From positions 1 through 42,111 of IMG/VR virus record IMGVR_UViG_3300032074_000012: a stretch of DNA of 42,111 bases; one strand, written 5' to 3'. The notes below the pieces were generated by a model. The model made no database searches and had not been told where the DNA came from. It was given only the letters and a program-made list of their open reading frames with translations. The translations under genes were made by a program, and so were the position numbers. Of the stretch, positions 1-42,111 are shown piece after piece. The DNA comes from a virus (taxonomy: Duplodnaviria; Caudoviricetes). Each line of letters opens with the position of its first letter. Within the stretch, counting starts at the first letter, position 1.

Positions 1-120
1 CAGTCGTCGCTGAGGGCTTTGCCGTAGGGGCCTTCTGTTTCGCGGTTTTGTCGGTTTTTGAGCGCACGATTAATTGCCTCTCTTTCTTGGTTTTCCCACC
101 AGACGGGACTTTCCCGTTCT
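1..120. repeat. Direct terminal repeat, left copy (probable circular-assembly overlap)
   Basis: Bases 1-120 are identical to 41992-42111 and fall inside coding sequence. Confidence 0.95.
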
Positions 121-1493
121 GGCTCCGCAATTGGATGTTTTCCGGTCCAATGGTAACTAAATCGGTGGAGGTATAAAGCCGCATCACCTTCGTCACTATG
201 TATCGGAAGCCCTGTTTTAGGGTCTTTTATGCTTTTAGCCCAAGCGGTGGCAACAATAGAATCCGGCTCCGCTTTAATGCGCCCTAGCAAAAAATCCGAA
301 TTCATCTGCTCTACGGCGCCGAGCTTGTATTTGGGGCTCTTGTCGACCGCCTGCCAATTGAAGCCGTATCGCATGTTTATGTCGTCTACGATCATAACGC
401 CCAAACCACCCGTATCTACGACCGTTCCGACAAATCCGTACCTGCGGTCCATCTCCTTCCATTTTTCGCAGATGGTCTGGATATACATGCCTCTTTGCGC
501 GTGGGGCTGCATATAGTAAAGGTTCTCGTCTTGGTAGGAAAACGCTCCGGGCTGAATAACCGTCTTATCCCGCTTACCTAAGTCGATGGCGCATATATGC
601 TGGTACTCTAGACGCGGATTGAAAGAACCGTCCCAATAGTTCCGAACCGGGTCATAGTAGTAGGCTTTCTCAGAATCCTCGGCTACCCATTCGGCCAGCT
701 GCTCCCGGCGAAACTTGGGCGAATCCTTCGTAAGTCCGAAAGGCTTGTAGGTTGTCTCAAAAACCTTATCAAGATCCCTTTCCTCGGGCCGCAAGAAACT
801 ATTGTCGCTTTTGATCCATTTGGCTACTTTCCATCCTTCGGGCTGCTCGATACAGACTTTATAGAATAGCCCTTGAAATACAGAGCCGGGAGTTCCGGAC
901 AAAACGAGCGTTCCGCCGTAGTCTCCAAGTCCCGGCAGGATTGCTTCGACAATAAGCTCTTCAAAGTGAGGCCCGAAATCCTTACACTCATCAAGTAAAG
1001 CGAGAGAATAAGCACCGCCACGCAAACGGGTAGGAGAATCAGCGTCGTGAGCGCCCAATAGCAATATCTGAGTTCCCCTGGGCGTAATAACACGTTTCTC
1101 GACCTCCTTGAATAATAGCCCCAAATTGAGCTTTGAGTTCAATTCTTTGAGGGGCAGCCAAAAGAGATCCTTTGCGTGGGCTTTCGAATCCGGCACGATA
1201 TAAACGATAGTGCTGCCCGGAAACTTCAAATCGTGCAACATACACTCAAACAGGTTGTATGTAGTCTTTCCGGTTCGCCGGGGGCAACAGACCGCTTTGA
1301 AGCGCGCATCCGCTAAAAGCATCTCCTTCTGCTTGTCGTGGGCTTTCTGGAGATATACGTTAAGATCGTGTTCTTTGACCTCTTGGCGGGTTCGGTCGAA
1401 TAGAACCTTTCCGCTGCGCGCGAGGCGTTTGTTCCGTTCCGCTATAACGGCCTTCGCCGTTATAGCATCGTTAATTTGATTTATTTTTCTCAT
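1..1493 (-). CDS. terL: Terminase large subunit, about 497 aa (not in ORF track)
   Basis: Manual translation from ATG 1493 (MRKINQIND...) gives Walker A CPRRTGKTT, LRGGAYSLALLDE (Walker B), LSGTPG (motif III), nuclease CAIDLGKRD and HSDEGDAALY. The TGA stop spans the circle junction (tca at 41991-41993). Confidence 0.93.
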   Translation of the reverse strand, partial: MRKINQINDAITAKAVIAERNKRLARSGKVLFDRTRQEVKEHDLNVYLQKAHDKQKEMLLADARFKAVCCPRRTGKTTYNLFECMLHDLKFPGSTIVYIVPDSKAHAKDLFWLPLKELNSKLNLGLLFKEVEKRVITPRGTQILLLGAHDADSPTRLRGGAYSLALLDECKDFGPHFEELIVEAILPGLGDYGGTLVLSGTPGSVFQGLFYKVCIEQPEGWKVAKWIKSDNSFLRPEERDLDKVFETTYKPFGLTKDSPKFRREQLAEWVAEDSEKAYYYDPVRNYWDGSFNPRLEYQHICAIDLGKRDKTVIQPGAFSYQDENLYYMQPHAQRGMYIQTICEKWKEMDRRYGFVGTVVDTGGLGVMIVDDINMRYGFNWQAVDKSPKYKLGAVEQMNSDFLLGRIKAEPDSIVATAWAKSIKDPKTGLPIHSDEGDAALYLHRFSYHWTGKHPIAEPERESPVWWENQEREAINRALKNRQNRETEGPYGKALSDD

Positions 1494-1763
1494 TTACTTT
1501 TTAATCGGAGAATTTAAATGTGGATTTTCTTTTTTGTTTTTAATCTCGGGAGCCAAACTTATATACCGGATATTTCCGTGCGGTATGATAATACGCTCTC
1601 CGTTACGGTAGGTGAGACGGACACAATTCCCGGATTCCTCCATAAGTACCGCGATAGACTTATCCGTAAAGGGTAGATGCGTTTTAGCTGGTGTGACCAG
1701 AATCGTGTTGGTGTAGCCGGCATCGGGAGTTCTGACAGTTTCCTTACATTCGACCGTAATCAT
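1494..1763 (-). CDS. Hypothetical protein, 89 aa
   Basis: ATG 1763 overlaps the GNAT stop (TAATG), and its TAA abuts the terL ATG. Confidence 0.7.
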   Translation of the reverse strand: MITVECKETVRTPDAGYTNTILVTPAKTHLPFTDKSIAVLMEESGNCVRLTYRNGERIIIPHGNIRYISLAPEIKNKKENPHLNSPIKK

Positions 1764-2242
1764 TAGTCGGCTCCTAGCATGAGATAATACTCGTCGTGCT
1801 CGATTAAATAGCGCTGGGATACGGAATTGCAAACCCGGTTCCAATGGCTCGCCACAACACCCATTCCAGCTGACCATCCTAAAGCCGCCACAATGGCTTT
1901 TGCGATCCCGCGCTCCCTATAGGGCTGTTTCACGTAAATGTAGTCAACGAGTATCCTTCCGTCGTCTAGCATCTGACCGCATGCAAAACCGACAATCCAC
2001 TCCGGAGCGTCCGCATCGCAGCCAATGATCATACTGCGCCGTTCGCCTAAAGCTGCGATTAATCTTTGGTGCCCGGTGAAATATACGGGATTCTTCATTG
2101 TCCGCTTTGTGTCGCGGTACGACTTCATCCACGAGGAAAGGACGAAATTGAAGTCTTCGGCTTTTACGGCCCTGAACGTTAAAGAAAAAGGAATCTCGGG
2201 ATCGCGTTCGGATTCCGGAGAAACGGTAGCTGTTTCACTCAT
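1763..2242 (-). CDS. GNAT-family acetyltransferase
   Basis: IVGFACG...YIYVKQPYRERGIAKAIV matches GNAT acetyl-CoA binding motif A. Confidence 0.8.
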   Translation of the reverse strand: MSETATVSPESERDPEIPFSLTFRAVKAEDFNFVLSSWMKSYRDTKRTMKNPVYFTGHQRLIAALGERRSMIIGCDADAPEWIVGFACGQMLDDGRILVDYIYVKQPYRERGIAKAIVAALGWSAGMGVVASHWNRVCNSVSQRYLIEHDEYYLMLGAD

Positions 2243-2296
2243 ACGGAGGGAATTGGCGGAAAATGAACGCTTTGTTAACTTTCTGGGGCTTTCGGC

Positions 2297-2325
2297 TTGA
2301 TCGGGGCTATTATTAAAACTATCCT
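2297..2325 (+). promoter_or_regulatory. Sigma70-like promoter
   Basis: TTGATC-N17-TATCCT upstream of the acidic-protein gene. Confidence 0.5.
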
Positions 2326-2354
2326 TACTTTGCGGCTTTGGCGAGACGCAAAGG

Positions 2355-2387
2355 CTCCGGATGGCATAAGGCTGTCCGGAGTTTTTT
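2355..2387 (+). terminator. Leader terminator or attenuator hairpin
   Basis: CTCCGGATGGC-ATAAG-GCTGTCCGGAG followed by T6, lying upstream of the SD at about 2395. Confidence 0.6.
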
Positions 2388-2406
2388 CTCGTCTGGAGTT
2401 GAACCT

Positions 2407-3270
2407 ATGTCCAAATCCAAGAAAATGATCAAGTTCTTCCTAAAAGAGCTTGAAGACTTCATCGAGCGACTTGAGGCCCATATTGTTGCTTCTGCGCCTG
2501 CGAAGGTGGAGCATCAATCGGAGCATCAATCGGAGCAACCTGCTCCAGCTGAGCAAAACACCCAAACCGAAGAGGAAATCCCAATGCTGATCAAATCCAC
2601 CGATGGTATCGGTCCCGATATCGAAACGTCCGATACGCCCAATCCCGGGCTGACCGCTGAGAAGAACGACGGAAGGGCTGTTGATCAAAGCGACGCTGTA
2701 GACACCAATAAGATCAACCTGCCTACCCCAATCGGAGCCCTAGCTCCTTTGAGCGTAAACGGCCCGATCCAAGACGGCTCCGACATGGCTGAAGATAAGC
2801 CCGTGGGCGATTCGTCCCCGATGGAAACGGAGCAAGACGAGCCTTCCACGGAGCACCAGGATATTGACCTCGGAGACGCCCCTGCTGCTGAGCCGCTGCC
2901 TGTAGACGAAAATGCTACCCCGAAGGCTAACACGAAGGTTACCTCGACTTTCGAGCCGATTGATCTGAAAGCCGATTCGCCCGCCATCTCCCCGCTTCAG
3001 CCCGATCCTGAGGCTTTGTCCCTTCCCGTGCTAGATATCGAGAAGAAGGACGATTCGTCGGATTCTTCTGATTCGGCTGCTCCAGCGGATTCTGCCGATT
3101 CTGAGGAAACCGAGTCGGGTGCGCAAACCGAGTCGGATGTTGAACTTGCTGCGAAGGTGGAGCCAACGGCTGATTTTGCTGTAGCTGACGAATCCGTTGA
3201 GGCTCCGGTTGAAGCTGAAGCTGAAGCTGAAGAGCCGGTTGCTCCTGAAGAGACGAAAGACAAGGAGTAA
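2407..3270 (+). CDS. Acidic Pro/Ala/Ser-rich disordered protein, 287 aa (moron)
   Basis: GGAG SD before ATG 2407; short N-terminal helix then low-complexity D/E/P/A/S sequence; has its own promoter and terminator. Confidence 0.8.
   Translation: MSKSKKMIKFFLKELEDFIERLEAHIVASAPAKVEHQSEHQSEQPAPAEQNTQTEEEIPMLIKSTDGIGPDIETSDTPNPGLTAEKNDGRAVDQSDAVDTNKINLPTPIGALAPLSVNGPIQDGSDMAEDKPVGDSSPMETEQDEPSTEHQDIDLGDAPAAEPLPVDENATPKANTKVTSTFEPIDLKADSPAISPLQPDPEALSLPVLDIEKKDDSSDSSDSAAPADSADSEETESGAQTESDVELAAKVEPTADFAVADESVEAPVEAEAEAEEPVAPEETKDKE
2508..2538 (+). repeat. 12-bp tandem repeat GGAGCATCAATC (about 2.5 copies)
   Basis: Encodes EHQS EHQS EQ. Confidence 0.8.
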
Positions 3271-3280
3271 CCTAGGTCTG

Positions 3281-3313
3281 AAAAGTAGGGGGCTTTCGGG
3301 CTCCCTATTTTTT
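3281..3313 (+). terminator. Rho-independent terminator, likely bidirectional
   Basis: AAAAGTAGGGGGCT-TTCG-GGCTCCCTATTTTTT. Confidence 0.85.
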
Positions 3314-3375
3314 ATGTATCCTAAACAGTCTAGGTAAAACCTAACACTTACACCTACATCTTTCTAGGAGCCACC

Positions 3376-3561
3376 ATGGCAGACATCATCGTTAACGTAA
3401 CCGATCTTAACTACCCGCCACGAATCGATAACGTTACTTTGCCCGGTATTCCCCGCCAGGGCGATAGCTTCCAATGGGAAGCTGACAGTCCTGCCACCAC
3501 CATTCAAAAGGTTACGTGGTGCGGAGCTGACGGCGGAAGCATTTTGATCCAAGTTATTTAA
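3376..3561 (+). CDS. Small hypothetical protein, 61 aa
   Basis: AGGAG SD 5 nt upstream of ATG. Confidence 0.7.
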   Translation: MADIIVNVTDLNYPPRIDNVTLPGIPRQGDSFQWEADSPATTIQKVTWCGADGGSILIQVI

Positions 3562-3706
3562 TTTCTTTTTTTTATTTTTTTTATATAGCGCCCGCCGTTT
3601 TTATTTCGTGAGAGAGATTGCGGCGGTGCGCTGCCGGGCAGCCAAAAAAAATATGGGGAACGGCCCCCCCTCTGAGCTCAACCCCCCCCCCCCCCTCGAA
3701 AACGGA

Positions 3707-4054
3707 CTAGGTATCCTCCCTAGTCTGGCCATCAAGCCCCAAATGGGCCCTAGCGACGGTATCTAAAGCCTGTAATTCCTCGTCTGAGAGATTGCTGAGG
3801 TTCATCTGAGAGGTGCGGCGCATTTCAGTTTGCTGCAAAGACGTTAAAGACGTGACTAGTTTGCAAAAAGCGGAAGCTTTCTGAACCGTGAAAGTTTCGA
3901 GGTGTGCTTCCCCCCTAAACATGCCCAATTGCGTCGCTAGGACTTGGTAGGCATCATCTAGCATCCTATTGACCGTAGGAGTAGGGCTCCTGATAACGGT
4001 CACCCTCTTGGGTGCGGGGAGAGGAAATTTCGGTTTTTCGGGTTTTTCACTCAT
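3707..4054 (-). CDS. Putative terminase small subunit
   Basis: Helical protein with C-terminal NLSNLSDEELQAL typical of TerS; upstream of terL on the same strand; likely ATG 4054. Confidence 0.55.
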   Translation of the reverse strand: MSEKPEKPKFPLPAPKRVTVIRSPTPTVNRMLDDAYQVLATQLGMFRGEAHLETFTVQKASAFCKLVTSLTSLQQTEMRRTSQMNLSNLSDEELQALDTVARAHLGLDGQTREDT

Positions 4055-4113
4055 AACCGGGTATTTGAATACGCGGCCCACAATTGTCAATCTGTGTGGC
4101 TTTCCCCGTTTTG

Positions 4114-4335
4114 TCAAATACCCCGGCCAAAGGGCCGTGTTTTGGCCCGCTCCACGGTTGCCTCTAACCGCCTGAGATATAGCTTAGAAGCTGTCAGACG
4201 GGCCATAGCCCGGTCTAGAAGCTCCAGTGTAGGTATGGACTGTGGCTCCCCTTGCAGCCGGGTCACAGCCGCTTCCCGGTTTTCTAGGTCAATCAGCGCC
4301 GCTTCAAGATTTTCGGCCATTACTTGGATGCCCAT
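4114..4335 (-). CDS. Small coiled-coil hypothetical protein (cassette 1)
   Basis: AGGGGGG SD; repeated promoter at 4371-4401. Confidence 0.7.
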   Translation of the reverse strand: MGIQVMAENLEAALIDLENREAAVTRLQGEPQSIPTLELLDRAMARLTASKLYLRRLEATVERAKTRPFGRGI

Positions 4336-4370
4336 TGCTACCCCCCTGTTTTAGTGTTTTGCCTTACAAT

Positions 4371-4401
4371 TAAGTTTTCGGCCGGTTTCGGAGACTGTTG
4401 C
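4371..4401 (-). promoter_or_regulatory. Repeated promoter copy 1
   Basis: Minus strand GCAACA-N15-CGAAAACTTA. Confidence 0.85.
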
Positions 4402-4410
4402 GTAAAATTT

Positions 4411-4803
4411 TCACCCATAAACGATTTCACCGAACACGCAACACTGAAGGAATACGTCGCCGGTCTCTGAATCAATGTTCTCATTAATCAAATCGGCAAA
4501 GTGACGCGGCGCTATGGTGGCCATGGCCTGAATCCCTCTCTGAATAGCAGCCAAGTCTAACGTGTAAATCTTATCATCCTCAGTGTCGGAGACGATAACG
4601 GCACCACCTTCAGAGAGAGGATATTGCACGTAAGGGTATAGATGCCCGGCCTCCCATGGCCATATGTTTCTAGGGTGTGTGTAATCTGATATCTCAGCCC
4701 AATAGCTGGAGCCACCCTCAAAAGCCGAACAGAGAAGGTTCGCAATATCTCTGAAATCTACATCGATGGTGGTCTGAACAGTCAGTTTATCAGTAACTTT
4801 CAT
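4411..4803 (-). CDS. Conserved phage hypothetical protein (cassette 2)
   Basis: AGGAG SD; AFEGGSSYWA and GDVFLQCCVFGEIVYG resemble a recurrent uncharacterised phage family. Confidence 0.8.
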   Translation of the reverse strand: MKVTDKLTVQTTIDVDFRDIANLLCSAFEGGSSYWAEISDYTHPRNIWPWEAGHLYPYVQYPLSEGGAVIVSDTEDDKIYTLDLAAIQRGIQAMATIAPRHFADLINENIDSETGDVFLQCCVFGEIVYG

Positions 4804-4841
4804 TTTGTTTGCTCCTGTTTTAGTTTGTTTCAGCGTTCAAT

Positions 4842-4872
4842 TAAGTTTTCGGATTGATTTTGAGACTGTTGC
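4842..4872 (-). promoter_or_regulatory. Repeated promoter copy 2
   Basis: GCAACA-N15-CGAAAACTTA. Confidence 0.85.
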
Positions 4873-4879
4873 TAAAAAA

Positions 4880-5098
4880 TTACACAAGGCTTACAGCGTG
4901 AACTTTGCCGTCTGGCGTGTAGATTCGGCAACCGTCCGGCTCACAACCGGCCCCATACATCATTTCCTCAAAAACCGTCCAATAAAGCCCGTCAATATCA
5001 TCTGCTTCGAAGAAATCAATTGATTCCCATTGACCCTCAATTTTCTCAAACATTTCAGCGCTCAATTCGGCATCATTGATAATAACTTTGAATCTCAT
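4880..5098 (-). CDS. Small acidic protein (cassette 3)
   Basis: GGGAG SD; D/E-rich 72 aa. Confidence 0.8.
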   Translation of the reverse strand: MRFKVIINDAELSAEMFEKIEGQWESIDFFEADDIDGLYWTVFEEMMYGAGCEPDGCRIYTPDGKVHAVSLV

Positions 5099-5137
5099 TT
5101 TTTGCTCCCTGCTGAAAGGCTCAATTGCCTTGCATTT

Positions 5138-5168
5138 TAAGTTTTCGGGAGCAATCCAAAATTGTTGT
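5138..5168 (-). promoter_or_regulatory. Repeated promoter copy 3
   Basis: ACAACA-N15-CGAAAACTTA. Confidence 0.8.
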
Positions 5169-5185
5169 TGAAAAAAAGAAAAGCC

Positions 5186-5605
5186 CTAGCTTTTGGCAGG
5201 TTCGGGCGGTTTGGCCGGTTCCCCCGCAACGGGCCCAACAGGCTCCCCGGCAGCCGCATCTACGGGATTGGGCTTATAGGTGGGCGGTGGTGTAACAATT
5301 GGCACGGTTGCAGACCGGGCTTTAAGGCGAGCTTCAACGTCAGCGGTCGTGAGGTACCCTAGCCCCCTGGCAACAGGCAAAGTTAATTCATAGGCCCGGA
5401 TAATAGCCGGAAGCCCTTTAGCCCCAACACTTAAGGGCACCAGGGCTAGAGCGTCTTTAGATGCGCAAAACCTCAGGCCATCTTCTGAATTGCCAAAGAT
5501 TTTCATATTTACGGGGGTTGCAGGATTTGGCGGGTTTTCGTCGGGTTTGCTGGATTGACAAGTTAAGCGGAAATTTACGGTTTCTATACTTTTAACGAAT
5601 TCCAC
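5186..5605 (-). CDS. Hypothetical protein with Pro-rich tail; N-terminus similar to 5704-5940
   Basis: GGAG SD, GTG start; MEFVKSIETVNF versus MNFIKAAQTVNF. Confidence 0.75.
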   Translation of the reverse strand: MEFVKSIETVNFRLTCQSSKPDENPPNPATPVNMKIFGNSEDGLRFCASKDALALVPLSVGAKGLPAIIRAYELTLPVARGLGYLTTADVEARLKARSATVPIVTPPPTYKPNPVDAAAGEPVGPVAGEPAKPPEPAKS

Positions 5606-5703
5606 GGTGAGCTCCAGGGCTTGGGGGTAGTCCAGATTTTAGCGGTTTTCATGCCACAAACCCAGCCTAATCCCCCAATTGCCTGAAACATGCTCAACCC
5701 CGG

Positions 5704-5940
5704 TTAGGCGGCAGCTAGGATAGCAGCCAAAGCGGTCACGCCGTTTTCAAGGCTTTCAATCTTAGAGCCCAAATCGGCGGCCTCAATGGTGACCGGCACG
5801 GCTTTGGACAGCTTCTTAGCCTTGCAGAAAACCTTTGCCTCGTCCGTTGTGGGCTTAATGGTCAGGGAGAGTTTGCCGTCGCCCAAGGCCAAGATGGAGA
5901 TAACGAAATTCACGGTTTGAGCAGCTTTGATAAAATTCAT
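5704..5940 (-). CDS. Small hypothetical protein (cassette 4)
   Basis: AAGGA SD; promoter copy 4 upstream. Confidence 0.8.
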   Translation of the reverse strand: MNFIKAAQTVNFVISILALGDGKLSLTIKPTTDEAKVFCKAKKLSKAVPVTIEAADLGSKIESLENGVTALAAILAAA

Positions 5941-5984
5941 AATGTTTAGTCCTTTTTAGTTTCGGAGAGCGTTTTGCCCTCACT

Positions 5985-6016
5985 TTAGTTATCGGTCTGT
6001 TGTCTTTAACTGTTGC
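5985..6016 (-). promoter_or_regulatory. Repeated promoter copy 4
   Basis: GCAACA-N16-CGATAACTAA. Confidence 0.8.
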
Positions 6017-6019
6017 GTA

Positions 6020-6097
6020 CTCTGTTACGTTTTTTTGTTTGGGGGCAGCTTTTTAGTTTTCAAGCTAAGCGCTCACCCCCGCACAATTCAATCTACA
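6020..6097 (-). ncRNA. Candidate small RNA or structured leader (ORF-less cassette 5)
   Basis: Downstream of promoter copy 5; GGGGG...CCCCC-closed hairpin; no ORF with an SD. Confidence 0.35.
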
Positions 6098-6099
6098 CT

Positions 6100-6131
6100 T
6101 AAGGTTATCGGTTGGGTTGTTTTTTTGTTGC
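6100..6131 (-). promoter_or_regulatory. Repeated promoter copy 5
   Basis: GCAACA-N15-CGATAACCTTA. Confidence 0.8.
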
Positions 6132-6470
6132 TCACTCGCTGTCGTTTTCGTCTTGCAGCGTTTTGGCCGAGTCCCTCCAGCTATCGGGAGCCATCGCCTT
6201 GTGCCGCTCAATCTCGGACGTAACCCATGCGTGGCTTACCATAAGAGCCACCAGGGTACGAATTCGGAGATTGAATTTTTTATAGTAAAACATCTGGTCG
6301 TCGTCCGCATCCTTAACTTTCAAGCCGCGCACCATCTCAAAGGCCAATTCGGAAGCCGCGTAAGGCATCGTCCGTTTTGCCGTTTTTACGGATTCATACA
6401 AGTCTACAGCCAATTGCTCCAAAGCTTCCAATTCCTCAATATATTTAGTCTGTTGGTCATTCATTTTCAT
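6132..6470 (-). CDS. Helical hypothetical protein (cassette 6)
   Basis: AGGGAG SD; promoter copy 6 upstream. Confidence 0.8.
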   Translation of the reverse strand: MKMNDQQTKYIEELEALEQLAVDLYESVKTAKRTMPYAASELAFEMVRGLKVKDADDDQMFYYKKFNLRIRTLVALMVSHAWVTSEIERHKAMAPDSWRDSAKTLQDENDSE

Positions 6471-6505
6471 GCTCCCTTTTTATGTCATAGGTAGGTTTAC
6501 CTATC

Positions 6506-6536
6506 TATGTTATCGGTGTAAATTTTTTTATGTTGC
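6506..6536 (-). promoter_or_regulatory. Repeated promoter copy 6
   Basis: GCAACA-N15-CGATAACATA. Confidence 0.8.
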
Positions 6537-6818
6537 GTCTTTATTTTTTAATCGTTTGCCAAGTCTGTATAGACGCACGATTTTGTGGTCCGGGCCATCA
6601 TATAGGTTCCAGCCGCTAAACAATTCCATCATAGTGATACCGTGCGGATTTTGATATTCAACGGGCGGTTTCGGAAACGTATACCCCTCTTGAGCTTCTG
6701 CAAGTTTACGCTCAAACACTTTGCCGTAGGGCGTTGGTGCTTTGACCGTCCATGTGGCGTCAATTGTGCCGTCCGGCAATTCCACAAAAACCTCCCAATC
6801 TACGTGTTTCTTACCCAT
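6528..6818 (-). CDS. Hypothetical protein (cassette 7)
   Basis: AGGAG SD; promoter copy 7 upstream. Confidence 0.8.
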   Translation of the reverse strand: MGKKHVDWEVFVELPDGTIDATWTVKAPTPYGKVFERKLAEAQEGYTFPKPPVEYQNPHGITMMELFSGWNLYDGPDHKIVRLYRLGKRLKNKDAT

Positions 6819-6846
6819 TATTTTGCTCCTATGCTTCAGGTTACAT

Positions 6847-6878
6847 TTAGGTTATCGTTTAGCTCTAAATTTTGTTGC
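6847..6878 (-). promoter_or_regulatory. Repeated promoter copy 7
   Basis: GCAACA-N15-CGATAACCTAA. Confidence 0.8.
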
Positions 6879-6895
6879 TTAAAAACTGCCCGCTA

Positions 6896-7300
6896 TCAAT
6901 AAAATATGATTATTTGGCCGTCGCTAGTTTCAGTATAGTTTGAGCCGGAGAGGGAATCTTGGGCGAAACCCTCAAAGTCCACGTAAGAGCGGATATACAT
7001 TGGAACCTCAGGCTCAAGGTTCTCTACAAGATATCTGCCGTATTCCTCCCCATCCTCATGAAGCGAATATCCGCCATCTTTAATGATATTCCCTACGGTT
7101 TCAAGAATATCTGAATCTCCGGCATAATACTCCAAAATTGCGTCAACGACGTTTTCGTCAACCTTTCCAACCTTCTCAACAAATTCCCGGAGATTATTCA
7201 GTTCTTTTGCACCATCTGAACCTTCAAAGTCTTCCGCTTTAGCTTCCAAAGCTTCCAATTCCTCGATGCGCTCGTTAATGTTATACATGTCATAAATCAT
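6896..7300 (-). CDS. ardA: ArdA-like antirestriction (DNA-mimic) protein
   Basis: Very acidic; C-terminal EYGRYLVE...EVPMYIRSYVDFEGFAQD fits the ArdA IP..L..YIDYE..ARD pattern; AGGAG SD before ATG 7300. Confidence 0.7.
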   Translation of the reverse strand: MIYDMYNINERIEELEALEAKAEDFEGSDGAKELNNLREFVEKVGKVDENVVDAILEYYAGDSDILETVGNIIKDGGYSLHEDGEEYGRYLVENLEPEVPMYIRSYVDFEGFAQDSLSGSNYTETSDGQIIIFY

Positions 7301-7416
7301 TTTTTTGCTCCTAAGACGCAAATTGCGCCCAAAATTGTTAAGAATCCTAGAATGGGCAAGACTACCGAAAGCGATATCAAACCCTCAAAAAATAGCATCA
7401 TAATCAAGCCGGTCAT
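7297..7416 (-). CDS. 39-aa hydrophobic membrane peptide (not in ORF track)
   Basis: MTGLIMMLFFEGLISLSVVLPILGFLTILGAICVLGAKK; AGGA SD; ATGA overlap with the ArdA-like gene. Confidence 0.65.
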   Translation of the reverse strand: MTGLIMMLFFEGLISLSVVLPILGFLTILGAICVLGAKK

Positions 7417-7445
7417 CTTCTATCCTATTATAAAAACAAGCACAT

Positions 7446-7478
7446 TAAGATTATCGCTCCAATACCGATAACTGTTGC
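7446..7478 (-). promoter_or_regulatory. Repeated promoter copy 8
   Basis: GCAACA-N16-CGATAATCTTA. Confidence 0.8.
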
Positions 7479-8017
7479 TGCCATAATCAAAAAAATTACA
7501 CCCAAAGCTGCAAAGCAAAGTCCCGTGAAAGCATTGTCCACGTGCTTTGGGTCAAGAAAGTGTAAAACGACATGTTTGGGCTCATTTTGCATAGCGGGCT
7601 CCTAGTTATCGGGCATCCTATAGCATAACAATCGGGCCTCTCGGCCTATTCCCTAGCGAGATAAAATGTTTGTTTTTGATAAGATATTCAATAAACCCGC
7701 CCAAACCCGCCATATAAGCCACTATAGGCTTATGAGAGAGCAAAAGATTGATTATAATGCATCTGTAAGCGAAGCTATGGTCCCGTCAAGTGATATAATG
7801 GAGAATCTGGCCGGTTTGAGGCATTATAGCCTAAACTATGACGCGGTGCTCTCTCCTTTATATAGCACGCATGTCGGTGGTCCGTTTAGAAGCTCGTCTG
7901 AAAGCTCAAAATGTCACCCGAAAGATAGCCCGGATGCTCCTGTGGACAGTTGCCAAAATGATGATTTTGAGCAATATTTAGGAGAGAGCCGAGAATTCCA
8001 GAAGCTTAGGCGAAACC

Positions 8018-8431
8018 CTAAGAATCATCGTTCATGAAAACGACGGGCATAAATGTAGAATACAGCGACGACTTGAGAAATAGCAGCTCGGGCGGGATGT
8101 CTGTGTAGTGGTAGTAAAAGTCGTCATATGTCTCAAATAGTGTGCGGCTCTCAGGATAGACACAATCCACTCCAATTCCTAAAACCGAATGCTCCCGGAC
8201 GATGTAGACGTTTTCAGGCTCCCCCTTACGTCTCACGACCGGGCACACCTTTCCGTTGCGTATATGTGTAATCTCCCATGGGTTGACGTCTTGGGCAGTT
8301 TCGCTAATTGCGGCAGACCTGGCGGTTTCGGACACTTTCAACGGGGCTCCTGGGTTGAGCGAAAAACGACACCACACCTCACTGGCCCAGGCTAGGGTCA
8401 AACCGGACTGGAATTCCAGAGGATTTTGCAA
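8018..8431 (-). CDS. Hypothetical protein (start uncertain)
   Basis: C-terminal half looks protein-like; divergent from the sigma gene. Confidence 0.4.
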   Translation of the reverse strand: MQNPLEFQSGLTLAWASEVWCRFSLNPGAPLKVSETARSAAISETAQDVNPWEITHIRNGKVCPVVRRKGEPENVYIVREHSVLGIGVDCVYPESRTLFETYDDFYYHYTDIPPELLFLKSSLYSTFMPVVFMNDDS

Positions 8432-8493
8432 TATTTTTCAAAAAGTGAGTATATTTTTTAAAACGGCATTACTCCTCAAGTCACGGAGCTTCC

Positions 8494-9015
8494 ATGAAAC
8501 CGACCGAGTTCCACAAAACCTACCACCGCCGCGTTCGCTCCTATGCTCACTTAATGGCCAAGAAATGGGGCCTACCCGCCCATATTGCTCAAGACCTAGA
8601 ACAAGCCTGTTGGCTGGGGATTATCGAAGCTTTGCCCTATTGGAAGGCGTCCGACGGTACAAGAGCCCATAAGTCCGCTTTCAATTGGTGCGCTCCCGTT
8701 ATGTGCCGCGAGATGGAAAAAGTGATTCGAACACATCACGGTATGCGCCCTTTAAGTAGCGGCAAAATTGAGGCCCTGACGGACTCTGAAGACTTTTCAA
8801 CATTCCAGGGCCGTTCTATGGATGTTGAGTCCGCTATAGATTTGAAGCAAGCTCTACAGAACGATCCGAAACCGATCCATGTGGCACGGTTTGTGCTTAC
8901 AGCCATCAATCCGAATGAACAGGCCGCAGTCGCTGTAAACAACCGCGTCTCTAGGCAAGCGATCTGTATGTCTGTGAGGCGCACAAGGGAGCGGTTGCGT
9001 CTCGCTTTGGGATAA
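8494..9015 (+). CDS. Phage sigma70-family factor (sigma2 plus sigma4 only)
   Basis: QDLEQACWLGIIEALPYWKASDG...AFNWC matches region 2 (DLxQ...GL.EA); C-terminal HTH VSRQAICMSVRRTRERLR matches region 4. Confidence 0.75.
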   Translation: MKPTEFHKTYHRRVRSYAHLMAKKWGLPAHIAQDLEQACWLGIIEALPYWKASDGTRAHKSAFNWCAPVMCREMEKVIRTHHGMRPLSSGKIEALTDSEDFSTFQGRSMDVESAIDLKQALQNDPKPIHVARFVLTAINPNEQAAVAVNNRVSRQAICMSVRRTRERLRLALG

Positions 9016-9074
9016 TGTAGAGGGGTGGTGCCATCCGGGATTGGGCCCGGACGGACACCGAAAGTAGCTATACC

Positions 9075-9602
9075 ATGGCTCATGATCCGTATGCAGAGGA
9101 AATGCCCCACTTTTTAGACTTAGGCTCACATTCGCAGCGTTTTGCGATTTTGTGGAAGCATCACGAAGAAACCCAGAAAAAGATAGAATGGCTTGAAGAG
9201 CAGCTTGCGGCGATGTCCGCCCTCCTAGACGCCCGCCGAGGCGAGGCGGCGACGGATGGTGGGCAGGAAGCCGCGATAGCTGCTGAAACACCTCATCAGA
9301 GAATTCAGCGGCGTTTTCCATATTTTGCCGATAGCTCGAAAGTCGCTGTTTTCGAGCAGCATCTGACAACCTTAGGCAATCCGTCCGACGCGGAAATAAT
9401 TAAGTTTTTTAAACAATGGGACGTGACGCGCCCATATTCTAAAGAACAGCTCCGGCACAAGTTTGGCCTTAATGAAGCTCAACAAAAGGCATGGCAGGCC
9501 CTGGGGCGGGCTAAGGGATATATTAAGTACATCGAGAAGAAGGGGTATCAAATTGTTCAAAAGAAGAAAGTAGACACAGTCGTCCCGAATAGCGAAGCTT
9601 GA
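9075..9602 (+). CDS. Coiled-coil plus possible winged-helix protein
   Basis: N-terminal coiled coil; C-terminal SKEQLRHKFGL...KGYIKY wHTH-like segment. Confidence 0.6.
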   Translation: MAHDPYAEEMPHFLDLGSHSQRFAILWKHHEETQKKIEWLEEQLAAMSALLDARRGEAATDGGQEAAIAAETPHQRIQRRFPYFADSSKVAVFEQHLTTLGNPSDAEIIKFFKQWDVTRPYSKEQLRHKFGLNEAQQKAWQALGRAKGYIKYIEKKGYQIVQKKKVDTVVPNSEA

Positions 9603-9779
9603 ACACTATGGCTTTAATCCGGCGCCTCGCTTCGGTCACCGGCTGAAAGCCACTTCGTTCTAACTCCGTTAGCTTGCCATATTTTCACCAATAAAGCAAT
9701 AGCCCTGAGATGTTTTTTCAGATTAACGTCTCAGGGCCCTTTCTTGCCCGTTTTGGCGATATCGCCCACACTGTCAGAC

Positions 9780-10736
9780 ATGCCATCTACAGACGGAAAG
9801 ATCCGTATTCTGGCCATCCATGGCGGCGGGATACGTGGAGCCATACCCGCCAGGATTCTCCAATTCCTCGAGGAAACAACCGGGCAGCCCATTTGGCAGC
9901 TCTTTGATATGGTTTGTGGCGCATCGACAGGTGGGCTACTGGCCGCTGCTTTGACCAAGCCCTACCCCTATTCGGCGGCCCAGGCGGTTCAGCTGTATAA
10001 AAACCGGGGCAAGGAGATTTTCTACCGTTCCCTGTGGCACAGGACTAAAACGCTGAACGGGAAGGTTGGGCCCCGGTATGACGGAAGCGGGCTCGACAGT
10101 GTTTTGAGCGACGTTTTCCAGCTCGATTCGCTGGCATCGACAAAAGTGCCCCTTTTTATGCCCGCCTACGATATTGAGAATCGGAGCGTCGTCTTCTTCA
10201 AAAGCTGGGAAGGCTCCGAAGCGCTCAAGATTAAGCTGTCCGACGTTTGCCGAGCCACCGCAGCCGGACCGACCTATTTTCCCCCTGGCTGTGTAAACGG
10301 CCAATATTTTATAGATGGCGGGACGGTCAATAACAATCCGGCCCTGAGCGGCGTTATTGAAGCTTGCATGAAATATAACGTGCACACCAAAGATGCTCTC
10401 GTTTTATCCTTAGGTACGGGGATTGACGTTAAGCCTATCCTTTATTCGAAAGCGCGCGGCTGGGGCCCGTTAGGTTGGGTCGAGCCTCTTATCTCTGTTT
10501 TTACGGACGGCGTATCCGACTTAACGGATTATCAAATGCGCGATCTTATGCGCGATGCTAACTTCTTTCATTATCAAACAGTGCTCCCTCCTGCTCACGC
10601 CGATATGGACAATGTGGAGGACGGGAACGTGGATTATTTAATACAGGCCGCCGAGAGTGTGATTGACTCAAACAAGGCCGAGTTGCTAAGTTTGTGTGAA
10701 CGTTTGAAAGGGGCCTCTGGTGACGACAAAAGCTGA
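9780..10736 (+). CDS. Patatin-like phospholipase
   Basis: GGGIRG oxyanion loop, GASTG nucleophile elbow, AAGPTYFPP and catalytic IDGG. Confidence 0.93.
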   Translation: MPSTDGKIRILAIHGGGIRGAIPARILQFLEETTGQPIWQLFDMVCGASTGGLLAAALTKPYPYSAAQAVQLYKNRGKEIFYRSLWHRTKTLNGKVGPRYDGSGLDSVLSDVFQLDSLASTKVPLFMPAYDIENRSVVFFKSWEGSEALKIKLSDVCRATAAGPTYFPPGCVNGQYFIDGGTVNNNPALSGVIEACMKYNVHTKDALVLSLGTGIDVKPILYSKARGWGPLGWVEPLISVFTDGVSDLTDYQMRDLMRDANFFHYQTVLPPAHADMDNVEDGNVDYLIQAAESVIDSNKAELLSLCERLKGASGDDKS

Positions 10737-10968
10737 TTCTGACATAGGTAACTTTATCGACGCTCTTTTGACCGGACTTGAGACTTTGGCTGATATCGAG
10801 TCCGTTTGGTCCTTTTGCGAAAGCGATCGTGCTTGCCCCGATAAAAAGTTTAAGCTGCTGTATCAAGAGGTAGAGGCCGATTTGCGCCATTTCGAGGACG
10901 CGACAGGGTTTTCGGCCAAAAAGCTTTTGAGCAAATGGAATAAGGTAGACCGTGGGCCACAAGCGTAA
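10720..10968 (+). CDS. Hypothetical protein
   Basis: AAGGGG SD; overlaps the patatin stop. Confidence 0.65.
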   Translation: MTTKADSDIGNFIDALLTGLETLADIESVWSFCESDRACPDKKFKLLYQEVEADLRHFEDATGFSAKKLLSKWNKVDRGPQA

Positions 10969-11260
10969 AGCGCCGCATCCTTCCCCTTTGACGATATTGG
11001 CGATCTTCCATGCCCGGTCGCTCGGCGTCCCTTTCCGGATTATTGCCGAGAACACTAAAATTGCCGAATCGACCTTGAAACGGTGGTACGACCAATGGGG
11101 CCACGAGCGGCACCTGTACCATCGCCTTATCGCACCCTTCACCGAAAAAAATGAAAAACGAATTCTGCTGGCAGTAATTCGGCAAAAGGGCATGAAATTG
11201 CCGCAGGTGTGCGGAGCCCCCAGATTATTTAATCTTGATCCGACGGAACGGTTACCCTAG
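10952..11260 (+). CDS. HTH DNA-binding protein
   Basis: GVPFRIIAENTKIAESTLKRW helix-turn-helix. Confidence 0.7.
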   Translation: MGHKRKAPHPSPLTILAIFHARSLGVPFRIIAENTKIAESTLKRWYDQWGHERHLYHRLIAPFTEKNEKRILLAVIRQKGMKLPQVCGAPRLFNLDPTERLP

Positions 11261-11433
11261 TCTGACCCCTCGGCTTCAATTTTGGAGCCCTGAGTCCGAA
11301 GGTGGTCTTACAGAGTATGCATCGCACATTTGGCGTCGGTTCAAATTCCACAGGTGGAATTAAAAAAGCTGAGCCGCACGACGGGCAGGTGTATTTCAAG
11401 ACCCATTCAGTTAAAACGCGCATAGGGGATACC

Positions 11434-12327
11434 GTGAGTGAAAAGCGATTCTTGCCGCCGACCCTGGCCGCTTGGGCCCAAGATGTGGAAAACGATGATT
11501 CTCCCTCCTTTGTGATCAGAGACGTGCTTCCTGCCGATAACCTTATCTTACTGTCGGGACAACCTAAAGATGCCAAAAAAACTTGGTTTGCCATGCTCAC
11601 TGCCTTGGTGGCTGCCACTGGTGTTTCTTTACCTTCCCTGGCGGTAAGCGAGCCGGTGCCCGTCCTTTACATTTATCGTGAAGGAGCGCGCCGGAGCACC
11701 TTGCAGCGGTTCAAAGCCCTAGCAGCGGGCCATAACCTCCCCCCTATCCATTCCATCGACAATCTCTATTTTCACCATCGCGGTAACTTCTGGCTGGACC
11801 AGGGCCATTGGGTGGGCGAGGTGTGCGATTTTATCCGTTCGGCTGGAATCAAGGTCGTCTACATAGATACGTTCGCTAAGTCCATGCAATCAGATGAGAA
11901 CAGTTCCCGTGAGGTGGGCATTGCTGTGCAAAACGCTGAGAAAATGCGGGATGCGGGCGCTACCGTCGTTTTGGTGCACCATCTTAAGAAGGGCGCCCAT
12001 GCGCTGAGCAATGGCAGAAGCGGCACTCCGGAGCCAGATAAGGACCTTCGCGGCTCTTCTGCTTTGGCTGGCGCTTATGAGACACATTGGGCCATCCGTA
12101 GCTATCCGCAAGAGGACAGCCGGAAACGCGTGACCCAGGTGTTTATCGGCGGCAAGGAGGCCGAATGGCAGGCTTACACCTATGACTGGGATTTTGTTAC
12201 GATTGAGCAAAGGGGCGAAAAGCTTCTAAAAGCGGTAACGCTGAAGATGTTACCGGATGGCGACCTTCCTTATGTTTCTTCCGCGGAGAGCGATTCGAAG
12301 CAATCCGGGCAGGCGTGGATGCTATGA
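11434..12327 (+). CDS. RecA-family (AAA_25/RepA-like) helicase
   Basis: Walker A-like LSGQPKDAKKT, Walker B VVYIDTF, DEN, VLVHHLKK and LRGSSALAG; AGGGG SD before GTG 11434. Confidence 0.85.
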   Translation: MSEKRFLPPTLAAWAQDVENDDSPSFVIRDVLPADNLILLSGQPKDAKKTWFAMLTALVAATGVSLPSLAVSEPVPVLYIYREGARRSTLQRFKALAAGHNLPPIHSIDNLYFHHRGNFWLDQGHWVGEVCDFIRSAGIKVVYIDTFAKSMQSDENSSREVGIAVQNAEKMRDAGATVVLVHHLKKGAHALSNGRSGTPEPDKDLRGSSALAGAYETHWAIRSYPQEDSRKRVTQVFIGGKEAEWQAYTYDWDFVTIEQRGEKLLKAVTLKMLPDGDLPYVSSAESDSKQSGQAWML

Positions 12328-12659
12328 GCGAAACCCTTCAATGTTGGGAGTGTGGCATCGTTTATGACCCTGCGCTTACTGCTTCAATCGTGGACGGGAA
12401 CGCTCGGTTTTGCGGGATGTCATGCTATTGCATCTATTACAGAAAGAAGGACGAGGTGACCGATAACGTCAATCATCCGGCCCATTACACAAAGCATCCA
12501 TCCGGGGTAGAAGCGATACAAATTACTGAGCACATGTCCTTTACCCTAGGCAACGCTCTAAAGTATATTTGGCGAGCGGATTTGAAAAACGGGGTGGAAG
12601 ATCTAGAGAAAGCTGTTTGGTATCTTAAGCGAGAAATCGAGAAGAGGAAGGCCAAGTGA
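12324..12659 (+). CDS. DUF3310 (T7 gp1.7/SaV-like) protein with N-terminal Cys zinc finger
   Basis: DNVNHPAHY...GNALKYIWRA..KNGVEDLEKAVWYL; CWEC...FCGMSC. Confidence 0.88.
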   Translation: MSETLQCWECGIVYDPALTASIVDGNARFCGMSCYCIYYRKKDEVTDNVNHPAHYTKHPSGVEAIQITEHMSFTLGNALKYIWRADLKNGVEDLEKAVWYLKREIEKRKAK

Positions 12660-13039
12660 GCATAAGTCTTATCGGCAAGTACATTCGTGGCGCTTTATAC
12701 GATGGTAACGATATCTACCTTGTTGAAGCAAACCGGCGCGTCTTTCAAATGTATCCGTGGACCGAGGATGGCCCGGTAGACGACGCCGGACAGATCGTTA
12801 GCGTAACAAACTCCGGGGCGCTCTTTGACGTGCATGTGAAGGATTTTCGGGAAATCGAGCCGGGCTTGAAGATCGACGGCGAGGTTGCCGGTTTTATTAA
12901 AACTTACCAGATTGAGACTTCTAAGGGTATTTGCTTAGTTTCGATGCGAGCGCCCATTACAGACGGAGACTTTGGGCTTGCATTGGCTGACTATAAAGGC
13001 GAGCCTCACGAAGACCTTCGGAAACTTGGTGACTTTTGA
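12656..13039 (+). CDS. Hypothetical protein
   Basis: GTGA overlap with the upstream gene; SD present. Confidence 0.7.
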   Translation: MSISLIGKYIRGALYDGNDIYLVEANRRVFQMYPWTEDGPVDDAGQIVSVTNSGALFDVHVKDFREIEPGLKIDGEVAGFIKTYQIETSKGICLVSMRAPITDGDFGLALADYKGEPHEDLRKLGDF

Positions 13040-13230
13040 AAGGATTTGTCATGTATGCTCCCGATATCAAGACACAGCACGTTACGATTGAATTGCCTGT
13101 TGGCGTTATTCAGCTGGTAAAGGATAGTAACGATTCGCCGCTTACGGTAGAGCAAGTTTTGGCTTTTATGATCATACAGAAGGTCGATGATATTATTGCG
13201 CCCCCGGACGGGGAAGCTGAGAAAAGTTAA
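13036..13230 (+). CDS. Small hypothetical protein
   Basis: Packed operon; likely ATG 13051 after AAGGA. Confidence 0.6.
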   Translation: MKGFVMYAPDIKTQHVTIELPVGVIQLVKDSNDSPLTVEQVLAFMIIQKVDDIIAPPDGEAEKS

Positions 13231-13421
13231 TGTTTTCCGTAGAAGAGTACGCTACGATCTTAAACGCCCTTCGCTTCTATTATCATAATAATCCGCAATG
13301 TGCGGAAGAAGCGGCGTTATGCGAGAAGATTATAGCAATGCTCAAACTTGCCGAAACCGACAAATCCCCTCCCGAGCAATCCCCGCAATCCACGTTAAAG
13401 TGGGCTACCCTGAAAAAATAG
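13230..13421 (+). CDS. Small hypothetical protein
   Basis: TAATG overlap with the upstream gene. Confidence 0.6.
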   Translation: MFSVEEYATILNALRFYYHNNPQCAEEAALCEKIIAMLKLAETDKSPPEQSPQSTLKWATLKK

Positions 13422-13503
13422 ACCGACTTTTTATATCCCTAGGTGGAATATCTCTAGCGTGCCGATTGTTTTCCCTGTAGGTAAAAAACCGAAGGGGTGT
13501 TAC

Positions 13504-14376
13504 ATGAAGCTTTCAAAATTTGTAGAGACTTTTTACGCGGCGTGTCGTGAGAGTAAGAATTCGGCTGGTGAAATGGCGCAAAAGACCATGGCCATGAATA
13601 ATCATCTTTTGCCGTTTTTTGGTGATATGGAGCTAGAATCTATCGGACCTAGCGATATACGCCGTTATAAAAACGATAAGAGCGCCGATGATTTGTCTGC
13701 TAAAACGATCAATAATCATCTTACAGTCTTATCCCGTTGCTTAGCTGTAGCAAGAGAGGAAGGTGTTTTGAAAGCGCCTAAATGGACTGTAAAGCTTATG
13801 AAGGTAGACGCTATGGAATCTCGTTTCTTAGAGAATTCTGAAATAGCCCAGCTTGTTAAGGCGGCTGAAGAAGAAGACAATACTGAATGGAAGCAAATGA
13901 TTTTGATTGGTCTTAATACAGGTATGCGGATTAGTGAGATGCTGGCCCTAGACTGGAAAGATGTAAATTTGAACGGTTCTGTCCGTAAAATTAATGTTTG
14001 CGCATCTGTTTGCCGTGAAACTGGAAAGCTTAAGAAAGTTAAAAATGGGCTGGCAAGAGACGTTGCGCTCAATCCTATGGCCGCTGCTGTATTTAAGGCG
14101 ATGGAGCATAGGGAAGGGCCCGTTTTCAGTATGTCGTATCAAGGCGCATATTCGGCCATGAAACGGATTGTTGAGCGGGCCGGACTACACGATATCGGCT
14201 GGCACAGTCTGAGGCATACCTTCGCATCTGCCCTAGTTACGTCTGGCGTGCCTCTTTTGACTGTTTCGCGTCTGTTAGGCCACAAAAGCCTTAAGATGAC
14301 CGAACGTTATGCGCACCTCTCACAAGAGAAAAACAAGGACGCGGTGGCCGTTTTGGCTTCAGCGATGGGATTCTAA
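13504..14376 (+). CDS. Tyrosine recombinase 1 (Xer-like size, no arm domain)
   Basis: TGMRISE (R), VKNG (K), HSLRH, LGH and TERY (Y) are all present. Confidence 0.95.
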   Translation: MKLSKFVETFYAACRESKNSAGEMAQKTMAMNNHLLPFFGDMELESIGPSDIRRYKNDKSADDLSAKTINNHLTVLSRCLAVAREEGVLKAPKWTVKLMKVDAMESRFLENSEIAQLVKAAEEEDNTEWKQMILIGLNTGMRISEMLALDWKDVNLNGSVRKINVCASVCRETGKLKKVKNGLARDVALNPMAAAVFKAMEHREGPVFSMSYQGAYSAMKRIVERAGLHDIGWHSLRHTFASALVTSGVPLLTVSRLLGHKSLKMTERYAHLSQEKNKDAVAVLASAMGF

Positions 14377-14377
14377 A

Positions 14378-14638
14378 ATGAAGGCGAAACATGTTCAATT
14401 AGAAGATATGGTTAATATTATTGAGAAATGCTTTTATATTCTCAAAACTAACAAGATGATATCGGACGATCAAGAAGCTTCGGTTGCGCTAAAGCTGCTA
14501 GAAAGCTGCTATAAGGATCTCATTCTAACTGTATCGTCGATGGGCGAAGCTTTAGGTAAAATTGAAGGAGTGAGGGATAATGAGAGCGAACCTTTCAGAC
14601 TACGCAAAAGGAGCCAAAGTGACAGCAAATCAAATTAG
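14378..14638 (+). CDS. Hypothetical protein
   Basis: ATG directly after the recombinase stop (MKAKHVQ...). Confidence 0.6.
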   Translation: MKAKHVQLEDMVNIIEKCFYILKTNKMISDDQEASVALKLLESCYKDLILTVSSMGEALGKIEGVRDNESEPFRLRKRSQSDSKSN

Positions 14639-14768
14639 CTTGCCGTTAATGGTTGCTATCCCCACAGCTACATACCTCATAACCGGGGGAGACTTGCGGC
14701 AAACTATCATCTCCGCTTGTTTTACGGCCCTTGGTATCATTGTGGGCGCTTTCGTTAACTTTCGTTAA
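14619..14768 (+). CDS. Small two-TM membrane protein
   Basis: AAGGAG SD before GTG 14619; two hydrophobic stretches. Confidence 0.55.
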   Translation: MTANQISLPLMVAIPTATYLITGGDLRQTIISACFTALGIIVGAFVNFR

Positions 14769-14830
14769 GTTACACAATGGGCCCGCTTTTATAGGGGCCC
14801 GCTTTATTATTTAAGTAAAAGGGGTTTATT

Positions 14831-15397
14831 ATGAGTAAGAAGAAGATTGTTAAGATGTGGCCTGAGACTATGGAATTGCGCGTTAGAACTGTATTGTCGG
14901 AAATTTGCGAACATGAGGAGTGGATTGATTATAACATCAGTATTTACGTTAATAAGGCGGATGCGAAGGATGCAGCCGATCCCGATAGTGAGCCGATAAT
15001 TAAGGTTGGAACGGCACGAGTATGGCGTTATTTAGGCAAGTACGGATATAACGCTATGGAATCGTTTGATCTGACACAAGATATGTATGATCTATGGTCT
15101 GCCATGATCTCAAAGGATGCTAGAAAAGCTTTCGATTTTTACGACGAGCTAGATTATGATCTTCTTTATGTAGATAGGATCAAAATTGATAACGCGTATA
15201 AAGCTCAGGGATTAGGCACCCTGGCGATTAAGAAGATAGAGGAGTACCTTGGCTCTCAATGCGGTTTAGTGACGGTTATTCCGGACCATGGTAAGAATCT
15301 TGAGAGATTAAAAAAATGGTATAAACGGTTGGGTTATAAGGAAGCTGGCGACACTAATGTATTCTACAAGTCTTTGCGGGATTGGAGCGACGAGTGA
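14831..15397 (+). CDS. GNAT-family acetyltransferase 2
   Basis: YVDRIKIDNAYKAQGLGT (motif A) and LKKWYKRLGY (motif B). Confidence 0.82.
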   Translation: MSKKKIVKMWPETMELRVRTVLSEICEHEEWIDYNISIYVNKADAKDAADPDSEPIIKVGTARVWRYLGKYGYNAMESFDLTQDMYDLWSAMISKDARKAFDFYDELDYDLLYVDRIKIDNAYKAQGLGTLAIKKIEEYLGSQCGLVTVIPDHGKNLERLKKWYKRLGYKEAGDTNVFYKSLRDWSDE

Positions 15398-16503
15398 AAC
15401 CTTATTTCAAGGAAGGCTATAAAACACTTTTTATTAAGTTTATGTATAAAGCGCCAGGCTGGCTAAAGGCTAAGCGTATACAGCTAAACACGCACGAAAC
15501 GAATGAAACGCTGGCTATCCGTAAAGGGGTAAAGTTAAGAGAGGAATACATAGCAAGGCACGAAGCTGGTGCTGGACTTACCCTTTCGGATTTGCAGAGG
15601 TTGGACGAGGAACGTGCAGCTACCGAGGGATATGACGAGAGACACCGAAAAACTGAGATTGGGCCGCATTGGAATAATCTTAAGATTTTCTTCAAAACGC
15701 CTGGCGATGTCTCTTATGAGTCTCTGAAAAAATATGTGATCTTTTGCCGAAATCAAACGAAACCGGACGGAAGCAAAAGATTTAGCGATATGACAATCCG
15801 GCGCCATTGTGCGACGTTACGGAGGGGATTGGCTTGTGCGAGATTAGATGGCCATACCGTGCCAATTATTGCTGACGAAGCGTGGCCGAAATTTAAGAAG
15901 AAAGGGAAGACAAAGGGCAAAAAACAGTCGAGCGGCAATTTTTCCCCTGAGCAAATAAGGGATCTGATTAGCTCGCTTTCCGGCCATGCCTTCGATACGG
16001 CGCTAATTTACGCTTGCACAGGTATGCGGGCAGAAGAAGGAGAAGAGGCTTCTTTTAGACAATTTACCCCGATGGATAATATGCCAGGCTGTGCAGGTAG
16101 ATTCTTAATTATCGGTAAAGAAGACGATGATAGAGAGGTTGGAATACCTGTTACCCTTTTGCCAATTTTGAAGCGGGCTCTACCGTTGAAGGTAGACCAT
16201 AAAAACGTCTTCAAGACGGCGGCTGAAGAAGCGGGTATGGGCACCAAGTTTAACCGTAGGGACTTTAGAGCGGCGTATAACACCACGGTAAGCGAGGAGG
16301 ACCATTATGGTGCCCGCCTTACCATGGGCCATTCAGGGGAAACAAACGACCTGTATCAAAATATCTACGCCGAGCGCCTTGCAAGGCTGGCCCTGTTTGC
16401 GTGGGCCCGGTTAGCCCCGGCTCCAGACCACGAAAACCTGGCTCCTATTGTGGCTAAAAACGGATATTATAGGCGGCGCGTCAAAAAGAAAAAGCCCTTA
16501 TAA
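15394..16503 (+). CDS. int: Tyrosine recombinase 2 (integrase with N-terminal arm-binding-like domain)
   Basis: TGMRAEE, IGK, RRDFR (variant HxxR), MGHS and DLY; attP-like repeats at its 3' end. Confidence 0.85.
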   Translation: MKPYFKEGYKTLFIKFMYKAPGWLKAKRIQLNTHETNETLAIRKGVKLREEYIARHEAGAGLTLSDLQRLDEERAATEGYDERHRKTEIGPHWNNLKIFFKTPGDVSYESLKKYVIFCRNQTKPDGSKRFSDMTIRRHCATLRRGLACARLDGHTVPIIADEAWPKFKKKGKTKGKKQSSGNFSPEQIRDLISSLSGHAFDTALIYACTGMRAEEGEEASFRQFTPMDNMPGCAGRFLIIGKEDDDREVGIPVTLLPILKRALPLKVDHKNVFKTAAEEAGMGTKFNRRDFRAAYNTTVSEEDHYGARLTMGHSGETNDLYQNIYAERLARLALFAWARLAPAPDHENLAPIVAKNGYYRRRVKKKKPL

Positions 16504-16698
16504 TACATCTGTTGGGCTGTTAGAGGCATTATAGATATGTGGCCGTATAGCGACCCCCGGGCTTCGAAGCTGGCGATTATTATAAAATAGCTCCTAGATT
16601 GCTTCTAACAGCTTAGCAGCGCGTCATTTGAGAGCCGGGCACCGCGTCATGGCTCCTACTGGCCCTTTTTCTGGCTCCTATCCTGGCTCTAGCTCCCC
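16418..16698. other. Putative attP with arm-type repeats
   Basis: TGGCTCCTA at 16439, 16650 and 16672, variants at 16588 and 16684, around palindrome GCTTCGAAGC (16561-16570). Confidence 0.6.
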
Positions 16699-16826
16699 CG
16701 AATCATTTTTTGCTTGCCCCAAAAAAACTCCTGATCAATACCTGAAAACTTTTGTAGCAGCCTAGTTTGTTTCGGGCACAATTGCTGTGTCCGCTTAACG
16801 ATATGTTTCAAACTAGGAATAAAACA

Positions 16827-17513
16827 TTGTTTGTTAGATACGCTTTACTTTTACTATGTCTTTTATCCCTCTCTAGCTGTACCGGCATGGACACGGCTTT
16901 ACGTATGTATGGCTATATCCCTCTTACTCCCCCTTCCCGCCTATTAAAGCCCGGAGCTATCATATTTAAGAAGAAGGGCAAAAGATTTGAGGTTGGCATC
17001 ATTTGCACGCCGGAACAGTCTTTAGGCTCAAGATTCCCTGTTTTGGAAAGTGACACCATTCCTACCTTTATAGAGGATACAGTTAATAAAGAGTTTATTT
17101 TAGATGCCGAGGCTTTGGGCAAGGTCACAGGGGGTGCCGGAAGCAACGCGACTAAAAAGATTACAGTTATGCTCAAAAATGCCAAATTGCTCGAAATCAA
17201 TGATTGGATCGTGGCCACCTTTATTAGCGAGAGATCGCCCGCTTGCACCAGGATGATCAAGGATCGGCTGGCTGCGGGGTTTGAGGTAACAATGGTCACC
17301 TCTGCCTTAGTGGCCGATGCGTCCTATAATGTGGAGTGGGCTGACGGCGGACACGTTATGGCTGCGGCCCGACTTTCGACCATTCACGCCCTGTCCGGAC
17401 GAATAAATGGCCTTTCGAAAAATACGAGCCAAAATAAATTTGAGGCCGAAAACATGGTCTGGGGCGTACGTACAGACAATTTCCTGGCTTCCATGAGCCA
17501 CTCGCCAGAATAA
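16827..17513 (+). CDS. Lipoprotein with gasdermin-like mature domain
   Basis: AGGA SD then TTG 16827 (alternative ATG 16803); signal FVRYALLLLCLLSLSS-C; mature motifs follow bacterial gasdermin order (see findings). Confidence 0.7.
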   Translation: MFVRYALLLLCLLSLSSCTGMDTALRMYGYIPLTPPSRLLKPGAIIFKKKGKRFEVGIICTPEQSLGSRFPVLESDTIPTFIEDTVNKEFILDAEALGKVTGGAGSNATKKITVMLKNAKLLEINDWIVATFISERSPACTRMIKDRLAAGFEVTMVTSALVADASYNVEWADGGHVMAAARLSTIHALSGRINGLSKNTSQNKFEAENMVWGVRTDNFLASMSHSPE

Positions 17514-17585
17514 AAAAAACCTATGTCTGCTTGACGGCCACTCGAATTCTGATCAAACCTGGCTCCAACGAAGGGGGGCCACCAA

Positions 17586-18956
17586 ATGGCTGCGCTGAGA
17601 TGGTATCAAAAGAAAGCGGTTGAAATCTTCGGCACCCTGCCGGAGCCACGCCGCTACTTCCTTCCCTGGGATATGGGGGCAGGTAAGACCCTTGGGGCCA
17701 TTTCTATTGCTAAGGCTTACGACCGGCAAAAGGTGCTAATTATTGCTCCCGCCCTGATTCGGGAGAACTGGCGCCGGGAGCTTCAAACCCATTGGCCCGA
17801 GGCCGAACTTGGCATAATCGAATGGGGCCGCAAACGAAAGCTTCCGGAGGATAAAGACGCCGAACGCACGCGAGCCTACAGTGCGCCCGTGCAGGTGGTG
17901 TCCTACGACCTTCTGAAAGAAATCACGCCGCATGGCTGGGATATGATCATTGTGGACGAGTTCCATAATCTTCGTGCTCCGAGGTCTGCGCAGTCCAAAA
18001 ACGTGCTGAAGCTTTTTCAGGCCAATCCGGACGCTTGGGCCCTGGGGCTATCGGGAACACCGATCCCGAACGAAGCCAAGCAACTGTGGAATCCCGTCGA
18101 TATCTTCTTCCCCAACCGCTGGGGTGAGCGAACCGGCGTAGGCAGCGAGGCGTGGAGCTTTCTGTGGAAATACTGCGAGACTGAGCAAAACAGCCATGGC
18201 CGCAGTTTCTTCGGTTTGAAGCAGGACATGCGCGAGCAACTAGAAGCGGCGTTTTCTGAGATCTCGTTTCGGATTGTGCAAAAAGACTTTGCGGAGTTTT
18301 TGCCGCCCCTTTTTGTCGAGCCGCTGTATTTCGACCAAAAGCCCAACCCTATCAAAGCGGCCATGGATTGGTACGAAAGCGTAAAAGACGAATCCGAGCA
18401 CGTCGGCATCTACACGCACCTTCGCCAGACGGCTCGGGATATTACAGCCGCGATCCGTTCAAAGTATAAAGACGTCGAGCCGTTCTTTATTGACGGTAGC
18501 GTGTCAACGCCGGTTAGAAACGAGCTTTTGCTCACGGCAGCCAAGGAGCCGCGCTCTGTGATTGTAGGGACCACCCATGCGCTTAAGGAGGGTATTAGCC
18601 TCTCCTTTCAAAAAACCGCTCTGGTGGTCGAATGGACTACGGCGGTCGATGAGGTGGTGCAATTTATCGCCCGGTTCGCAAGACAGGATTCTAAGAGCCA
18701 GGCTCCTACCCGCGTTCAATTCGTGGTGGGCCCTAACGATGAGAGCCGATGCGATACTTTGCGGGCCCGGATGGATTCGATCAATTCCGTTATCAAAGCC
18801 TCAAAAACCTCTGAGGTTGCAGCCGAGGTCTTTGTTGAGCGAGAGATGACCGAGGATCAGTTTCAGGCAGAATTGAACAGGTTGGTGCAGTCGCAGGAAA
18901 AACGCTCAAATCTTTGGGCCCCTACAGAGGACGACGAGGACGACGACAATGATTAA
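17586..18956 (+). CDS. SNF2/SF2 helicase
   Basis: LRWYQ, DMGAGKT, DEFH, LSGTP, KEGISL and QFIARFAR. Confidence 0.93.
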   Translation: MAALRWYQKKAVEIFGTLPEPRRYFLPWDMGAGKTLGAISIAKAYDRQKVLIIAPALIRENWRRELQTHWPEAELGIIEWGRKRKLPEDKDAERTRAYSAPVQVVSYDLLKEITPHGWDMIIVDEFHNLRAPRSAQSKNVLKLFQANPDAWALGLSGTPIPNEAKQLWNPVDIFFPNRWGERTGVGSEAWSFLWKYCETEQNSHGRSFFGLKQDMREQLEAAFSEISFRIVQKDFAEFLPPLFVEPLYFDQKPNPIKAAMDWYESVKDESEHVGIYTHLRQTARDITAAIRSKYKDVEPFFIDGSVSTPVRNELLLTAAKEPRSVIVGTTHALKEGISLSFQKTALVVEWTTAVDEVVQFIARFARQDSKSQAPTRVQFVVGPNDESRCDTLRARMDSINSVIKASKTSEVAAEVFVEREMTEDQFQAELNRLVQSQEKRSNLWAPTEDDEDDDND

Positions 18957-19110
18957 ATGTGTCTGTGGTTGCGATCCCGAAGTTTGTGCGTGCGCTTTCC
19001 AGCAGTTTCACGTTCCGCCCCCGGACAGCGAGCAAGATCGGATCGAGATGGAAGACGAGGATTGGGAAGATTTCACCGATCCCGACTTTGAGATGCCGAC
19101 CGATGACTGA
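18949..19110 (+). CDS. 53-aa Cys-rich/acidic protein (not in ORF track)
   Basis: MIKCVCGCDPEVCACAFQQFHVPPPDSEQDRIEMEDEDWEDFTDPDFEMPTDD; GAGGA SD; overlaps both neighbours by 8 nt. Confidence 0.6.
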   Translation: MIKCVCGCDPEVCACAFQQFHVPPPDSEQDRIEMEDEDWEDFTDPDFEMPTDD

Positions 19111-19237
19111 GTGGGAATTCGGCTGCGTTTGCCGGGCTTTGATCCTGTGGGGCCTAAAGGGCACCAAAGAAGACATCGAGTGCGTTACGACGATTATTGC
19201 CGACATGGTGCAAGAAAGGAGAAAACTGAGTGGATGA
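19103..19237 (+). CDS. Small hypothetical protein, 44 aa
   Basis: MTEWEFGCVCRAL...; 3' part of the listed 18959 ORF. Confidence 0.5.
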   Translation: MTEWEFGCVCRALILWGLKGTKEDIECVTTIIADMVQERRKLSG

Positions 19238-20093
19238 GCCGGTGCAAATCTATCAGACCATAAAGCGGACGGGTGGCTCCGGGAGGGGCATGTCTTACTG
19301 GACCGTGCCAGCTTTGTGTGGGCGCAAAAGAAGGCTCATGTCTGAGCATCCGAAGGTCGATACCATCGGAGACGCAACGGCCCTTGATACGGGCATCTAC
19401 TACCACTTTTTGAAGGAGTGCTTCTACAATGGAAAAGTGGCCGAAAATACAGCGATCAGCATGGAACCCATACAAGACCTCGAATGGGGAGAGGCTGTTC
19501 GACTTTTTGATTTTCACCGCAGTAATTTTCCTGCTGATTATTTCGGCCAGGTAGTCGCTGTTGAGCTGAAAATGCCGATCACACCAACCCACGCCGAAGC
19601 GATCCGAGATTGGCTCGGGGATATCGAGGCGACCGGCGCGATTGATCTGGTGGTCAATATGAGCGCCGCTGACGTTAAGCGCGTAGAAGAAGACCGAGGT
19701 GTTGAGCTTAACGGGCCCGGCATCTACATCGTGGACCATAAAACGGCAGGAGCCCGTAAGGATGAAATGGGTGGCAGGGCAAACTACACGTCTAGTATGC
19801 AATGCCTCACCTATATGCACATGCTCTCATTGGCCTTCAATGAGCCGATACAGGGCATGATTTTTGACGTGCTCCTAAAGCACAAGGTTTTGCGTCGTGA
19901 GCCTGAAGGGCGCAATGGATCGAGCATCCAGACCTTTTTTGCTAGACCCCAGGCGGAAGATCCGCATATTGTAAAAGCCGCATTAATTCATGCGGACAAA
20001 CAAATGCGAGAAAACTTGGCCAACCCATTCGCTTGCTATGACCGCGGGCGAGAGTGCGTCTTTTTGAGCCGTGGGCTCTGCGGGAGATTTTGA
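19230..20093 (+). CDS. PD-(D/E)xK Cas4/AddB-like exonuclease
   Basis: VAVE, TGAIDLV, IVDHKT and QCLTY; one N-terminal Cys plus three C-terminal Cys (Fe-S staple pattern). Confidence 0.85.
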   Translation: MDEPVQIYQTIKRTGGSGRGMSYWTVPALCGRKRRLMSEHPKVDTIGDATALDTGIYYHFLKECFYNGKVAENTAISMEPIQDLEWGEAVRLFDFHRSNFPADYFGQVVAVELKMPITPTHAEAIRDWLGDIEATGAIDLVVNMSAADVKRVEEDRGVELNGPGIYIVDHKTAGARKDEMGGRANYTSSMQCLTYMHMLSLAFNEPIQGMIFDVLLKHKVLRREPEGRNGSSIQTFFARPQAEDPHIVKAALIHADKQMRENLANPFACYDRGRECVFLSRGLCGRF

Positions 20094-20285
20094 GTGAGAA
20101 TCCTTTGGCTGTTGTTAAAAAAGGCCCCGGATGAGGAATGGATACCTTTTGCGGTATTTTCGTCGATTCGCCAGATGGACACCTATCTACGGCGATTAGA
20201 CAACTTTCATGTAGATGATTGGGATTTTGAGGAAATCGACCTCGACCCCGAGCCTAAGCGTATATACAGGAGCTATCGTCGATGA
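20094..20285 (+). CDS. Small hypothetical protein
   Basis: GGGAG SD; packed between neighbours. Confidence 0.65.
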   Translation: MRILWLLLKKAPDEEWIPFAVFSSIRQMDTYLRRLDNFHVDDWDFEEIDLDPEPKRIYRSYRR

Positions 20286-21163
20286 GCCTGCTAGAACAAC
20301 TTTTGTCGCCTAAGAAGGTGACCGAGAAACCGGCGCGTTTCTCGATCCGTATTGATGGAGCGCCCAAGACTGGCAAAACTACCCTTGCGCTCACTGCGAG
20401 CAAAGATTGCCCGCCACAAAAGGAGTGGGACGTTGCAAAGCCAAAAGAACTCAGTGACCTTGTATGGATCGGGTTTGAAGAGAATTGCCTGCTCTATGCA
20501 CAACGGCGAGGTATCACTGTTCCTAACTTTCTGGACTGGTCGGGAGCGGGGCTCACGTACAGAGACATTGCGCCTGCAATCAAGGGCTTACCTGGAGCCA
20601 TGGCGCAATACAAGGACAATGGGTGCACAACAATTGTTGTCGACACTTTATCCGCTTTCGAGTCCATGTTGCTGCGTGACCTCGTTATCCTCCCGGACTA
20701 CGAAAAAGACATGGACCGTATTAAAGCGTATGGCCGGGTCAATGATGCCCACGACATGCTATTCGACAAATTGCGCGAGACGGGCATGAATTTCATCGGG
20801 CTCGTGCATCTAAACGTTAATCAGCCTTTTGGCGAGGAGGGGGGAAATTCGCCCGCCGCAGAAAAAATGCGGAAAGCGGCGGAAAAAGTGCACGACAAAG
20901 TTGAAGCGATGTCGGTTGCTGGCGTATCGTCGGCGTTCATTCCGGCCATGAGGCCGAAAGCCGCTGGCAGGTGGGCGCGGCTTACAGACGGAGTGTTGGT
21001 GACCTTTGCAGAAGAAAAAACCGTTCGGGCTGGTGTGAAGGAGTTAAAGTACCTTTTTACCTCTAGCCACAGTTCGGACTACGCAGCGGGGGGACGATGG
21101 GATTTGAAGGGAAATCAAGATCCCTACCTTCGCCCGCACCTTCAGACCATTTACGGAATCTAA
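20282..21163 (+). CDS. AAA_24/Sak4-like P-loop recombinase
   Basis: GAPKTGKTT and TIVVDTLS; located between the exonuclease and SSB. Confidence 0.82.
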   Translation: MSLLEQLLSPKKVTEKPARFSIRIDGAPKTGKTTLALTASKDCPPQKEWDVAKPKELSDLVWIGFEENCLLYAQRRGITVPNFLDWSGAGLTYRDIAPAIKGLPGAMAQYKDNGCTTIVVDTLSAFESMLLRDLVILPDYEKDMDRIKAYGRVNDAHDMLFDKLRETGMNFIGLVHLNVNQPFGEEGGNSPAAEKMRKAAEKVHDKVEAMSVAGVSSAFIPAMRPKAAGRWARLTDGVLVTFAEEKTVRAGVKELKYLFTSSHSSDYAAGGRWDLKGNQDPYLRPHLQTIYGI

Positions 21164-21173
21164 CGGAGAAAAC

Positions 21174-21803
21174 ATGAGCGCAACTTCTTTTACCCTTGAT
21201 GACCTGACCCTTGACTATTCGCAAGAAGACTACAAACCCCAGCGCCGTGACGGAAAGCCCGGTTTGACCTATGAGTTCAAGATTGCCAACGCTAAGATCA
21301 AACAGCACAATCAGGGGTATCTTGCGGTTACTCTTGAGAATCATGCGCTGGATGGCGATGGCAAGGTGATGTTTAAGAAAAACGTTTTCCTGGCTCTGCC
21401 GGTCAGCGTGGGCGAAAACAGTAGCCCTACCTATGCCAAGGGTATGTGGCTCAATCAGGTACGCCCGTTGTTTTCGGAGATTGCGCCCTATGATCGTCAG
21501 GAGAAGGACGAGATCACGGGCCGTAAGATTTACTTTAAAGATGGCCGCCAGCTTGATAAGGACGAGATCGAGCCCGCCATCGTTGAGGCGAATAAAAAAG
21601 TGGGCGAGATGGCAAAAGACTGCGCTCGCGCTTGGATCGAGCATGGCGACGATGCGGTGCTAGATATGTTTATCGACCGTACTTTCTTCGCTATGCTCCA
21701 AGAGGACAAGTCGGGCAAATACGTCAATATCACCAGAATGAGCAGCAAAGCCCCTGAAGAGGGCGAGGTCTGCTACGACCGTAAAGTAGCCTTGGGCAGC
21801 TAA
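21174..21803 (+). CDS. Putative ssDNA-binding protein (OB fold, DUF669-like)
   Basis: PGLTYEFKIANAKIK...YLAVTLE N-terminus and GKYVNI; follows the Sak4-like gene. Confidence 0.6.
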   Translation: MSATSFTLDDLTLDYSQEDYKPQRRDGKPGLTYEFKIANAKIKQHNQGYLAVTLENHALDGDGKVMFKKNVFLALPVSVGENSSPTYAKGMWLNQVRPLFSEIAPYDRQEKDEITGRKIYFKDGRQLDKDEIEPAIVEANKKVGEMAKDCARAWIEHGDDAVLDMFIDRTFFAMLQEDKSGKYVNITRMSSKAPEEGEVCYDRKVALGS

Positions 21804-21819
21804 ACAAGACCACAAAACC

Positions 21820-21853
21820 TGGGCACGTTTCTAAACTGCCCACTTTCTATTTC
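21820..21853 (+). terminator. Probable terminator
   Basis: TGGGCACGTTT-CT-AAACTGCCCA followed by a T-rich tract. Confidence 0.5.
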
Positions 21854-21867
21854 TAAGGAAAAAGCCT

Positions 21868-22218
21868 ATGCGAACTTGCGTCCAGTGCAAAGCGGAACTA
21901 ACTCGAAATAACGGCGAAAGTGTCAAACAGTTCTGTGCCCGTAAGTATTGCGACCGAGACTGTGTCATGGCTGCGCGGCGAGAAAGAGCCGAGAGCTTCA
22001 AATATTCTGAAGCACAGGCTGTTCAGCGCAAGGCTGAGGTGATGGGCGGAAACGCCAAGGTTTCCAACGCATTGCTAAATGCCGAAAAAGTTCGAAAGAT
22101 CCGCGAACTGCACCGACCTTTGGGCTTTGACTCAAAAGAGATCAGTGAGCACATGAACGTCAAAGAAGAGTGCATTAAGAAGGTTTTGCGCGGTGTAACG
22201 TGGAGGCACGTAGTTTAA
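21868..22218 (+). CDS. Zn finger plus HTH protein (HNH-endonuclease-like termini without the HNH core)
   Basis: CVQC...YCDRDC and NALLNAEKVRKIRE...RGVTWRHV. Confidence 0.7.
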   Translation: MRTCVQCKAELTRNNGESVKQFCARKYCDRDCVMAARRERAESFKYSEAQAVQRKAEVMGGNAKVSNALLNAEKVRKIRELHRPLGFDSKEISEHMNVKEECIKKVLRGVTWRHVV

Positions 22219-23294
22219 TGCCATTTCATGCTGGTGAAGGTGTCAACGGTTTGGCGGTCATTGTGGATAGCCGCACCAAAAACTGTCAAGAGCTTGACGG
22301 TGTGCTCGATGTGTGGGGTTTGGGCAACCGGGCCCTAGGTAAGCGGGAATGGCGAAAAACCCTACGTATCGCCCTTCGGGATGTGGGCACCGATCCATTC
22401 AGTATGGTCGAGGTAAGGCAGCAAAAAGAGGAGATTGATAAAATCCTCGAAGCGCATAATATCAACACGGTTGTGCTCGTCCAGACGCCTGCCACGCCTG
22501 GTGTGCGTCAGGCCCATTCGGCCTGGAATATGTATGGTCGTGGCGGTTCTCCCTATAAATGGGCAGGTACGGTCTGGAAGGAAAACGGACTGTATCGGGC
22601 CCCAATTCTGAATCCGGTGAATTATGAGTATGTTTACGATTGGCTCCTTTCTAGATGGGTTCAGCAAGCACATGCCGTTGCGGCGGGCAAAATCAAACCG
22701 ATGCCCTGGCCAGAAGCCTGTATCAATCCTGAAGAAAGGGCCCTCGAAATTCTCGAACGACTTGGTAGAGCAAAAGCCTCGCCTATCGCGGTCGATATCG
22801 AATCTAACGTTGCCGGAACCCTTATCACCGCAATCGGCTTCAGTAACGAAAACGGCACGGTCAGCGTCCCCTGGGACGGATACCCCATTGCCGGATCATT
22901 CGGAGAATTGGAGCCCGCCCTCGAGGACTGGCCGCTTGGCAAGGAAATCCGTGAAAGGTGCGTTGAACTCCTGGAATCGGCTCAGCCGAAAATTTTCCAC
23001 AACGGAGCGTACGATACCTTTATGCTCGATAAGCGAGACATCCACGTCAGAAACTTCGCACACGACACCTTGCTCATGCACAGAGTCGTTTACCCTCAAT
23101 ACCGCCACGGCCTCCAAATGGCCTGCGCAACAGAGTTCTGCGTCGAACCTTGGAAATGCTTCTTTAAGCCGCCAAAGGTCGGGGCCGACGAAGATAAGTG
23201 GCTGGGATGCCCAATCGAGTTGCGAAACTATAACTGCCGGGATTCGTACGCAACCTACCAATTGTACCAATCCCTGAAAGGAAAGCTTGGGTGA
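22218..23294 (+). CDS. DNA polymerase A 3'-5' exonuclease subunit with degenerate UDG-like N-terminal domain
   Basis: ExoI VDIES, ExoII FHNGAYD, HDTLLMH and ExoIII YNCRD. Confidence 0.85.
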   Translation: MPFHAGEGVNGLAVIVDSRTKNCQELDGVLDVWGLGNRALGKREWRKTLRIALRDVGTDPFSMVEVRQQKEEIDKILEAHNINTVVLVQTPATPGVRQAHSAWNMYGRGGSPYKWAGTVWKENGLYRAPILNPVNYEYVYDWLLSRWVQQAHAVAAGKIKPMPWPEACINPEERALEILERLGRAKASPIAVDIESNVAGTLITAIGFSNENGTVSVPWDGYPIAGSFGELEPALEDWPLGKEIRERCVELLESAQPKIFHNGAYDTFMLDKRDIHVRNFAHDTLLMHRVVYPQYRHGLQMACATEFCVEPWKCFFKPPKVGADEDKWLGCPIELRNYNCRDSYATYQLYQSLKGKLG

Positions 23295-23479
23295 GACATA
23301 ATCCTAATCAGCTGGAATTTAACTTTGAGCCGCAAGGAATTGTTATATCCAAGCGTTTTACCTGTGAACACACTTTCCGCACGGATGAGTTCACAGACCA
23401 TGAGGTTTGCGAAACCTGCGGCCTGGTCGTCCCCCACGAATACATCATCGACAACCTCGATCTGAAGGAGTGGGCCTAA
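23291..23479 (+). CDS. Small CxH...CxxC zinc-ribbon protein
   Basis: TCEH...VCETCG; GTGA overlap. Confidence 0.7.
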   Translation: MRHNPNQLEFNFEPQGIVISKRFTCEHTFRTDEFTDHEVCETCGLVVPHEYIIDNLDLKEWA

Positions 23480-23480
23480 C

Positions 23481-23579
23481 ATGGGCTGTGAGCACGATTG
23501 GGTCGTTGTTGACGAAACTCCCTATGAAGTTGTCCACTGGTGCAAAAAGTGCCGCATAGCTCTGAGGAAGCCTCGATGA
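23481..23579 (+). CDS. 32-aa CxH...CxxC zinc-ribbon peptide (not in ORF track)
   Basis: MGCEHDWVVVDETPYEVVHWCKKCRIALRKPR; AAGGAG SD; ATGA overlap with pol. Confidence 0.65.
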   Translation: MGCEHDWVVVDETPYEVVHWCKKCRIALRKPR

Positions 23580-24919
23580 GCCTAAAGCTGGAATTTCCCG
23601 TTCCCCACGGAAAGCGCCAGTACGATCAATATATGGAGCTTTCCCGCATTGCTGTGCGTATGCAACAGTCCGGATGGAGGGTAGACGTAAAGCGCCTCAA
23701 GGAGCATAAACGTGACGCACAAGAAAGACAGAAGCGACTTGGGGATATCTTTAAGGAGCTAAGCGGAATCGCGGAATTGGGTAAAGACGGGCAGCTTGTC
23801 TCTATTAAAGAATACTTTTGGAAAACCCTCGGCTGCCCCGTTATTTCGGTCGACCGGAAAACCAAGAAGCCCAAGCTCGATGCCGCAGCTTTACTGGCTT
23901 ATGCTTCCGAGTTCGAAGATGAGCGAATCGTCAAAAGCGCCGCAGCTTTATACGGCTATAGGAAAGCAGGTAAAACTATAGGTTTTTGTAACGACTACCT
24001 GCAAAGCGGCGGTCGGATACATCCTACCTATAATGTCACCGGAACGAAGGGTTCCCGCTGGTCTTGCTCCGGCCCGAACATCCAACAGCTTCCTGCCAAA
24101 ATGACAAAGTTCGACTTCGGGGACGGGCCCGAGGTCATTGCAGCAAGTATGAAGGATTGTCTGATTCCGGACGACGGATTCATTTTAGTGGACGCGGATT
24201 GGGCTGCGCTTGAATTATACCTGCAAACCTATATTGCTGGCGCTCGGCATCTGGTGAAGGTTATCGAGGAGGATGGCGACCTCCACATGTATAATGCCCG
24301 AGTTATGTTTGGTGAGAAGGTTGTGCCTAAAGACGCCACAAAGAAGACCCATAAGGTTTTCCGTAACGTTTCGAAGCTTGCCTTCGGTTTTGCATATAAT
24401 GCCAGCGACCACGTAGCACAGGTGCATAAGACCATGAAGGGCTTTATTCCCGGTATCACAGAGCCCATGTGTAAACGGATGCGTAAGGCGTATTTTGAGC
24501 ACCACGCGGAATTTCCCCGCTGGCAGAAAAAAACGAAAGAGAGCGTCGATGGACTCGGTTATGTCGATACCCCTTTACTTGGTAGGCGTTTATATCTTCC
24601 TGCTAGTATGCGCGGTTACAATCAGGCTCTCAATTCACAGTGCCAAATCACTGGCGGGGATCTGGCGAACCTGGCGATTATCGAACTGTATAAAAACTGC
24701 CGTTGGGATCAAGGCGAGCAAATCCGGGCGCAAGTCCACGATTGCTTCGTCATGCAAACAAAACCGGAATGGGTCGAGGAAACGGCGCAGAAGCTAGTGG
24801 ACGCAATGACGAGCCCGGTTGACATTTACGGCCTAACCGCGCGATTTGTGGCCGAACCCGCTTGGGGTTATAATTGGGGGAATATGCAGGATCTCCCCTT
24901 CCAACAGGAGAAAACATGA
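23576..24919 (+). CDS. polA: Family A DNA polymerase, polymerase domain only
   Basis: RIHPTYN, RWSCSGPNIQQLP, motif A DADWAALEL, motif B RNVSKLAFGFAY and motif C QVHDC. Confidence 0.92.
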   Translation: MSLKLEFPVPHGKRQYDQYMELSRIAVRMQQSGWRVDVKRLKEHKRDAQERQKRLGDIFKELSGIAELGKDGQLVSIKEYFWKTLGCPVISVDRKTKKPKLDAAALLAYASEFEDERIVKSAAALYGYRKAGKTIGFCNDYLQSGGRIHPTYNVTGTKGSRWSCSGPNIQQLPAKMTKFDFGDGPEVIAASMKDCLIPDDGFILVDADWAALELYLQTYIAGARHLVKVIEEDGDLHMYNARVMFGEKVVPKDATKKTHKVFRNVSKLAFGFAYNASDHVAQVHKTMKGFIPGITEPMCKRMRKAYFEHHAEFPRWQKKTKESVDGLGYVDTPLLGRRLYLPASMRGYNQALNSQCQITGGDLANLAIIELYKNCRWDQGEQIRAQVHDCFVMQTKPEWVEETAQKLVDAMTSPVDIYGLTARFVAEPAWGYNWGNMQDLPFQQEKT

Positions 24920-25269
24920 AGACCGTCCTTTTGCTCAGCTTTGCTGCTCTTGCCGCCTGTGGAAACAACGGCGCCCCTGGGACCATCGGTGATCCTAATG
25001 GCCCGGTTGCGACCGCTTTGGAGGACTTTACGGATTCCGTCTTTGACCAGGGCAAACCAGCTCTAAACGCCTCAATGGCCGCTTTGCCTCCTGAGACACA
25101 GGCTTTGGTGCAGACGGCCTATGCGGCTCTAGAGGAGGCCATTAAGAAGCTCGGTGGCTCCACCCTGAAGATCCTGACGGTTCAGGACGGTAACCGCCTA
25201 TACGACGAGGAAACGCTAAAAAGGTATCTGGAAGACGTACACGGTCAGTTGGACATTCTGATCCATTGA
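24916..25269 (+). CDS. Lipoprotein, 117 aa
   Basis: AGGAG SD; MKTVLLLSFAALAA-C lipobox. Confidence 0.8.
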   Translation: MKTVLLLSFAALAACGNNGAPGTIGDPNGPVATALEDFTDSVFDQGKPALNASMAALPPETQALVQTAYAALEEAIKKLGGSTLKILTVQDGNRLYDEETLKRYLEDVHGQLDILIH

Positions 25270-25300
25270 AAAAGAAAAGGGGCCCGAGAGCCCCTTTTTC
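25269..25300. terminator. Bidirectional terminator where the two genome arms converge
   Basis: AAAAAGAAAAGGGGC-CCGAGA-GCCCCTTTTTC. Confidence 0.85.
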
Positions 25301-25305
25301 ACATT

Positions 25306-25752
25306 CTATTTATAAAGCGCTGCCAGACCACTTTTAGCGATCACATCTGTAAGAGGGAAGTTTTCGCCTGGGCAGGTATGGCCGTAGACTAATTTTGAAG
25401 CAACAGCCGTTCCTTTCGTCCCTAGCTGACTGTGCCCACACGCCCACAATTTCCCGCCGTAGCGAGAATTGATCAGTTGCATCAGAAGAACGCAACTCGT
25501 CAGTTGGGCCGCGGTGGGCTTATTATTGAGCCCCGGCTCGAGCGCAGCAAAGTCGCCAAATATGGCGATCGCCACGGTTGAGCCATTATATTCTATTGCG
25601 TGCTCTCCTTTTTCCTCCATCGGCACCAACGGCAAAATGGAGCCGTTCTTCATAATCAAGAAATGATAGTCCGTCCCGGTCCAAACCTCGGCCCTGTGTA
25701 AGACTACGCCGTTTGTTACTCTGCGTTCGATTTGGAAGCCTCCGCAACACAT
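25306..25752 (-). CDS. N-acetylmuramoyl-L-alanine amidase (Amidase_2, T7 lysozyme-like endolysin)
   Basis: VVLH, YHFLI..NG, GEHA..YN, GDF, PTAAQL, GH and CPG zinc-site motifs. Confidence 0.85.
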   Translation of the reverse strand: MCCGGFQIERRVTNGVVLHRAEVWTGTDYHFLIMKNGSILPLVPMEEKGEHAIEYNGSTVAIAIFGDFAALEPGLNNKPTAAQLTSCVLLMQLINSRYGGKLWACGHSQLGTKGTAVASKLVYGHTCPGENFPLTDVIAKSGLAALYK

Positions 25753-25926
25753 TCGACTACATCTGCGACGCCGGCCAAAACGGGTTGCGCGCTAACAAAA
25801 AAACCTTTGAGCCAAAGCCAGAATTTGAGCACACGGAATCCTATTTAAGAAAGGGGGCCTGTGTGACCCCGTTTCTTTCAGTGTGCCCGCTATTGATGAG
25901 CCCGCAAGGAAAACTTCAATCTAGAA

Positions 25927-26307
25927 TCAGGTTCCGGTAAAACGAATGTTTACAGCGATGCTGATACTCCCGCTTACAGAGGGTGTAAAAGACACCGAAA
26001 ACGCCCGAGCGTACAAACCTATCGCTGTGCTCACGAGCCCCTGGCCCGCGTGCCCGTTGGCTGAAACCGCCACGCTAATGACACCATCGCCCATTGGCTG
26101 CCCGTTGCCGAAAACAAACTGCGGGGTCAGAAGCGGGTCACCGATGGTCGGATTGAGATACATAGTACCGGCTGCCCCACCTGTGGCTGCAATCTGAGCG
26201 TAGACCCCCGCCACGCCGGAAAGCGAAAGCTGCGGGCCAATAAAGGGAGTGCCCGCCACGACTGGCACGCTTACTGCATAATTTGGGATAAAGACATCTG
26301 TTGCCAT
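25927..26307 (-). CDS. Small beta-rich virion protein
   Basis: AGGA SD; G/A/V/S-rich; end of the structural operon. Confidence 0.65.
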   Translation of the reverse strand: MATDVFIPNYAVSVPVVAGTPFIGPQLSLSGVAGVYAQIAATGGAAGTMYLNPTIGDPLLTPQFVFGNGQPMGDGVISVAVSANGHAGQGLVSTAIGLYARAFSVSFTPSVSGSISIAVNIRFTGT

Positions 26308-26311
26308 GGTT

Positions 26312-28945
26312 TTACATTCCTAGCTGATGCTGTTGGAGGGTGGTGGCATCGGCCGTTACGGCCTGTTGTGTAACTTTAGCGGACTTTGCCCCGCCTGTCG
26401 ATTTAGATCCGCCCGGCCCCTGTTGGCCCTGCTGCGGCTTCGGATCGGGCCCCGCTGTCTCCTGAAGCCTTTTAAGGGCTTTTGGATCGTCGGTGGCGCG
26501 AACATGTGTATTTGTGAAAGTGCTCACCTGCCGCGCAATACGTCCGCTTAGGCGCTTCTTCGACGTTTGGGCTTTATGGGTCAATTCCTGTGTCGCCTGC
26601 TCATACCACGCCGGAAAAACAGTTTTGAGCATTTCTACGGTTTGGGGATCGGCACCAGACAATGCTTCGTCGGTGTTGGCAATGATCCGCCACGTACGCA
26701 TAAACTTAACCTGTTGAGCCCTGGTCGGCGCAAACGTCTGAGGTTGTAGGGTAGGCGCAAAGGGCTTTTTGGGCGTCTGCTGGTCTAGGGCGTGAACGCC
26801 TTTCATGATTGTGGCCGTAACCTGGGCGATTGTGTCGGGGTGGTCTTGAGCGACCGTAGGATACTTTCGCTCGATAGTAGCCCGGACTGCCTCTTGATTG
26901 GTGGCCGCAAAGTTAACCGCGCTAGACGCTGTTTGAAAGTGAGACGTATCATAGCTGGGGGGAATGTTAGACCTTTTGTTTTGCTCCCTATAAAGACGCC
27001 CACCTGCCTCAACAGGGTAGGCGACGGATTTCATAAGGCGTGTGCCATATCTCTCAAACCACGGCCCAATTGTCTTCCGATAATTGGCAAGCTTCGCAAA
27101 CGCATTAACGCCAGCCATGCCCGCTGCAAGCGGATCTGTGATGGCAGCGAGCCCAAGGTAGCGGCCACCGACCGCAATAGTAGCCGGTAGACCGTTTCCG
27201 AAAACGGACTGAATATCCCCGTCGACGTACTGTTTTTGCGGTTTCGGCGGTTTCCACCGAATCGACAATTCGTCCGTATGCGTGTCGCCCTGGACGCCGT
27301 GAACCTTTGTGGAGGTTTCTTTAATGGTGTCGTCTAGCTTGCGCTCTTCTTGCTGAACCCGCTGACTGTTCTCCGTGAGCAAAGAATCCGTTTGGACGTT
27401 TTTGTCTTTATTTACGGTTTCTGTGCCGGTTGTCTGAGTTTCGCTAATCCGGCCCCTTACGGGTTTAGCCTTAGCTCCTTTGACGGGAGGCACCGCCGCA
27501 CCAAAACCTGGAGCTTTAAGATCGCTTTTAGGAACATTCCCTGAAAGCCTTGCATACTCGTCGTTTAGCTCACGGAAGCCCGGCACACCGGTTTCACCTT
27601 CCATGCGAGAAGGGTGCGCTTCAGACAGAAGCTCCTTAATGAGCTCTTTTTCGTTTTGAAGGTCGGATTTGAGCGCCTCGTTTAATTCAACGTGCTGCCC
27701 GGCTTTTATCTTTCTTTCGGCGTCTTGGATGCGAAGCTCGAGCTTGTAGTTTTGATCCCACAAATCCAAGTGACCTTCTGCTTTGCCCAAGTGGTGCTTA
27801 ATAGCCGAGGCCAGCCACCGCTTTGCTTCCTCGGGCGTATGCTCGCTCCAATCAAAATAATTCTTAACCGGAGCCGCTGCCGTAGTATTGATCGGATCGC
27901 GGGTTGCGGTATCCGCGGCCATCTGCTCTTCAGTTTGAGTAACTTTGGGGCGGCTGGTCGTTGTCCTGGTCCCGGTCTTGTTTTTCACCATATCGTCGTC
28001 GGTGACAACAGTACCGGTCTTTTTCTGCTCGCGGTCGAAATCGTTTGTTCTTGTCTTGGTGTCTCTAAGCTCGCGGTTAAAGTCCCTTGCAAGCGTATCG
28101 GTCGTTTCTACATCTTGGCTGACGTTCTTATACTTTTGCGTCCATCCGGCGACCTGGGGACCGACCTGGGGCTGCTGAGGCACAGCGATCTGTTCGTGAT
28201 TAAATACCTTATGCTTCTCTAAGGTATCAATCAGGTCGCCTGTGTTTGATCGGATCGCTTTAGGAATACTGACGACCGTGTGAACTCCGGCGTTAAAAGC
28301 GGCGTTCCAAAGAATATCCGTAAAAGCGGACTGAGCTAAACGCTCCGCTGTAATTGGATGCTTCATTATGGAATCTTCGGTCGCCTGGCTCGATATGCCC
28401 ATCGACGCGGCGGTGCCAAATCCCTGCGCTGTACTGCGAAGGGCTGCCCTTCCAAGATTCGCTAATCTTCCCGTACCGGCTGCCGCTTGAGCTGCTTTAC
28501 CTAAAACTGTAGAGCCTAGGTACTCTCCCGCCTTTGCTTCCGCTGCACCGGCTAAACCTCCGCCGATCATAGAAGCGCCGATACCGGTCAAATCTCCAGC
28601 AAGGGCAGTAGCTTTGTTAGCCTGCGATCCTGTCTGGATATTTAATAAATCGTTACGCCTCCCAGAAAGAGCGAGCCCGGTATTCAAAAGACCGGCGCTT
28701 CCCATGTTTCCCGCGTGAGAGAGAAACGTGCCGACTTTAGTTAAACTGTCGTTTTTTGTGGCCTCGTACTCTGCCTCGGGCCCGATCTTATATCCTTGGG
28801 CTGCAAGGGCTTTTGCCTGGGCACCAGTGGCAAGTTTAAGCCCCTCGCTTTTTGGATCATAGACCATAACCTGGTCGGTATCTTTGATACCGAGGGTAGC
28901 GAGGGTTGGCGCTACATTGTTAGCGGGAACTTCGGTTTCACTCAT
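26312..28945 (-). CDS. Large internal virion/ejection protein
   Basis: 877 aa with Gly/Ala-rich hydrophobic helices; position of podovirus ejection genes. Confidence 0.7.
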   Translation of the reverse strand: MSETEVPANNVAPTLATLGIKDTDQVMVYDPKSEGLKLATGAQAKALAAQGYKIGPEAEYEATKNDSLTKVGTFLSHAGNMGSAGLLNTGLALSGRRNDLLNIQTGSQANKATALAGDLTGIGASMIGGGLAGAAEAKAGEYLGSTVLGKAAQAAAGTGRLANLGRAALRSTAQGFGTAASMGISSQATEDSIMKHPITAERLAQSAFTDILWNAAFNAGVHTVVSIPKAIRSNTGDLIDTLEKHKVFNHEQIAVPQQPQVGPQVAGWTQKYKNVSQDVETTDTLARDFNRELRDTKTRTNDFDREQKKTGTVVTDDDMVKNKTGTRTTTSRPKVTQTEEQMAADTATRDPINTTAAAPVKNYFDWSEHTPEEAKRWLASAIKHHLGKAEGHLDLWDQNYKLELRIQDAERKIKAGQHVELNEALKSDLQNEKELIKELLSEAHPSRMEGETGVPGFRELNDEYARLSGNVPKSDLKAPGFGAAVPPVKGAKAKPVRGRISETQTTGTETVNKDKNVQTDSLLTENSQRVQQEERKLDDTIKETSTKVHGVQGDTHTDELSIRWKPPKPQKQYVDGDIQSVFGNGLPATIAVGGRYLGLAAITDPLAAGMAGVNAFAKLANYRKTIGPWFERYGTRLMKSVAYPVEAGGRLYREQNKRSNIPPSYDTSHFQTASSAVNFAATNQEAVRATIERKYPTVAQDHPDTIAQVTATIMKGVHALDQQTPKKPFAPTLQPQTFAPTRAQQVKFMRTWRIIANTDEALSGADPQTVEMLKTVFPAWYEQATQELTHKAQTSKKRLSGRIARQVSTFTNTHVRATDDPKALKRLQETAGPDPKPQQGQQGPGGSKSTGGAKSAKVTQQAVTADATTLQQHQLGM

Positions 28946-30756
28946 CCTGCAAACCTTTCGTCCGGAGGCTGCGCAACAGCGGGAGGAGCATTGCCTGTAC
29001 CATCGGCGTTAGGGAGGGCGTCTAGGGCAGATTGGCCCCCAGCCCTCGCATTTGTGCCGTTTGCCGTCATTGCGGCGGTTTCCTGATCACCGATCAAAGC
29101 GTTCTCGGGTTTGCGCCACGGAGCCATAAGCGGATCGTTCTCATCGGGAGAGACAGTGCCCGGTGCAACCGACATAACTGCTGTATCCGTGCCCTCCGTG
29201 ATCAAGAATCGGATTGCGTTCAGTTTAGCCCGCAAGCCGTTAAGTTTCTCGGCATTGAGCACGGACGACAAAGCGACCTCACCGGGGTAGGCTTTCAGCT
29301 GTTGGATAATAGCTTGCTCGCCTTCCTCGATCCGCGTCCCTGTCTCCAAATAATCTCGGGCGCCCTTAAACGCCTGGGCGTCAACGGTTAGCAACTGCCG
29401 GAACTTTTCGACCGTCATTGGGGAGTTGAGCATGTTGTCGATATGATTCATAGATTGAATCATTTGACGACCACCGCTTACAAGCTTGGTCACGCGACCA
29501 TGTTCAGCGTTAATGGGGATGTAGCCCTTATAGCCGAGAACGCCGTGCTCAAGCTGCTTCTGCGCCTCTTTTTGCTTAATTGCCACCTGCGCAACCTCGA
29601 TTGCCTTTTGGCGACCGATAAGCTGCAAAGCCTTTTGCTTGTTAGCCATGTAGGTTTGGCCGATAGCGGCGTCGCGTACATTTTGCTCTTCTTTTATCTT
29701 AGCCGCTTGTGTTTCAACAGCTGCCTTCCATTTCGGATCGGCATACTGATTTGCGATAGATCTTAACATGCCAGTGTAAGATTCGAGCGCCATGTTTTTT
29801 AACGTGCCGCTGACAGCTTGAGCGTTTTGCAAACGTTGCTGCAACATACCGTAAATTGTATGGCTCGCCTCGCCTGTCGCCTTAAGATTCTCAAAACGCG
29901 TCTTTTGCGCCGCAACAGCACGATCTGCCAATGCGTTGATCATCTCGAGATTGTGATTAGCATGATTGCCATTGACGCCATATCCGCCGAAAAAGATCGA
30001 AGCGGCCCCTAGCACCTTATTGACGCCAGACTGACCCCAAATGTCTTGCGGCTGGGCGAGCGCCATTGTTTTCATTTCCTCTTGCACCTGCTTGTACTCG
30101 GCAAGAGCGGCCTTTCCTTCCTGATCGACCTCTTCCGCCGCTGCGTGCAGTTCGTTGTAATTCTGCTCGATACGCTGGTGGAGGATATCTTCGGGCTTTT
30201 GTGACGCCACCTGAATATCGTGCTCCACTTTGGCAGTATCGGCCGCAGCCCTCCGGTTAGCGGCAGAGATGCCTGCGCTCTCCTTTAGGTCGGAGTTTCG
30301 CTTATCCAAAGCTTCTTGAGCCAAAGCTTGCGGAGTGAGCGGAAGACCGTCCGGGCCCAAAATGGTGTCGTCGGAAGGCAACTCAGCCGGAATGGTCGGA
30401 TCGACTGTCTCGGGAGTTAACGCGCCCCCGGGGACCGCAGTAGCAGGGACGGGCGTAACGACAGCCTGAGCGGCATTAGCTGGTGCTCCAACGGGAGTAG
30501 CCAGGGCCGTGGTGAGCCCGTGCTTCTGCCTCAAAGCGTAGGATTCTTGGTCTTTGGCAAGATCCTGATTCTGGGCAGCAAGAACGGATGCAGCCGCGTC
30601 TTTTACGTTTTGATTGCTAAACGGCGAGTTGTTTAGGGGAGCCAGCTGGGCCTGGGCTTGGGCCTGTATAGGCGTCAAAGCGTCCGAAGCCTGAGCATCG
30701 GACTTTGGAACGCCTAAGTACGCCTGGGCCAAGGATCTGATCAGTTCTGGTGTCAT
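28942..30756 (-). CDS. Internal virion/ejection protein (coiled-coil)
   Basis: A/Q-rich helical protein; ATG 30756 in ATGA overlap. Confidence 0.7.
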   Translation of the reverse strand: MTPELIRSLAQAYLGVPKSDAQASDALTPIQAQAQAQLAPLNNSPFSNQNVKDAAASVLAAQNQDLAKDQESYALRQKHGLTTALATPVGAPANAAQAVVTPVPATAVPGGALTPETVDPTIPAELPSDDTILGPDGLPLTPQALAQEALDKRNSDLKESAGISAANRRAAADTAKVEHDIQVASQKPEDILHQRIEQNYNELHAAAEEVDQEGKAALAEYKQVQEEMKTMALAQPQDIWGQSGVNKVLGAASIFFGGYGVNGNHANHNLEMINALADRAVAAQKTRFENLKATGEASHTIYGMLQQRLQNAQAVSGTLKNMALESYTGMLRSIANQYADPKWKAAVETQAAKIKEEQNVRDAAIGQTYMANKQKALQLIGRQKAIEVAQVAIKQKEAQKQLEHGVLGYKGYIPINAEHGRVTKLVSGGRQMIQSMNHIDNMLNSPMTVEKFRQLLTVDAQAFKGARDYLETGTRIEEGEQAIIQQLKAYPGEVALSSVLNAEKLNGLRAKLNAIRFLITEGTDTAVMSVAPGTVSPDENDPLMAPWRKPENALIGDQETAAMTANGTNARAGGQSALDALPNADGTGNAPPAVAQPPDERFAG

Positions 30757-31076
30757 ATGAGTGCCAACGCGACCGGAGCCGCTTTTGCGATGATACCGCC
30801 CAATGCGCCCCAAAAGCCGCCGCCGTCGTCTTTCTTCTTAGCTGCGTCCGCTTCGAGCTTTTGTTGAACGGTTTCTTGATAGCCCTTAACGCTATCCGCG
30901 GTAGACTGCTGGCTCGCTTTCAGCTGTTCTTGCAAAGCTGCCAAATATGCCTGTTGTCCGGCGTTTGGACCGTCCGCGACGCCCATCTGCTGCATTGGCT
31001 GATACTGCTGCATAGGCTGCATCCGCTGGATAGTGGGCACGAGCCCCTGAGAATATGGCTGTTGGTAAGCGTCCAT
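30753..31076 (-). CDS. Small Q-rich protein with C-terminal hydrophobic helix (pilot-like)
   Basis: GAGG SD; GGGFWGALGGIIAKAAPVALALI. Confidence 0.7.
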   Translation of the reverse strand: MDAYQQPYSQGLVPTIQRMQPMQQYQPMQQMGVADGPNAGQQAYLAALQEQLKASQQSTADSVKGYQETVQQKLEADAAKKKDDGGGFWGALGGIIAKAAPVALALI

Positions 31077-31084
31077 GTTTTACC

Positions 31085-31870
31085 TCAAGACTGATTCTGT
31101 TTTGCGTTTGCGCTAATGTTGGTGATCCCGTTCATAAAAGCCGCTACATCGTTACCGGCTGCGGCATACTGAGCGGTATTCGCTGCTGACTGGCCTGCGA
31201 CGTTTGCCATGCTCGCCGCGTAATTCGTGGCGTTATTGGCGGTGTTGTTCGCCTGCGTCGTATTGTTCGCGGTCGTCTGATACCCGAGATTTGCAACGTG
31301 CTGGTTGTAATCTTGCAAACCGAGGTTTTGCTGCGTCTGGGTCATGCCGGCAGCGGTCTGGCCCATGTTACCCAAAAGGGTTGAGTAATTGTTTTGGGCG
31401 GTCGAAAGCTCTTGGGCGCGATTAGCCTGGCCCGTCGAAACAATCCCGGCGTTTTGGAGCGCTTGGGCATTTAGCATGTTTCGCTGAGACAAACCGGGGC
31501 TTACTCCTCCTTGTTGGGAGAGCATGGCGGACTGGACGGAATTGTTCGCCTGGCCCAAACCCGCCTGCATTTGCAAGTCGGCCATAGACGGCGCGTTCCC
31601 CGTCGCCTGGTTATAAAGCATCCCCGCCGCAGTCTGCTGGTCGTTGTAGTTGGCCTGTTGGTATTGAAACTGATTTTGGGCCCCCTGCATGTAATTGGTG
31701 TTAGCAATGTTGCCGGAGTAATTTTGCAGATTCTGCTGATTACTCTGCCAATTTTGCAAAGCGGCCTGGTTGTTCGCAGCTTGAGCCGCCGCTGCTTGAT
31801 TTGCCGCGTCTGCTTCCCAAGTGCTATTAATGCCTGCGGAGCCCAAAAGGGCGTTTCCAAAAGAAGACAT
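31085..31870 (-). CDS. Q/N/A-rich DNA ejection (pilot) protein
   Basis: Low-complexity Q/N/A sequence with GNAPSMADLQMQ; follows the nozzle gene. Confidence 0.7.
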   Translation of the reverse strand: MSSFGNALLGSAGINSTWEADAANQAAAAQAANNQAALQNWQSNQQNLQNYSGNIANTNYMQGAQNQFQYQQANYNDQQTAAGMLYNQATGNAPSMADLQMQAGLGQANNSVQSAMLSQQGGVSPGLSQRNMLNAQALQNAGIVSTGQANRAQELSTAQNNYSTLLGNMGQTAAGMTQTQQNLGLQDYNQHVANLGYQTTANNTTQANNTANNATNYAASMANVAGQSAANTAQYAAAGNDVAAFMNGITNISANAKQNQS

Positions 31871-31873
31871 GGG

Positions 31874-34800
31874 TTAAACCGTTTTCTGGCTGGCGAGTTT
31901 CGCAAGCCCGTTTTTGGAGCCAACCTCGAGTGCTATAGTAGAAATAGCACAAGACTGACCTACTGTTCCAGATTCCGTGATCTTTATCCGAAGCGTCTGC
32001 ATGACGGATCGGGGCAGTCGGGAGCACCTAAACTGATAAACAGCGTCACCGGAGACAAGCCCCGTTTTTGTATCAAAATTGACCGAATCGGGATAATCCG
32101 TCTGGTGATCGTAAGCAAATGAAATGTTAAGAACATGATCGGAATAGAAGTCGCCTAGCAAAGCCATTCGATAAGCCCGGCCCCAGCCCTGCACGCCGCC
32201 AGCGCCTACAGGTATTTCAGGTGTCTCCAAAGTGAGCACAATGGGCGCACCATCGTCTGTGTAGGCGTCGGGCGTCTCCCGGTAAACTTTAGTGCCATCG
32301 GCCGAAATCCACCAATAGCTGTCCAACATGCTCCGAGCGCTCACAGACGCCATGTTCGAGAAGGTAGACCAGACGCCTCGCTTATAGTCGAAAACGAGCA
32401 CAGGCTTACCTGCCGTCTGGGGCACGAACCTAACCTGCGTAAATCGCGGGACGAGGACCGTAGAGGAAATGGGCCCCAAATCGCGCAAGAGCGGCTCTAC
32501 TGGCGCGCCGATGTAACTTACCTGAAGGCTCCGGTTTATCATTTCGATGCCTCGCCTCGAGCGAAACAGAATTCCGTCCGGAACCGTTACAATGCTAGAA
32601 GGCTCGATACATCCGACGTCTGCGGTGATTCTTTGGAAAGTGCTGAAACTGCCGTCTCCCTTGTTGTCTGGGCCGTCCCCGGAGAAATAAACAATCTGGT
32701 CCTCTTTAAAGACAATAACGTTCGAATCAAGGAGAGCCACGGCTGTAAAGAGAGCGGTGCTATTTCCTTCTGACAATACGTTATTGGCCGAGAACTCGAC
32801 TGTGCGCCCAGAGCTAAAGGTTTTGGAAAACCAGATCGTATTGCGCGCATCGGAAGGAATCATAAATACGCGCGTCTCGCCCACCGCGGCGTGGTGAACG
32901 GCTGGGGGCGGATCGTTTGGCAATTCGCTTGCGTCTGTGTAAACGATCCGGTTTTTTGTAATCGACGTGTTGGTGCTCGGCATCGTGCTGCCGTCGCCTG
33001 TTCTGTCCGTAAATGGCTGGCCGTTTGCTGCCTGGCCAATAAAATAGTGTGAGCCTGTTACGTTCTGTGTTGACCGATAATACTCGATCATTACGTTCCC
33101 ACCGCCGTTGTAGTTGTAGGCCGGGAATTGAACCGTATTGAAAGCGTTAGGGCAGGGCGCAGTAATCACGGGGCTGGGCGAGGAACGGTAAACGTTCCCG
33201 TAAGCGTCGCGTCTCACAAAACAAATCACATAGTAGTATTCAATGTATCCAGACGTAGTAATAGCTGACGCGCCGCCTGCAAGGCCCGAGGCGGCGGAGC
33301 CTACATACGGAATGTAATTTGTGGCGCTTACCAAGGAGGATTGAATTTGATCCCCTGAGGGCGGAAAGCTAAAACCTGCCTCGCTTACTGACACGCCATC
33401 ATAAAGGAACGGATATGCCCCTGCGCCTAAAACGCCCCCCGTCGGCAGGGATATTAACTGGGTTGAGCGCGTAGGAGCAAAATCAAACTCAACGCGGTTT
33501 AGGGCGCCGTAGGTGTGATAAGACTTTGTTGTCTTTTCGAGCGAGGAAGAGAGAAACGTAACGTATTTCGACGTTCCGGCAACTTTGACCACATCGCACG
33601 GGACTGTCATGTCTCCGTTCGTTATGTGTGCGTTTCTCATATATAAGGTGCGGCACACTGTAGCGACACTGTTTTTCGCAAAGTCGAATTCCGCGAGATA
33701 TGCGCCATTATACACATCGTCGCTGGAAGGCGCTCCTGCTCCCGTCCACACATAAATCTTGCTGTTCTCCGCAATTGTGAACAAACGGCTCAACACCTGC
33801 GTGTAGCTCGAGTTTACGGGCGATGCATACTGTAGCCAAGTCGTTACCTTCGTCGAGAGGTTCAGCCGCATAACCCCTGTTTGCATTCCCACAAGCGAAC
33901 GGCTGCCAACCCATAGCGCGGTCCCATCTGGAAGCCATTTACAGTCTACTGGCAGAGGTTGCAGGCTGCCCGTAGCAATGTCCGTTTTTGTCATCACGTA
34001 AGAAGACGTGTAGTAAACGAGACAATCGCCCGTTGCCACCAAATACGGCGTCGCAGCTGGCCCATCGCAGCGAACGGCGCATCTTTGATAGGATATAGCT
34101 TGTGTGGTGGCAAACGACTTAACTTGCGTAAGATTAAGACTGCCGTTCGCTGCCACAGCGCCCATACATATGCTAAACGTCTGTCGGTCGGAGAGTGACG
34201 GTCCAACGGAGCTAATAAAGATTCCGTTTGCGATGTGAACATCATATCCGTACGGACCGGGCGAATTAGAAACTGCAACGCTTGTAGTTTGGCCGGTGAA
34301 AATGCTTGCTGTATCGCTAACTGTAAAGCCCCCGGAGAGGTTGGTCAGGGGCAGCAATCCGTAGCCAAGCTGCGAATAATAGTTAAGCGACGCATCTTGG
34401 GTCACGACAAGGTAAAAAATGTAAAAGCTACCGTTATAGTATCTTACGCTAGGACATTGCTGGCCGATGTATGTATTGGCTCCGCCGACGTAAGTATTCC
34501 TAGGGATAGGAGTGGGCGGAATAATCCAAGTGCCCGTAGCTAGGTCTTGCACGCCATAATAGCAAAGCGCGCATGTTGCGTTAGGTTCTTGCCAAGTTAC
34601 GCAAACATACTGTGTCCCGTCGGTTGCGCAAGAAGGATCGGAAGGCGGCCACGGGAACAGTGTTTGCCCGCTAGATCCTGCCACCTGCTTAACGTCTACG
34701 CGCCCTTGCGTGGGCGTAGGCATGGACGTACTCAACCTTTGAGCAACGTTATACTTATTAAGGGTGTTTGCGCCCAAAATGAGAGGCTCGATCCCGTCAC

Positions 34801-35032
34801 GAATTCCGATAGCTTTGAAGGGCCCCCCTTGCAACGGAGCCCCCTGGGGATTAATCGATTCACAACCGAAGCGTTTGGTCACTTGGCCATCTACAGCACC
34901 GAAAACTACATTATCGGCCGTTTTCAGCTGCCCGTTGGCTAATTGGTGCGGGTCTTGCTTTGCGTTGATACCGCCAGTTAGACCAACTTTTACGAAGGCT
35001 TTTGTGACGGGGAGATCGGTGCTTTTCGCCAT
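31874..35032 (-). CDS. Tail nozzle/hub (P22 gp10 / T7 gp12-like)
   Basis: About 1050 aa and beta-rich; N-terminal GGIN..DP, IWFSK, VIVFKE and VGCIEPSSI; likely ATG 35032. Confidence 0.75.
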   Translation of the reverse strand: MAKSTDLPVTKAFVKVGLTGGINAKQDPHQLANGQLKTADNVVFGAVDGQVTKRFGCESINPQGAPLQGGPFKAIGIRDGIEPLILGANTLNKYNVAQRLSTSMPTPTQGRVDVKQVAGSSGQTLFPWPPSDPSCATDGTQYVCVTWQEPNATCALCYYGVQDLATGTWIIPPTPIPRNTYVGGANTYIGQQCPSVRYYNGSFYIFYLVVTQDASLNYYSQLGYGLLPLTNLSGGFTVSDTASIFTGQTTSVAVSNSPGPYGYDVHIANGIFISSVGPSLSDRQTFSICMGAVAANGSLNLTQVKSFATTQAISYQRCAVRCDGPAATPYLVATGDCLVYYTSSYVMTKTDIATGSLQPLPVDCKWLPDGTALWVGSRSLVGMQTGVMRLNLSTKVTTWLQYASPVNSSYTQVLSRLFTIAENSKIYVWTGAGAPSSDDVYNGAYLAEFDFAKNSVATVCRTLYMRNAHITNGDMTVPCDVVKVAGTSKYVTFLSSSLEKTTKSYHTYGALNRVEFDFAPTRSTQLISLPTGGVLGAGAYPFLYDGVSVSEAGFSFPPSGDQIQSSLVSATNYIPYVGSAASGLAGGASAITTSGYIEYYYVICFVRRDAYGNVYRSSPSPVITAPCPNAFNTVQFPAYNYNGGGNVMIEYYRSTQNVTGSHYFIGQAANGQPFTDRTGDGSTMPSTNTSITKNRIVYTDASELPNDPPPAVHHAAVGETRVFMIPSDARNTIWFSKTFSSGRTVEFSANNVLSEGNSTALFTAVALLDSNVIVFKEDQIVYFSGDGPDNKGDGSFSTFQRITADVGCIEPSSIVTVPDGILFRSRRGIEMINRSLQVSYIGAPVEPLLRDLGPISSTVLVPRFTQVRFVPQTAGKPVLVFDYKRGVWSTFSNMASVSARSMLDSYWWISADGTKVYRETPDAYTDDGAPIVLTLETPEIPVGAGGVQGWGRAYRMALLGDFYSDHVLNISFAYDHQTDYPDSVNFDTKTGLVSGDAVYQFRCSRLPRSVMQTLRIKITESGTVGQSCAISTIALEVGSKNGLAKLASQKTV

Positions 35033-35033
35033 G

Positions 35034-35834
35034 TTATGCTCCAAACTCTACGATTAGGCCGAATTGTATGCTGAACGAATATCCTGTGCCTACGTAGCAA
35101 CCCATGCCCAAATAATCGCCCGCATTGAAGGCGTACGTTCCCTTGGCAAAGGTGATAGGAGACGAAGGAATGGAATTGTTGGCTTTTATACCCGTCGTAT
35201 CAATAATCTGGCCCGTTGTGCCGCCCATGTTGTTTTTGAAAACCTGGAGTGTCACGTCTGCCGTGATTGTGTTTGTCATTAATGCGCTGATTCCGACGAT
35301 AGAGCCGGAAAACGGCATGTATGCGTTTGCAAACACGTAAGCTGGCGAACTGTTGACCGTATTGATCACCGGACGATAGGCGCGCACAATCCCGCCCTGC
35401 GTCGATTGCCGCCATTGCGTGCCCATGTCGATATAAGACTTAAACCCGCTTTGGCTCGTAACGCTTAGAGCCTGCACACTATTAGCGGCGATTGTACCGT
35501 CCGAAACAATTGGGCCGGTTGCACTCAAGCTGCCGTAAAGCTTAACGGGGGCGTTATATTGCGGCAACGTAGAGGTTGCAGGGTCGCCTATGACAACGAT
35601 GCTACCTCCTGTGCTTTGCGTGTCTCCGTGGATTTGAAGAGCGGGAGCTTGTAGCGAGTAAGGAGTGCCGGCTCCGCGCAATTGCTGTAATTGCGGCGAA
35701 AGCACCAGCTGCGGCGAAGATTCGACGGTTCCGTTGGCTTGACCCAAAAGCTGGTCAACGGCGTTGGCTAGGTTGTCTTGGACGGTGGAAAGCTCATAAT
35801 CCTTCGGGCGGATTCTTTTTACTTTTGAGTCCAT
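35034..35834 (-). CDS. Tail-associated protein (short fibre/needle-like)
   Basis: N-terminal helix VQDNLANAVDQL then a beta-rich domain; lies between adaptor and nozzle. Confidence 0.6.
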   Translation of the reverse strand: MDSKVKRIRPKDYELSTVQDNLANAVDQLLGQANGTVESSPQLVLSPQLQQLRGAGTPYSLQAPALQIHGDTQSTGGSIVVIGDPATSTLPQYNAPVKLYGSLSATGPIVSDGTIAANSVQALSVTSQSGFKSYIDMGTQWRQSTQGGIVRAYRPVINTVNSSPAYVFANAYMPFSGSIVGISALMTNTITADVTLQVFKNNMGGTTGQIIDTTGIKANNSIPSSPITFAKGTYAFNAGDYLGMGCYVGTGYSFSIQFGLIVEFGA

Positions 35835-35836
35835 TT

Positions 35837-36502
35837 TTAGAGCCCATCGTCGACATCGACAACATGCTGGTGGCGGCCCATATCGCGGTTGACCATAGAT
35901 TGCTCGATCATGGAGACGATTTGGGCCTGGCGACGCTCTAGCTGCGACGTATCGGATTCTTCTTTAATCCGAGCCGCGATCACAGCTTGATTCACAACGA
36001 ATTCATCCCAACCCGGAGCAACCGAAACGTCTGTTGTGTCAGTATCGGCTACCATGGGCGCGAAGGAAGGCGCGTACCACATAGCGACGCCTACGCCCGG
36101 AGTGGACGGCACGGGAATGAGCCGAAGTTTATTGCCCATAATCATATAAGAGTAGGTTCCGCCGCATAAATCGGAGTAAGCGGTCGGTTGAAAGCCTCTG
36201 AACTCTTCCGGCATAATCCGATACATCGGCGTGTATGTGGACGGAGCGCCGCTTGTGGACAGGCTGAAGACCTTAAGAGACTTTAGGAAGTCCGCGGGCA
36301 AATCGTAGTCCATCTGGCCTGCGACAAGCGTAACGAGGTATTCCTTCCAAATGTAGAACTCGGCCGAGTTTACGAGCCAATTATGGAGATGGGCTGCTCC
36401 CTCGTTAATTAGCGAGTTTGCCTCATCAACAGAAATATAATTCTGTTGGCCCTCGTCGAAGCGATTATAGAACCGCGTCCGTAAATCAAGGAGAGTTGTC
36501 AT
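35837..36502 (-). CDS. Head-tail adaptor (P22 gp4/tail tubular A-like)
   Basis: TLLDLR...INEG...YDLPADF...LRLIPVPS...WY pattern. Confidence 0.78.
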   Translation of the reverse strand: MTTLLDLRTRFYNRFDEGQQNYISVDEANSLINEGAAHLHNWLVNSAEFYIWKEYLVTLVAGQMDYDLPADFLKSLKVFSLSTSGAPSTYTPMYRIMPEEFRGFQPTAYSDLCGGTYSYMIMGNKLRLIPVPSTPGVGVAMWYAPSFAPMVADTDTTDVSVAPGWDEFVVNQAVIAARIKEESDTSQLERRQAQIVSMIEQSMVNRDMGRHQHVVDVDDGL

Positions 36503-36711
36503 CCCCGAGCCATTTCTATGCAGGCTTTCAGTGCATCGGCAAACGCGGCAGTATCGCCCGTTTTCACAGCTTCCATGACCTCTTGAGCACCGGCTTCAAA
36601 AGACGGGTCCATCAAGTCTCCGCTGGCGTTCTCGCCTTCACCGGATTCGGTCGGTACGGAGGGTTTCTCCTTGGCGTTCTCTTTACCTAGGAGATTCATA
36701 AGAGCTTCCAT
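36499..36711 (-). CDS. Small acidic hypothetical virion protein
   Basis: ATGA overlap with the adaptor gene. Confidence 0.65.
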   Translation of the reverse strand: MEALMNLLGKENAKEKPSVPTESGEGENASGDLMDPSFEAGAQEVMEAVKTGDTAAFADALKACIEMARG

Positions 36712-36716
36712 GTGGG

Positions 36717-37271
36717 CTACTTTCTGTAAGCGGGAGCAAGAGCGTTAATCAGGGCTCGGTATTGCTGGCCGGTCAACATTTGAGCGCCAGCTTGCTGGGG
36801 AGCCCCTCTGTAACCGTTTGTGTAGCCTACCGTAGATCCGATGTCGGGCGCTTGGGTGCGGGGGATTAGGGGGTTTCTATCGATCTCCCCATATCGGTCC
36901 GCATACTCTTTGGCTAACTGTTCGTGGAGATAAAAGGACGCTTCGGTGGCAGCGTCGTCGTTTGCGAATTTCCCTAAATGCTGGCCTGTTTTGTAATACT
37001 GATCGATCGCCTCTTTATCGGTGCCGACCGTCCCATTATTCAAAATAGTGGGAACAAGTACGATCTGGCCGTCTTTGTCTTGAAACGACATAGACCGAAC
37101 GGTGCTGTAAGAGCCGTCCGGATTGTTGGTTTGGGGCCGAATCCGAGGATCAATGGTACCTGGCTCTGTTGCTCCCTGGAGCACAATTGGAGCTTTTGGC
37201 GTCGGTTGTGTCGCAGCCTGATATAAAGACGGAAGATAGCCAGGGAGTTCTTCTGAACGGTTCTCGGCCAC
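36717..37271 (-). CDS. Conserved phage domain protein (GxID..RP..N.DGS.STVRSMS)
   Basis: GGAGG SD, GTG start; motif recalled from phage virion proteins. Confidence 0.7.
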   Translation of the reverse strand: MAENRSEELPGYLPSLYQAATQPTPKAPIVLQGATEPGTIDPRIRPQTNNPDGSYSTVRSMSFQDKDGQIVLVPTILNNGTVGTDKEAIDQYYKTGQHLGKFANDDAATEASFYLHEQLAKEYADRYGEIDRNPLIPRTQAPDIGSTVGYTNGYRGAPQQAGAQMLTGQQYRALINALAPAYRK

Positions 37272-37283
37272 GAATCCCTCCAG

Positions 37284-37365
37284 ACTGACAAATGGGGGTT
37301 TCCTTTCGGATTCTTACCTAGGAAGGGAAGGGACAAGAAACCCTCCCCAGAGCCCCGTTTGTCAG
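37284..37365 (-). other. Long structured RNA element 3' of the capsid gene
   Basis: CTGACAAATGGGG pairs with CCCCGTTTGTCAG, with inner GGGTTTC/GAAACCC; no U-tail. Confidence 0.6.
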
Positions 37366-37371
37366 GTTTGA

Positions 37372-38667
37372 TTAGTAGCCGAAGCTACCGGTCAAGTTCA
37401 GGCCCGGCGCATCGCAGACCAAGTTATACCATGCGCGCCACCGAAGCTCGATGCCGTCGCTGGTCGCCTCGCGGCTGGCCGAAATGCCCGCTGCGTCATC
37501 CATGTGGGGCACGGCGTCCAAGGTGGGCATCCACCAAGTATCGCTCTGCAACATGTAAAAGCGCTGGGGATCAACCTGGGGATCACTCATGACCACCATG
37601 TCGCCCGATTGGCCACGAACGATCATTGCGCTCGTATCAAGGCCAGTCACGCCTTTGTCCGTCTGCATGTAGCGGACCTTCGCACCCAACTCTTGGCTGT
37701 AGTTTGAAAGGCTAATGGGGTTCATCAGAATAAGGTCGGGATTAGCGCCTTGGAGGCACATCTCAGCCGAGCAATTCTGAAGGGTCGCTTCCATCTTCTC
37801 GCCCACACCGGCCACATAGCGCGAACCGGACAGACGCTGCACATCCACGCTGCGATCGAAGCCCCAGAAGGATTCGCCGGGAACGGGATCAGTGATGGGG
37901 AGCCAGTTGCGAAGACCCGAAACGCCGCCATAAGGCGTGTTTGCGCCGAAACCCAAGCCCTCGCCGTTACGGAGCAAGTAGAACTTGTTGGTGGTGGTCA
38001 GACCGGTAACCGCCGAAAGGCTGGTGTCCAGGGTAAGCGTGGTCAGCTTGGCCGAAACCGAGCGAGCCAACACTTTGACAACCTGACCGCCATTCACCAG
38101 GGTAGGGGCCGTACCGTCCAGGGGATTCGTTGTAGAGATCTGAAGGAACATTCCAACAGAAAAACGAATACCGAGGGCGGGGGTGTCCAAGGTGATGGTG
38201 GTGGTGTTGAGGCTCGAGCCCGTGGTGAAGCTAGCAATAACGCCAGTACCGCTACCGTGCACCGCAATGTCGATACGGCGGCACATCTCATTCAAGATGC
38301 GGTCCGTCTCGTGGGTCTTCTTACGGAGCAAAGCGCCGTTGTCCGAACGGGAAGCGCGGATTGCCTCGTTCTGCAATGTAATGGCCTGATACTCGCGGCC
38401 ACGGTTGATAACGAAGCGAGCACCCTGGGAATGGCCAGCTTTCTGCGCAATGGCAGTAGCGATGGTAGCCGAACCGCCCTGGGGATCTTCGAAGAAAACG
38501 GTGTGATTGTAGGTATCGCCCTCAAACATGTCCTTCTTGGCCAATTTGGCGAAAAAAGGACGGTTTTTATAGGCAAGAACCTGAACGCGCTTGGGATTGT
38601 AGACGTGCTTATAAGCGGCAAAAAAGTCGCTGTCGAAGCCGCCGGAGCCATTGAAGCTAGTGGGCAT
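37372..38667 (-). CDS. Major capsid protein (HK97 fold, P22-like)
   Basis: 431 aa after the scaffold; typical size, position and MCP-like pattern. Confidence 0.85.
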   Translation of the reverse strand: MPTSFNGSGGFDSDFFAAYKHVYNPKRVQVLAYKNRPFFAKLAKKDMFEGDTYNHTVFFEDPQGGSATIATAIAQKAGHSQGARFVINRGREYQAITLQNEAIRASRSDNGALLRKKTHETDRILNEMCRRIDIAVHGSGTGVIASFTTGSSLNTTTITLDTPALGIRFSVGMFLQISTTNPLDGTAPTLVNGGQVVKVLARSVSAKLTTLTLDTSLSAVTGLTTTNKFYLLRNGEGLGFGANTPYGGVSGLRNWLPITDPVPGESFWGFDRSVDVQRLSGSRYVAGVGEKMEATLQNCSAEMCLQGANPDLILMNPISLSNYSQELGAKVRYMQTDKGVTGLDTSAMIVRGQSGDMVVMSDPQVDPQRFYMLQSDTWWMPTLDAVPHMDDAAGISASREATSDGIELRWRAWYNLVCDAPGLNLTGSFGY

Positions 38668-38693
38668 GTTTTTAATTCTCGGTAAAAGTTAAG

Positions 38694-39746
38694 TCATCGT
38701 CTGGCTCTTTTCTTTTTATCGAGAAAAGCCAGGGCTTCCTGTATCTCTCGTTCACCATCGACAGAGGGCACGTACTCCTCAGTTCTGGCTACTCCAGGGG
38801 ATCTAACCTCAGATCCTATGGTCGAGAGCTTTCCCTTCGATTTACTGGGCGAAGGAGCCTGAGAGGGTGACTTAAACAAATCTTGAAAATACTTACGGAC
38901 CTCCGGATTTTCCGCGAGCACCTTCAAGTTTTCCCGATACCTGCTTTCGACGGCTTCAATAGCATCTTCGATCCGGGGCATCTCCCCGGTCTCCGCGGCC
39001 ATTTTGTCCATCTGCTGCATGATTTGTTCGTCTGCACCGTTTATGTTAACAATCCTGTTACCATAGACATCAGACCTAATTTTATTCTGAACCTCCTGAC
39101 GGATCGCGTCAAGTTGCTGGTTAATATGTTGCTGCTCCATATGGGAGCGTTGGGCCCTTTGAGCCTCTTCTGCCGCTTTTTCCTGCTTCTCGCGCCATTG
39201 CTTAAGTTCTAGCAATTCCCGCCGTTCGGGCGTCATCCGCCCGCCATCCTCGGCTAATCCCTCTAGGAAGCTTTTTACATCCTTGTAGCCCATTGCCTCC
39301 AAAGCGGCGATTCTGTCCACTTTGGCGTTTTCGAGCACGGATTTGTACTGCTCGAGTTCCCGCTTCTCGGCTGCAAAAGCCTGCCGTTGGGCCTCAAAGT
39401 CCCGCTGCATCCTGTGGAAGTTTGCCAAGGCAGAAGCCTTCGGTTTATCTTCCTCTCGGGCCGCTGGGGCCGGATCAGTCTTTGCGGGCTCATTCGGTCG
39501 TGAGTCCGTTTTCTCCTGATCTTCCGCAGTCCCAGCGGCTCCTTCATCCTCGTCAGATCCGCCAGAAACCTCCCGCATTGGGTCTTTCCCGGCTTCCCGC
39601 TGGGATTTTACCCATTCCATCGCTTCGCCAGCGGGATCGCTACCTGCCTCGTTATCCGGCTGGATGTCCGGGAGGTAAGCCTCCGGGCTGTCCTGTGATT
39701 CCGATACCTGGGGGGCCTGGCTGGGCTGGCTGTCCTGGAATTCCAT
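38694..39746 (-). CDS. Scaffolding protein
   Basis: Acidic disordered N-terminus, coiled coil and basic C-terminus; between portal and MCP. Confidence 0.8.
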   Translation of the reverse strand: MEFQDSQPSQAPQVSESQDSPEAYLPDIQPDNEAGSDPAGEAMEWVKSQREAGKDPMREVSGGSDEDEGAAGTAEDQEKTDSRPNEPAKTDPAPAAREEDKPKASALANFHRMQRDFEAQRQAFAAEKRELEQYKSVLENAKVDRIAALEAMGYKDVKSFLEGLAEDGGRMTPERRELLELKQWREKQEKAAEEAQRAQRSHMEQQHINQQLDAIRQEVQNKIRSDVYGNRIVNINGADEQIMQQMDKMAAETGEMPRIEDAIEAVESRYRENLKVLAENPEVRKYFQDLFKSPSQAPSPSKSKGKLSTIGSEVRSPGVARTEEYVPSVDGEREIQEALAFLDKKKRARR

Positions 39747-41547
39747 TCATTGCTCCGTTTGGTGCGGGTAGGGCTCCTGGGGGCATTTGCCCCGGAGCCA
39801 TTGGGGCTGGTGGCGGCGGGGGCGGATTGGCCTGCTGATACAAAATATCACATTGTGCGATATAGTCATCCAACAGAGCCAAAACGTCCTCGGGTACGTT
39901 GTCCTTGGTCAAAAGCATCTGAAGCTGCGCTTGAGCCCGCCGTTTGGAATAAACGGGATCTTGCACCTCGTCAGGCACCATTGGCCGGTTCTTCTTAATC
40001 ATCTGATAAAGCTGTTTATCGACAAGACGCTTCTGCGCGGTCTTTTCCTGGGTCACGGCGTCCACATCGGGCATACCGGCCAAAAGCTCCCACGCGTCGT
40101 TTGGATCGGAGAGCAAGCCGTTTTGCATCAAATCCTGCACAACGAGCCGTTTTCCCGTAGGCGTCGTAGGCAGCAAGGATGTCGGCTGAGGCGTCATAAC
40201 GAAGCGGCTGTCCTCTAGGTCACAATCCGCCCAATCTATCGTCTCAACGAATCCTCGGGCTCTACCGAAGGTTTTATAAGTGCCGTGCTCTTTGACGATC
40301 TCTCGGGCAACACGGACCAACTGTTTGCCACACGACACAAACAGACGTTGCCAGTTAACTCCGACCCAAGCGTGGGGCTGGTCTGCAATTTCCTGAGCCT
40401 CTCGCAAAGCGGGCCTTGAATCGAATCGTGACGGCATATCTCCGGATTGCATGGGATTTTGCCTAGCCTGCTCGTACATTCTTTCTCGAATGCGATCGGC
40501 CTGGGCATACAATTCCGGATTAACTGCCGGAGCCGCATCAATCTCAGGTTTAGGCCCAGAATATTTATAAACATTGCCGATAAGATTGTCGTACTCCGGA
40601 GAGACTTTTGATGAGCTAGACTGCCAAATGCGCGGAACGCTCATAAGATGCAAAGAGTGCTGAATTCTCTTCATCATCTTATTTAGCTCGAGTTGCAGCG
40701 GTTGCAGCTGTTCCATCAAACCTGTGGAATACGCGCCCATAAGAGCAGGAGACCAAGGTATGCGAGCAAAGGGGAAATCGGTGTAGCACCAAGGCTCATC
40801 AAGTAAAACAACGTTCCCGCAAGCAATAATGTGTCGCCCATCCTCTTCACCCTCATCCGACGCTAAATGCCAACCCTCGATCAAACGGACCACATCGGTG
40901 TCTGCGCCGGGAAACGCATAGTCGGGCTCGGTTGTGGGCAACTCGGCAATTTGGTCCGCTTTGTCCTTAAACATCATCATTGCCCAGCCGCGGGGAACAT
41001 ATCGCCTCTGATACATTTCCTGCGGAGCGCACGAAGCGGCGGCGGCATCGTCAATAAGTATCTCAAACGGCAAAGCGCGCTCAACAAACGCCCTTCCGTT
41101 CTTAGGATACCATTTGAGCCAACCGTCGCCGCTCACGCAACAATCACGGATCGACATCTCTGCCTTCAAATAAAGGTCAAGACGCTGGAATTCGCCCCAA
41201 CAGAACCTTTCCATGTCCTCTGCGTTCTGGTGGGCTGCAAAGTCCCCGTCCTCGACCTCAAATGAAACCTTCGTTTCGGCCTCAACGTGCTTAGAAACGA
41301 CGGTATCCACGATTGCCTGAGAACAATTCAAAATGGCGCGAGGCATAGCCGGAAGGTACGGATCTCCCCCGGATACGCTCATCGAAAGGCAATCCCGGTT
41401 TAGGTACATGCTCGAGAATCGGAGCAAGTCGCGCAAACGACCGCTTTGTGCCGCCTCGATGTCCTTAATGGTGCTGTCCATCTGATCGGCAGCCTCATCG
41501 CTGTCTTCGATCAAATACCAAGGATTGTAGCTCTTTCGCTCTGCCAT
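39652..41547 (-). CDS. Portal protein (P22-like)
   Basis: 631 aa; ILNCSQAIVD, GDGWLK, VRLIEGWH, FPFARI, QLELNK and a Pro/Gly/Gln tail. Confidence 0.88.
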   Translation of the reverse strand: MAERKSYNPWYLIEDSDEAADQMDSTIKDIEAAQSGRLRDLLRFSSMYLNRDCLSMSVSGGDPYLPAMPRAILNCSQAIVDTVVSKHVEAETKVSFEVEDGDFAAHQNAEDMERFCWGEFQRLDLYLKAEMSIRDCCVSGDGWLKWYPKNGRAFVERALPFEILIDDAAAASCAPQEMYQRRYVPRGWAMMMFKDKADQIAELPTTEPDYAFPGADTDVVRLIEGWHLASDEGEEDGRHIIACGNVVLLDEPWCYTDFPFARIPWSPALMGAYSTGLMEQLQPLQLELNKMMKRIQHSLHLMSVPRIWQSSSSKVSPEYDNLIGNVYKYSGPKPEIDAAPAVNPELYAQADRIRERMYEQARQNPMQSGDMPSRFDSRPALREAQEIADQPHAWVGVNWQRLFVSCGKQLVRVAREIVKEHGTYKTFGRARGFVETIDWADCDLEDSRFVMTPQPTSLLPTTPTGKRLVVQDLMQNGLLSDPNDAWELLAGMPDVDAVTQEKTAQKRLVDKQLYQMIKKNRPMVPDEVQDPVYSKRRAQAQLQMLLTKDNVPEDVLALLDDYIAQCDILYQQANPPPPPPAPMAPGQMPPGALPAPNGAMNGIPGQPAQPGPPGIGITGQPGGLPPGHPAG

Positions 41548-41557
41548 TTGTTAATCC

Positions 41558-42058
41558 TCAAATCCGGGGCATGGGCTCGTGATTGGCCCAACGGTCCTGT
41601 GCCTCTGCATACTCGTCGGGATTGTCCATGGGAGCAACTTTTGCAAGCTGGGCCACCTGGGCTTCCATATCCTCCTCCGTGTTGCGGAACTGGTATTCCC
41701 GGCCATTGGCCTCTGTCGCGCCGAATTCACGGCCTTTGGTCGAAACGGCCTGAAATGCGTCGGGAGGGAACACAACCTCGATTCCGTCCACCTTAATATG
41801 GACGGCGCCCATCTGAGCCAAAGTCTCAATCTTGGAAAAGCTGGCCTGCCAGGCGGCATTGGCCTTTTTCTCGCTGAGCTTCATTTTAGGAGCCTTGATG
41901 GCTTTCTCCTTTTTCACGGGCTTTACCCCGCCACCGGCCTGAGCCGCTTCAATATCGACTTTACGAGGGCGACCGCGCTTTTTAGGAGCATCAGTCGTCG
42001 CTGAGGGCTTTGCCGTAGGGGCCTTCTGTTTCGCGGTTTTGTCGGTTTTTGAGCGCAC
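41558..42058 (-). CDS. Basic AT-hook protein
   Basis: GAGG SD before GTG; PKKRGRPRK AT-hook; K/A/P-rich N-terminus and acidic C-terminus. Confidence 0.72.
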   Translation of the reverse strand: MRSKTDKTAKQKAPTAKPSATTDAPKKRGRPRKVDIEAAQAGGGVKPVKKEKAIKAPKMKLSEKKANAAWQASFSKIETLAQMGAVHIKVDGIEVVFPPDAFQAVSTKGREFGATEANGREYQFRNTEEDMEAQVAQLAKVAPMDNPDEYAEAQDRWANHEPMPRI

Positions 42059-42111
42059 GATTAATTGCCTCTCTTTCTTGGTTTTCCCACCAGACGGGAC
42101 TTTCCCGTTCT
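41992..42111. repeat. Direct terminal repeat, right copy
   Basis: Identical to 1-120. Confidence 0.95.

Follow-up and report, generated by a model that had tools for sequence, protein, structure and literature searches.

Bacterial gasdermins (bGSDMs) turn toxic once a C-terminal peptide is removed, and the 2021 preprint that reports this describes a palmitoylated Cys3/4 and an adjacent protease for 43 of 50 bGSDMs (10.1101/2021.06.07.447441). Gasdermins have been described as acting from inside cells, with the pyroptolysins as a recent exception (10.64898/2026.10.05.756811); the main text of the latter preprint contains neither the word lipoprotein nor the word phage. No paper on lipoprotein or bacteriophage gasdermins, and no earlier bacteriophage-encoded gasdermin-fold protein, was found in a literature search. 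Within the scope of those sources the family described here is apparently unreported, though some of its members could be among the bGSDMs tabulated in the supplement of the 2021 preprint.

The window, as the whole stretch of 42,111 nucleotides analyzed here is called, corresponds to one complete virus record of 42.1 kb whose ends are direct terminal repeats (120-base overlap). Most of the region is found in two sequencing runs, both soil metagenomes; four runs showed no host junction, and no RNA dataset is among the runs listed as holding the region. The genome encodes an integrase, a helicase, an exonuclease, a Sak4-like annealing protein, a split DNA polymerase, an amidase and head/connector genes, and from this content it looks like a temperate tailed phage. 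The family A DNA polymerase is divided into an exonuclease-like gene and a polymerase gene (22200-23294 and 23540-24919), as it is in the related phage L001. An ArdA-like antirestriction protein (6896-7321, minus strand), a sigma-70-region-2-like protein (8494-9015, plus strand) and two GNAT-like acetyltransferases (1763-2242, minus strand; 14831-15397, plus strand) are also encoded, as is a very acidic, low-complexity 310-aa ORF (2338-3270, plus strand) that runs against the surrounding leftward genes and matches no family. A patatin-like phospholipase (9744-10736, plus strand; Pfam E 1.9e-23) adds a second type of membrane-attacking enzyme. No protease gene was recognized among 53 ORFs in PHROGs and 38 + 7 in Pfam, in agreement with the earlier note on this DNA, with many ORFs matching nothing; a caspase-like FLGHG motif was rejected, being in an antisense frame of a portal-like gene.

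The gene under study encodes a predicted lipoprotein with the following features:
16827..17513, plus strand: gene of the predicted gasdermin-fold prolipoprotein, TTG start, 228 aa, AGGA at 16815-16818
16827..16877, plus strand: 17-aa signal peptide ending in the lipobox LSS, predicted SPase II type by pattern heuristic
16878..16880, plus strand: Cys +1 (Cys18), predicted diacylglyceryl anchor, positionally beside the palmitoylated Cys3/4 of bGSDMs
17004..17006, plus strand: Cys43 of the mature chain, invariant (150/150 listed rows)
17244..17246, plus strand: Cys123 of the mature chain, invariant (150/150 listed rows)
17052..17180, plus strand: predicted membrane-inserting hairpin 1, mature residues 59-101, alternating hydrophobic pattern
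17325..17453, plus strand: predicted membrane-inserting hairpin 2, mature residues 150-192, alternating hydrophobic pattern
17466..17510, plus strand: 15-residue stub past the last core Gly, without the 35-60-residue tail of most relatives

The ORF contains everything that had first been read from it: the signal peptide, the LSS-C lipobox and its Cys codon, the mature chain of 211 aa, four motifs in order, and a short C-terminus of 14 residues past VWGV. By pattern heuristics the leader is that of a lipoprotein, with a basic residue, a hydrophobic stretch and the lipobox Cys. The AGGA lies 8 nt upstream of the TTG start, and in L001 an in-frame stop two codons before the equivalent TTG excludes longer in-frame starts in that phage and supports the TTG. 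Close relatives of the 228-aa protein fall in five other clusters at 64-82% identity. When the 211 mature codons are compared with those of L001, 109 are the same, 59 carry synonymous differences and 43 encode another residue; so far as codon comparison tells, purifying selection is evident and the gene is real. Thr at +2 would direct outer-membrane sorting by the E. coli rule, which may not be the rule of this host; the residue varies over the 111 listed rows (P 22, S 16, T 14, G 13, R 10, N 8, A 6, D 5, K 5 and others). Cys43 and Cys123 are completely conserved, as the two halves of a disulfide would be if the protein is exported, and such a bond is likely.

Single-sequence searches gave no Pfam or PDB-sequence match for either the protein or the family profile (the Pfam set used was without PF26164, Bact_GSDM). 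BFVD yielded no match at E<=0.001, none of 50,697 cultured-phage records matched, and viral profile scans with the family alignments A8, A9 and A12 were equally empty. The AlphaFold2 model, built from a 150-row alignment, has a pLDDT of 88.1 and a pTM of 0.85, with lower pLDDT (71-80) at residues 61-90, within hairpin 1. Foldseek gave seven matches at E<=0.001, every one a gasdermin; the best is Vitiosangium bGSDM 7n51 (E 9.7e-8, TM 0.53), onto which VIA-align placed 184 residues with Z 10.7 and a high rmsd of 5.8 A. A separate fold search over 48,161 chains likewise put gasdermins in all of its top 13 rows, and CsgG is absent among the 50 rows listed for it. With VIA-align, CDCL, CDC and MACPF entries reach Z <=6.0, below 25 gasdermin entries (gasdermins about 9-11). 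The gasdermin fold guessed from the sequence is thus borne out by the model and by the structural comparisons. Model residues 1..211 align to 5..225 of 7n51, 4..232 of 7n52 and 3..223 of 7n50, and all 211 mature residues lie inside the gasdermin domain, with the C-terminal CDC-like Ig domain of pyroptolysins absent. At the head of the model, the lipobox Cys (residue 1) falls on chain residues 3-5 of the three bGSDMs, in the position of the palmitoylated Cys, as the earlier note had supposed.

Profile searches place the protein at a greater distance. The NCBIfam model NF051890 (prok_gasdermin) scores it at 13.8 bits against a curated cut-off of 100 bits; the same HMM matches six of six close members (best E 6e-5) and 15 of 149 listed relatives at E<=0.01 (best 25.7 bits), and the PADLOC bGSDM HMM matches five of the six (best E 6e-4). 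Taken with the structural model, the window protein is a member of the gasdermin structural superfamily and, with four bGSDM tests negative, not a canonical bGSDM; the likely exported family to which it belongs has been overlooked by current gasdermin HMMs. Hydrophobicity alternates in all four finger strands, with a pooled p of 0.003 for the window protein and p<0.05 in 146 of 149 listed relatives (control regions, 4/149), p-values that are inflated because the finger boundaries were set by eye from the same alignment. We consider it probable that this gasdermin-fold protein, as modelled, is both exported and pore-forming.

The larger result is the likely exported gasdermin family that stands behind the window protein. 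Against 1.84 billion representatives, phmmer matched 301 clusters at E<=0.001, of which 189 also pass 1e-10; in alignment A3 the window protein is joined by 149 relatives taken from the best 150 of the 301 clusters, with P0100 and P0153-P0158 left out. Pattern heuristics assign the leaders of the 149 listed relatives to a lipobox in 87 cases and an N-terminal membrane anchor in 21, with 23 unclassified and 18 truncated N-terminally. A Cys occupies the lipobox-Cys column in 111 of 150 listed rows, and the N-terminal motif G-Y/F-x-x-L-x-PP-x-x-L-x-PG is common to the family and the bGSDMs. From these leaders, family members are likely exported. In the ESM Atlas the nearest neighbors are unnamed bacterial clusters (0.96-0.97), and among named clusters Trypco2 comes closest (0.85), followed by one that is 13% Bact_GSDM (0.84). 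On the cellular side the family is represented by, among others, records of Collimonas fungivorans, Rhizobium, Chondrinema, Dongiaceae and Rhodospirillales, and in genome samples the family occurs in 2/301, 2/401 and 2/127, each count including the seed genome.

Most of the family carries a C-terminal extension that the window protein does not have. The length past the last core Gly has a median of 59 residues; it is <=15 in seven and <=25 in ten of 149 listed relatives, and in 139 of the 149 more than 25 residues follow the last core strand. In the model of the tailed relative P0024, residues 221-250 have a pLDDT of 93-96, and its residues 22..254 align to 6..266 of 7n51 (Z 11.1, rmsd 6.2 A, 202 aligned), reaching the end of that chain; P0024 also aligns to the end of 7n50 (to 258). 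In these models the P0024 tail lies over the inhibitory peptide of the bGSDMs. The window model ends at residue 225 (of 266) of 7n51 and at residue 223 of 7n50, so the missing inhibitory tail noticed at the outset is real in structural terms. A tail motif is weakly enriched (54/138 against 35 expected), and it is the P0024 model that carries the argument for the tail. A hidden tail reached by frameshift or read-through was rejected, since the -1-frame tail-like stretch runs into a stop in L001.

The window protein and eight relatives with stubs of 13-18 residues form one clade (FastTree support 0.966), and IQ-TREE, run without support values, returned the same topology. Because this clade is nested among tailed members, tail loss is likely the derived state. 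Short members also arose separately, namely P0044, Collimonas P0093 and two Rhizobium plasmid proteins (5 residues past the aligned core). The window chain is ~8 residues shorter than the stretch of P0024 that is aligned in pore structures (to 233), and it may therefore lack a strand needed in the active form.

The short C-terminus bears on two alternatives to a killing pore. The protein could be a stable envelope channel or scaffold, with a CsgG-like role, or a receptor-masking lipoprotein, the disulfide fixing its resting state. Its invariant Cys pair and a C-terminus shorter than the active bGSDM fragment are consistent with this, the protease, lysozyme and TPR fusions described below could be scaffold passengers, and the pyroptolysins, as reported in their preprint, show that the gasdermin fold need not harm bacteria (10.64898/2026.10.05.756811). 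Yet both finger hairpins keep the membrane-strand alternation family-wide, and the overlay of the P0024 tail on the inhibitory peptide implies a switch needing restraint, which makes a harmless role unlikely. The least probable alternative is a counter-defence decoy, in which the shortened phage protein co-assembles with a host exported gasdermin and poisons it. Cellular family members do exist, and a poxvirus gasdermin homologue is described as inhibiting pyroptosis (PMC10989679), but cellular members are rare in the sampled genomes, other phages carry fully tailed members and the finger amphipathy is kept.

Fusions and neighborhoods link the relatives to proteases and lysozymes. Among 150 listed members, 17 are fused to a C-terminal Peptidase_C70 (papain-like protease), one to a GH25 lysozyme and one to TPRs. 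L008 (5890-7266) and L004 (5890-7239) encode a membrane-anchored gasdermin-like domain joined to Peptidase_C70 in about 450 aa, and such fusions are candidate self-activating gasdermins; a caspase gene lies about 3 kb away from the Chondrinema C70 fusion. The earlier note had suggested that export replaces proteolytic gating. As a general rule for the family this does not hold, because the listed relatives are mostly tailed, the P0024 tail overlays the inhibitory peptide and a protease is fused in 17/150.

On a Rhizobium lusitanum plasmid (L005 2919-9792) a tail-less lipoprotein member stands directly behind two GH25 lysozyme genes, which are apparently exported. In the second GH25 gene, pattern matching alone points to caspase-like His-Gly and Cys motifs, and the opposite strand carries a caspase gene. 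No protease or lysozyme neighbor was seen beside the second Rhizobium member or, by eye, beside three divergent genome matches. The Rhizobium cluster, with its exported lysozymes, caspase-like domains and tail-less member, resembles an antibacterial kit and brings up a competitor-killing toxin made by the lysogen and shed in vesicles or delivered by contact. The CDCLs, which are SpII-signal giant-pore toxins reported to open the outer membrane of related bacteria after proteolysis, would be the model for it (PMC11169675). In the window, however, no immunity-type gene neighbors the gene and the protein has no receptor-binding domain, a lipid-anchored protein by default faces its own periplasm, as established lipoprotein biology has it, and the phage copies in late operons fit poorly; a toxin aimed at competitors is accordingly improbable.

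These phage copies occupy three unrelated positions. Three myophage contigs have a tailed member that is flanked by the baseplate hub and spike genes and runs in their direction:
L015 7983-8765: tailed myophage member
L016 7962-8747: tailed myophage member
L009 3601-4458: tailed myophage member, source of the Pfam labels
The gene order of L009 recurs in L015 and L016, where start and stop codons overlap or abut; with the same-strand baseplate placement, this points to late expression. In L018, L022 and L023 the member is on the opposite strand, near genes that were read by eye as terminase subunits. In the window the gene stands beside a likely integration site:
15382..16503, plus strand: divergent tyrosine recombinase, likely the integrase of the att site (features 0.98, TM about 0.6 to PF00589 clusters)
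16439..16689, no strand: likely attP, with direct repeats at 16439, 16451, 16650, 16672 and 16684
16714..16739, plus strand: putative promoter-like box TTGCCC-N12-TGATCAAT, conserved in L001
17531..17556, plus strand: putative promoter-like box TTGACG-N13-TGATC before the helicase, conserved in L001
17586..18956, plus strand: helicase, first gene of the replication module, 72 nt downstream of the gasdermin-fold gene

The recombinase at 15382-16503 has no PHROG or Pfam HMM match and is separated from the gasdermin-fold gene by the intergenic stretch 16504-16826. Five TGGCT(C/A) direct repeats stand in a 2+3 arrangement whose arm-type spacing is conserved in L001, and an imperfect 26-nt inverted repeat (16509-16534/16594-16619) surrounds the att core. 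The L001 core (2397-2459) is a tRNA fragment (Rfam tRNA 28.3 bits against a 29-bit threshold, E 6.4e-4), its anticodon UCU (Arg) as read by eye. In the window no tRNA was detected and the att core (16541-16575) is degenerate, so the core is placed by position. The attP proposed beside the gene is supported by homology, through the shared repeats and the tRNA core of L001. An RNA structure for the att-core hairpin was unconvincing (z -1.95, no Rfam match). The core is tRNA-like in L001 and degenerate in the window, and between the two phages the repeat sequences and the recombinase diverged together, which suggests a switch of integration target. Both phages also have a second tyrosine recombinase in tandem orientation with the first (13459-14376 in the window); an att-like site was seen only for the one at 15382-16503.

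A TTGnC-N13-TGATC box precedes both the gasdermin-fold gene and the helicase in both phages. A scan for sigma-70 promoters and terminators found no site in 16300-17700; the claim of a transcription unit of its own is accordingly borne out in part, with the shared promoter-like box for it and neither a terminator between gene and helicase nor a sigma-70 call. In a 23-kb contig of another study, 16740-18200 is matched with 24 differences (98% identical), but the sequence left of 16740 is unlike that of the window. The gene thus goes with the replication module and is not strictly part of this att cassette.

The setting beside attP is what recommends a role in lysogen defence, where an envelope lipoprotein triggered by an incoming phage, envelope damage or a second allele would cause abortive death or block entry. 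The gene is the first beside attP and has the conserved promoter-like box, its homologues in L018 and L022 stand alone on the opposite strand, and its bacterial spread is patchy (one new genome beyond the seed in each of the 301, 401 and 127 sampled). There is precedent in the bGSDMs as reported (PMC13475620), and RCD-1 is described as gated by a partner allele and not by cleavage (PMC12881547). Against this, a constitutive tail-less gasdermin would need some brake, no sensor or protease gene was recognized in the window genome, the myophage copies sit in a late operon, and the 98%-identical variant keeps the gene without the att region of the window. We regard defence as rather unlikely, with lysis slightly ahead of it.

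Breaching of the host outer membrane at lysis is the role that we tentatively favor, on account of the myophage late-operon copies, the lysozyme partners and the absence of a clear spanin. Export would proceed by Sec with Lgt/LspA processing, as the lipobox and the family-wide export signals indicate, and diacylglyceryl-Cys would replace the self-palmitoyl anchor, its position given by structural alignment and its chemistry presumed. A periplasmic Cys43-Cys123 disulfide may stabilize or lock the monomer. Ancestral members would be shut by their C-terminal peptide until, in all likelihood, a protease that is exported or fused to them opens them; the stub clade is without that peptide, so its brake must be something else, for which expression timing or amount, the disulfide and an intact cell wall are candidates. 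The proposed partner is the endolysin:
25306..25752, minus strand: amidase endolysin, functional partner under the lysis model
Once the amidase strips the wall, the two amphipathic hairpins would insert and open the membrane, so that a beta-barrel pore would form from the periplasm in the envelope of the host itself; as a lipid-anchored gasdermin inserts from the side on which it is anchored, that envelope is the simplest target. Such a pore would be a route for breaking the outer membrane independent of spanin-type fusion.

The position of the gene speaks on both sides. In favor of lysis, the gene is kept throughout the phage group and remains linked to the replication module in the variant whose att side differs. 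On the other side, 8 kb separate it from the endolysin, it belongs to the rightward integration/replication block and not to the late block, and its attP adjacency, its own promoter-like box and the three unrelated phage positions are typical of accessory genes and not of lysis cassettes. No spanin pair is recognizable in the window phage; the lipobox scan missed the family member in L017 and is thus insensitive, which weakens this argument. The Rz-like PHROG match of the protein itself is weak (E 0.002), confined to residues 3-45 and largely signal peptide. The one other credible lipoprotein gene found in the window (24916-25269, plus strand) is convergent with the amidase and encodes 117 aa with a lipobox LAA-C and no known family; five clusters at 56-100% identity are apparently confined to the phage group. 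From its sequence and place it is a candidate for outer-membrane lysis or for a gasdermin partner, and it could fill the job that the spanin-gap argument assigns to the window protein.

Drawn together, these observations would describe a second, envelope-located gasdermin system, in which lipid-anchored gasdermins are held by their peptides, freed by exported or fused proteases and often teamed with lysozymes; phages would have captured it more than once, and the present lineage would have dropped the safety peptide for outer-membrane breakage, a scenario that is doubtful as a whole. With its 301 clusters or more, its export signals, its invariant Cys pair and its protease or lysozyme partners, the family would add a third gasdermin compartment, the cell envelope. 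Its natural tail-less member makes it testable whether bacterial gasdermin gating can occur without proteolysis, and whether spanin-less phages open the outer membrane by a pore.

Spanins fuse two membranes via coiled coils or a second membrane anchor. The window protein resembles them in being a phage lipoprotein whose proposed task, once the endolysin has acted, is to clear the outer-membrane barrier, but it is without a coiled-coil pair or C-terminal membrane anchor and its gene is not beside the endolysin. With the CDCL toxins of Bacteroidota, which are described as giant-pore, protease-gated outer-membrane openers, it shares an SpII signal, predicted in its own case, whereas CDCLs have a CDC fold, two components, an immunity lipoprotein and an N-terminal propeptide (PMC11169675, PMC11952106). 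To the window model the CDC fold reaches Z 5.8 or less. Fungal RCD-1 (8JYX, 8JYY; Z 6.3-7.7 to the window model) likewise comprises gasdermins without cleavage gating, which as reported are cytoplasmic and eukaryotic, unlike the window protein, and are activated when two alleles meet in one cell (PMC12881547). In the pyroptolysins, gasdermin-CDC chimeras, the gasdermin fold is also proposed to work outside the producer cytoplasm, from mostly solitary genes without a protease, but their preprint describes a sterol-binding Ig-like domain, eukaryotic membrane targets and no toxicity in E. coli (10.64898/2026.10.05.756811). The bGSDMs of Vitiosangium (7N51), Runella (7N52) and Bradyrhizobium (7N50) share the fold over the whole mature chain and an N-terminal lipid-type Cys, here predicted. 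The window protein differs from them in a cleavable export signal and a predicted diacylglyceryl anchor in place of cytoplasmic self-palmitoylation, in its invariant Cys pair, in having no inhibitory peptide, in being phage-encoded and in having a recombinase and a helicase, not a protease, as gene neighbors. By analogy, it would act like a pre-activated bGSDM moved to the envelope.
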